NCBI GenBank assembly: GCA_027728645.1
Contig: JAQCAA010000003.1
Location: 1-41,790 of the forward strand
DNA from: Actinomycetota bacterium
Lineage (GTDB): Bacteria; Actinomycetota; Acidimicrobiia; Spongiisociales; UBA5794
Reading direction: 5' to 3'
Length of the DNA: 41,790 nucleotides
Part shown: positions 1-41,790 of the stretch, piece after piece
Numbering within the stretch: the stretch's first letter is position 1
Layout: each line of letters starts with the position of its first letter
The notes under the pieces: generated by a model
Seen by the model: the letters and a program-made list of their open reading frames with translations, nothing else
The model's database searches: none
What the model was told of the DNA's origin: nothing
Made by a program: the position numbers and the translations under genes

Positions 1-1081
1 TCTTGTCGTGGCGTCTGATCTTCCGCGCACGATGACAACGGCTGAAGCATTCGGGGGCGCTGAACCAGACCCCGGCTTCCGGGAATTCTCCGTCGGACAC
101 TGGGAAGGCCTGACCTCTGTTGAGGTCGCTGAACGTTTCCCGCTTGAGAGGGAAGCTTTCCTCCGCGGCGAAGACGTTGCCCCAGGTGGCGGAGAACAGA
201 TGTCTGCATTTCGTGAACGCGTCGGAAACTCCTTTGATCGTCTGACCGATCGCATGGATGACGGCGACCACGCAGTGCTCGTCACCCATGGCGGGGTGAT
301 TTGGTCGCTCATGAGTCTGGTTCTCGGGCTCGGCAATGGTGCAGCGATGATTCCTTCGCACAACACAGCGTTCTCTCAGATCATCGTCAGCAGTTCCGGC
401 GAGCGAAGGATCGAGGTATTCAACGACGCAACCCACCTCGACACAACCCCAACCCAATTCGGACCTGAAGGAAGCCACGCAACGTTCGTCCGGCACGGTC
501 AGTCGTTTGGAAATGTGGCCGGCAGATGGGACAGCACAACAGACTCCGAGCTGACCGACCTTGGGAAGGAGCAGGCGGCTCTCGCAGCAGCGCATGTCCC
601 GCAGGTCAAGTCGCTCTACAGCTCCCCACTGCGACGGACGAGCCAAACGGCAGGGATCATCGGGTCAGAGATCGGGACGGAGACGGCTCACGACGAGGGC
701 TTGGTTGAGATGTTCTTTGGGGCGTGGGAGGGACTCACAAGTACTGAGATCCTTGCGCTCCACGGAGACGACATTGCCGAGTATGAGAGCGGCAACGGAG
801 ACGACTCTCCTCGCGGAGGCACCGGTGAGTCCCTTACCGGCGCTGGTCTTCGCATGCGTGAGACGGTGCACCGCCTCTCACAGCACTCTGTTGACGGTTC
901 CTTTGTAGCTGTATCCCACGGTGCCGCGATTCGGGCGCTTGCTGTCAATGTGCTTGGGGTCAAAAACGCCGGGAGAGGGAAACTCGCAATCCCTCGGAAC
1001 ACCGCTCAGTCGAAGTTGGTACTCACAGATTCGACTGTCGTTCTTGGGTCGTACAACGTCGCCCCTCACATGGAGGCGTGA
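1..1081 (+). CDS. Histidine phosphatase (PGAM family) protein with two tandem domains; 5'-truncated by the window
   Basis: Frame is open from position 2 (LVVASDLPRT...). Domain 1 keeps SDLxR, E..G.WEG and VTHGG. Domain 2 has RHGQS, SSPLRR, EMFFGAWEG and VSHG. The RHG of domain 1 lies upstream of the window. Confidence 0.88.
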   Translation, partial: LVVASDLPRTMTTAEAFGGAEPDPGFREFSVGHWEGLTSVEVAERFPLEREAFLRGEDVAPGGGEQMSAFRERVGNSFDRLTDRMDDGDHAVLVTHGGVIWSLMSLVLGLGNGAAMIPSHNTAFSQIIVSSSGERRIEVFNDATHLDTTPTQFGPEGSHATFVRHGQSFGNVAGRWDSTTDSELTDLGKEQAALAAAHVPQVKSLYSSPLRRTSQTAGIIGSEIGTETAHDEGLVEMFFGAWEGLTSTEILALHGDDIAEYESGNGDDSPRGGTGESLTGAGLRMRETVHRLSQHSVDGSFVAVSHGAAIRALAVNVLGVKNAGRGKLAIPRNTAQSKLVLTDSTVVLGSYNVAPHMEA

Positions 1082-1084
1082 TCC

Positions 1085-2152
1085 GTGCGGCTCCTGATCG
1101 TGACGAACGATTATCCGCCGAAGCCCGGCGGCATCCAGATGTATCTCCAGAACCTCGTTGATGCCTACCCAGACCCCGTCCACGTTGTGGCACCATCCGA
1201 CGACGAAGCATCGTCAAACGAGATGGGTGTTACTCGTGGGCACAAGGGATACATGCTGCCAACCGCCAAGACATATCGTCTCGTCGCACAGGCAACTTCC
1301 GAATTCCGCCCAGACGCCATTCTCTTCGGAGCACCCCACCCGCTCACACCTCTCGGCCCGAAGCTTCGTGAAGAATTTGATGTTCCATTCGGGATCCTGA
1401 GCCACGGTGGAGAGGTCACTCTTCCTGGAGCTGTGCCGCTCGTCAGCCGATGGCTTGGGAAGACGCTTGCCGCGGCAGATGTCAGATTCGCGGTGAGCCG
1501 ATTCACCGCAGACAAAGTTGCGGCGCTGTCCCACGCACCGGTCACCTTCCTGGGGGCAGGGGTGGAAGTTGCCACGTTCACACCTCCTGCGACGCCGCTC
1601 GCAAACTCCAAACCTGTGATCGGTTGCGTCAGCCGGTTTGTACCGCGGAAAGGGCAGGACCGGCTGATCGAAGCCGTGGCGATGCTCGACATCGAAGTGC
1701 AACTGCTCCTTGTCGGGAAGGGCCGCACCGAGAAAAGCCTTCGGAAGAAGGCAGAAGCCCTCGGAGTGGACGCCCGGTTCGAAATTGATGTTCCATGGTC
1801 CGACCTTGCAGACTTGTACCGGCAGATGGATGTGTTCGTGATGCCCTGTAGGTCACGATGGGGCGGACATGAGATAGAGGGTCTTGGACTCGTCTTTCTA
1901 GAGGCAGCTTCCACCGGTCTTCCTGTCATTGCTGGAGACTCCGGAGGCTCGCCAGAGACTGTGATAGCTGGCAAAACGGGATATGTGGCAACCAAGCCAG
2001 TGGAAATCGCGGCGCTCCTTTCATCGCTGCTTGCCGACCGCCAGAAAGCCTCCACGATGGGTCTTGCTGGAAGGGAATTTGTTACCAGCGAGTTCACCTG
2101 GGATCGGGTGGTTTCACGGTTGCGCGACGGTTTTAGCCCTCACCTGCGCTAG
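1085..2152 (+). CDS. GT4 glycosyltransferase, PimB'-like phosphatidylinositol mannosyltransferase
   Basis: N-terminal LLIVTNDYPPKPGGIQ, SRFVPRKGQD, and the EGLGLVFLEA (EX7E) motif. Confidence 0.85.
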   Translation: MRLLIVTNDYPPKPGGIQMYLQNLVDAYPDPVHVVAPSDDEASSNEMGVTRGHKGYMLPTAKTYRLVAQATSEFRPDAILFGAPHPLTPLGPKLREEFDVPFGILSHGGEVTLPGAVPLVSRWLGKTLAAADVRFAVSRFTADKVAALSHAPVTFLGAGVEVATFTPPATPLANSKPVIGCVSRFVPRKGQDRLIEAVAMLDIEVQLLLVGKGRTEKSLRKKAEALGVDARFEIDVPWSDLADLYRQMDVFVMPCRSRWGGHEIEGLGLVFLEAASTGLPVIAGDSGGSPETVIAGKTGYVATKPVEIAALLSSLLADRQKASTMGLAGREFVTSEFTWDRVVSRLRDGFSPHLR

Positions 2153-2173
2153 GTTCCGCCCCGCGTGCCGGTC

Positions 2174-2202
2174 TTGACAGGCACGGCGCCGTGTCGTATT
2201 GG
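2174..2202 (+). promoter_or_regulatory. Putative housekeeping-sigma promoter for topA
   Basis: Perfect TTGACA at 2174-2179, 17-nt spacer, weak -10 (TATTGG). Confidence 0.4.
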
Positions 2203-2232
2203 TGTATGCCAACCCTTCCGAATGGAACTGCA

Positions 2233-5001
2233 TTGTCCAAGAAACTTGTCATCGTCGAATCGCCAGCCAAGGCGAAAACCATTGGGGGCTACCTTGGCGC
2301 GGACTTCATCGTTGAATCCTCTGTTGGACACATCAGGGACATCCCATCGAGAAAGAGGGATCTTCCAGAGAGCAGGCAAGACGCGTGGGCTAAGACTCGA
2401 TTCGGCATCGACATTGAGAACGACTTCACACCCATCTATATGGTGTCGGAATCCTCCAAACGCCAGGTGCAACTGCTCAAGAAGCTTCTGAAGGAAGTCG
2501 ACGAGCTCTACCTCGCAACTGATGAAGATCGCGAAGGTGAAGCGATTGCGTGGCACCTGCTTGAGGAACTCAAGCCAAAGGTGCCTGTCCAGAGAATGGT
2601 GTTCCACGAGATCACAAAGAAGGCGATCGAGGAGGCGGCAGCGAACCCTCGCGATCTCGATGTGCCACTCGTCCATGCCCAAGAAACGAGACGAATCCTT
2701 GACAGACTCTTCGGTTTCGAGGTTTCTCCTGTTCTGTGGAGGCGAGTGAGGCGAGGGCTGTCTGCGGGAAGGGTGCAGTCGCCAGCGACCAGGATCCTTG
2801 TCGACCGCGAGCGCGAACGCATGGCGTTCATCCGCTCGGCCTACTCGGGTCTCAAGGCAACGCTTTCGACAAAGGGCGCAGAGTTTCCAGCGCAGCTTCG
2901 CTCGATAGACAGCGTGAGGGTCGCCGATGGAAGCGATTTCGACGACAACGGAGTGCTGAAGAAGGACAGAAGAGCACTGTCTTCGGATGACGCGGTCGGA
3001 CTTGCCCAGGGGCTCAGCGGTGCTGACTTCACCGTTGGCTCGGTCGAGCGCAAACCGTATACCCGTAAGCCATACGCCCCATTCCGTACATCGACCCTTC
3101 AGCAGGAGGCTTCGCACAAACTGCGGTTTGGTGCGAGGCGCACCATGAGCGCCGCCCAAGCGCTCTACGAGCAGGGTTTCATCACGTATATGAGGACGGA
3201 TTCCACAAACCTTTCTGCCACTGCGGTTCAAGCAGCGAGGTCGTTGGTCTCTGATCGATACGGATCGCAATTCCTTCCAGACAAGCCACGTGTCTACGGT
3301 GCCAAAGCAAAGGGTGCTCAGGAGGCCCACGAGGCCATCCGACCATCGGGTGAGCGGTTCCAGGACATGGACCGTGCCGCTGGGCAATTCGGGCCGAATT
3401 CGGATGCGTCGAGGCTGTACGAGCTGATCTGGATGCGGACCGTTGCTTCCCAGATGAAGGACGCTGTTGGAGAAAGTCTCACGGTCAATATCGAAGCTGA
3501 GACTCTCGATGGTCAGACCTGTGCGTTTCGTGCTGGAGGGCGAACGATCACCTTCCCTGGCTTCTTGCGGGCATACGTCGAGGGTCACGACGACCCAGAC
3601 GCAGCGCTCGACGACCAGGAAACCCATCTACCCCAGATGACCGAGGGCGACACCCTCGTTGCGGTCGCACTTGAGCCAACGGACCACGAAACAAAGCCTC
3701 CAGCGAGGTACACCGAGGCTTCACTTGTGAAGCGCATGGAGGAGCTTGGGATCGGCAGACCCTCGACATACGCCTCCATCATTTCAACAATCCTCGACCG
3801 CGAGTACTGCTACAAGCAAGGGACAGCGCTCGTGCCCACGTGGAGGGCATTTGGCGTAATCGGGCTTCTCGAAAAGTATTTTGCTGACTATGTCGACTAC
3901 GACTTCACGGCAAAGATGGAGCAGGACCTTGACCGCATCGCCTCGGGCGACGAGCAGATGGTGCCGTACCTCAAGGCCTTCTACTTCGGGAACGGCCGGC
4001 CTGGCACTGGCATTGTCGACTTGGTGTCAGACGATGCCCTTGAGCGCATCGATCCAAAGGAAGTCAACTCGTTTTTGATCGGTGCCGGCGACGACGACGA
4101 GCCGATCATCGCAAGGTCTGGCCAGTACGGTCCGTATGTCCAACGTGGCGAGGACAGCGCATCGATTCCTCCTGATCTCCCGCCAGACGAGTTGACGGTC
4201 GCCAAGGCAGAAGCGCTTCTGAACGAACCGAAGGACGAGCGGTCACTTGGAAACGACCCAGAGTCAGGGCTCGAGGTGTTCCTCAAGACTGGACGGTTCG
4301 GCCCGTACATCCAGCTCGGCGAACGTATACCCGACTCGGACGAAAAGCCTCGGATGGCCTCGGTGTTCAAGTCAATGAACCCAGAGACACTGACGCTCGA
4401 CGATGCCCTCAAACTGATAACGATTCCACGCGAGCTCGGACCGCACCCCGACGACGCAGAGCCCGTTTTTGCAAAGAACGGTCCTCATGGTCCGTATGTC
4501 AACTGGGGCAAGGAGAACCGCTCGATCGGTTCCGAGGACCAATTGCTCACAATCACTCTTGACGAGGCAATCGTCGAACTCGCAAAGCCTCGTGAACGGA
4601 GAGGCGCCAAGCCGCCGCTCAAGGAGCTTGGCAAGGACCCTGTATCTGGGAAAGACATCGTCGTGAAAGATGGACGATTCGGTCTCTACATGACAGACGG
4701 CGAAACCAATGTGTCGTTCCGGGTGGCAGAGAACCTCGAAAACATCACCCTTGAGCATGCTGCAGACCGTCTTGCAGAAAAGCGTGCAAAGGGTCCTGCT
4801 CCGAAAAAGTCGCGAGCGAAGAAGCCGGCCAAGAAGCCGGCCAAGAAGCCGGCCGCAGCGAAGAAGCCCAAGGTGAACCCAGACTCTGGCGACGGCGGGT
4901 CGAGCCGTCAGAGATGGGACGGGAGCGCCAGCCCGCGTCCTGCCGACGGAGAGCTACACAAGATTATTGGATCGACTCAGAATCGACGAGAAGACGACTA
5001 G
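2233..5001 (+). CDS. topA: DNA topoisomerase I (type IA, actinobacterial type with C-terminal repeats and Lys-rich tail)
   Basis: KKLVIVESPAKAKTI, ATDEDREGE, SAGRVQS, ITYMRTDS, GRFGPY repeats and KKPA tail. Start uncertain (TTG 2233 or ATG 2206). Confidence 0.97.
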   Translation: MSKKLVIVESPAKAKTIGGYLGADFIVESSVGHIRDIPSRKRDLPESRQDAWAKTRFGIDIENDFTPIYMVSESSKRQVQLLKKLLKEVDELYLATDEDREGEAIAWHLLEELKPKVPVQRMVFHEITKKAIEEAAANPRDLDVPLVHAQETRRILDRLFGFEVSPVLWRRVRRGLSAGRVQSPATRILVDRERERMAFIRSAYSGLKATLSTKGAEFPAQLRSIDSVRVADGSDFDDNGVLKKDRRALSSDDAVGLAQGLSGADFTVGSVERKPYTRKPYAPFRTSTLQQEASHKLRFGARRTMSAAQALYEQGFITYMRTDSTNLSATAVQAARSLVSDRYGSQFLPDKPRVYGAKAKGAQEAHEAIRPSGERFQDMDRAAGQFGPNSDASRLYELIWMRTVASQMKDAVGESLTVNIEAETLDGQTCAFRAGGRTITFPGFLRAYVEGHDDPDAALDDQETHLPQMTEGDTLVAVALEPTDHETKPPARYTEASLVKRMEELGIGRPSTYASIISTILDREYCYKQGTALVPTWRAFGVIGLLEKYFADYVDYDFTAKMEQDLDRIASGDEQMVPYLKAFYFGNGRPGTGIVDLVSDDALERIDPKEVNSFLIGAGDDDEPIIARSGQYGPYVQRGEDSASIPPDLPPDELTVAKAEALLNEPKDERSLGNDPESGLEVFLKTGRFGPYIQLGERIPDSDEKPRMASVFKSMNPETLTLDDALKLITIPRELGPHPDDAEPVFAKNGPHGPYVNWGKENRSIGSEDQLLTITLDEAIVELAKPRERRGAKPPLKELGKDPVSGKDIVVKDGRFGLYMTDGETNVSFRVAENLENITLEHAADRLAEKRAKGPAPKKSRAKKPAKKPAKKPAAAKKPKVNPDSGDGGSSRQRWDGSASPRPADGELHKIIGSTQNRREDD

Positions 5002-5079
5002 CTCAGTCTCAGACCTTCTCATCCGTTCCTGTGTACGGCGGATCTATCGACGTGATGGCAGAGACGCGCCGTTGCCTGA
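4872..5079. other. Structured insertion of about 210 nt interrupting the topA 3' tail (mobile or ncRNA-like element of unknown class)
   Basis: Nested inverted repeats; the in-frame Lys-rich remnant CCA AAA AAG CCA GCG AAG AAG AAG TCG TAG follows at 5080-5109. Confidence 0.6.
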
Positions 5080-5157
5080 CCAAAAAAGCCAGCGAAGAAG
5101 AAGTCGTAGGGTCTCGTCCGCATCTCGGAGGGCTCTGATGACCGGTACCGTGTGGGC

Positions 5158-5766
5158 ATGACTGATCTTGCGCGGCGATACATCGCCTTCGAAGGGATTG
5201 AAGGGGCTGGTAAGTCGACGGTGGCGCGTCACGTCGCAGACCATCTCCGCGCCACCGGTCACGAGGTGGTGCTCGTGCGTGAGCCGGGAGGCACCGAAGT
5301 CGGAGAGAGTATCCGGCAGATCCTTCTTGGAGACGGCGAAGCACCTTCACCCCTCGCAGAAGCCGCACTGTTTGCTGCCTCAAGGGCACATTTGGTTCAC
5401 ACGATCGTACGACCCGCCCTCACAGCTGGATCGTGGGTCATCTCTGACCGCACGGCATATTCGTCGCTTGCGTATCAGGCGATCGGGCGCGGACTTGACC
5501 TTGATGCGATCAGAACTCTCAACGACATCGCGATCGGTGGGCTCTGGCCCGGAACGGTGGTTCTCCTCACGGTCGCGACCGATGAAGGTCTCGCCAGGCA
5601 AGCCGTCGACGACCGGATTGGGGGAGAGGCTGTGGCTTTTCACAGAGCCGTCGCAGCCGGATTCGATTCACTTGCCGCAGCCGAGCCCGAGCGCTTTGTA
5701 GTGGTGGACGCCTCAAAAGCGATAGAGGATGTCGCGGCCGCTGTCATAGACCGGCTTGGCTTGTGA
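5158..5766 (+). CDS. tmk: Thymidylate kinase
   Basis: FEGIEGAGKST P-loop, REPGGT, DR...SSLAYQ. TACCGT 6 nt upstream of the ATG suggests a leaderless mRNA. Confidence 0.96.
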   Translation: MTDLARRYIAFEGIEGAGKSTVARHVADHLRATGHEVVLVREPGGTEVGESIRQILLGDGEAPSPLAEAALFAASRAHLVHTIVRPALTAGSWVISDRTAYSSLAYQAIGRGLDLDAIRTLNDIAIGGLWPGTVVLLTVATDEGLARQAVDDRIGGEAVAFHRAVAAGFDSLAAAEPERFVVVDASKAIEDVAAAVIDRLGL

Positions 5767-6824
5767 CCCCTTTCTCAGAAGTCATTGGCCACGCGGCTGT
5801 CGTCAGCCTGCTCACGTCAGAACTTGAGAACCCCGCCCATGCGTATCTCTTCGTCGGGCCTTCGAATGTTGGGAAGGCTCTGATCGCCAGAGAGTTCGCA
5901 GCCCATCTCGTCGGGGGAGATGATCCCGATGCTGTGCGGCGAGCCGTCGAGGCGAAACATCCAGACGTCATCGTTGTGGCCCCCGAGGGCAGGTCATCGA
6001 TCACGGTCGATCAAGCACGTTCCGTGGTTTCATCGGCAGTGCTCGCCCCTCTTGAGGCGAACACCAAGGTGTATCTCTTTGAGGAAGCATCGATGCTCAA
6101 CGACGAGGCAGCCAATGCCCTTCTCAAAACGATCGAAGAACCAATCCACTCGTCTTCCTTTCTCCTTGTGGCTGACTCTGAGAACGACCTCCCATCCACC
6201 GTGGCCAGCAGGTGCAGAACGATTGTGTTCGGACGCGTCAGCGAAAGCGATCTTGTGGCTGGCCTCGTGAAGCACGGTGTTGAACCTGATCGTGCCCTTG
6301 AAGCGGCAAAAATCTCGGGGGGGCGCCCAGGTTTGGCACTTGCTCTGGCAACTGAGCCTGCGGTGGCTGCGTATCGAGATGCGTGGATGTCGGTGCCAGC
6401 GGAAGTCACAGACCATCCGGGCGATGCGTACCGGCTTGTGGGCGATGTGCTTGATGCAACAGAGCCGCTGCTTGATGCCATCAAGCGACGCCAAGCAGAC
6501 GAACTGGCTCTTCACCATCCCGATGGGAACGCCCCAAGGACATTCATCGACCGTCAGCAGCGCGAGCTTTCGAGGGCTTCGGATGCGCTGTACGTGACGG
6601 GGCTTGAACTGCTCGCGAGTTTCTATCGTGACACCGCTGCGGCTCAGCTTGGTGCCGAAGTGGTGAACGCAGACGTAGACGTCACGCTCCTGACGCGGCT
6701 CGATGTGCCGACAGCTGTGGCTCGTGCTGAGAGAGTTTTTGGCGCAATCGAGGCACTCGAAGCGAACCAACGACCGAACCTCGCTCTTGCGTCGCTGTTC
6801 GTGGACCTTGGTCAGGATGCCTAG
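5763..6824 (+). CDS. holB: DNA polymerase III subunit delta'
   Basis: HAYLFVGP..VGK, HPDV, AANALLKTIEEP, TVASRC (SRC); follows tmk. Confidence 0.93.
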   Translation: MTPFSEVIGHAAVVSLLTSELENPAHAYLFVGPSNVGKALIAREFAAHLVGGDDPDAVRRAVEAKHPDVIVVAPEGRSSITVDQARSVVSSAVLAPLEANTKVYLFEEASMLNDEAANALLKTIEEPIHSSSFLLVADSENDLPSTVASRCRTIVFGRVSESDLVAGLVKHGVEPDRALEAAKISGGRPGLALALATEPAVAAYRDAWMSVPAEVTDHPGDAYRLVGDVLDATEPLLDAIKRRQADELALHHPDGNAPRTFIDRQQRELSRASDALYVTGLELLASFYRDTAAAQLGAEVVNADVDVTLLTRLDVPTAVARAERVFGAIEALEANQRPNLALASLFVDLGQDA

Positions 6825-7458
6825 GCGGTCCGTAGTTCGACGGGCGATGGATGCCGTGGCTAGGCCCCCAGTGAGGGCCCTGTCGAAGCTTCTCCTCGAT
6901 CTTTCTGTATCAGGGACCGATCATGTACCAGCCGAAGGCGGTTTCATTCTCGCCTCCAACCACTTCTCACACCTCGACCCACCGCTTCTCCAGCTGTACT
7001 CAGGCCACGACGTGCGGTTTCTCGCAGTCGACGAACTCTTCGGCAAGTCGATGTTTCTCGACGCAGCGCTGAAGCACGGCGCCTCGATACCGCTCGACCG
7101 CGATGGCTACCCGGTCGCCGCGATGCGAGAGGCAATCGAGCATCTCGAAGGGGGAAACAGCCTTGGCTTGTTTCCAGAGGGACGTCGCGTCGAGCGGTGG
7201 GGGGTTGGCGATCCGAAGCGGGGAGCTGCTTGGCTGTCGTGGATGACCGGTGCGCCTCTCATCCCCGTAGCGATCCATGGGACTCAGCACACACTTTCAC
7301 CAGCGGACCGCGGGCTGCACAGGACAGCCGTGCGTATCTGGTACGAACCACCATTGTGGTGGCACAACTATTCGGACCGCTTGGATCCCGTCGGCTCGAT
7401 GACAGCTGATTGGTTTGATGCGGTCGACCGTAGGCTTTCAGATTGGATGGAAACATGA
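6817..7458 (+). CDS. Lysophospholipid acyltransferase (PlsC-like)
   Basis: NHFSHLD (HX4D) and FPEGRR motifs. Start moved to ATG 6817, overlapping the holB end. Confidence 0.9.
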   Translation: MPRRSVVRRAMDAVARPPVRALSKLLLDLSVSGTDHVPAEGGFILASNHFSHLDPPLLQLYSGHDVRFLAVDELFGKSMFLDAALKHGASIPLDRDGYPVAAMREAIEHLEGGNSLGLFPEGRRVERWGVGDPKRGAAWLSWMTGAPLIPVAIHGTQHTLSPADRGLHRTAVRIWYEPPLWWHNYSDRLDPVGSMTADWFDAVDRRLSDWMET

Positions 7459-8366
7459 CACAGAAACGGATTGTGATTGCAGGTGGATCCGGATTGATCG
7501 GGTCCGCCCTTACCGAGGCTTTACAGGCGCGAGGGGACACAGTTGTGACGCTTGTGAGGTTTGCACCCGACGCTGGCACAGATGCCGACACGTTTGTTTG
7601 GGGACCGAGGACGGGGGGTCTCGATCCGGCAGCGCTTGAGGGCGCCGACGCCGTGGTGGTTCTCAGCGGTGTCCCTATTGCAGGGAAGCGGTGGACCGAA
7701 GAGCGCAAAGCTCTGATCCTCTCTTCGCGAACCGACTCTGTCGGCACGGTCGCAAGGACCATGGCCGCCATGGACAACCCGCCCCCAGTTCTTCTCGCAT
7801 CTTCAGCCATCGGCTTCTACGGGGAACGCGGCGATGACGTGCTCACTGAAGAGGAGCCGTCGGGGGAAGGATTCTTTGCAGATGTGTGCTCGGCGTGGGA
7901 GGGAGCAGCCCGTCCTGCGAAAGCTGCCGGAGTCCGAGTTGTGAACATGCGGACGGGCCTCGTGATGTCTGGCAACGGAGGAGCGCTCGATCCGATGCTC
8001 CCTCTCTTCAAGCTCGGAATCGGGGGACGAATCGGCAACGGCAAACAATGGTGGTCGTGGGTGTCTGAGGAGGACTGCGTGCGGGCCTTTCTGCACTGCA
8101 TCGATGAGGACATTCGCGGTCCCGTCAATGTCGTATCTCCAAACCCGGTCACCAACGCCCAATTCACAAAGGCCCTCGGCAAGGCAGTCCACCGACCGAC
8201 GTTGCTGCCAACCCCAAGATTTGGCCTCACTGTTCGTCTCGGAAGCGAACTCGCCGAAGCGGTTGGCTACGTGTCCCACAGAGTCGAGCCAGCGGTGTTG
8301 AAGAATTCCGGTTTCGAATTCACCCACGAAACCATCGACACGGCCCTGGAAGCAGCACTCGCCTGA
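7455..8366 (+). CDS. TIGR01777 family NAD-dependent epimerase/oxidoreductase (YfcH-like)
   Basis: GGSGLIG, RWTEERK..I..SR, ASSAIGFYG, GGRIGNGKQWWSWV, GPVNVVSPNPV. Confidence 0.93.
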   Translation: MTQKRIVIAGGSGLIGSALTEALQARGDTVVTLVRFAPDAGTDADTFVWGPRTGGLDPAALEGADAVVVLSGVPIAGKRWTEERKALILSSRTDSVGTVARTMAAMDNPPPVLLASSAIGFYGERGDDVLTEEEPSGEGFFADVCSAWEGAARPAKAAGVRVVNMRTGLVMSGNGGALDPMLPLFKLGIGGRIGNGKQWWSWVSEEDCVRAFLHCIDEDIRGPVNVVSPNPVTNAQFTKALGKAVHRPTLLPTPRFGLTVRLGSELAEAVGYVSHRVEPAVLKNSGFEFTHETIDTALEAALA

Positions 8367-8420
8367 TCCCACGAGGTGGGGGAGACTGTTCAACGGCTGT
8401 TGGTATCATCGCACTCGCCG

Positions 8421-8495
8421 GCCGGGGTAGCTCAGGGGTAGAGCAACGCACTCGTAATGCGTAGGCCGCGGGTTCAAATCCCGCCTCCGGCTCCA
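8421..8495 (+). tRNA. tRNA-Thr(CGT)
   Basis: Acceptor GCCGGGG/CTCCGGC, anticodon arm ACGCA-CTCGTAA-TGCGT, T-arm GCGGG-TTCAAAT-CCCGC, encoded CCA; extended -10 TGGTATCAT at 8401-8409. Confidence 0.97.
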
Positions 8496-8505
8496 AACTT
8501 CAAAC

Positions 8506-8553
8506 CGTTTTGGCGTGAGGCACGGGAAGATATTCCCGCTAGCCACGCCAAAA
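8506..8553. repeat. REP-like palindromic element, copy 1
   Basis: TTTTGGCGTG...CACGCCAAAA outer stem with inner CGGGAA/TTCCCG stem; 44/48 identical to 17982-18029. Confidence 0.85.
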
Positions 8554-8566
8554 AGTTCTTTTGGGA

Positions 8567-8588
8567 GCCGCGGGTCCAAATCCCGCCT
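8567..8588 (+). repeat. Partial duplication of the tRNA-Thr(CGT) T-arm region (att-like remnant)
   Basis: GCCGCGGGTCCAAATCCCGCCT matches tRNA positions 8465-8486 at 21/22 nt. Confidence 0.8.
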
Positions 8589-8955
8589 ACCGATCGACGT
8601 CTACCACCAACGGACCCGTGCCATCGCCGAAGCGCATAACCACTGCCTCGACATCTTGGTCGGAGGACACCACTTCGCGGTGGACCACCCCGGCAGGGAC
8701 AACAACGAAATCGCCCTCCGTGGCTGTGGCCGTCTCAACGTGACCATCGCCGTGCTCGACAGTGAGTGAGCCAGCCAACATGTAGAACACCGTGGTGTTC
8801 GAACCGTGATGGTGCCAACCGGTCGAAGCGCCAGCTGGAACAGTCGAGAGCCCAGCCCACAGGGTCGGTTCATCAATAGCGGGGCTTCGAATAATCGAAC
8901 CTTGTTCTGCACCTGTTGCACGCGCTTTCTCAACCCTCACGCGATCCATCGCCAT
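8587..8955 (-). CDS. Cupin domain protein
   Basis: GWHHH...FYMLAG and GDFVVVPAGVVHRE cupin motifs; GGGAG directly upstream of the start. Confidence 0.9.
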   Translation of the reverse strand: MAMDRVRVEKARATGAEQGSIIRSPAIDEPTLWAGLSTVPAGASTGWHHHGSNTTVFYMLAGSLTVEHGDGHVETATATEGDFVVVPAGVVHREVVSSDQDVEAVVMRFGDGTGPLVVDVDR

Positions 8956-9175
8956 CTCCCTGAATAGTCACAGCAACCCTACCTGCTCGGGAACGCGTCT
9001 GCGCATAACGGCTGCACACATGCGTTGCTGTGTGTGGGTTTTGACTGCAACCCGGTTGCAACCCAACTGGGTACATCGCACTGAGACTGGATGGGACGAA
9101 GTCCAGCCGGAATCGGTGAAAGACTGCGTACCGCTCGACATCCCGGTAGCTTCGCACTTCTGGCTGTCGGAGGGT

Positions 9176-9308
9176 TCTGTCCTCTGATTTCCCGGCCCTT
9201 TCTCGGTCCTCCCTCGAGGGAGGACCGATCTGTCCGGACCGAGCCAGCACTGGCGTGAGCGGCTGGCGTAGCCCGAAGCCTGAAAGCTGACGGCTGATTG
9301 CTGAAAGC
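9176..9308. repeat. Mosaic intergenic repeat: TCCTCTG heptamer, 26-bp palindrome, 38-bp core and GCTGANN heptamers
   Basis: 9203-9228 is a perfect palindrome; 9245-9282 matches the reverse complement of 32712-32749 at 30/38; CTGA recurs with 7-nt period at 9280-9304. Confidence 0.7.
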
Positions 9309-9334
9309 TTGCTCGGCCGCGCTACTTTTCTTCC

Positions 9335-9898
9335 ATGGCTGATCAGGCGACTTTCGAAGACGATGCGATGGAGTACGCACCTCAGCTGTACTCGGCTGCG
9401 CTTCGAATGACCCGCAATCCAGCCGATGCAGAAGACGTCGTGCAAGAAACGTTCCTCAAGGCGTACCGGGCCTACGGGTCGTACCAGGCCGGAACAAACC
9501 GAAAGGCTTGGCTTTATCGGATCCTCACCAACACCTACATCAACAAGTACCGCAAAGCGCAGCGACGCCCCAACGAGGTGGAACTCGGCGAATTGCAGGA
9601 CATCTACTTGTACAAGCGTCTTGGCGAACAGTCAGGAGCAAGCGTGAGCGCAGAGTTGACGGCGCTCGACATGTTCGTCGATCAGGACATCGTCGAAGCA
9701 ATCGAATCGCTCCCGGAGGCATTCCGTCTGCCGGTTCTCTACGCCGATGTGGAAGGTTTCTCGTATAAAGAGATCGCCGAAATCCTTGATGTTCCGATAG
9801 GAACCGTCATGTCGAGGCTTCATCGGGGAAGAAAAGCGCTCCAAAGGAAGTTGTGGAACTTGGCAGTGGAACAAGGACTTGTGGAGTCGAGCGAATGA
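9335..9898 (+). CDS. sigH: ECF RNA polymerase sigma factor, SigH/SigR-like
   Basis: [68 protein letters not shown]; adjacent ZAS anti-sigma. Confidence 0.9.
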
Positions 9899-10143
9899 AT
9901 GGTTGCGAAAACGCAGTCGAATACGTCTACCAGTACATCGACGATGAGCTGACACTGACGCGTAAAGCTCGGGTGAGGTGGCACCTTCGTCGGTGCGGCC
10001 ATTGCGTCGACGCCTTCCAATTTGAAACGCAGCTGAAGGCTCGGATCAAGATGGCTGGCAAGGAAGAACCGCCTGCAGATTTCTTCACCTCTCTGAGATT
10101 GATGATTGAGGCAGAGCGCGGCGCCGCAGAAAAAGATTGCTGA
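9895..10143 (+). CDS. rsrA: Zinc-binding anti-sigma factor (RsrA/RshA-like)
   Basis: C at N-terminus, [16 protein letters not shown] (HX3CX2C); ATGA overlap with the sigma gene stop. Confidence 0.88.
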
Positions 10144-10240
10144 CCGATCAGACACGTCTGACCCGAAGGATTGCGCTCTCGCCCTACCCCCGAACCCAGC
10201 GTCCGGCACGGGTTCGAACCTACAATTTCGGCTCAGGTCG

Positions 10241-10267
10241 GGAACCTTCTAACCCCCCACAAACGTT
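10241..10267 (+). promoter_or_regulatory. Candidate ECF (SigH/SigR-type) promoter
   Basis: GGAAC-N19-GTT upstream of the small Cys/His protein; a TACAAT also occurs at 10221-10226. Confidence 0.45.
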
Positions 10268-10335
10268 CTATATGTACGAACATCCGACATGGTGGTCGAG
10301 GAAGCTCGAACCAACACTTGGCTACGGAGGCCACA

Positions 10336-10533
10336 ATGAACGAAACAGCACTCAAGGGACGCAAGTTCACCGGTGCGACGCGTGCACCAAAGACCTACTC
10401 AAACGCTCGAACCTGTGAAGCCAAGGGATGCAAAACCCGGCTCTCGCAGTACAACCGACGCGAGTGGTGCTACACACACGCTCCCACCAAGTATCCACGG
10501 CTTCGCGGGAGAATCGCAAAGGCCGAGGCCTAG
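10336..10533 (+). CDS. Small basic hypothetical protein (65 aa), putative zinc finger
   Basis: GGAGG RBS 5 nt upstream of the ATG; C-x4-C-x13-C-x2-H pattern (TCEAKGCKTRLSQYNRREWCYTH). Confidence 0.75.
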   Translation: MNETALKGRKFTGATRAPKTYSNARTCEAKGCKTRLSQYNRREWCYTHAPTKYPRLRGRIAKAEA

Positions 10534-10636
10534 ACGGTCAATCTCGGTACCCAATCGCACAACAGATTCCTCCGATATTCGGTCGGTGTGCTGAGACATG
10601 AGTGTGTCAGCCCGCCGACCGTCTATTGTTTCGACC

Positions 10637-10948
10637 ATGCATCGGCATGCGCGCATCATCACCATCGCATTCGTTGCGTCGCTCGTGGTAGGCATTGCGT
10701 CCCCAGCTTTCGGCACAGAATCACCTTCCGATGAGGGTGCCACCACGACAACCGTGAGTATCGAGCCGGTCTTCGAGGGTGAGGCTCCCGCCGTGGTCCT
10801 CGAAGTGGTCGAGGTCGAGGTTGAGGAGCAGCCTTGGACTGTCAGGTTCATATACCCCTTGATCGGTGTGCTAGCCCTGCTCATCATTGGGGGCTACGCA
10901 ATCGGGTACAACAGGTCGATCCGCCGCCGTTACCAGGTTGTCGGCTGA
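10637..10948 (+). CDS. Hypothetical membrane protein (signal peptide, acidic linker, C-terminal TM helix with basic tail)
   Basis: Hydrophobic N-terminus ending in SPAFG; TM helix FIYPLIGVLALLIIGGYAIGY followed by RSIRRR; TATTGT 7 nt upstream of the ATG. Confidence 0.7.
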   Translation: MHRHARIITIAFVASLVVGIASPAFGTESPSDEGATTTTVSIEPVFEGEAPAVVLEVVEVEVEEQPWTVRFIYPLIGVLALLIIGGYAIGYNRSIRRRYQVVG

Positions 10949-10996
10949 CCCAGTCCGCCTTGATCCCTCGTAGGCTCAATCTATGAGCAACGTCCG

Positions 10997-12073
10997 ATGA
11001 GCCATGTCGACTGGGGAACAGCGCGCAACACTTCGAAGCGCTTCGCTGGCGAGTACCCACTTGCTGATACATACCACGCCCACCGCTTTCAACTCCAAGC
11101 CCCCGATCTCGTCGCAAGGGCATCGCAGCTTGTTGCAGAGTCGACTGGCCTCGAGATTCCAGGCCAACCAGAGGTTGGCGTCATTTCACGCCACGACTGG
11201 GTCGTCACCAACACTCATTCATTCGCACGCATGCTGCAACCGATCGAGGACGCCAGCGCGGAAACGAACGGAGACGAATTCGCGGGGACGGACCCTGGCG
11301 ACACCGCACGGCGAAACCTTCCGTCGTTGGCTGGGAAGGCGATGGGCGCACAAATCGGCGCAGTGCTCGGGTTCATGTCCAAGCGCGTTCTCGGCCAATA
11401 CGAGCTCGTGTTGCCAACAGGCGACAACGACTTTGGAGATTCTGTCCTGTTTGTCGGCGCAAACATCATGTCGATGGAGCGCCAGCACCAGTTCAGACCT
11501 TCGAGTTTCCGGTTCTGGGTAGCCCTCCACGAATGCGCCCACCGAGCCCAGTTCACAGGCGTGCCATGGATGCGCCCTTACTTTTTGTCTCTCGTCGAGA
11601 AACTGATCTCAACCGACGAACCGGAAAAGGGACGTCTTCTGAGGATCTCGGCAGAGTTTCGGTCTGCGAGGGAGGCAGGTCTCGACCCAATCGGTGACAA
11701 GGGAATTGTTGGTTTGCTCGCTTCACCAGGCCAGCTTGAAGTTCTCGACAGGGTCCAGGCCCTGATGTCACTTCTTGAGGGCCACGGCCACGTTGTGATG
11801 GATCGTGTAGGCGAGCGCGAGATCGTGGACGTCAAACGGATGTCGAACGTTCTCAAAGCGCGAAGGAAAGACCCAAAGTCGGCCGCGTTCATGAAGCTCA
11901 TCGGTATCGAGATGAAGATGCGCCAGTACGAAGACGGTGCGAAATTCATCAACGAGGTCGAACGCCTCGCCTCGTGGGAGGCTCTTTCGATGGCATGGGA
12001 GTCCCAAGAATCTCTTCCGACGATCGAAGAGATTCGAGACGCAAGACTGTGGCTCGACCGGATGAACGGATGA
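10997..12073 (+). CDS. Zinc-dependent metalloprotease-like protein (DUF2342 / F420-biosynthesis-associated family)
   Basis: RVLGQYE, FRFWVALHECAHRAQF (HExxH), MSLLEGHG..VMD, KMRQY; usual actinobacterial position before tilS-hpt-ftsH. Confidence 0.9.
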   Translation: MSHVDWGTARNTSKRFAGEYPLADTYHAHRFQLQAPDLVARASQLVAESTGLEIPGQPEVGVISRHDWVVTNTHSFARMLQPIEDASAETNGDEFAGTDPGDTARRNLPSLAGKAMGAQIGAVLGFMSKRVLGQYELVLPTGDNDFGDSVLFVGANIMSMERQHQFRPSSFRFWVALHECAHRAQFTGVPWMRPYFLSLVEKLISTDEPEKGRLLRISAEFRSAREAGLDPIGDKGIVGLLASPGQLEVLDRVQALMSLLEGHGHVVMDRVGEREIVDVKRMSNVLKARRKDPKSAAFMKLIGIEMKMRQYEDGAKFINEVERLASWEALSMAWESQESLPTIEEIRDARLWLDRMNG

Positions 12074-13380
12074 GGCACGATCTCGCGGCCCGCGTCGCTG
12101 CGGCGGTCGGGGACAGCCGATGCGTGGTGGCTCTCGGCGGCGGAGCAGACTCTGCCGTCCTCCTCGCTGCGGCGGTTGAGGCCAGTGGCAACGGAAGCGT
12201 CCGGGCAGTCTTCGCTCACCACGGTCTGGAGGGGTCAGAGATGCTTCGCGAATCGGCCACATTGGTTTCTGCGAGGTTCGGAGTTGATCTCTCAGTCGTC
12301 GAAGCCGTTGTTGAGGACGGTCCCGATCTCGAGGCGCGGGCGCGAAGGGCGAGGTACAAAGCCATCATCGAGAACTTGGCTGACACAGAAGTCTGCTGCA
12401 CCGGTCACACGAGCGACGACCAGGCGGAGACTGTCTTGATGCGGCTTCTACGGGGATCCGGAGCGACCGGTCTCGCTGGAATCCCAGCGACTCGCGGCCA
12501 GTTTCGCCGTCCGTTTCTCGACGTCTCAAGGACTGAGTTGCGTCAGGTCGCGCAAGCAGAGGACCTGCCATTTGCCGATGACCCAGCGAATACCGATGAC
12601 CGATTTCTGCGATCCAGGATCCGGAACGAATTGATTCCCACGATTGAGGCCGGTTACGGAGCGGGCCTCAAATCGAATCTCACGAGGACGTCCACGCTCG
12701 TAGGTGCAGACGACGCTGTCTTGAACTCGGTTGCTGGCGAAATCCCCATCAGGGTAAATCGATGGGAAGTGGGCCTGCCCGTCGGAGCACTCCTCACCGC
12801 CCCAGACGCTGTTGCGTCGCGAGTTGTTCGTCGTGGTTTGAAGGAGTTTCATCGACCGTACAGGGGCGGATTCGAGGATGTTGGCTCAATCATGGCCACA
12901 GCAACTGATGGCGTGAGCCGCACCATCTCTGACGGTGTCGAGTGCGCCAGGGAGAACGCCGAGGTGGTTCTTTTTCGGAAGGAGTGCCTCTCCAAGCTGG
13001 CGCACGAGGTCGGTAGGGCAATTCCAGTCTCGGCTGATTCCTTGTTCGATTGGCTGGACGAGCGCTTCTGTGTATATACATCCGACTCTCCTGCCATCCG
13101 CGCGACGACGAGGCGTCGAACCGGAGTCCGGGCCCTCGCGGGCAACGAGGAAATGACCGTCCGCGGTGTGGCCGAGGGGGATCGAATCGACATTCCCGGC
13201 GGTACCACCCCGGTGGTCGAGCTGCTCCGAAACGCAGGAGTGCCATCTCGCAGGCGTCCGTTTTGGATGGTGGTGAACATTAATGGGAAGATTGCAGCGC
13301 TCCACGGAATCAGGGTTGCGCCGTGGGCACGACCGATCGTCGGGGAATCCGCCATGATCATCGAAAGGGAAGGCCGATAG
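12070..13380 (+). CDS. tilS: tRNA(Ile)-lysidine synthase
   Basis: GGADS PP-loop variant, EARARRARY, TGHTSDDQAETVLMRLLRGSG, DPAN.D.RFLRSRIR; ATGA overlap with the upstream gene. Confidence 0.93.
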   Translation: MRHDLAARVAAAVGDSRCVVALGGGADSAVLLAAAVEASGNGSVRAVFAHHGLEGSEMLRESATLVSARFGVDLSVVEAVVEDGPDLEARARRARYKAIIENLADTEVCCTGHTSDDQAETVLMRLLRGSGATGLAGIPATRGQFRRPFLDVSRTELRQVAQAEDLPFADDPANTDDRFLRSRIRNELIPTIEAGYGAGLKSNLTRTSTLVGADDAVLNSVAGEIPIRVNRWEVGLPVGALLTAPDAVASRVVRRGLKEFHRPYRGGFEDVGSIMATATDGVSRTISDGVECARENAEVVLFRKECLSKLAHEVGRAIPVSADSLFDWLDERFCVYTSDSPAIRATTRRRTGVRALAGNEEMTVRGVAEGDRIDIPGGTTPVVELLRNAGVPSRRRPFWMVVNINGKIAALHGIRVAPWARPIVGESAMIIEREGR

Positions 13381-13904
13381 TGAAGATTGGGAGAACGCTG
13401 GTTTCTGCGGAAGAGATCGAAGCAAAACTCACGGAAATGGGCGCTGCGATTTCGAAAGACTACGCAGGCAAGGATCTACTACTCGTCGGAATCCTCAAGG
13501 GTGCGTTCGTTGTGATGGCAGATTTGGCTCGGCACATCACCATCCCTGTCGAGTTCGACTTCATGGCTGTCTCATCGTACGGGTCAGCGACCAAGAGTTC
13601 GGGCGTCGTTCGGACTCTCAAGGACCTTGACCAAGAAATCGACGACCGTCACGTCCTCCTCGTCGAGGACATCGTTGACACGGGGCTGACCCTTCAGTAC
13701 TTGCTCAAGAATCTATCGGTGAGGAAGCCAGCAAGCCTTTCCCTTGCTGCGTTACTTATCAAAGACGGCGTCGAACGGCCCCCGCTGGGCGTTGCCTACG
13801 AAGGATTTCGTATCCCTCCAGAGTTTGTCATTGGCTACGGACTCGATTTCGAAGGCAAATACCGCAACCTCCCCTATGTAGCAGTCGTCGACAGCATCGA
13901 CTGA
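13380..13904 (+). CDS. hpt: Hypoxanthine phosphoribosyltransferase
   Basis: ILKGA, VSSYG, VLLVEDIVDTGLTL PRPP motif, FVIGYGLD..YRNLP; GTG start at 13380. Confidence 0.96.
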   Translation: MKIGRTLVSAEEIEAKLTEMGAAISKDYAGKDLLLVGILKGAFVVMADLARHITIPVEFDFMAVSSYGSATKSSGVVRTLKDLDQEIDDRHVLLVEDIVDTGLTLQYLLKNLSVRKPASLSLAALLIKDGVERPPLGVAYEGFRIPPEFVIGYGLDFEGKYRNLPYVAVVDSID

Positions 13905-14117
13905 TTCCCGTACCCAGGGTTGGCGGACCATAGAAACGTGGGGTTGGAGCCCACGGAACGAGCGCTCGTGTGCTCTCAGAGTTTTGGACCCGCCGCCACG
14001 ACATGGAGTCCGTCAAGCTGACGCCAGAGTGGATCTGCTCAATTTGACGTATCGGAGCCGTACCATGTGCGACCCGATGGCAATTTGTCGGAATATGCCC
14101 ACTTTGTGAGGAGCACC

Positions 14118-16025
14118 GTGACCCGCACGGCAAGAACGATCCTTCTATACGTCGCTTCCATCTTCTTGGTAGTGCTTGCGTTCCAAGTCGTGTTCGGTCA
14201 GGCGCTGTCTCCGACAGAAATTTCTCTCGACGAGTTCAACGAGTATCTCGACAGCGGCCAGGTGTCTGGCGAGATCATTATGAAGGACCGCTCGAACGAG
14301 CTGACCGGCACAATCGACAACGGAGGTGAGCAGTTCGACTTCGTCGTCAGGTACCCAGCCGAGTTCGCTGACAATCTCACGATCAAGCTCCAGAACTCGG
14401 GCGCCTCGTTCAGGGTCGACGGTCAAGCTCCGACAATCTTTGACTACATCCTCACGTTCATTCCTTATGTTCTGATTTTCGGCTTGTTCATCTTCGTAAT
14501 CATGCGGATGCAAGGCGGTGGCAGCCGTGTCATGCAGTTCGGCAAATCGAAGGCCAAGCAGGTATCGAAGGACACGCCAAAGGTGCTGTTCTCCGATGTC
14601 GCTGGGGCCGAAGAGGCTGTTGAAGAACTCGAAGAAATCAAAGAGTTTCTTTCCTCACCTCAGAAGTTCCGGGCGATGGGGGCCAAGATTCCGAAGGGCG
14701 TACTGCTGTATGGCCCTCCGGGAACAGGCAAGACCCTCTTGGCCCGTGCCGTTGCAGGCGAGGCAGGGGTTCCCTTCTTCGCAATCTCAGGATCCGACTT
14801 CGTCGAAATGTTTGTCGGTGTGGGTGCGTCACGAGTCAGAGATCTGTTCGATCAGGCCAAGCAGAATGCGCCATCGATCGTATTCATCGATGAGATTGAC
14901 GCTGTCGGTCGCCACCGCGGTGCCGGACTCGGCGGCGGGCACGACGAACGCGAACAGACCCTCAACCAGCTGCTCGTGGAACTTGATGGCTTCGACGTTT
15001 CTTCGGGCGTCATCGTTATTGCGTCTACCAACAGGCCAGACATTCTCGACCCAGCCCTCCTTCGGCCAGGTCGATTCGATCGCCAGATCGTCGTTGGCCT
15101 TCCAGATATCAAGGGCCGAGAAGCGATCCTGAACGTGCATTCGAAGGGAAAGCCGTTATCGGAGAGCCTTGACCTTGCCGTTCTTGCTAGGCAGACCGCC
15201 GGGTTTACCGGCGCCGATCTTGCCAACCTGATCAACGAGGCTGCGATCCTGTCAGCCCGTGCTGGCGATACCGAGATAGGCATGGCTGCTCTCGAGGAAT
15301 CAGTGTCACGAGTGCTCATGGGACCGGAACGCAAGTCGCAAGTGATGTCTGAAAAGGACAAGGAGATCACCGCGTACCATGAGGGAGGCCACGCACTTGT
15401 TGGTCACGTACTGGCGAATTCCAACCCGATCCACAAGGTGACCATCATTCCTAGGGGACGATCTCTCGGTCACACCCTCTCTCTGCCGATGGACGACAAG
15501 ATCCACAAGCATCGGTCTGAGATGATCGATCAACTCGCGATGGCCCTTGGAGGTCGCGCAGCTGAGGAGCTGATCTTCGGTGACCCAAGCACAGGTGCCT
15601 CAAACGACATCGAAGTTGCAACACAGATCGCCCGCAGCATGGTCATGGAGTACGGCATGAGTGAAAAACTCGGGCCGATTCACTTCGGACGGCCGGCAGG
15701 CGAGGTGTTTCTTGGGAGGGATTACTCGCGGAACGACCATCTGTCTGACGAAGTTGCTGCCGCTGTCGACGACGAGATCCGAGTTTTGATGACCCAGGCG
15801 CACCAAGAGGCGCAAACGATTCTGTCTGCGCACGCAGATGCTCTAGGTCGAATTGCCAAAGCGTTGCTCGAGCGAGAAACTCTTGATGCACGCGAGGTCG
15901 TCGAGATCTTCAGCGATGTGCCGATGTGGGAACACTCTGAGGATGGCTCGATAAGAATCAAAGCCCCCGAGTCTGGCTCGGTTATGGAACCAACCATGGT
16001 GTCTGGAAAAGACGAAATCGCCTGA
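14118..16025 (+). CDS. ftsH: ATP-dependent zinc metalloprotease FtsH
   Basis: Two N-terminal TM helices, [16 protein letters not shown] ([12 protein letters not shown]), HEGGH; GAGGAG RBS before GTG 14118. Confidence 0.98.
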
Positions 16026-16173
16026 CAGCTGGAACACCCCAGAGTGTGCGTTCGGTTGTCATCCTCACGCCCTGACTCCTTGATTCTGTCGGCTCAAAAA
16101 TGTCCCCGGTGCGGGTGAGGTAGCGAATACGGTCAACGCTATTGTCCCAATCAGATGATTGTGATTAACGCAG

Positions 16174-16656
16174 ATGAGTAAGAAATCCACAGGGCTTGAG
16201 CCGAGAGGCTTCCGCTGGGTTATCAAGGATCGGCTCGCTGTATCCGAAAGGGTCGGGGGCTACGGTTTCCAGCACCGAAAAGTTCGGAGAGAAGAGGAAC
16301 TCACCTGGCTGACGGATCAAGGGATCAACTCGATCGTCAGCCTGCTCGGTCCCGCTCAGAGTTCTCAACCGTACGACACGGCTGGGTTCGCATTTGCTTC
16401 CAGCGACGTTCCGGCGGATGTTGAACCCGAAGACGCTGTTGCTGTGTTCGAGCTACTCAGCGAGGCTTTGGCCCCTGCCGGTGCAGTCGTGCTGGTCCAC
16501 AGGGACACCATTGACGACACACTTGCAGGATTGCTCGCCGGGTACTTGATGCACTCCGCGATGCTCGACGACCCAATAGTGGCAACAGATGTAATCCAGC
16601 GAATACTGAGCCGCGCGATCGGTCCCGAGGGACGGCGCCTCATTCCGCAGCCCTGA
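16174..16656 (+). CDS. Dual-specificity/PTP-fold protein lacking the catalytic CX5R (putative pseudophosphatase)
   Basis: F.WVI...LA, L...GINSIVSL and VLVH...LLAGYL match the DSP scaffold, but the P-loop reads HRDTIDDT. Confidence 0.6.
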   Translation: MSKKSTGLEPRGFRWVIKDRLAVSERVGGYGFQHRKVRREEELTWLTDQGINSIVSLLGPAQSSQPYDTAGFAFASSDVPADVEPEDAVAVFELLSEALAPAGAVVLVHRDTIDDTLAGLLAGYLMHSAMLDDPIVATDVIQRILSRAIGPEGRRLIPQP

Positions 16657-16658
16657 AG

Positions 16659-17975
16659 ATGGCAAGGGCCTTTGTCGGTATCGTTTCCAACGCTGAGGAC
16701 GGTAGGCAACGTCTCGCTAGCGTCCTCGAGTCTCTCCCCAGGCTCGGCACAATCACCTGTGGGTCTCCCATCTACGAGGCCGAGCAAACAGGCGTTGCGG
16801 GCCATGGTCGACTCGAAAGCGCTGTGGTTGGACTCGACACTGGCCTTTCTCCTGACATGCTTCTTAAGGCCTTGCGGGAGATCGAGCGAGAATATGGCAG
16901 ATTTGAGAGCGACCGGGAGGGCGCTCTGGCATTTGACCTCGATCTTCTTTGGTACGACGGACAAGCCATGGATGGCGCGGGTTTCCGAGTTTCACCAACG
17001 CCAATTCGCGATCGGAAGTCTGTGCTTGCCCCGCTCGTCTATGCATCACCTGGGCTTGCGGATGCGACGGGTCCATACGCCATCTCTCTCGGCGCGGTCG
17101 CTGATCAGGTTGTTCGCAAGGTGTCCGGCCAGGTCGATCCAACGGCGCCTCGATGGCGGTCGGGGCTTGCCGACGCCCTTGATCTTGATGGCGGTGACGG
17201 TTCGTACTCGTTCAACCTTGACCGAGACTGGCAGAATCGAACGGAAGCCATGTTCGGCGGCTTCCTTGGGGCTGCCGTGCTCGCTGCTGGCGGGGCGGAG
17301 CACCCCGAGATGGTCCCGACATCGCTGACGTACCGGTATCTCAAGCCGATACTGGCAGGAGGTCGAGCCTCGATTGGTGTCGAGCACAATCGCAGGAGCG
17401 ACCGATCCGCCGACCTTTCAATGTCCGTTTCGGTTGATGGAGTCGAATGTGGCCGAGCCCACCTGTCAACGGTGGTCGACAGAGGCGTCGTCATCGCTTC
17501 CGCAAAGGCGCCAACGGTGATTCCCCTTCACGAGTGTGTGCCGGTGGACGAAATGATCGATGCGTCGGGAGGCGAACCAGGTAACTCGGTGCGCAGTTGG
17601 CGTCCGCTCGAGCGATGGGACATTCCAGATCTCGTCGATGGGGTATCGGGAAAGCTGCGGGCATGGTGCCCGAACCCGGTGGAGGGATCAGACGACGCAT
17701 ACCTGGCGGCCGCTGCGCTGTTCATGCCAATCGATGCACTCATATGGCCCGTAACAATGCTGGCAGCTGGGCGGCTAGGGGGGAAGCCGATCTTCACTCC
17801 GACGATCGAGATATCGGCTCGTTTCGCCCAAACCTCGAATCTTGGAGGATGGTTCCTCGGAGAGGCGAGCATCGACCATCTGACCACCAAATCGGTTGCG
17901 GGTTCCATCCAGGTCTGGGCCGAAGACGGCACCCACGCAGCAACCGGCCGCTCACTGAACCTCACGATCGGCTAG
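16659..17975 (+). CDS. Fusion of a degenerate FolK (HPPK)-like domain and a TesB-like double-hotdog thioesterase domain
   Basis: N-terminal AFVGIVSN, SPIYE, LLKALREIEREYGR, DLDLLWYD, RKSVLAPL. C-terminal DW...MFGGFLGA, DALIWP, PTIEISARF, VWAEDG..AA.G. Confidence 0.75.
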   Translation: MARAFVGIVSNAEDGRQRLASVLESLPRLGTITCGSPIYEAEQTGVAGHGRLESAVVGLDTGLSPDMLLKALREIEREYGRFESDREGALAFDLDLLWYDGQAMDGAGFRVSPTPIRDRKSVLAPLVYASPGLADATGPYAISLGAVADQVVRKVSGQVDPTAPRWRSGLADALDLDGGDGSYSFNLDRDWQNRTEAMFGGFLGAAVLAAGGAEHPEMVPTSLTYRYLKPILAGGRASIGVEHNRRSDRSADLSMSVSVDGVECGRAHLSTVVDRGVVIASAKAPTVIPLHECVPVDEMIDASGGEPGNSVRSWRPLERWDIPDLVDGVSGKLRAWCPNPVEGSDDAYLAAAALFMPIDALIWPVTMLAAGRLGGKPIFTPTIEISARFAQTSNLGGWFLGEASIDHLTTKSVAGSIQVWAEDGTHAATGRSLNLTIG

Positions 17976-17980
17976 GGAGT

Positions 17981-18032
17981 ACGTTTTGGCGTGAGGCACG
18001 GGAATATATTCCCGCAGGTCACGCCAAAACGT
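17981..18032. repeat. REP-like palindromic element, copy 2
   Basis: 14-bp perfect inverted repeat ACGTTTTGGCGTGA/TCACGCCAAAACGT enclosing the perfect palindrome CGGGAATATATTCCCG. Confidence 0.85.
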
Positions 18033-18061
18033 TTCTTGGAGATGGGTACGCTTCGTGACTC

Positions 18062-18087
18062 GGACCGATACCCATTGGATCGGAACC
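18062..18087 (+). ncRNA. Candidate pan-motif-like cis-regulatory hairpin
   Basis: GG-A-CCGAU-A-CC(CAUU)GG-AUCGG-AA-CC hairpin with unpaired As, between a TACGCT -10 (18047-18052) and the start of the pan operon. Confidence 0.45.
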
Positions 18088-18089
18088 AC

Positions 18090-18878
18090 ATGAACATCAC
18101 AATCTATGGACCAGGGCGGGCAGGCGGGGCAATCGCGATTGCCTCAGCAGCAGCGGGACACCGCATCACCGGGATCGACGGTCGAACTCCCGAGCACACC
18201 GAAGCCCTGAGGGCGCTGGTTCACGTTTCCCACGGTGAACCCGATCTCTTGATCATCGCTGTTTCAGACGATGCCCTAGCCACGGCCTCAGAATTCATCC
18301 CGACCAACATCGCCCCGGCAGTTGCCCACCTCTCGGGAGCCGTGCGCGTCGACGTCTTGGACCCTTTTGCTGAGGCTGGCTCACTCATCGGAGCGTTCCA
18401 TCCACTGCAAACGTTTCCCGATGCCCAAACTGGCGCCGAGAGACTGGCAGGTGCGCACGTAGCCATCACAGCCGATGCCCCCCTCAACGACATTCTTAGA
18501 GACTTGGCGTCGTCGCTTGGGTGTCACAGCTTCTCGATATCGGACGACATGAAACCGCTCTATCACGCCGCGGCCGCCGCGTCTGCGAACGCAACCCTTG
18601 CAGCGCTTGCTGTTGCGTCCGATCTTTTTACCGCAGCGGGAGTCGACTTCGCTGTCGCCCGACCACTGGTGGATGCAATCGTCCGAAACGCATTCGACCT
18701 TGGCCCGAGGCACTCGCTGACCGGTCCCATTGCCCGAGGCGACATCGCCACGGTGACTGCCCAGCTCGAGGCAGTTCGCAGCGCAGCTCCCGACCTCGTG
18801 GACGCATTCGTCAACCTTGGACGAGCAACTGCCGCCGTCGCCGGAACATCGCTTGAGTTCGCTGAGGTATGGTCGTGA
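18090..18878 (+). CDS. Rossmann-like + DUF2520 protein (putative ketopantoate reductase, PanG-like)
   Basis: GPGRAG, AVSDDA, HLSGA, FHPLQTF, YHAAA, LTGPIARGD; directly upstream of panC. Start moved to ATG 18090. Confidence 0.88.
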   Translation: MNITIYGPGRAGGAIAIASAAAGHRITGIDGRTPEHTEALRALVHVSHGEPDLLIIAVSDDALATASEFIPTNIAPAVAHLSGAVRVDVLDPFAEAGSLIGAFHPLQTFPDAQTGAERLAGAHVAITADAPLNDILRDLASSLGCHSFSISDDMKPLYHAAAAASANATLAALAVASDLFTAAGVDFAVARPLVDAIVRNAFDLGPRHSLTGPIARGDIATVTAQLEAVRSAAPDLVDAFVNLGRATAAVAGTSLEFAEVWS

Positions 18879-19765
18879 TCATCGTCAGAACGTTCGGAGA
18901 GGTACGGGCCGCTGCCCATTCGGCTGTATCGCTTGTGCCGACCATGGGCTACCTCCACGAGGGCCATATGAGTCTGATTGGCGCGGCCAGCCAAACAGGC
19001 GACACCACTGTCGTGTCGCTCTTTGTGAACCCGACCCAGTTCGGCGACAGCGCCGACTTCGTCGCGTACCCGCACAACGAGGCAAGGGATGCGGCGATTG
19101 CGGAGGCGGCGGGTTGCGACATTTTCTTCGCTCCGTCTGCCGACGAGGTGTACCCGCTTGGGCATCGAGTCACCGTGTCTGTTGGAGGCGTTGGCGACGC
19201 AATGGAGGGTCGATTCAGGCATGGACATTTCGAAGGCGTGGCCACCGTTGTTGCCAAGCTGTTTGCAGGAGTTCAGCCTCGCCGCGCCTTCTTCGGGCGT
19301 AAGGACGCTCAGCAGCTCGCCGTTGTCAGAACATTGCGCGACGGTCTCAGGTTCCCAGTTGAAGTGATCGGCATGCCAACAGTGCGTGAGCAGGACGGAC
19401 TTGCGCTGTCGAGTAGAAACACACAGATCGGCAAGGGTGTGCGACGCGAGGCCCTCAGCCTCAGCCGAGCACTGTTTTCAGCTGCGGACGCCATCGAACA
19501 GGGCGAGCGAGATTCAGCGGCGATTGCCAAAATCGCGCGATCTGTCGCCGCTGCCACACCTCAGGTTGAGGTCGAATACCTGGAGGTTGCCGATTCGATG
19601 TCGGCCGCTCCGATTGAGGAGATCGATCGGGACGCCTTTGTAGCGATTGCCGCAAAGGTCGGGGGAGTCAGACTGATAGACAATATTGCTGTCGATGCAG
19701 TCACACTCGCCACCGACCGCGGGATCATGCTCGACAAACAAAGCATTCTCTATGAGGAGGACTGA
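18869..19765 (+). CDS. panC: Pantoate--beta-alanine ligase
   Basis: VPTMGYLHEGH, FVNPTQF, GHFEGVATVVAKL, FGRKDAQQ, DGLALSSRN, RLIDN. Confidence 0.97.
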   Translation: MVVIIVRTFGEVRAAAHSAVSLVPTMGYLHEGHMSLIGAASQTGDTTVVSLFVNPTQFGDSADFVAYPHNEARDAAIAEAAGCDIFFAPSADEVYPLGHRVTVSVGGVGDAMEGRFRHGHFEGVATVVAKLFAGVQPRRAFFGRKDAQQLAVVRTLRDGLRFPVEVIGMPTVREQDGLALSSRNTQIGKGVRREALSLSRALFSAADAIEQGERDSAAIAKIARSVAAATPQVEVEYLEVADSMSAAPIEEIDRDAFVAIAAKVGGVRLIDNIAVDAVTLATDRGIMLDKQSILYEED

Positions 19766-20538
19766 TGCTGCTCACCGTTGATGTGGGAAATACACAGATC
19801 GCACTTGGAATGTTTGATGGTGTCGAGCTCATAGGTCACTGGAGGGTTTCGACTGACCCGCATGCGACACTTGACGAGATTCGGTGGGAAATGACGGGAA
19901 TCCTGGCCTCAGATGGCTTCTCGCCAGCTGACATTTTGGGTGTTGCGATATCGAGCGTCGTTCCGGCCGTCACGACAAACCTGCGTCGGATCATTCCATT
20001 CATCACGAGCGGTCCGTCCATCGTTGTTGAGGCTGGCGTACGTACCGGTATGGCAATCGAGATTGATAACCCCCGCGAGGTAGGTGCAGATCGAGTCGTC
20101 AACGCCGTTGCTGCGCGCGAGAGGCACGGCACCCCAGTGGTCGTCGTCGACTTTGGGACTTCGACGAACTTCGATGTCGTCGGACCGAGCGGTGCGTACC
20201 TTGGTGGCGTGATCGCCCCTGGGCTCGAGATAGCGACCAATGCGCTGGTTGCTGGCACGGCGGCCCTACGGCGAGTCGAGTTCTCTCCACCCAGGTCCGT
20301 TATAGGGAAGGGCACGGTCGAAGCGATCCAGTCCGGAGCCGTCTTCGGTCATGCAGGAATGGTTGACGGGATCCTCGAACGCATCGCCGCCGAACTCGGT
20401 GAGGACCCTATCCGCGTCGCGACCGGGGGCCTCGCGTCTACCATCGTGCCTCACTGCACAAGCGTCGACACTATCGACGAATATCTGACTCTCGAAGGAC
20501 TCAGAATCATCTTCGACCGCAATCAGGACACCGAATGA
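19765..20538 (+). CDS. coaX: Type III pantothenate kinase
   Basis: DVGNT, SSVVP, EVGADR, VDFGTS, GGVIAPG, ATGG. Confidence 0.96.
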   Translation: MLLTVDVGNTQIALGMFDGVELIGHWRVSTDPHATLDEIRWEMTGILASDGFSPADILGVAISSVVPAVTTNLRRIIPFITSGPSIVVEAGVRTGMAIEIDNPREVGADRVVNAVAARERHGTPVVVVDFGTSTNFDVVGPSGAYLGGVIAPGLEIATNALVAGTAALRRVEFSPPRSVIGKGTVEAIQSGAVFGHAGMVDGILERIAAELGEDPIRVATGGLASTIVPHCTSVDTIDEYLTLEGLRIIFDRNQDTE

Positions 20539-22049
20539 CGGATGTTTCAGAACCGACCGACGACGAACTTGACGATTCCCAATCGCTCGATGACCACCCA
20601 CTAACCCGCGACCGCGTCGCCAAGTACCGCAAGGTCATGGAGGGTGGCGGCTTTCCCTACTCCTTCGAGAGGACAGCCACCGCGCAAGATCTGGTCGACC
20701 GGTTCCCGGACATTGCGCCAGGGGAGGCGACGGGAGAAACCGTGACCGTTGCCGGGCGCCTCAAGAACACCAGAGTCATGGGCAAGTTGATCTTTGCACC
20801 CGTCTCTGACCTATCAGGCACCCTCCAACTTTTTGTGGATGTCCAAACCCTGGGGGAGGAGGGATTTGAGGCGTTTCTCGAGCTCGACGCTGGTGACTGG
20901 CTGGGAGCGACCGGTGAGGTTATTGCGACGAAGCGCGGCGAACTCTCGGTGAAGGTTTCATCGTTTCAGCTCCTCCAAAAGAGTCTGCGGCCCCTTCCCG
21001 ATAAGTGGCACGGTCTCAAGGATGTCGAGGAGCGGTCGAGACGCAGATACGTGGATCTCATGGCGAATGACGACGCTCGAAATGTCGCAATTGCCCGTAC
21101 GACGATCATCAGTGAGTTGAGGAGACAGTTCGAGTTGCGTGGTTACATCGAGGTTGAGACACCGATTCTTCTTCCTGAGGCGACCGGTGCCACTGCTCGG
21201 CCCTTCGCTACCCACCACAACGCTCTCGACATCGATATGCAGCTCCGAATTGCGACCGAGCTCTATCTCAAGCGGCTCGTGGTTGGAGGGCTTGAACGGG
21301 TGTTTGAGATCGGGAGGATTTTTCGCAACGAAGGGGTCGATTCCTCGCACAATCCCGAGTTCACGATGCTTGAGTCGTACGAGGCATTTGCCGACTACAC
21401 GGACATCATGACGCTCGTGGAAGATGTGTTTGCCGCTTGTGCGACGGCGGCCAATGACTCGACAGACGTCGAGCTGGATGGCAGGTGGCTCAGTCTCGCT
21501 GCGCCGTTTGCTCGCATCACAATGCTTGACGCCGTCAGAGACCGCACCGGCCTCGACATTGACTACGACACAGACATCAGTGTTCTTCGAGCGGCTGCCG
21601 GTGATCATGGAGTCCAGCCGGAGGACCACTGGGGTTCGGGCAAGGTGGTGGAGGCGCTGTTTGATGCGGCCGTCGAGTCGACTATCTGGGAGCCGACGTT
21701 CGTGACCGAGCACCCCATTGAGGTTTCCCCGCTGTCAAGAGCCCATCGGTCAAAGCCGCATGTGACTGAGCGATTCGAGCTCTTCATCGCAGGTTCCGAA
21801 TACGCCAACGCGTTCTCTGAGCTGAACGATCCCTTCGACCAGAGAGAGCGTTTTGAAGCCCAAGCAGCGATGAAAGCCGCGGGCGACGACGAGGCTCATC
21901 CAGTCGACGACGACTACATCCGTGCTCTTGAGTACGGACTTCCGCCAACCGGTGGTCTCGGTATCGGCGTCGACAGACTCGTGATGCTGCTCACAGGTAA
22001 GACCCACATCAGGGAAGTCATCCTCTTCCCGACAATGCGTCCGCACTAA
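20535..22049 (+). CDS. lysS: Lysine--tRNA ligase (class II)
   Basis: OB-fold, LRPLPDKWHGL, LRIATELYLKRL, FRNEG...HNPEF, YGLPPTGGLGIGVDRL. Confidence 0.98.
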   Translation: MTDVSEPTDDELDDSQSLDDHPLTRDRVAKYRKVMEGGGFPYSFERTATAQDLVDRFPDIAPGEATGETVTVAGRLKNTRVMGKLIFAPVSDLSGTLQLFVDVQTLGEEGFEAFLELDAGDWLGATGEVIATKRGELSVKVSSFQLLQKSLRPLPDKWHGLKDVEERSRRRYVDLMANDDARNVAIARTTIISELRRQFELRGYIEVETPILLPEATGATARPFATHHNALDIDMQLRIATELYLKRLVVGGLERVFEIGRIFRNEGVDSSHNPEFTMLESYEAFADYTDIMTLVEDVFAACATAANDSTDVELDGRWLSLAAPFARITMLDAVRDRTGLDIDYDTDISVLRAAAGDHGVQPEDHWGSGKVVEALFDAAVESTIWEPTFVTEHPIEVSPLSRAHRSKPHVTERFELFIAGSEYANAFSELNDPFDQRERFEAQAAMKAAGDDEAHPVDDDYIRALEYGLPPTGGLGIGVDRLVMLLTGKTHIREVILFPTMRPH

Positions 22050-22062
22050 CGAGAACGAGCTG

Positions 22063-23451
22063 TCAGGCGGCGTCGGCGTTTTCGTCGACCTCGGACCACT
22101 TCTCGAAGAATGAGCCGACGACTTCGACGGCGAAGCCACCAACCACCGCCCCGGCGAAACAATGAACGGTTCGGGCACCCAGTTCGAACTGGTATGGCTG
22201 GATCCGTCCAGAGATGATTCTGATCTCGGCGCCCGTGGCCGTTCCCTCAACCAGACCACTACCGAACACCTCGCAAGCGTCATCAAAGTCAGTGGAATCA
22301 AATGACGGGTAAGTCTCGAACTCGACACTGACAGAACCGAGGAACTGCAACGAATGAACCGCGTCACAGCTCAACTCAAACTTGGACGATGTTGCAAAGC
22401 ATGCGCCAACTTCAAGTACCCAATCGAGGTCTGTCAAGTCTGCCATTCTCCCAGCGAAGAGCACCTCAGTATCTCCCACATCGTCAAGAATCACGACACA
22501 CGCGAGATATCGATCGCCTCGGTCGAATTCGTCTATATCTGGCATGTAGGTGATCATCGACGGCAGATACTCTTCTTGCGACCGACCGAACTCCTCTGTG
22601 TAGACCTCATCACATCGGTACGAGCGGAGATAGGCGATCTCAAGCCCATCGAATTCATCGAGGTCCGTACCGGTGAACTCGCCGAGCAGAACCTCGGCGT
22701 TGTGCGGTCCGATGCAAGGGACAACCTGGTCAAGCGCGAAAGGCGCATAGGGCATGCGACCGTAGAAGTCTGGTTGGTCCTGCGGAAGGTAGAGACAGTC
22801 ACCAGTGGCCCAAACAGGATTCAGTTCATCGATGTCCCTTCGGGCCTCGAGGTAGCGACGGGCCGCGTCGTTGTCGTCGGATACCGCAATCATTACGCCA
22901 TCGCCTTCACTCCAGAGGTAGAACGTTTCGCCATCGGCCGACTCGACCTCAAGAACTTCATCCGCTTCGTCAGGAACTCCAACATCCGGATTGACTGCCG
23001 TCGCAAAGTGGTAGCTGACATACGGATTTGCCCGGAGGCCGGATAACGGAATGATAGAAACAACAGCGATTCGGTTGTCGTTGTCATCGGCGAAAATGGC
23101 AGCTGCGGCGCCATCGACAATCACGAACGGCATCCAGCCGTCAATGCTCGCTGCCAATTCGGAATCCTCCGCCGTGGGGTTCAGGACAACGGTGAACCCC
23201 TCTTGGAAGCGGAATGCATCGGCCGCAACATCCGATGTGTCGCCAGTTGTTGGAGGCAACAACGCCGGTGGCTTTGTCGTGGTTGTTGGAGGCAACGTCG
23301 TGGTGGTCGTTGGACGCACTGTCGTCGTCGTTGACGGCAGGGCTTCGCTGGTCGTCGTCGGACTCGCATTGGAAGTGCATGCGGCGCCGAGGAGGGGGAC
23401 AAGGACCCAGACCGTCGTGATCTTTGTTCTGTAAGTTCTCAAGTCAGCCAA
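22063..23451 (-). CDS. Lipoprotein with septum-formation (Septum_form)-like domains
   Basis: Lipobox LGAAC, Thr-rich linker, VVPCIGPHNAEV and GDRYLACVV signatures, a second C..H repeat; GAGGGG RBS. Confidence 0.75.
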   Translation of the reverse strand: MADLRTYRTKITTVWVLVPLLGAACTSNASPTTTSEALPSTTTTVRPTTTTTLPPTTTTKPPALLPPTTGDTSDVAADAFRFQEGFTVVLNPTAEDSELAASIDGWMPFVIVDGAAAAIFADDNDNRIAVVSIIPLSGLRANPYVSYHFATAVNPDVGVPDEADEVLEVESADGETFYLWSEGDGVMIAVSDDNDAARRYLEARRDIDELNPVWATGDCLYLPQDQPDFYGRMPYAPFALDQVVPCIGPHNAEVLLGEFTGTDLDEFDGLEIAYLRSYRCDEVYTEEFGRSQEEYLPSMITYMPDIDEFDRGDRYLACVVILDDVGDTEVLFAGRMADLTDLDWVLEVGACFATSSKFELSCDAVHSLQFLGSVSVEFETYPSFDSTDFDDACEVFGSGLVEGTATGAEIRIISGRIQPYQFELGARTVHCFAGAVVGGFAVEVVGSFFEKWSEVDENADAA

Positions 23452-23508
23452 GCCCCTCGAACATTGCTGGTGCGACCGAGCGCCGGTTCGATCAACTGTA
23501 TTGAGACA

Positions 23509-24510
23509 CTAGGCCGTGCGGGCCGCATCTACACGGTCCAGCAGGTACTGATCGAGACTGGCGAGAACGCCAGATAGGGGGTTGTGTGGGATCTCGTTCG
23601 CTGCTTTCTCAGCAATGCGAATTCGCCCGACGGCTCCGTCCAGCACCGTGTCTATGTAGCCCCCCGAAACAGTGAGATGGATGACCCGTGCAATCGCTTC
23701 TGCCGAATACGGCTTTCCGTTTGCAAGAAGTGCTCGAATCTCGTCGCCATCATCGCCCGCAGCCGCGAGCAGAACAGGGAGGGTGAACGTGCCTTCACCG
23801 ATGTCTGAACCTGCCGGTTTACCGAGGAATTTGTCGCTTGCAACGAGGTCGAGAACGTCGTCCGTGATTTGGAACACCATGCCCATTTCCCATGCCCAGT
23901 CTGATATTGCATCGACTGTGTCGTCGTCGGCGCCCCCCGTAATCGCGCCCAGCCTTGCGGATGTGCGTATGAGAGAGGCTGTCTTGCCGCCAATGACCGA
24001 GTAATAGCCCTCCGGGCCGTGATTGAGATTGTCGGTGTATATCAGTTCGCGCACCTGGCCTTCGCACAGGGTGGCGTAGGTGCGGGCGATGAGGGCAACG
24101 GCCTCTTCGCCGAGCGGTGCAGCAATCTCTGACGCCCTCGCGAGCAGAAAATCACCGGCAAGAATCGCAACCGTGTTGGACCAATTGTGGTTCACCGAGG
24201 GGATGCCCCTGCGGGTTTCGGCCTCGTCAATCACATCGTCGTGATAGAGAGATCCGAGATGGACAAGCTCCACGGACACGCCAGCCTCAATTGGCTCTGG
24301 GCCATCATTTCCGCCAAGTTCCGCCGCAACCTGTGCAAGCAAAGGGCGGTATCTCTTCCCACCAGCGGAAAGTCCATGCTGTGCAATTTCAGTCAGGAAT
24401 TTGGTTTCAGCGACCGTGACCTGTTGGAGTCTCTGCTCCACAGCGGTCATTCGGTGCCATACGCGAGGTATCGGGACGAGCTGCTGGAAGATTGGGCTGT
24501 CCAAAGTCAT
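23509..24510 (-). CDS. Polyprenyl diphosphate synthase
   Basis: GGKRYRP, HDDVID (FARM), RRG, GDFL, KTA, FQITDDVLD (SARM), GKP; start moved to ATG 24510 with a GGAG RBS. Confidence 0.95.
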   Translation of the reverse strand: MTLDSPIFQQLVPIPRVWHRMTAVEQRLQQVTVAETKFLTEIAQHGLSAGGKRYRPLLAQVAAELGGNDGPEPIEAGVSVELVHLGSLYHDDVIDEAETRRGIPSVNHNWSNTVAILAGDFLLARASEIAAPLGEEAVALIARTYATLCEGQVRELIYTDNLNHGPEGYYSVIGGKTASLIRTSARLGAITGGADDDTVDAISDWAWEMGMVFQITDDVLDLVASDKFLGKPAGSDIGEGTFTLPVLLAAAGDDGDEIRALLANGKPYSAEAIARVIHLTVSGGYIDTVLDGAVGRIRIAEKAANEIPHNPLSGVLASLDQYLLDRVDAARTA

Positions 24511-24682
24511 GCGCTCCGGTGGGGAATGGCGATAGTAGCGCAGGGGTTCCAAGTACCAGCCCGGGGTGGATGAATCGCTCAAGGTGAGGTTCCCTTTCCC
24601 CGTTGTTAGAGGGGTGAGTCCCTATACTCCGCGAGGCGCACCGGAACTCGGGGCGCCGTAGATGTTTGAGGGGTGAGAGAGC

Positions 24683-27184
<2,502 letters not shown>

Positions 27185-27369
27185 TTGAGTCGGTGCGCCT
27201 CCGGCTTGGTTGGACCTTCCGACGTCCAATCTTCTTCGACATTTCGACTGCGGTAGCGGGGCGCTGTCCGCTCGAATCCGGTACACTTGGTGGTGCTTTC
27301 GGCAGGTCGCTGGATTCGTCCTTCTGATACCAACGAGAGCTTCCATTCCCACGAAAGAAAAGGTGCACA

Positions 27370-28497
27370 ATGCGCTCAGGGCTTAAGCGTCGGGGTTTTG
27401 TCCTCGTACTCATGCTCGCTCTCGCTCTTGTTGCTGCGGCTTGCAGCAGCGACACGGCAGACGACACAACAACAACAACAACGACAACTACGGCAGCGCC
27501 TGCGGTGAATGCTGTCAAGACTTGCTTGGTAACTGACCTTGCCGGTGTCGATGACCGATCCTTCAACGCGAGTGCGTGGCAGGGTGTTCAAGACGCTGTG
27601 GCAGCAGGCTTCGCAACGGCTGATTCCTTTGTCCTTGAGTCGACGGACGCCTCGGACTGGCAGCCGAACATCGATCAAATGGTCAGCCAGGGTTGTGAGC
27701 ACATCGTGACCGTTGGGTTCGCCCTCGGAGAGGTGACAGCGATCAACGCACAGGCGCATCCTGACATCACATGGACGATGATTGACAATGTATTGACCGA
27801 CGAGACCTTCGCACCGCTTGGGCTCGCGAATGTTCGTGAACTCGTGTACCAAACGGATGAAGCGGCCTTTGCTGCTGGATATCTCGCAGCTGGTGTTTCG
27901 ACTACGGGGATCACATGCACCTATGGCGGAGCAAACTTCCCCACTGTTGCGATCTTCATGGATGGATTCACTCGTGGCGTTGCTCACTACAACGAGGTCA
28001 AGGGTGCCGCGGTCGAGGTTAAGGGCTGGGACACTGAGGCCCGCGATGGCCTGTTCACCGGTAGCTTCACCGATATGGACCTCGCGCGCTCGACGGCAGA
28101 AAGCCTCTTCCAAGAGGGTTGTGACATCATCATTCCTGTTGGTGGCGCAATTAACCTTCCAGCGGGTGACCTGATTAACGAAGGTCTCGATGCCGCCCTT
28201 ATCGGTGTAGATGCCGATGCCTACTTCGCAATGGACGAGCAGTACCAGCCGACGTGGCTTACGACGGTCGAAAAGGCCATCGCTCCATTCATCACGCTCG
28301 CAATACAGGAGCACGGTGAAGGAACCTGGACTTCAGGGTCGTTCCTCGGAACGCTCGCTAACGGTGGCGTTGGACTCTCCCCATTCCACGATTGGGATGC
28401 ACGAGTATCCGATGAGCTCAGGGCTGAGGTCGCTCAGATCCTTGAGGACATTGCGAATGGCGTCATTGACGCATCGTTCACGCAGGTCGGGTACTAG
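27370..28497 (+). CDS. BMP-family ABC transporter substrate-binding lipoprotein (probably nucleoside)
   Basis: Lipobox VAAAC, Thr tract, GVDDRSFNASAWQG, AAFAAGYLAA, IGVDAD. Confidence 0.92.
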   Translation: MRSGLKRRGFVLVLMLALALVAAACSSDTADDTTTTTTTTTAAPAVNAVKTCLVTDLAGVDDRSFNASAWQGVQDAVAAGFATADSFVLESTDASDWQPNIDQMVSQGCEHIVTVGFALGEVTAINAQAHPDITWTMIDNVLTDETFAPLGLANVRELVYQTDEAAFAAGYLAAGVSTTGITCTYGGANFPTVAIFMDGFTRGVAHYNEVKGAAVEVKGWDTEARDGLFTGSFTDMDLARSTAESLFQEGCDIIIPVGGAINLPAGDLINEGLDAALIGVDADAYFAMDEQYQPTWLTTVEKAIAPFITLAIQEHGEGTWTSGSFLGTLANGGVGLSPFHDWDARVSDELRAEVAQILEDIANGVIDASFTQVGY

Positions 28498-28520
28498 TCC
28501 TTCATAGGACCGAATCAATC

Positions 28521-28560
28521 AGAAGGGGCCTCCACTGCGGTGGGGGCCTCTTCTTCGTTT
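28521..28560 (+). terminator. Strong stem-loop after the BMP gene (terminator or mRNA-stabilizing hairpin)
   Basis: AGAAGGGGCCTCCAC-TGCG-GTGGGGGCCTCTTCT followed by TCGTTT. Confidence 0.7.
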
Positions 28561-28633
28561 GAAATCGGAGGCGGTGCGCGGCTGCCAGCACCCATCTAAG
28601 GTACTCCTTGGTAGCTGGCGGCAGGAGACGAAT

Positions 28634-30151
28634 GTGACACTGGAATTGCGCGGTATTACCAAGCAGTTTCCTGGCGTCTTGGCGAACGACGATGTCAACC
28701 TTTCTGCCTCCGAAGGCGAGATCGTCGCCCTGCTGGGGGAAAACGGTGCTGGCAAGACAACCCTGATGAACATTCTGTACGGCCTCTACACACCAACGGC
28801 AGGCGAAGTCATCGTCGATGGCAAGGCATTGGTACTCGAATCGCCGGCCGATGCGATCGATGCGGGAATTGGCATGGTTCATCAGCATTTCATGCTTGTC
28901 CCGGTGTTTACGGTCGCCGAGAATGTTGTGCTTGGTGACGAACCGACGAAGCGGATGGGCTGGCTTGACTCCCGGCGTGCCAAGAAAACGGTGACTGATA
29001 TTTCAGGCCGGTACGGTCTCGATGTCGACCCAGACGCAATTGTCGAGGATCTTCCCGTCGGGTTTCAACAACGGGTGGAGATCATCAAAGTCCTAGCGCG
29101 AGAGGCACGATTCTTAGTTTTCGACGAGCCAACTTCTGTCCTTACGCCTCCAGAGGTCGAGCGGTTCTTTGAGATTGTGAATGGGCTCAAAGCCGACGGT
29201 AAGGGGATCATCTTCATCAGCCACAAGCTTGGTGAAGCTCTTGAGATCGCCGACAGAATCGTCATCATGCGCAGAGGCAAGACGGTTGCGGAGGTGAACC
29301 CGCGGGACGTCGACGAACCAAAGCTTGCTGAGCTGATGGTCGGCCGACCCGTTGACCTTGTCGTGAACAGGACCGAGTCCGATCCGGGGGACGTGGTGCT
29401 CTCGGTCAACGATCTCACCGTATTGGATGATCGCGGTAGGAACGCCGTCGATCGGCTGTCGATCGAAGTGCGGGCTGGCGAAATCGTTGGTATCGCCGGC
29501 GTGCAAGGGAATGGACAGACTGAGCTCGTCGAGTCTCTTACGGGCATGCGTCCGTCGCTCGGCGGAGTCGTACGGTTGAAGGGTCTCGACGTCACTTCGA
29601 AATCGCCACGCGCTATTCACAACCTCGATGTAGCGCATGTGCCAGAGGACCGGCAAAAGAGCGGTCTCGTGCTTCAGTTCACAGTCACAGAGAACATTGT
29701 CCTCGATTCCTACCATCAGGCGCCCATTTCACGCGGTGTACGGATGGATTGGGGTCAGGCCACGGATAGGGCGCTGCGACTTGTCGAGGAGTATGACGTC
29801 AGGACTCCATCCACCGAGGTGAAGGTTTCCACGCTGTCTGGAGGCAATCAACAGAAGGTAATTGTGGCGAGAGAGTTCGATCGAGACGTGACGCTGGTGA
29901 TTGCGTCCCAGCCGACTCGTGGAATCGATGTTGGCTCCATCGAATATATCCACAGCCGGATCGTCGAGGAACGTGATGCCGGCGCGGCCGTCCTGATTGT
30001 GTCGTCAGAACTCGATGAGATCATGGCCCTCTCCGATCGCATCCTGGTGATGTACGAGGGTCGAGTGGTTGCAGAGTTTGACGGGTCGGCTTCGACGACT
30101 GATATCGGTTTGGCGATGCTTGGCAGTCGACCGGACGAGGAAGCTTCATGA
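28634..30151 (+). CDS. ABC transporter ATP-binding protein, CUT2 type (two NBDs)
   Basis: GENGAGKT, GIGMVHQHF, DEPT, LSGGNQQK, QPTRGID; AGGAG RBS before GTG 28634. Confidence 0.95.
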   Translation: MTLELRGITKQFPGVLANDDVNLSASEGEIVALLGENGAGKTTLMNILYGLYTPTAGEVIVDGKALVLESPADAIDAGIGMVHQHFMLVPVFTVAENVVLGDEPTKRMGWLDSRRAKKTVTDISGRYGLDVDPDAIVEDLPVGFQQRVEIIKVLAREARFLVFDEPTSVLTPPEVERFFEIVNGLKADGKGIIFISHKLGEALEIADRIVIMRRGKTVAEVNPRDVDEPKLAELMVGRPVDLVVNRTESDPGDVVLSVNDLTVLDDRGRNAVDRLSIEVRAGEIVGIAGVQGNGQTELVESLTGMRPSLGGVVRLKGLDVTSKSPRAIHNLDVAHVPEDRQKSGLVLQFTVTENIVLDSYHQAPISRGVRMDWGQATDRALRLVEEYDVRTPSTEVKVSTLSGGNQQKVIVAREFDRDVTLVIASQPTRGIDVGSIEYIHSRIVEERDAGAAVLIVSSELDEIMALSDRILVMYEGRVVAEFDGSASTTDIGLAMLGSRPDEEAS

Positions 30152-31389
30152 GTGACGCTGAGATGCCCCAAGAACCCCCAGCCGAACCCGGTATTCCGGA
30201 GGGCGAACCGCCCGAAGATCGGGCCAGTTCGGAGATGTATCGCCGGGTCACCGGAATTGGCACATCGGCTGGACGGGCGATGGTCGTCCCAGCCCTAGCG
30301 GTTCTCACGGCGCTCATTATCGGAGCGTTCATTATTGCGGTGACGGACGTTGACACGCTCTCTGTGTGGGGGGATGACCCAGCCGAAGCGTTCCGTCTCA
30401 CCGTGTCGGGAATCTTCGATGCCTACCGGGCGTTGCTCGTGGGGTCCGTCGGCTCGCTCGATGCCATCAGCGAAACGCTGTTTGCTGCGGCACCGATGAT
30501 CCTCGCTGGGCTTGCGGTCGCCGTCGGATTCCAAGCAGGGCTGTTCAATATCGGCGTCAACGGTCAAATGCACATCGGTGGCATGGCAGCTCTGTGGGTG
30601 GGCTTCACCTTTGCGATTCCAGCCGTCTTCCATGTGCCGCTTGTCATTGCAGCAGCGATCGCAGGCGGTGCGTTGTGGGCCGCGCTAGCGGGGTTCCTAA
30701 AGGCGAGGACGGGTGCCCACGAAGTCATCACCACCATCATGTTGAACTTCATTGCGCTATTCCTTGTCGACTATCTGTTGAAGTCTTCACTTTTTCAAGC
30801 GCCGGGCCGCAATGACCCGATATCCCAGCCTGCGAACCCAACCTCTGTGTTTGTGACTCTTTTCAGCGATTACCGACTCAATATCGGGTTCATTGTCGCG
30901 CTGCTGGCTGTGGCGTTTGTTTGGTGGCTTATGTACCGAACAACGATTGGGTTTGAGTTCAGGGCTGTTGGCTACAGCCCGTCTGGAGGTCGCTACGCAG
31001 GAATGAGCGTGGCATGGGTTTATGTGTCTGTGATGGCAGTGTCCGGTGCTCTTGCTGGGATCGCAGGTGCGAATCAAGTTGTGGGTCTCGAACCCTATCG
31101 CGGCATTTCGAACTTCGCAGGGAACGTCGGTTTCGATGCAATCGCCCTCGCCCTCCTCGGTAGATCCCATCCGGTTGGAGTGTTGTTTGCCGGGTTGCTC
31201 TTCGGGGGGTTGCGTGCAGGTGGTCGAGAAATGCAAGGAGCTGCAGGAATTCCGATTGATCTTGTGCTCGTGCTTCAGGCTCTGATCATCGTGATGATTG
31301 CGGCCCCCGAACTTGTGCGAGCGATCTATCGCGTCAAGACCCCAGACCAAGAGATAACCACGGTCACCTCGACTGGGTGGGGCGCATGA
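30148..31389 (+). CDS. Nucleoside-type ABC transporter permease 1
   Basis: GLFNIGVNGQ, HEVITTIMLNFIA, GFDAIALALLG. Confidence 0.94.
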   Translation: MSDAEMPQEPPAEPGIPEGEPPEDRASSEMYRRVTGIGTSAGRAMVVPALAVLTALIIGAFIIAVTDVDTLSVWGDDPAEAFRLTVSGIFDAYRALLVGSVGSLDAISETLFAAAPMILAGLAVAVGFQAGLFNIGVNGQMHIGGMAALWVGFTFAIPAVFHVPLVIAAAIAGGALWAALAGFLKARTGAHEVITTIMLNFIALFLVDYLLKSSLFQAPGRNDPISQPANPTSVFVTLFSDYRLNIGFIVALLAVAFVWWLMYRTTIGFEFRAVGYSPSGGRYAGMSVAWVYVSVMAVSGALAGIAGANQVVGLEPYRGISNFAGNVGFDAIALALLGRSHPVGVLFAGLLFGGLRAGGREMQGAAGIPIDLVLVLQALIIVMIAAPELVRAIYRVKTPDQEITTVTSTGWGA

Positions 31390-32663
31390 CAGCGGTATCG
31401 GACGCAAGCGAACAGTTGACCAGCACGAGGGCAACGCCAGCTGAGAAGCGTGCTACTGCTGTCGGCATCGTTCTCGTCTTGCTCGCCGCTTTCACATTCT
31501 GGGCCTTCGGTCTCGACGTTGACAGTGGATTCGAATCGCAATTCAACCTCTCGCTGCCTGGCGCTCGCTACGAGAATCTGTCTTGGGTTGTCGACTCGAG
31601 AGCGGTCGGGTTCATCGTTGCTCTCGTACTCGCGTTCCTCGGCGGGTTCATACTCCGGCGCTCGCACCTCAAGTGGACCAACCTCTCACTATCGGTCGGG
31701 CTCGCGCTCTTTGTGTTTTCCTTCCTTACATGGGCTGCCGCTGATGGAGCGTTCAGCTTCGTTGGAATGCTGACCTCGACCGTTGTGCTGTCGGTACCTG
31801 TGACACTTGGTGCGCTCACAGGTCTGATGTGCGAGCGGGTAGCCGTCATCAACATTGCCATCGAAGGACAGTTGCTTACGTCTGCGTTCGTTGGAACGAT
31901 CGTCGGGTCGGCCGCCGGTATTTGGGTCGGTCTGTTCGCCGCAATGCTGACGGGTGCGCTGCTCGGTGCCGTGCTGGCAGTACTCGCGATCAAATACCGG
32001 ATGGATCAAATCATCGCAGGCGTGGTGATCAATATCTTTGCTCTCGGCCTGACTTCGTTCCTCGCCCGTCGCGTTTTGGCACAGTCCCAAGAATTGAACT
32101 CGCCGGGTCGTTTCGGTTCGGTCAAGATCCCATTTCTCGGCGACATTCCCGTGATTGGCCCGATGTTCTTTGACCACAACATGTTTGTGTACATCACATT
32201 CATCTTGGTCATTGCGCTACATTTCGGACTCTTCTACACGCGATGGGGACTTCGGTCACGCTCAGTCGGCGAGCATCCAAAGGCTGCCGACACAGTCGGA
32301 ATCAACGTATATCGCACGCGGTACCGCAATGTGATTCTTGGAGGCGTCATCGCAGGATTCGGAGGTGGGTTCCTTACGCTCGCTCAGGTCTCGAGATTCG
32401 AAGAGAACCTCACTGCTGGAATCGGGTTCATCGGACTCGCTGCGTTGATCTTCGGGCGATGGCGCCCTCTCGGTGTCCTCGCTGCTGGCCTTGTGTTCGG
32501 CTTCGCGAGAGCTCTTCAGCAGAAACTAGGAATCCTTGGGACGCCGATCCCATCGGAGTTTCTTTCGATGACCCCGTACATTGTGACGATCATCGTCGTC
32601 GCTGGCGTCGTCGGACGAGCCCGCCCACCAGCCGCCGACGGCCAGCCGTATATCAAGGACTAG
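31386..32663 (+). CDS. Nucleoside-type ABC transporter permease 2
   Basis: ERVAVINIAIEG, GLRSRSVGEHPKAADTVGINV, GIGFIGLAALIFGRW, PYIVT, PPAADGQPY. Confidence 0.94.
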   Translation: MTAVSDASEQLTSTRATPAEKRATAVGIVLVLLAAFTFWAFGLDVDSGFESQFNLSLPGARYENLSWVVDSRAVGFIVALVLAFLGGFILRRSHLKWTNLSLSVGLALFVFSFLTWAAADGAFSFVGMLTSTVVLSVPVTLGALTGLMCERVAVINIAIEGQLLTSAFVGTIVGSAAGIWVGLFAAMLTGALLGAVLAVLAIKYRMDQIIAGVVINIFALGLTSFLARRVLAQSQELNSPGRFGSVKIPFLGDIPVIGPMFFDHNMFVYITFILVIALHFGLFYTRWGLRSRSVGEHPKAADTVGINVYRTRYRNVILGGVIAGFGGGFLTLAQVSRFEENLTAGIGFIGLAALIFGRWRPLGVLAAGLVFGFARALQQKLGILGTPIPSEFLSMTPYIVTIIVVAGVVGRARPPAADGQPYIKD

Positions 32664-32907
32664 CGGTCGGTCGCTGCGCGCCCGTGTTCACCGTCTACCG
32701 TTCACCGTCTACAGGCTTCGGGCTTCGCCCGCTGGCTTCGCCAGTGTTGTCGGTTCTGGGGAATCGGGTATCCGCTTCGTAGTCCGTGAACCGATCGCTC
32801 GCTTTGCTCGCTTACCGACCGGAATGGAAGAGGACCGATTCGTCCTAATCGGTTCGTCGGTTATCGGGGTTCGAACAGTCCGTCCTCTGCCCTCTGTCCT
32901 CTGAGAT
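32664..32907. repeat. Mosaic intergenic repeat between convergent genes
   Basis: GGTCGCTGCGCGCCC (32669), GTTCACCGTCTAC twice (32686-32713), inverted 38-bp core (32712-32749), GAGGACCGATTCGTCC (32830), three (T/C)CCTCTG heptamers (32883-32903). Confidence 0.7.
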
Positions 32908-33807
32908 CTAGTTCTCTACTCCGTAGATCTCGATGCCTTGGAGGGCGAGTTCTGTGAACGGAGTCAGCTCTCCTGCCGACTGGGCAAGATATGTCGTGGT
33001 GACTTCAATCCTGAGCTTGAATGTTTGCAGGCTTGCGATCGGGACCCGCTGAGGCTCGTTCGAGTTTTGGAGCCGGCCAGGGATGGTGACGTTGAGGTCG
33101 TTGACCTCAATCTGGTAGCCCTGGATCTTGTAGTTGCGTTTGAAGGCTTCGTCATCCTCAACATTCTGAAAGACAATGTCGGTGATTGCCACCGGCGTAG
33201 CAAAGTTGAATTCGAGCCATGCTCCGACTCCTCGCGCCCCATCGTCGTTCCAGCGGGTGTCGGGGTTCCCATCGATGAGGTTTTCCGGTCGATACGAATC
33301 GCTGAGGAACGAACTCGCGGTCACAGATGACGGCACAAGGAGAACTGCTGGCTGTGGAACAGTGGAGCTTGTCGTTGAACTTGTCTCCGTTGGGTCGGAA
33401 GGGCCTGCTGCCACATCCCCGCCGAAGATGTTCATCATCAGGGCAACGAGGGCCACAAGGAGTACGATCGCCAGGAGGACCCCGAGAGCTCGGCCTCCAG
33501 CAGAAGAGCGTGATGCCGGCGCAGGAGCTATTGGCATCGGATCTGAATTCAATCGTGAGCCACACCGCTCGCAGTGATGGTTGTAGGCAGGGTTGTGGGC
33601 GCCGCATGATGGGCAGGTGACGGCCGCGACGTTCTGATCAGAGGTTGTGACGTGCTGTTGACTCACGGCAAGTTCGCCGGTGTTGTCCGCTGATTGTGCT
33701 CGACCCTTGGGTGGTCTGTCGGTGGTCGATTTGTCGGCAGGGGTGTCTGGAAGGTCGAACCTCTCGAAGAGGTCGTCGAATTGATCGTTGCGGTCATCGC
33801 CTTGCAT
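32908..33807 (-). CDS. Membrane protein: zinc ribbon, TM helix, extracellular discoidin/F5-8-type-like beta-sandwich
   Basis: CPSCGAHN...HCERCG; TM helix ALGVLLAIVLLVALVALMM; ASS...YRPENLIDGNPDTRW...GAWLEFNF; GAGG RBS. Confidence 0.75.
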   Translation of the reverse strand: MQGDDRNDQFDDLFERFDLPDTPADKSTTDRPPKGRAQSADNTGELAVSQQHVTTSDQNVAAVTCPSCGAHNPAYNHHCERCGSRLNSDPMPIAPAPASRSSAGGRALGVLLAIVLLVALVALMMNIFGGDVAAGPSDPTETSSTTSSTVPQPAVLLVPSSVTASSFLSDSYRPENLIDGNPDTRWNDDGARGVGAWLEFNFATPVAITDIVFQNVEDDEAFKRNYKIQGYQIEVNDLNVTIPGRLQNSNEPQRVPIASLQTFKLRIEVTTTYLAQSAGELTPFTELALQGIEIYGVEN

Positions 33808-33875
33808 TGCGGTTCCTCACCGGTGTCTTGCCCTTGAGCCGTGTCTCAGGCCCATTCGCGGGTATTGTGCCACGA

Positions 33876-33995
33876 ATGCCCTTCTTGTCCGAAATACGCA
33901 TCGCTGAACCATGGACCCCCGTCTCGGTGGTCATCGGCGTTGTGCTTCTTGTCGCACTGGTGGGTGGAATCGCATGGTTCATCCGGCGCTCGTGA
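33876..33995 (+). CDS. Small single-TM protein (39 aa), probably leaderless
   Basis: MPFLSEIRIAEPWTPVSVVIGVVLLVALVGGIAWFIRRS; TATTGT 7 nt upstream; fills the gap before radA. Confidence 0.6.
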   Translation: MPFLSEIRIAEPWTPVSVVIGVVLLVALVGGIAWFIRRS

Positions 33996-34026
33996 TTTGT
34001 CACAGTCACATCGTACGGTTCGATTC

Positions 34027-35352
34027 ATGAAAGGTAGCGCCAGAACCACCAAACCGACCTACCTGTGTCAGCAGTGTGGGCACAGGTCCACGAAGTGGAT
34101 GGGGTTCTGCCCCCAATGCCGCTCGCCAGAGGCACTCGCCGAGACGGCACCAGTCCGTTCTGGAGCCGGACAGCCTGGTGACTTCGACGTCGTAGCGGCG
34201 AATGCACCAAGGACCACCGTGAAGGACCGGCACCCGACCGGGATTGGCGAACTGGACAGGGTGCTCGGTGGTGGAATTGTCCCCGGCGCAGCGATTCTTG
34301 TAGGAGGTGAGCCTGGAGTTGGGAAGTCCACGCTGCTCCTTCAGGCCGCAGACCGGATCGCTGAGGCATTCGGGCCTGTGTTGGTTGCGACAGCCGAAGA
34401 GTCAACGCATCAGGTCCAAATGAGGGCCCGACGAGTGGGAGTGCAATCAGGAGACGTTTCGATTGCCTCGATCCACGACGTCGACGAAATCATCGCACTG
34501 GCTACCGACCGGTCACCTGCGGTTGTCATTGTCGATTCGATTCAGACCGTTTCGACCCTCGACACATCGGGTTCGGCAGGTGGTGTTGCTCAAGTGCGTG
34601 ATTCGGCGTCCCGTTTGATCTCGTTTGCAAAGGCGAGCGGGACACCGATCGTCCTTGTCGGTCATGTCACGAAGGATGGCTCGATAGCTGGACCCCGGAC
34701 TCTTGAGCACATGGTCGATGTTGTTCTATACCTCGAAGGCGATGCAGACGTGGGGCTGCGGTTCCTGCGGTCAATCAAGAACCGCTACGGGGCCGTGAAC
34801 GAGGTCGGTGTTTTTGATATGACAGCCGAAGGGCTTGCCGAGGTCCCAGATCCAAGCGGTCTACTGGTTGCTCACCGGGACGAGTCCGCTGCGGGGTCGG
34901 TGCTCTTTCCGACTATCGAGGGCAAACGGCCCGTCGTGGTAGAAATCCAGGCACTCGTTGTGGCTTCGGATGCAGCCCAGCCGCGAAGAAGCGTTACCGG
35001 TCTGCCGCCGAGTCGTGTTCACCAGATCCTCGGGGTTCTGTCTCGGCATGGCGGGTTCCCAATGGCGAAACTCGAGGTGTATGTCGCTGTGATGGGCGGC
35101 ATCAAGGTGACTGAACCGGCAGCCGACCTCCCCGTTGCACTCGCAATCGCATCGGCGCACACACAAATTGCCCTCAATCGAATCTCAGCATGGGGCGAAC
35201 TTGGACTGACGGGAGACATCCGCCCATCATCACGGCCAGCTGTCAGAACCGGAGAGATAGAGCGAATTTCCGCTGGTCCGATCATCTCCCCGTCTACTGG
35301 TTACACGAGGTTGTCCGATGCGCTCGCCTCGGCAGCGGTCTCTCTTGTTTAA
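34027..35352 (+). CDS. radA: DNA repair protein RadA/Sms
   Basis: CQQC...CPQC, GEPGVGKST, VDSIQT, GHVTKDG.IAGP, KNRYG, Lon-like C-terminus; start moved to ATG 34027. Confidence 0.97.
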   Translation: MKGSARTTKPTYLCQQCGHRSTKWMGFCPQCRSPEALAETAPVRSGAGQPGDFDVVAANAPRTTVKDRHPTGIGELDRVLGGGIVPGAAILVGGEPGVGKSTLLLQAADRIAEAFGPVLVATAEESTHQVQMRARRVGVQSGDVSIASIHDVDEIIALATDRSPAVVIVDSIQTVSTLDTSGSAGGVAQVRDSASRLISFAKASGTPIVLVGHVTKDGSIAGPRTLEHMVDVVLYLEGDADVGLRFLRSIKNRYGAVNEVGVFDMTAEGLAEVPDPSGLLVAHRDESAAGSVLFPTIEGKRPVVVEIQALVVASDAAQPRRSVTGLPPSRVHQILGVLSRHGGFPMAKLEVYVAVMGGIKVTEPAADLPVALAIASAHTQIALNRISAWGELGLTGDIRPSSRPAVRTGEIERISAGPIISPSTGYTRLSDALASAAVSLV

Positions 35353-35412
35353 GGCGCGTACCCATCGGGCAACGCCTCACGGACATCGAGAATGCGGCTA
35401 CTCTGAAGGGCC

Positions 35413-36477
35413 ATGATGCCCACTGCAGCTGCACCCCTTCAACTTCTCAGGCGATTTGCGCCAGGTACCCCGTTGCGCACCGCTGCGGAGCTTGTCATGC
35501 AGCAAGGGACGGGGGCGTTGATCCTCTTCGGCTCTGGCCCAACCGTCGAAGCTGTGTGCAGCGGAGGTTTCACGCTATCAAACGCCCCGTACACCGCCCA
35601 ACGGATCGCCGAGCTTGCAAAGATGGACGGCGGGATTGTGGTGAACGACCAAAGCGGCCAAATTCTCCGAGCGAACGTTCACTTCATGCCAGACGCTTCG
35701 ATCGAGACTGCGGAGACGGGAACACGGTTCCGAACAGCCGAACGGTTGTCGAAGCAAACTGGTTGTCCTGTCCTCGCAGTGTCGGAAGAGAGCCATCTCG
35801 TAGCAGTGGTGTTTGGAGGGAACTCTCGGTTCATGCTCCAGTCCACGACGTCCTTACTCGACGAAGCGAATCAGCGCCTTCAGTCTCTTGAACGCCTTCG
35901 GCGCCAGTTTGACGACGCCGTGAGACGGCTCGAACGCTACGAGGTGGATGATCTGGTCTCGTTTCGCGAAGTTGTGAGTGTTATCCAGCGTGCTGCAGTC
36001 ATACGGCTCCTTTCACGAGAGCTTGAACCGATAACGGCCGAACTTGGGGACCAGGCGTCCGTGGTGTCTCTCCAGGCTGGGGATTTGGTGCATGAAGTCG
36101 ATGAGGTTGCCGAGTTGGTGAACATTGACTACCAGAAGCGCAAGCCACGTAAGGGCTCGTCTGTGTACGCACGGCTCGATGCACTTGCAAGAGACGACTT
36201 GTTCGATGCAGCCTCCATCGCTACTGCGCTCGGTTTCGTGCCGATAGAGACTCCAGCTCATCCGAGAGGTGCTCGAGTTCTCGCCAGTGTGCCGCGGCTT
36301 CCCAATTCCGTTGCGGAGGCAATTCTCCAAAAGTTCGGCTCCTATGCACGGCTGAGAGGCGTCTCTGCGGAGGATCTCGCCGCTGTTGGCGGCGTCGGAC
36401 CCATGCGTGCGCAGACCATTCGGGCCTACCTCAGCCGGCTCGAAGAAGTCAGTTTGCTCGGTGATGTCGTCGGCTGA
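35413..36477 (+). CDS. disA: DNA integrity scanning protein DisA (diadenylate cyclase fold, RHR motif changed to RFR)
   Basis: APGTPLR, GALI, ELAKMDGG, ETGTRFRTAER, linker, C-terminal HhH (VGGVG..RA); follows radA. Confidence 0.93.
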   Translation: MMPTAAAPLQLLRRFAPGTPLRTAAELVMQQGTGALILFGSGPTVEAVCSGGFTLSNAPYTAQRIAELAKMDGGIVVNDQSGQILRANVHFMPDASIETAETGTRFRTAERLSKQTGCPVLAVSEESHLVAVVFGGNSRFMLQSTTSLLDEANQRLQSLERLRRQFDDAVRRLERYEVDDLVSFREVVSVIQRAAVIRLLSRELEPITAELGDQASVVSLQAGDLVHEVDEVAELVNIDYQKRKPRKGSSVYARLDALARDDLFDAASIATALGFVPIETPAHPRGARVLASVPRLPNSVAEAILQKFGSYARLRGVSAEDLAAVGGVGPMRAQTIRAYLSRLEEVSLLGDVVG

Positions 36478-36537
36478 CGGCCAACTGACCCCACCCGACC
36501 GATACAATCAAGAATTCTGACCATCTCATGAGGATCT

Positions 36538-37227
36538 GTGGCAACTAAGAAAACCCCTGCACCAAAGGCGACAGCCAAGGCTTCGACCGCAAACGCAAAG
36601 AAGTCTGGCACTTCCGCGGCGAAGAAAGCCTCTGCAAAGGCTGCTGCTGTGAAGAAGGCTCCTTCTGTGAAGAAGGCTCCAGCGAAGAAGAAGCCTGCTG
36701 CGAAGAAGTCGGCACCGGTTACCTACCCGTTCGCCGTGGGGGACAACGTCGTGTATCCGCACCACGGGGCCGCAACGATCATTCAGAAGAAGCGGATCAA
36801 CTTTGCTGGCGAGAAGCGTGACTACTTCATTCTCGAGGTCGCCACCGACCAGCTGATTATCCAGGTCCCTGCTGAAAACGCTCTTGAGCGTGGTGTAAGA
36901 CCTGTGATTTCACGGAGCAAGGCACAGCAGGTGTTCGCAACGTTCAAGGACGAGCCGCAAGAGGCGGGCTCGAACTGGAGCCGTTGGTACAAGCTACTCA
37001 CGGAGAAGATCAACTCCGGCGACATCTTCCAGGTTGCTGAAGTTGTGCGCGATCTCACACATACACAGCAGGTCAAGGGGATTTCGCCGGCCCTTAAGCG
37101 GATGCTCGCAAAGGCAAGACTCATCATTGTGTCTGAATTGCGGTTCTCGCTGGTTCTCAGCGAGGAAGACGCTATCAAGAAGCTCGACCGGGCTCTGCCA
37201 AAGGTCGAGGTGCCAGAAGACGCTTGA
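36538..37227 (+). CDS. carD: CarD family transcriptional regulator with a Lys/Ala-rich N-terminal extension
   Basis: FAVGDNVVYPHHGAA, NWSR (wedge Trp), SGDIFQVAEVVRDL, KRMLAKAR; carD-ispD-ispF synteny. Confidence 0.93.
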   Translation: MATKKTPAPKATAKASTANAKKSGTSAAKKASAKAAAVKKAPSVKKAPAKKKPAAKKSAPVTYPFAVGDNVVYPHHGAATIIQKKRINFAGEKRDYFILEVATDQLIIQVPAENALERGVRPVISRSKAQQVFATFKDEPQEAGSNWSRWYKLLTEKINSGDIFQVAEVVRDLTHTQQVKGISPALKRMLAKARLIIVSELRFSLVLSEEDAIKKLDRALPKVEVPEDA

Positions 37228-37249
37228 TGCACCAGCCGAGGCGCCACCA

Positions 37250-37876
37250 ATGAAGGTGTGGGCCATCGTGGTTGCTGGTGGCTCTGGTTCACGGTTCGGG
37301 GGACCGAAACACGCAGTCCTGCTTGGTGGTGTTCCGCTGTGGCGTCGGTGCGTGCAAACTCTTGAGGCAGCCGGCCTTGAAACTGTCGTGGTGGTTGGTG
37401 ATGTCCCCGGTGGGCTGCCAGGAGGATTGCGCCGACGGGACTCGGTTTCCGCAGGTCTCTCCGTTGTCCCAGACACTGTCGAGTGGGTCCTCGTTCACGA
37501 TGCCGCAAGGCCGTTGGTCTCGATCAAACTCGTTGAACGAGTGATAGAAGCAGCGTCTTCAGCGACTGCGGATGCCGTCATTCCTGTATCGCGTGTCACC
37601 GATACGCTCAAGATTGTTGATGGAGACACCGTGATGGGGACCGTGGACCGTAGTGCACTGGTCGCAGTTCAGACACCGCAGGCGTTCCGCACCACAAAGC
37701 TGAAGAAGGCCCACCTCCGCGATCTCGATGACGACGTCACCGATGACGCCGGGTTGATCGAGCGGGAAGGGGGTATTGTGATGACGGTGCCCGGAGAAGT
37801 AACCAATATCAAGATCACATTCGACGGCGACCTCGAACTGGCCGAGGCATTGTTGGGGAGGCTGCAACTTGAGTGA
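37250..37876 (+). CDS. ispD: 2-C-methyl-D-erythritol 4-phosphate cytidylyltransferase
   Basis: AGGSGSRFG..K, GG.RR.DSV, VLVHDAARP, QTPQAF, TDDA, NIKIT. Confidence 0.95.
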   Translation: MKVWAIVVAGGSGSRFGGPKHAVLLGGVPLWRRCVQTLEAAGLETVVVVGDVPGGLPGGLRRRDSVSAGLSVVPDTVEWVLVHDAARPLVSIKLVERVIEAASSATADAVIPVSRVTDTLKIVDGDTVMGTVDRSALVAVQTPQAFRTTKLKKAHLRDLDDDVTDDAGLIEREGGIVMTVPGEVTNIKITFDGDLELAEALLGRLQLE

Positions 37877-38348
37877 TGTGCGCACGGGGTTTGGGTACGA
37901 CGCACATGCCTTCGGCGGGGAAGGCCCAGTGGTTCTCTGTGGCGTGGCGATAGCGCACCCGACTGGAGTGATCGGCACTTCGGATGCGGACGTCTCGGCC
38001 CATGCCGTGTGTGATGCGCTGCTCGGTGCTGTGGCGCTTGGCGATCTAGGACTCCACTTTCCGAGTGTTGCTGAGAGTTCGCTGGACGCGGACTCTCTCG
38101 AAATGCTTACGACCTGTGCCGACATGGTGAGATCTGAGGGGTATTCGATATCGAGTGTTGACGTGACGATCATCGCGCAAGAGGTGCAAGTGAACCCTCA
38201 CAGAGACCTGATGCGCACGAACATCGCTGTCGCTGCCTCGATGCCGATTGAGCGGGTATCGGTGAAGGCAACGACCACGGATCATCTCGGCTGGATTGGA
38301 AGAAGCGAGGGCCTCGCCGCCCATGCGGTGGTAACGGTGAGTCGCTGA
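37869..38348 (+). CDS. ispF: 2-C-methyl-D-erythritol 2,4-cyclodiphosphate synthase
   Basis: RTGFGYDAH, SDADV..HA.CDALLGA, GDLG.HFP, SVKATTTD.LG..GR.EG. Confidence 0.95.
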   Translation: MSDVRTGFGYDAHAFGGEGPVVLCGVAIAHPTGVIGTSDADVSAHAVCDALLGAVALGDLGLHFPSVAESSLDADSLEMLTTCADMVRSEGYSISSVDVTIIAQEVQVNPHRDLMRTNIAVAASMPIERVSVKATTTDHLGWIGRSEGLAAHAVVTVSR

Positions 38349-38349
38349 G

Positions 38350-39078
38350 CTACAGCGCGTCGATGACTGCTCGCCCGACTGCTGGATCGTTGGTGACCAC
38401 AGCAACCACTCCTGCTTGAAACAGATCGGCGATCTCATCTGGGTCGTCAACCGTCCACACCACAACCTTCAGACCTGCCCTATTCGCCCTTTTCACGGTC
38501 CTGCTTGGATTCTTGAGAAGGTGTGTCCGTGGGAGATGAACGGCATGATGTCTTGCCGTCTTGGCCCACCGGATGGCCACCCAATCGGGAGTCGGGTCAG
38601 TGACAAGAAGTCCCCGCAGGACGTCTGGGGACACGACACCCGCTCGACGGACAGATGACGGGTCAAAAGACGACAGCAGAATCCTTTTGAGATCGTCTCG
38701 ATTCTCGAGCTCAGCAATGGTTTGGTCGACGATGCCCCGACTTGAATCGAACCCGGGTTCGCCTCGATGGTTCTTGATCTCGCCGTTGACGTACATCGAC
38801 CCCGGAATGGCCGCCAGTCCTTCGGCGAGGGTGGCGATCAAGGGGTCGGCCTCTCGAATCTCATGATACGTCCGCTCCGACAGCGGTCCGAGGGCAGGGT
38901 GGCTCGCATCGTGAGCCAAGATAAGTCTCCCATCGGAAGTACGCCTGACATCGAGTTCGATCCCATCCGCCCCGGCCTCGGCCGCGAGCGTAAACGCCTC
39001 GATTGAATTGCCTCGAGCGTGTGCGAAGTCGCCCCGGTGAGCGTAGATAAAGGGACCGGGGTCGAGTGGGGTTGGCAT
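38350..39078 (-). CDS. Glycerophosphodiester phosphodiesterase
   Basis: AHRG, GADGIELDV, AHD, EIK, LSSFD, VWTVDD, GV...TNDP; start moved to ATG 39078. Confidence 0.92.
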   Translation of the reverse strand: MPTPLDPGPFIYAHRGDFAHARGNSIEAFTLAAEAGADGIELDVRRTSDGRLILAHDASHPALGPLSERTYHEIREADPLIATLAEGLAAIPGSMYVNGEIKNHRGEPGFDSSRGIVDQTIAELENRDDLKRILLSSFDPSSVRRAGVVSPDVLRGLLVTDPTPDWVAIRWAKTARHHAVHLPRTHLLKNPSRTVKRANRAGLKVVVWTVDDPDEIADLFQAGVVAVVTNDPAVGRAVIDAL

Positions 39079-39137
39079 TTCACGTCGCACAGTAACCGAT
39101 GTGGTCTGTGCGCTGAGGTGTCGGGTACCATCCCGCC

Positions 39138-40503
<1,366 letters not shown>

Positions 40504-40529
<26 letters not shown>

Positions 40530-41244
40530 TCTCGAAGGCTTCCATTCGGTAAGGGCGGCGCTCACCGCTGGGCGAGTTAGAACAATTTCAGTTGAACGCA
40601 ACCGTGTCCGGCATGCTGAAGTGGTTGAACTGGTTGAGGATGCGAGAGCGCGTGGAGTCAGGGTCGAACTCGTCGATGACGTGAGAGATCGAGCCGTGAC
40701 TGGGGCGCCGCAGGGAATTGTTGCGACCGCCGATTCACTCCCAACGATGTCGTTGAAAGAGGCTGTTGCCAGTTCGGACAATCCGGCGCTTCTCGTCGTC
40801 GACCACGTTGAAGATCCGCGCAATATCGGAGCCGCCGCGAGGTCCGCGGTCGCTTCTGGGATGACAGGCATTGTTGTATCGCGTAACCGATCGGCCCCTC
40901 TCGGAGCCACTGCGTTCAAAGCTGCTGTTGGGGCGTTCGAAGTGTTGCCGGTGGTCATGGTGTCATCTGTTGCTGACGCCCTCAAGCGACTGAACCAGCT
41001 CGGACTGTGGTGTGTCGGACTCGACGGATCTGGTGATCGCTCGATTCTTGGACTTGAACTTCTTGCACAGCCCGTTGCCGTGTGTGTTGGTGCTGAAGGC
41101 TCGGGGCTGTCCCGCCTGGCTGCGGAGCGCTGTGATGTCATCGCAAGCATCCCGATGATTGGACCGGCGGAGAGTCTGAATTCATCCGTTGCGAGCGCGC
41201 TCGCGTGTTACGAGGTTGCTCGCGTCCGGGGTTGGGTATCCTGA
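40504..41244 (+). CDS. rlmB: 23S rRNA (guanosine-2'-O)-methyltransferase RlmB (TrmH family)
   Basis: DHVEDPRNIGA..RSA, VGAEGSGL, SIPM.G..ESLN.SVA; follows cysS. Confidence 0.92.
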
Positions 41245-41251
41245 CGACTTC

Positions 41252-41325
41252 GCTGGCGTAGCTCAGTTGGCCAGAGCAGCCGCCTTGTAAGCGGCAGGTC
41301 ATGGGTTCGAGTCCCATCGCCAGCT
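41252..41325 (+). tRNA. tRNA-Thr(TGT)
   Basis: Acceptor GCTGGCG/CGCCAGC, anticodon arm GCCGC-CTTGTAA-GCGGC, T-arm ATGGG-TTCGAGT-CCCAT; CCA not encoded. Confidence 0.97.
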
Positions 41326-41334
41326 CAACTCGTC

Positions 41335-41448
41335 CAGAGGACAGACCGGTCGCTGTGCTCCCTTTCAGAGGACAGACCGGTCGCTGTGCTCCCTCACGGA
41401 CTTTCGTCCTCTGTCCTCTGACGTCTGTCCTCTGACTCCTGTCCTCTG
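41335..41448. repeat. Two 29-bp direct repeats plus a TCCTCTG-type heptamer array
   Basis: CAGAGGACAGACCGGTCGCTGTGCTCCCT at 41335-41363 and 41366-41394; six heptamers (TCCTCTG, TCCTCTG, ACGTCTG, TCCTCTG, ACTCCTG, TCCTCTG) at 41407-41448. Confidence 0.9.
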
Positions 41449-41471
41449 CCGTATCCGGTACAATCCGATTT

Positions 41472-41790
41472 GTGGACGACGAACACAATGGCGCTGGGGA
41501 ATCCTCCGATCATGACTTAGGGGCGGTTGTGCGGCGTCTGGGTATCTTTTCGTGGTCGATCATCGGAGTGCTGATTCTGACGTCCGGAGTCTTCTGGGCA
41601 CTCAGCCACGGTCGCATCATTCTTGCGCCGCTTCTGTTAGCGGTTGTCATTGTCTTTGTTCTGAACCCAATTGTGAGTTGGTTTGCAAATCGGGGGATTC
41701 CGAGGATTGTTGGGGCAATGATCGGGTTCCTTGCATTCTTCGCCGGCATCACCCTTATCGTGCTGATAGTCGCCCCAGGCATCGTCGAAC
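41472..41790 (+). CDS. AI-2E (PerM) family transporter, 3'-truncated by the window
   Basis: Own translation from GTG 41472: MDDEH...IILAPLLLAVVIVFVLNPIVSWFANRGIPRIVG...; TACAAT 7 nt upstream. Confidence 0.85.
   Translation, partial: MDDEHNGAGESSDHDLGAVVRRLGIFSWSIIGVLILTSGVFWALSHGRIILAPLLLAVVIVFVLNPIVSWFANRGIPRIVGAMIGFLAFFAGITLIVLIVAPGIVE

Follow-up and report, generated by a model that had tools for sequence, protein, structure and literature searches.

We analysed a window of 41,790 nucleotides, the forward strand of contig JAQCAA010000003.1 from a small aquatic actinobacterium (Actinomycetota), in which topA is followed by tmk and holB. Pfam supports all three genes (Toprim, Topoisom_bac and four Toprim_C_rpt matches in TopA, as well as Tmk and HolB), and the open reading frame list together with Pfam shows that topA, tmk and holB remain syntenic. 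The genome contains a single topA match. By Pfam and sequence, the predicted protein combines Toprim and Topoisom_bac domains with C-terminal repeats, carries no zinc fingers and has a Lys-repeat tail, KKSRAKKPAKKPAKKPAAAKKPK, all as in an actinobacterial type IA topoisomerase. The features at the 3' end of topA are the following:

2191..5001, + strand: topA open reading frame, 936 amino acids, stop TAG at 4999-5001 (open reading frame list; Pfam Toprim, Topoisom_bac, four Toprim_C_rpt)
4804..4872, + strand: retained Lys-rich tail, 23 codons (sequence)
4873..5001, + strand: 42-codon C-terminal extension of TopA (VNPDSG...NRREDD) and stop (translation)
4873..5079, + strand: insert core, 207 nt (69 codons), orphan non-coding-like DNA (contig comparison; homology and coding tests)
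4885..4901, no strand assigned: left arm of a sub-terminal inverted repeat, 17 nt (repeat search; closing helix of the predicted fold)
5063..5079, no strand assigned: right arm of the inverted repeat, 17 nt (repeat search; shuffle tests)
5080..5109, + strand: remnant of the ancestral terminus of topA, PKKPAKKKS*, no longer translated (in the topA frame; identical to the terminus that the empty-site allele uses)
5158..5766, + strand: tmk, thymidylate kinase (open reading frame list; Pfam Thymidylate_kin; starts in relatives)

Within the retained tail, Tandem Repeats Finder and the direct repeat families identify a perfect tandem repeat of three 12-nt units, AAGAAGCCGGCC, at 4819-4854. An earlier note on this DNA had described a tail that breaks off at 4873, continues for 42 unrelated codons to the TAG at 4999 and resumes in frame at 5080-5109, and the sequence and open reading frame list bear out each of these points. 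Two further in-frame stops follow the first, at 5053 and 5077, and the resumed stretch reads CCA AAA AAG CCA GCG AAG AAG AAG TCG TAG in the topA frame. Downstream, the tmk start at ATG 5158 is conserved among relatives, and there is a GTG in frame at 5152.

We compared this arrangement with that of relatives. All 14 relatives with a readable topA end (eight from the same genus, two from the same family and four metagenome loci) lack the insert and end in short or Lys-rich tails. The tail following the conserved EKRAKGPAP is very variable among them, with 0 to 22 residues, the extremes being EKRAKA* and a Lys-rich stretch of 22 residues. The metagenome search for TopA ends yielded nine loci: four have short tails without the insert (L042-L045), one stops before the tail (L046), and four are distant, at 30-53% identity (L047-L050), and were left out of the tail comparison, as were loci L013-L031 from the search of relatives. 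The relic stop lies 81 nt from the P-loop motif of tmk (EGxxGxGK), and the working topA stop lies at nearly the same distance in relatives (81 nt in G008 and G001, 80 nt in G010 and 78 nt in two metagenome loci); those sharing the 81-nt spacing end topA in ...PAAKKK*. The relic stop keeps the ancestral spacing to tmk, and PKKPAKKKS* is the ancestral terminus. Three relatives have longer spacers between topA and tmk (G003, 281 nt; G004, 198 nt; G005, 750 nt), which we considered as homologs of the insert and rejected, finding only chance matches of 8-14 nt.

An empty-site allele, which the earlier note had proposed to look for, exists in a contig of a related strain (X6 record 21), where 5083 follows immediately on 4842, 240 nt are missing and the encoded tail is the uninterrupted ...KKPAKKPA|KKPAKKKS*. 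Judged against this allele, the insert extends at most over 4843-5082 (240 nt). The skipped form is known solely as DNA of this diverged strain, and none of the 23 runs is listed as RNA. The filled form is present without mismatch in contigs of three studies, one of whose runs may be the sample behind the genome assembly itself. A single contig (X3 record 17) spans 4825-5277 and takes in tail repeats, the complete insert, the relic and the beginning of tmk; positions 4816-4985 and 5003-5204 are found in two others (X2 records 6 and 9), and a fourth (X1 record 4) covers 4891-5700. The insert and its flanks are covered to equal depth (8.7 in X1; 3.3-4.4 versus 5.3 in X2; 4.5 versus 3.7 in X3), and the insert is therefore single-copy. 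In X1-X3, the Logan contigs are interrupted within the 36-nt tandem repeat and none bridges 4790-4816, so that the link between the insert and unique topA sequence left of 4816 is provided by the assembled genome's own contig. Overall, the empty allele, the 14 relatives and the tmk spacing support what the earlier note had proposed for this site: a real insertion split the Lys-rich tail of TopA, and left the original C-terminus and its stop codon in frame downstream.

The inserted DNA resembles neither a gene nor any sequence that we could find elsewhere. Its coding scores in the six frames range from -0.08 to -0.84, against 0.39 +/- 0.16 for true genes, and its GC content is flat across the three codon positions (0.59-0.61); thus no coding signal is seen in any of the six frames. 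Overall GC is 0.60, near the genome value of 0.584. Insert length is a multiple of three at each boundary considered (207, 210 or 240 nt), which has a 1-in-3 probability by chance; removal of an element at the RNA level would likewise call for a frame-keeping length. The insert matches only itself in its own genome (one match of one), a 158-contig assembly that is 93.8% complete, and six-frame tblastn against that genome gave only chance matches crossing stop codons. We found no match covering the insert in 40 relatives, no second copy in 10 same-genus genomes, and only chance matches of 17-56 nt (best E 1.1e-3) in 400 genomes of the order. Among phage records there was a single 36-nt match (E 0.06) and among plasmid records none, while exact 20-22-mers of the insert had no match in metagenome, genome or viral contigs of three public collections. 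At the protein level, a search with the 42-residue tail (TopA region 893-936) in a collection of 5.8 billion proteins, with candidates restricted to 514-1638 residues, returned two word candidates, neither of which scored; no TopA-sized protein sharing the new tail was found there. An ORF in the +1 frame (4877-5158) had two matches among 1.84 billion representatives at E of about 1e-5, both to internally repetitive proteins; as the single alignments score about 25 bits at 33% identity, we dismissed them as repeat-driven score inflation. Pfam found nothing in two alternative-frame ORFs. Neither blastn-short nor six-frame tblastn revealed a donor sequence in this genome, and none came to light in any collection searched.

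In the explanation that we favour, and consider rather probable, orphan non-coding DNA of about 207-240 nt entered the repeat-rich 3' end of topA recently and in this lineage only. The event could have started with a break, or with an accident of replication, within the AAGAAGCCGGCC tandem repeat or next to it, and repair would have proceeded by illegitimate joining, most likely through Ku/LigD end joining that captured a stray DNA fragment. Both proteins are encoded next to each other on another contig of the genome (C94), with Ku_bact (TIGR02772) scoring 275 bits against a cut-off of 150 and ligD_pol (TIGR02778) scoring 235 bits against a cut-off of 214.7, and end joining is therefore possible in this organism. 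Work on bacterial non-homologous end joining reports that it can take up heterologous DNA into genomic breaks (PMC6379672). That the insert is a captured fragment is something we infer only, because its donor was not found in any search. The outcome would have been tolerated, since the Lys-rich tail retains 23 of its approximately 31 residues, those upstream of the insert; TopA would gain a 42-residue, probably disordered end and lose KKPAKKKS, and removal at the RNA level would not be required. A study of actinobacterial TopA (Strzalka et al, 2017; PMC5714199) describes the number of Lys repeats as varying among and within genera. The insert looks like an ordinary, tolerated insertion at a dispensable gene end.

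We weighed several other origins for the segment. One, which we hold to be unlikely, is that a solo or decayed non-autonomous MITE-like element transposed into the topA tail, its inverted repeats being remnant transposase binding sites. The sole sign of a mobile element is the 17-nt, 82% complementary sub-terminal inverted repeat, whose right arm ends exactly at the core boundary, 5079. A repeat this good confined to the terminal 40 nt is rare, arising in 4 of 2000 shuffles of 4873-5079 and 7 of 2000 shuffles of 4867-5100, and the size of the insert falls in the MITE range. The left arm, however, starts 12 nt inside the boundary, and an inverted repeat equally strong anywhere in the insert appears in 137 of 300 shuffles. 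End-motif pairs are not enriched in the genome (at up to three mismatches one pair, the insert itself; at up to four, seven pairs versus 0-6 for shuffled motifs). Neither a copy family nor a parent IS with the same ends, by which a MITE would be recognized, was found, and every search for a second copy came back empty, from the own genome, the same-genus genomes and those of the order to the phage and plasmid records and the three exact-word collections; depth equal to the flanks points the same way. On the other side, prokaryotic MITEs sometimes occur at one copy per genome, the range given for MITEAba12 being 1-22 copies (PMC10969869), and repeats may drop out of an assembly as fragmented and incomplete as this one. 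No target-site duplication was found around the insert. An 11-nt direct repeat, CAGCGAAGAAG, at 4856-4866 and 5090-5100 (spacing 234 nt) was tried in this role, and the duplication model was rejected because the empty allele contains 5083-5094, making this native Lys-tail sequence. Deleting one CAGCGAAGAAG copy with the intervening DNA gives ...PAAAKKKS*, which resembles the PAAKKK* of relatives.

A second alternative, which we judge improbable, is a functional + strand RNA: it might act in cis or as a small RNA in the topA-tmk interval, or it might be removed or bypassed at the level of RNA or translation, with the old terminus still being produced. The complementary segments listed in the earlier note are present, and most of them take part in the predicted fold, but its description of the insert as highly structured proved overstated. 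Against dinucleotide shuffles, the + strand reaches z -1.74 (9 of 200 shuffles as stable), with z of -0.73, -1.86, -1.79, -2.23 and -2.46 at other boundaries (67, 16, 14, 6 and 4 of 300 shuffles). The - strand gives z +0.47 in one test and +0.79 to -1.22 across boundaries, so only the + strand folds better than shuffled sequence, and that marginally. Mean z is -0.24 (s.d. 0.87, lowest -1.79) in 27 ordinary background windows, each of 207 nt, on this contig. Folding of the insert thus lies at the edge of the ordinary range, and the stronger values depend on boundaries chosen post hoc. Passive filler needs neither the + strand fold excess (z down to -2.46, 4 of 300) nor an inverted repeat near the ends. 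In favor of an RNA, the + strand alone beats its shuffles (z -1.8 to -2.5, versus -0.1 to -1.2 at the same boundaries) at values at or below the lowest background window, the length is a multiple of three, and the relic terminus has not decayed. Moreover, one in-frame choice of ends places a U before the removed part and a G at its end, as group I splicing needs, although such coincidences are common. Set against this, z is only -0.73 (67 of 300) at the empty-allele boundaries, 4843-5082, the undecayed relic is equally well explained by a recent insertion, and the single sequence available precludes covariation analysis. A cmscan of 4600-5400 against the 4227 families of Rfam 15 at E <= 10, intron and ribozyme models included, gave no match to a group I or group II intron core and only two chance matches, to a snoRNA and an sRNA (12 and 9 bits). 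ARAGORN identified no tRNA or tmRNA in the insert, and no promoter-like or terminator-like site was found. At 204-240 nt, the insert would be as short as or shorter than the smallest self-splicing introns known, which counts against an RNA of this kind. In phage T4 gene 60 bypassing, a stop codon follows the take-off codon; no candidate take-off codon here is followed by one.

The earlier note had inferred a structured mobile element, intron or non-coding RNA. This was not upheld: the insert fits no Rfam family at E <= 10, searches of its genome, 40 relatives and 400 genomes of the order turned up no second copy, there is no target-site duplication, and the folding excess is marginal and confined to one strand. 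A stronger version would make the insert the first-seen copy of a small structured element, either mobile with sub-terminal inverted repeats or an excised or bypassed RNA, in frame and with the working TopA end still made. We give this little credence; the + strand fold excess, end-near inverted repeat, frame-keeping length and intact relic are compatible with a structured element, and none demands it.

Two further alternatives fare worse. It is very improbable that the segment is ancestral and was lost from the empty allele and the relatives: the flanking direct repeats of Lys-tail codons (D2, D3) could mediate such a deletion, but its absence from 14 of 14 relatives would require many independent losses, the exact spacing of 78-81 nt from stop to tmk motif in four lineages matches the relic stop, and the stop-bearing segment breaks an otherwise continuous Lys-repeat tail. 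Hardly credible is a chimeric assembly join through Lys-codon repeats, for which the unbridged 4790-4816 interval and the stacking of AAGAAGCC-type repeats from many organisms at 4816-4867, seen in all four runs together with loose ends and with depth peaks of 18-67, would speak, since X3 record 17 is continuous and mismatch-free from the tail repeats into tmk, X2 and X1 concur (three studies in total), the 36-nt repeat is below ordinary read length, and the topA-tmk-holB synteny is intact.

Returning to the insertion of orphan DNA, the locus provides a natural pair of filled and empty alleles in which an essential gene tolerates unrelated DNA at its repeat-rich end; a new protein tail is gained and the old stop codon remains as a fossil. 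Annotators may note that the C-terminus of this TopA is not homologous to the C-termini of relatives. Should the tail be important for processivity, as in Streptomyces, the filled and empty alleles would lend themselves to comparison as a natural pair. Beyond the value of this pair, the insertion is ordinary.

Among known systems, Rickettsia palindromic elements and intragenic MITEs are likewise short (100-250 bp), intragenic, of inverted-repeat character and of frame-keeping length, and are described as multi-copy families that are read through into protein (PMC10969869). The insert in topA differs in being single-copy and without relatives, in having no target-site duplication, and in its three in-frame stops (4999, 5053 and 5077), which end translation inside it, so that the read-through typical of Rickettsia palindromic elements does not occur. 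Small bacterial group I introns fall in a similar size range and share the interruption of a coding region and a downstream exon in frame; they differ in their recognizable core, of which neither the sequence nor Rfam at E <= 10 gives any sign here. Another comparison is the Ku/LigD-dependent capture of DNA at breaks (Dupuy et al, 2019; PMC6379672), in which, as reported there, unrelated DNA also enters with neither homology nor a transposase involved and with no target-site duplication; that work concerns engineered breaks in Sinorhizobium meliloti, whereas here the mechanism is inferred and the donor was not found. A further one is the variation of Lys tails among actinobacterial TopA proteins, where the same tail of the same family is described as varying in repeat number (PMC5714199). 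The new end of this TopA is acidic (..EDD), like that of most Streptomyces TopA proteins, and nothing points to selection for it. In this topA, the tail has changed not by gain or loss of repeats, but by the arrival of unrelated DNA, which supplies a stop codon of its own and leaves the former terminus stranded downstream.

We find that topA, an essential gene, carries in this genome an ordinary, recent and tolerated insertion of orphan DNA in its repeat-rich and dispensable end. TopA contains Toprim, Topoisom_bac and four Toprim_C_rpt domains (Pfam), and its gene is single-copy (one match only in the 1.95-Mb, 158-contig genome). The features of the locus are:

2191..5001, + strand: topA (936 aa; ORF, Pfam-confirmed)
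4804-4872, + strand: retained TopA tail, KKSRAKKPAKKPAKKPAAAKKPK (sequence)
4819-4854, + strand: perfect 12-nt tandem repeat, three copies, AAGAAGCCGGCC, within the tail (repeat search)
4885-4901 / 5063-5079: inverted repeat, 17 nt, 82% (repeat search)
5152/5158 (start) to 5766, + strand: tmk (ORF, Pfam-confirmed)
5763..6824, + strand: holB (ORF, Pfam-confirmed)

The earlier note's description of the sequence proved accurate: from 4873 the topA frame runs through 42 unrelated codons to a TAG at 4999, meets further in-frame stops at 5053 and 5077, and reads PKKPAKKKS* at 5080-5109 (hereafter the relic). The right boundary of the insert lies at 5079-5082 and the left between 4842 and 4872, giving a length of 207-240 nt, with all candidate lengths divisible by three. 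The -1 frame of topA is open from 4755 to 5138, spanning the entire insert, and at 5082-5088 the topA frame of the relic reads A AAA AAG, the classic -1 slippery heptamer; it is probably just a by-product of the lysine codons.

We trained codon statistics on 546 long ORFs from the same genome and saw no coding signal in any of the six insert frames (-0.08 to -0.84 bits per codon, versus 0.39 +/- 0.16 for real genes). GC content is flat by codon position (0.59-0.61; real genes, 0.65/0.46/0.65) and, at 0.60 overall, close to the genome value of 0.584. We identified no promoter-like or terminator-like sites inside the insert, and no tRNA or tmRNA. The 42-residue tail matched no TopA-sized protein, and a search with the open +1 frame against 1.84 billion representatives gave just two chance matches, both inflated by repeats. 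Searches of 400 genomes of the order returned chance matches only (17-56 nt, best E 1.1e-3), phage records a single 36-nt match (E 0.06) and plasmid records zero; three exact 20-22-nt words from the insert had 0 matches in metagenome, genome and viral collections. The earlier note had envisaged a structured mobile or self-removing element, to be checked with cmscan and by searching for copies. Rfam returned no family for the insert even at E <= 10, no copy besides the insert itself turned up in its own genome or in the 40 related genomes searched, and no target-site duplication flanks it, leaving that proposal unsupported. Across the whole window, gathering-score Rfam matches comprised two tRNA genes only (8421-8492 and 41252-41325).

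The inverted repeat is the one feature of the insert that gives pause, and it speaks for a solo MITE-like element. Of 2000 shuffled sequences, 4 had an equally good repeat confined to the terminal 40 nt; with any position in the insert allowed, such a repeat arose in 137 of 300 shuffles. The left arm of the observed repeat sits 12 nt within the insert boundary. All else argues against such an element, including the lack of copies and of a target-site duplication, and similar motif pairs show no genome-wide enrichment; we consider this reading unlikely. Folding of the + strand across 4867-5085 gave a z of -1.74 against dinucleotide shuffles, with other boundaries giving -0.73 (4843-5082), -1.86, -1.79, -2.23 and -2.46 (4885-5079), while the - strand gave +0.47 (other boundaries, +0.79 to -1.22). 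Compared with 27 ordinary 207-nt windows of the contig (mean z -0.24, sd 0.87, minimum -1.79), the insert is a borderline case, exceeding their range only with boundaries picked to begin at the inverted repeat. The earlier note's description of the insert as highly structured is overstated: the + strand folds only marginally better than its shuffles, and the excess is boundary-dependent. This one-strand excess and the preserved reading frame would fit a functional or removable RNA, but without a family match we regard that as improbable.

We compared topA ends in relatives. The insert portion of a 1-kb query was unmatched in 40 related genomes (this set and the 400-genome set include G038, flagged unpublished, on which no specific claim depends). 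All 14 readable topA ends lack the insert (8 from genomes of the same genus, 2 from other genomes of the family and 4 from metagenome loci), a count that excludes G002 and G009 (82-84% complete, no usable topA end), L046 (which stops before the tail), L047-L050 and L013-L031. Four of the 14 end in ...(P/T)AAKKK*, and the remainder are shorter, down to EKRAKA*. The distance from the topA stop to the tmk EGxxGxGK motif is 81 nt in genomes G008 and G001, 80 nt in G010 and 78 nt in two metagenome loci; the relic stop (5107-5109) precedes this motif by exactly 81 nt. This matched spacing identifies PKKPAKKKS* as the ancestral terminus and the insertion as derived, upholding the earlier suggestion that the original C-terminus was left in frame downstream. 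Both the spacing and the 14 insert-free relatives make an ancestral insert lost elsewhere very improbable.

The stretch between topA and tmk varies within the genus. In G005 (same genus; L009:1909-2660), about 750 nt separate the topA stop from the tmk motif and include an extra 191-codon open frame, for which Pfam gives a single weak match that falls short of the cut-off (DUF3108, E 9e-4). G003 (L003, reverse strand) and G004 (L008) have short tails, PAPKKKKR* and PAPKKK*, followed by G+C-rich spacers of 200-280 nt that are partly alike; that of G003 contains repeated hairpin-like GGGAGGACGG...CCGTCCCC units. Sequence comparison found these spacers unrelated to the insert. In the G006 spacer (L007), GTGAACC / GTAAACC-like units of 7-8 nt form a short tandem array.

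Logan contigs from four sequencing runs (four studies), aligned to 4300-5700, show that the insertion is real. One 453-nt contig (X3 record 17) matches 4825-5277 with 0 mismatches, joining tail repeats, whole insert, relic and tmk. Contigs from X2 (records 6 and 9; 4816-4985 and 5003-5204) and X1 (record 4; 4891-5700) are likewise mismatch-free, making an assembly artefact extremely improbable. One of these three runs is possibly the source sample of the genome itself. Their contigs also end within the 36-nt tandem repeat, and it is the assembled contig that ties the insert to the unique part of topA. Insert depth equals flank depth, indicating a single-copy insert in the sampled populations. 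The empty-site allele sought by the earlier note is present in the fourth run: X6 record 21 (572 nt, depth 5) follows 4495-4842 with 21 differences, skips 240 nt and continues directly into 5083-5306 with 0, reading ...KKPAKKPA followed immediately by KKPAKKKS*. Because this allele contains 5083-5094, the 11-nt flanking repeat CAGCGAAGAAG, considered as a target-site duplication, is native tail sequence. Divergence in this contig shifts abruptly at the insertion site, from 21 differences in 348 nt on the left (15 of the 16 listed at third codon positions) to 0 in 224 nt on the right, then 5 in 198 nt at 5500-5697, as would be expected if a recombination tract ended at the topA tail or if the contig switched strain at this point.

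Most likely, a break in the topA tail was sealed with a stray DNA fragment. The near-identical Lys/Pro/Ala codon run and perfect tandem repeat would make the tail a likely site of slippage or breakage, and Ku and LigD are encoded side by side in the genome; in bacteria, end joining at chromosomal breaks can incorporate heterologous DNA (PMC6379672). No donor was found in the genome itself or the collections searched. The insertion would have survived because 23 Lys-rich residues are kept upstream of it, the region upstream of tmk is untouched, and the tail is highly variable in the genus and across Actinobacteria generally (PMC5714199). The same paper describes two acidic residues after the Lys repeats at the end of about 80% of Streptomyces TopA proteins. 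The new C-terminus is also acidic (..R-E-D-D, last codons at 4996-4998), a resemblance to Streptomyces TopA that is probably coincidental.
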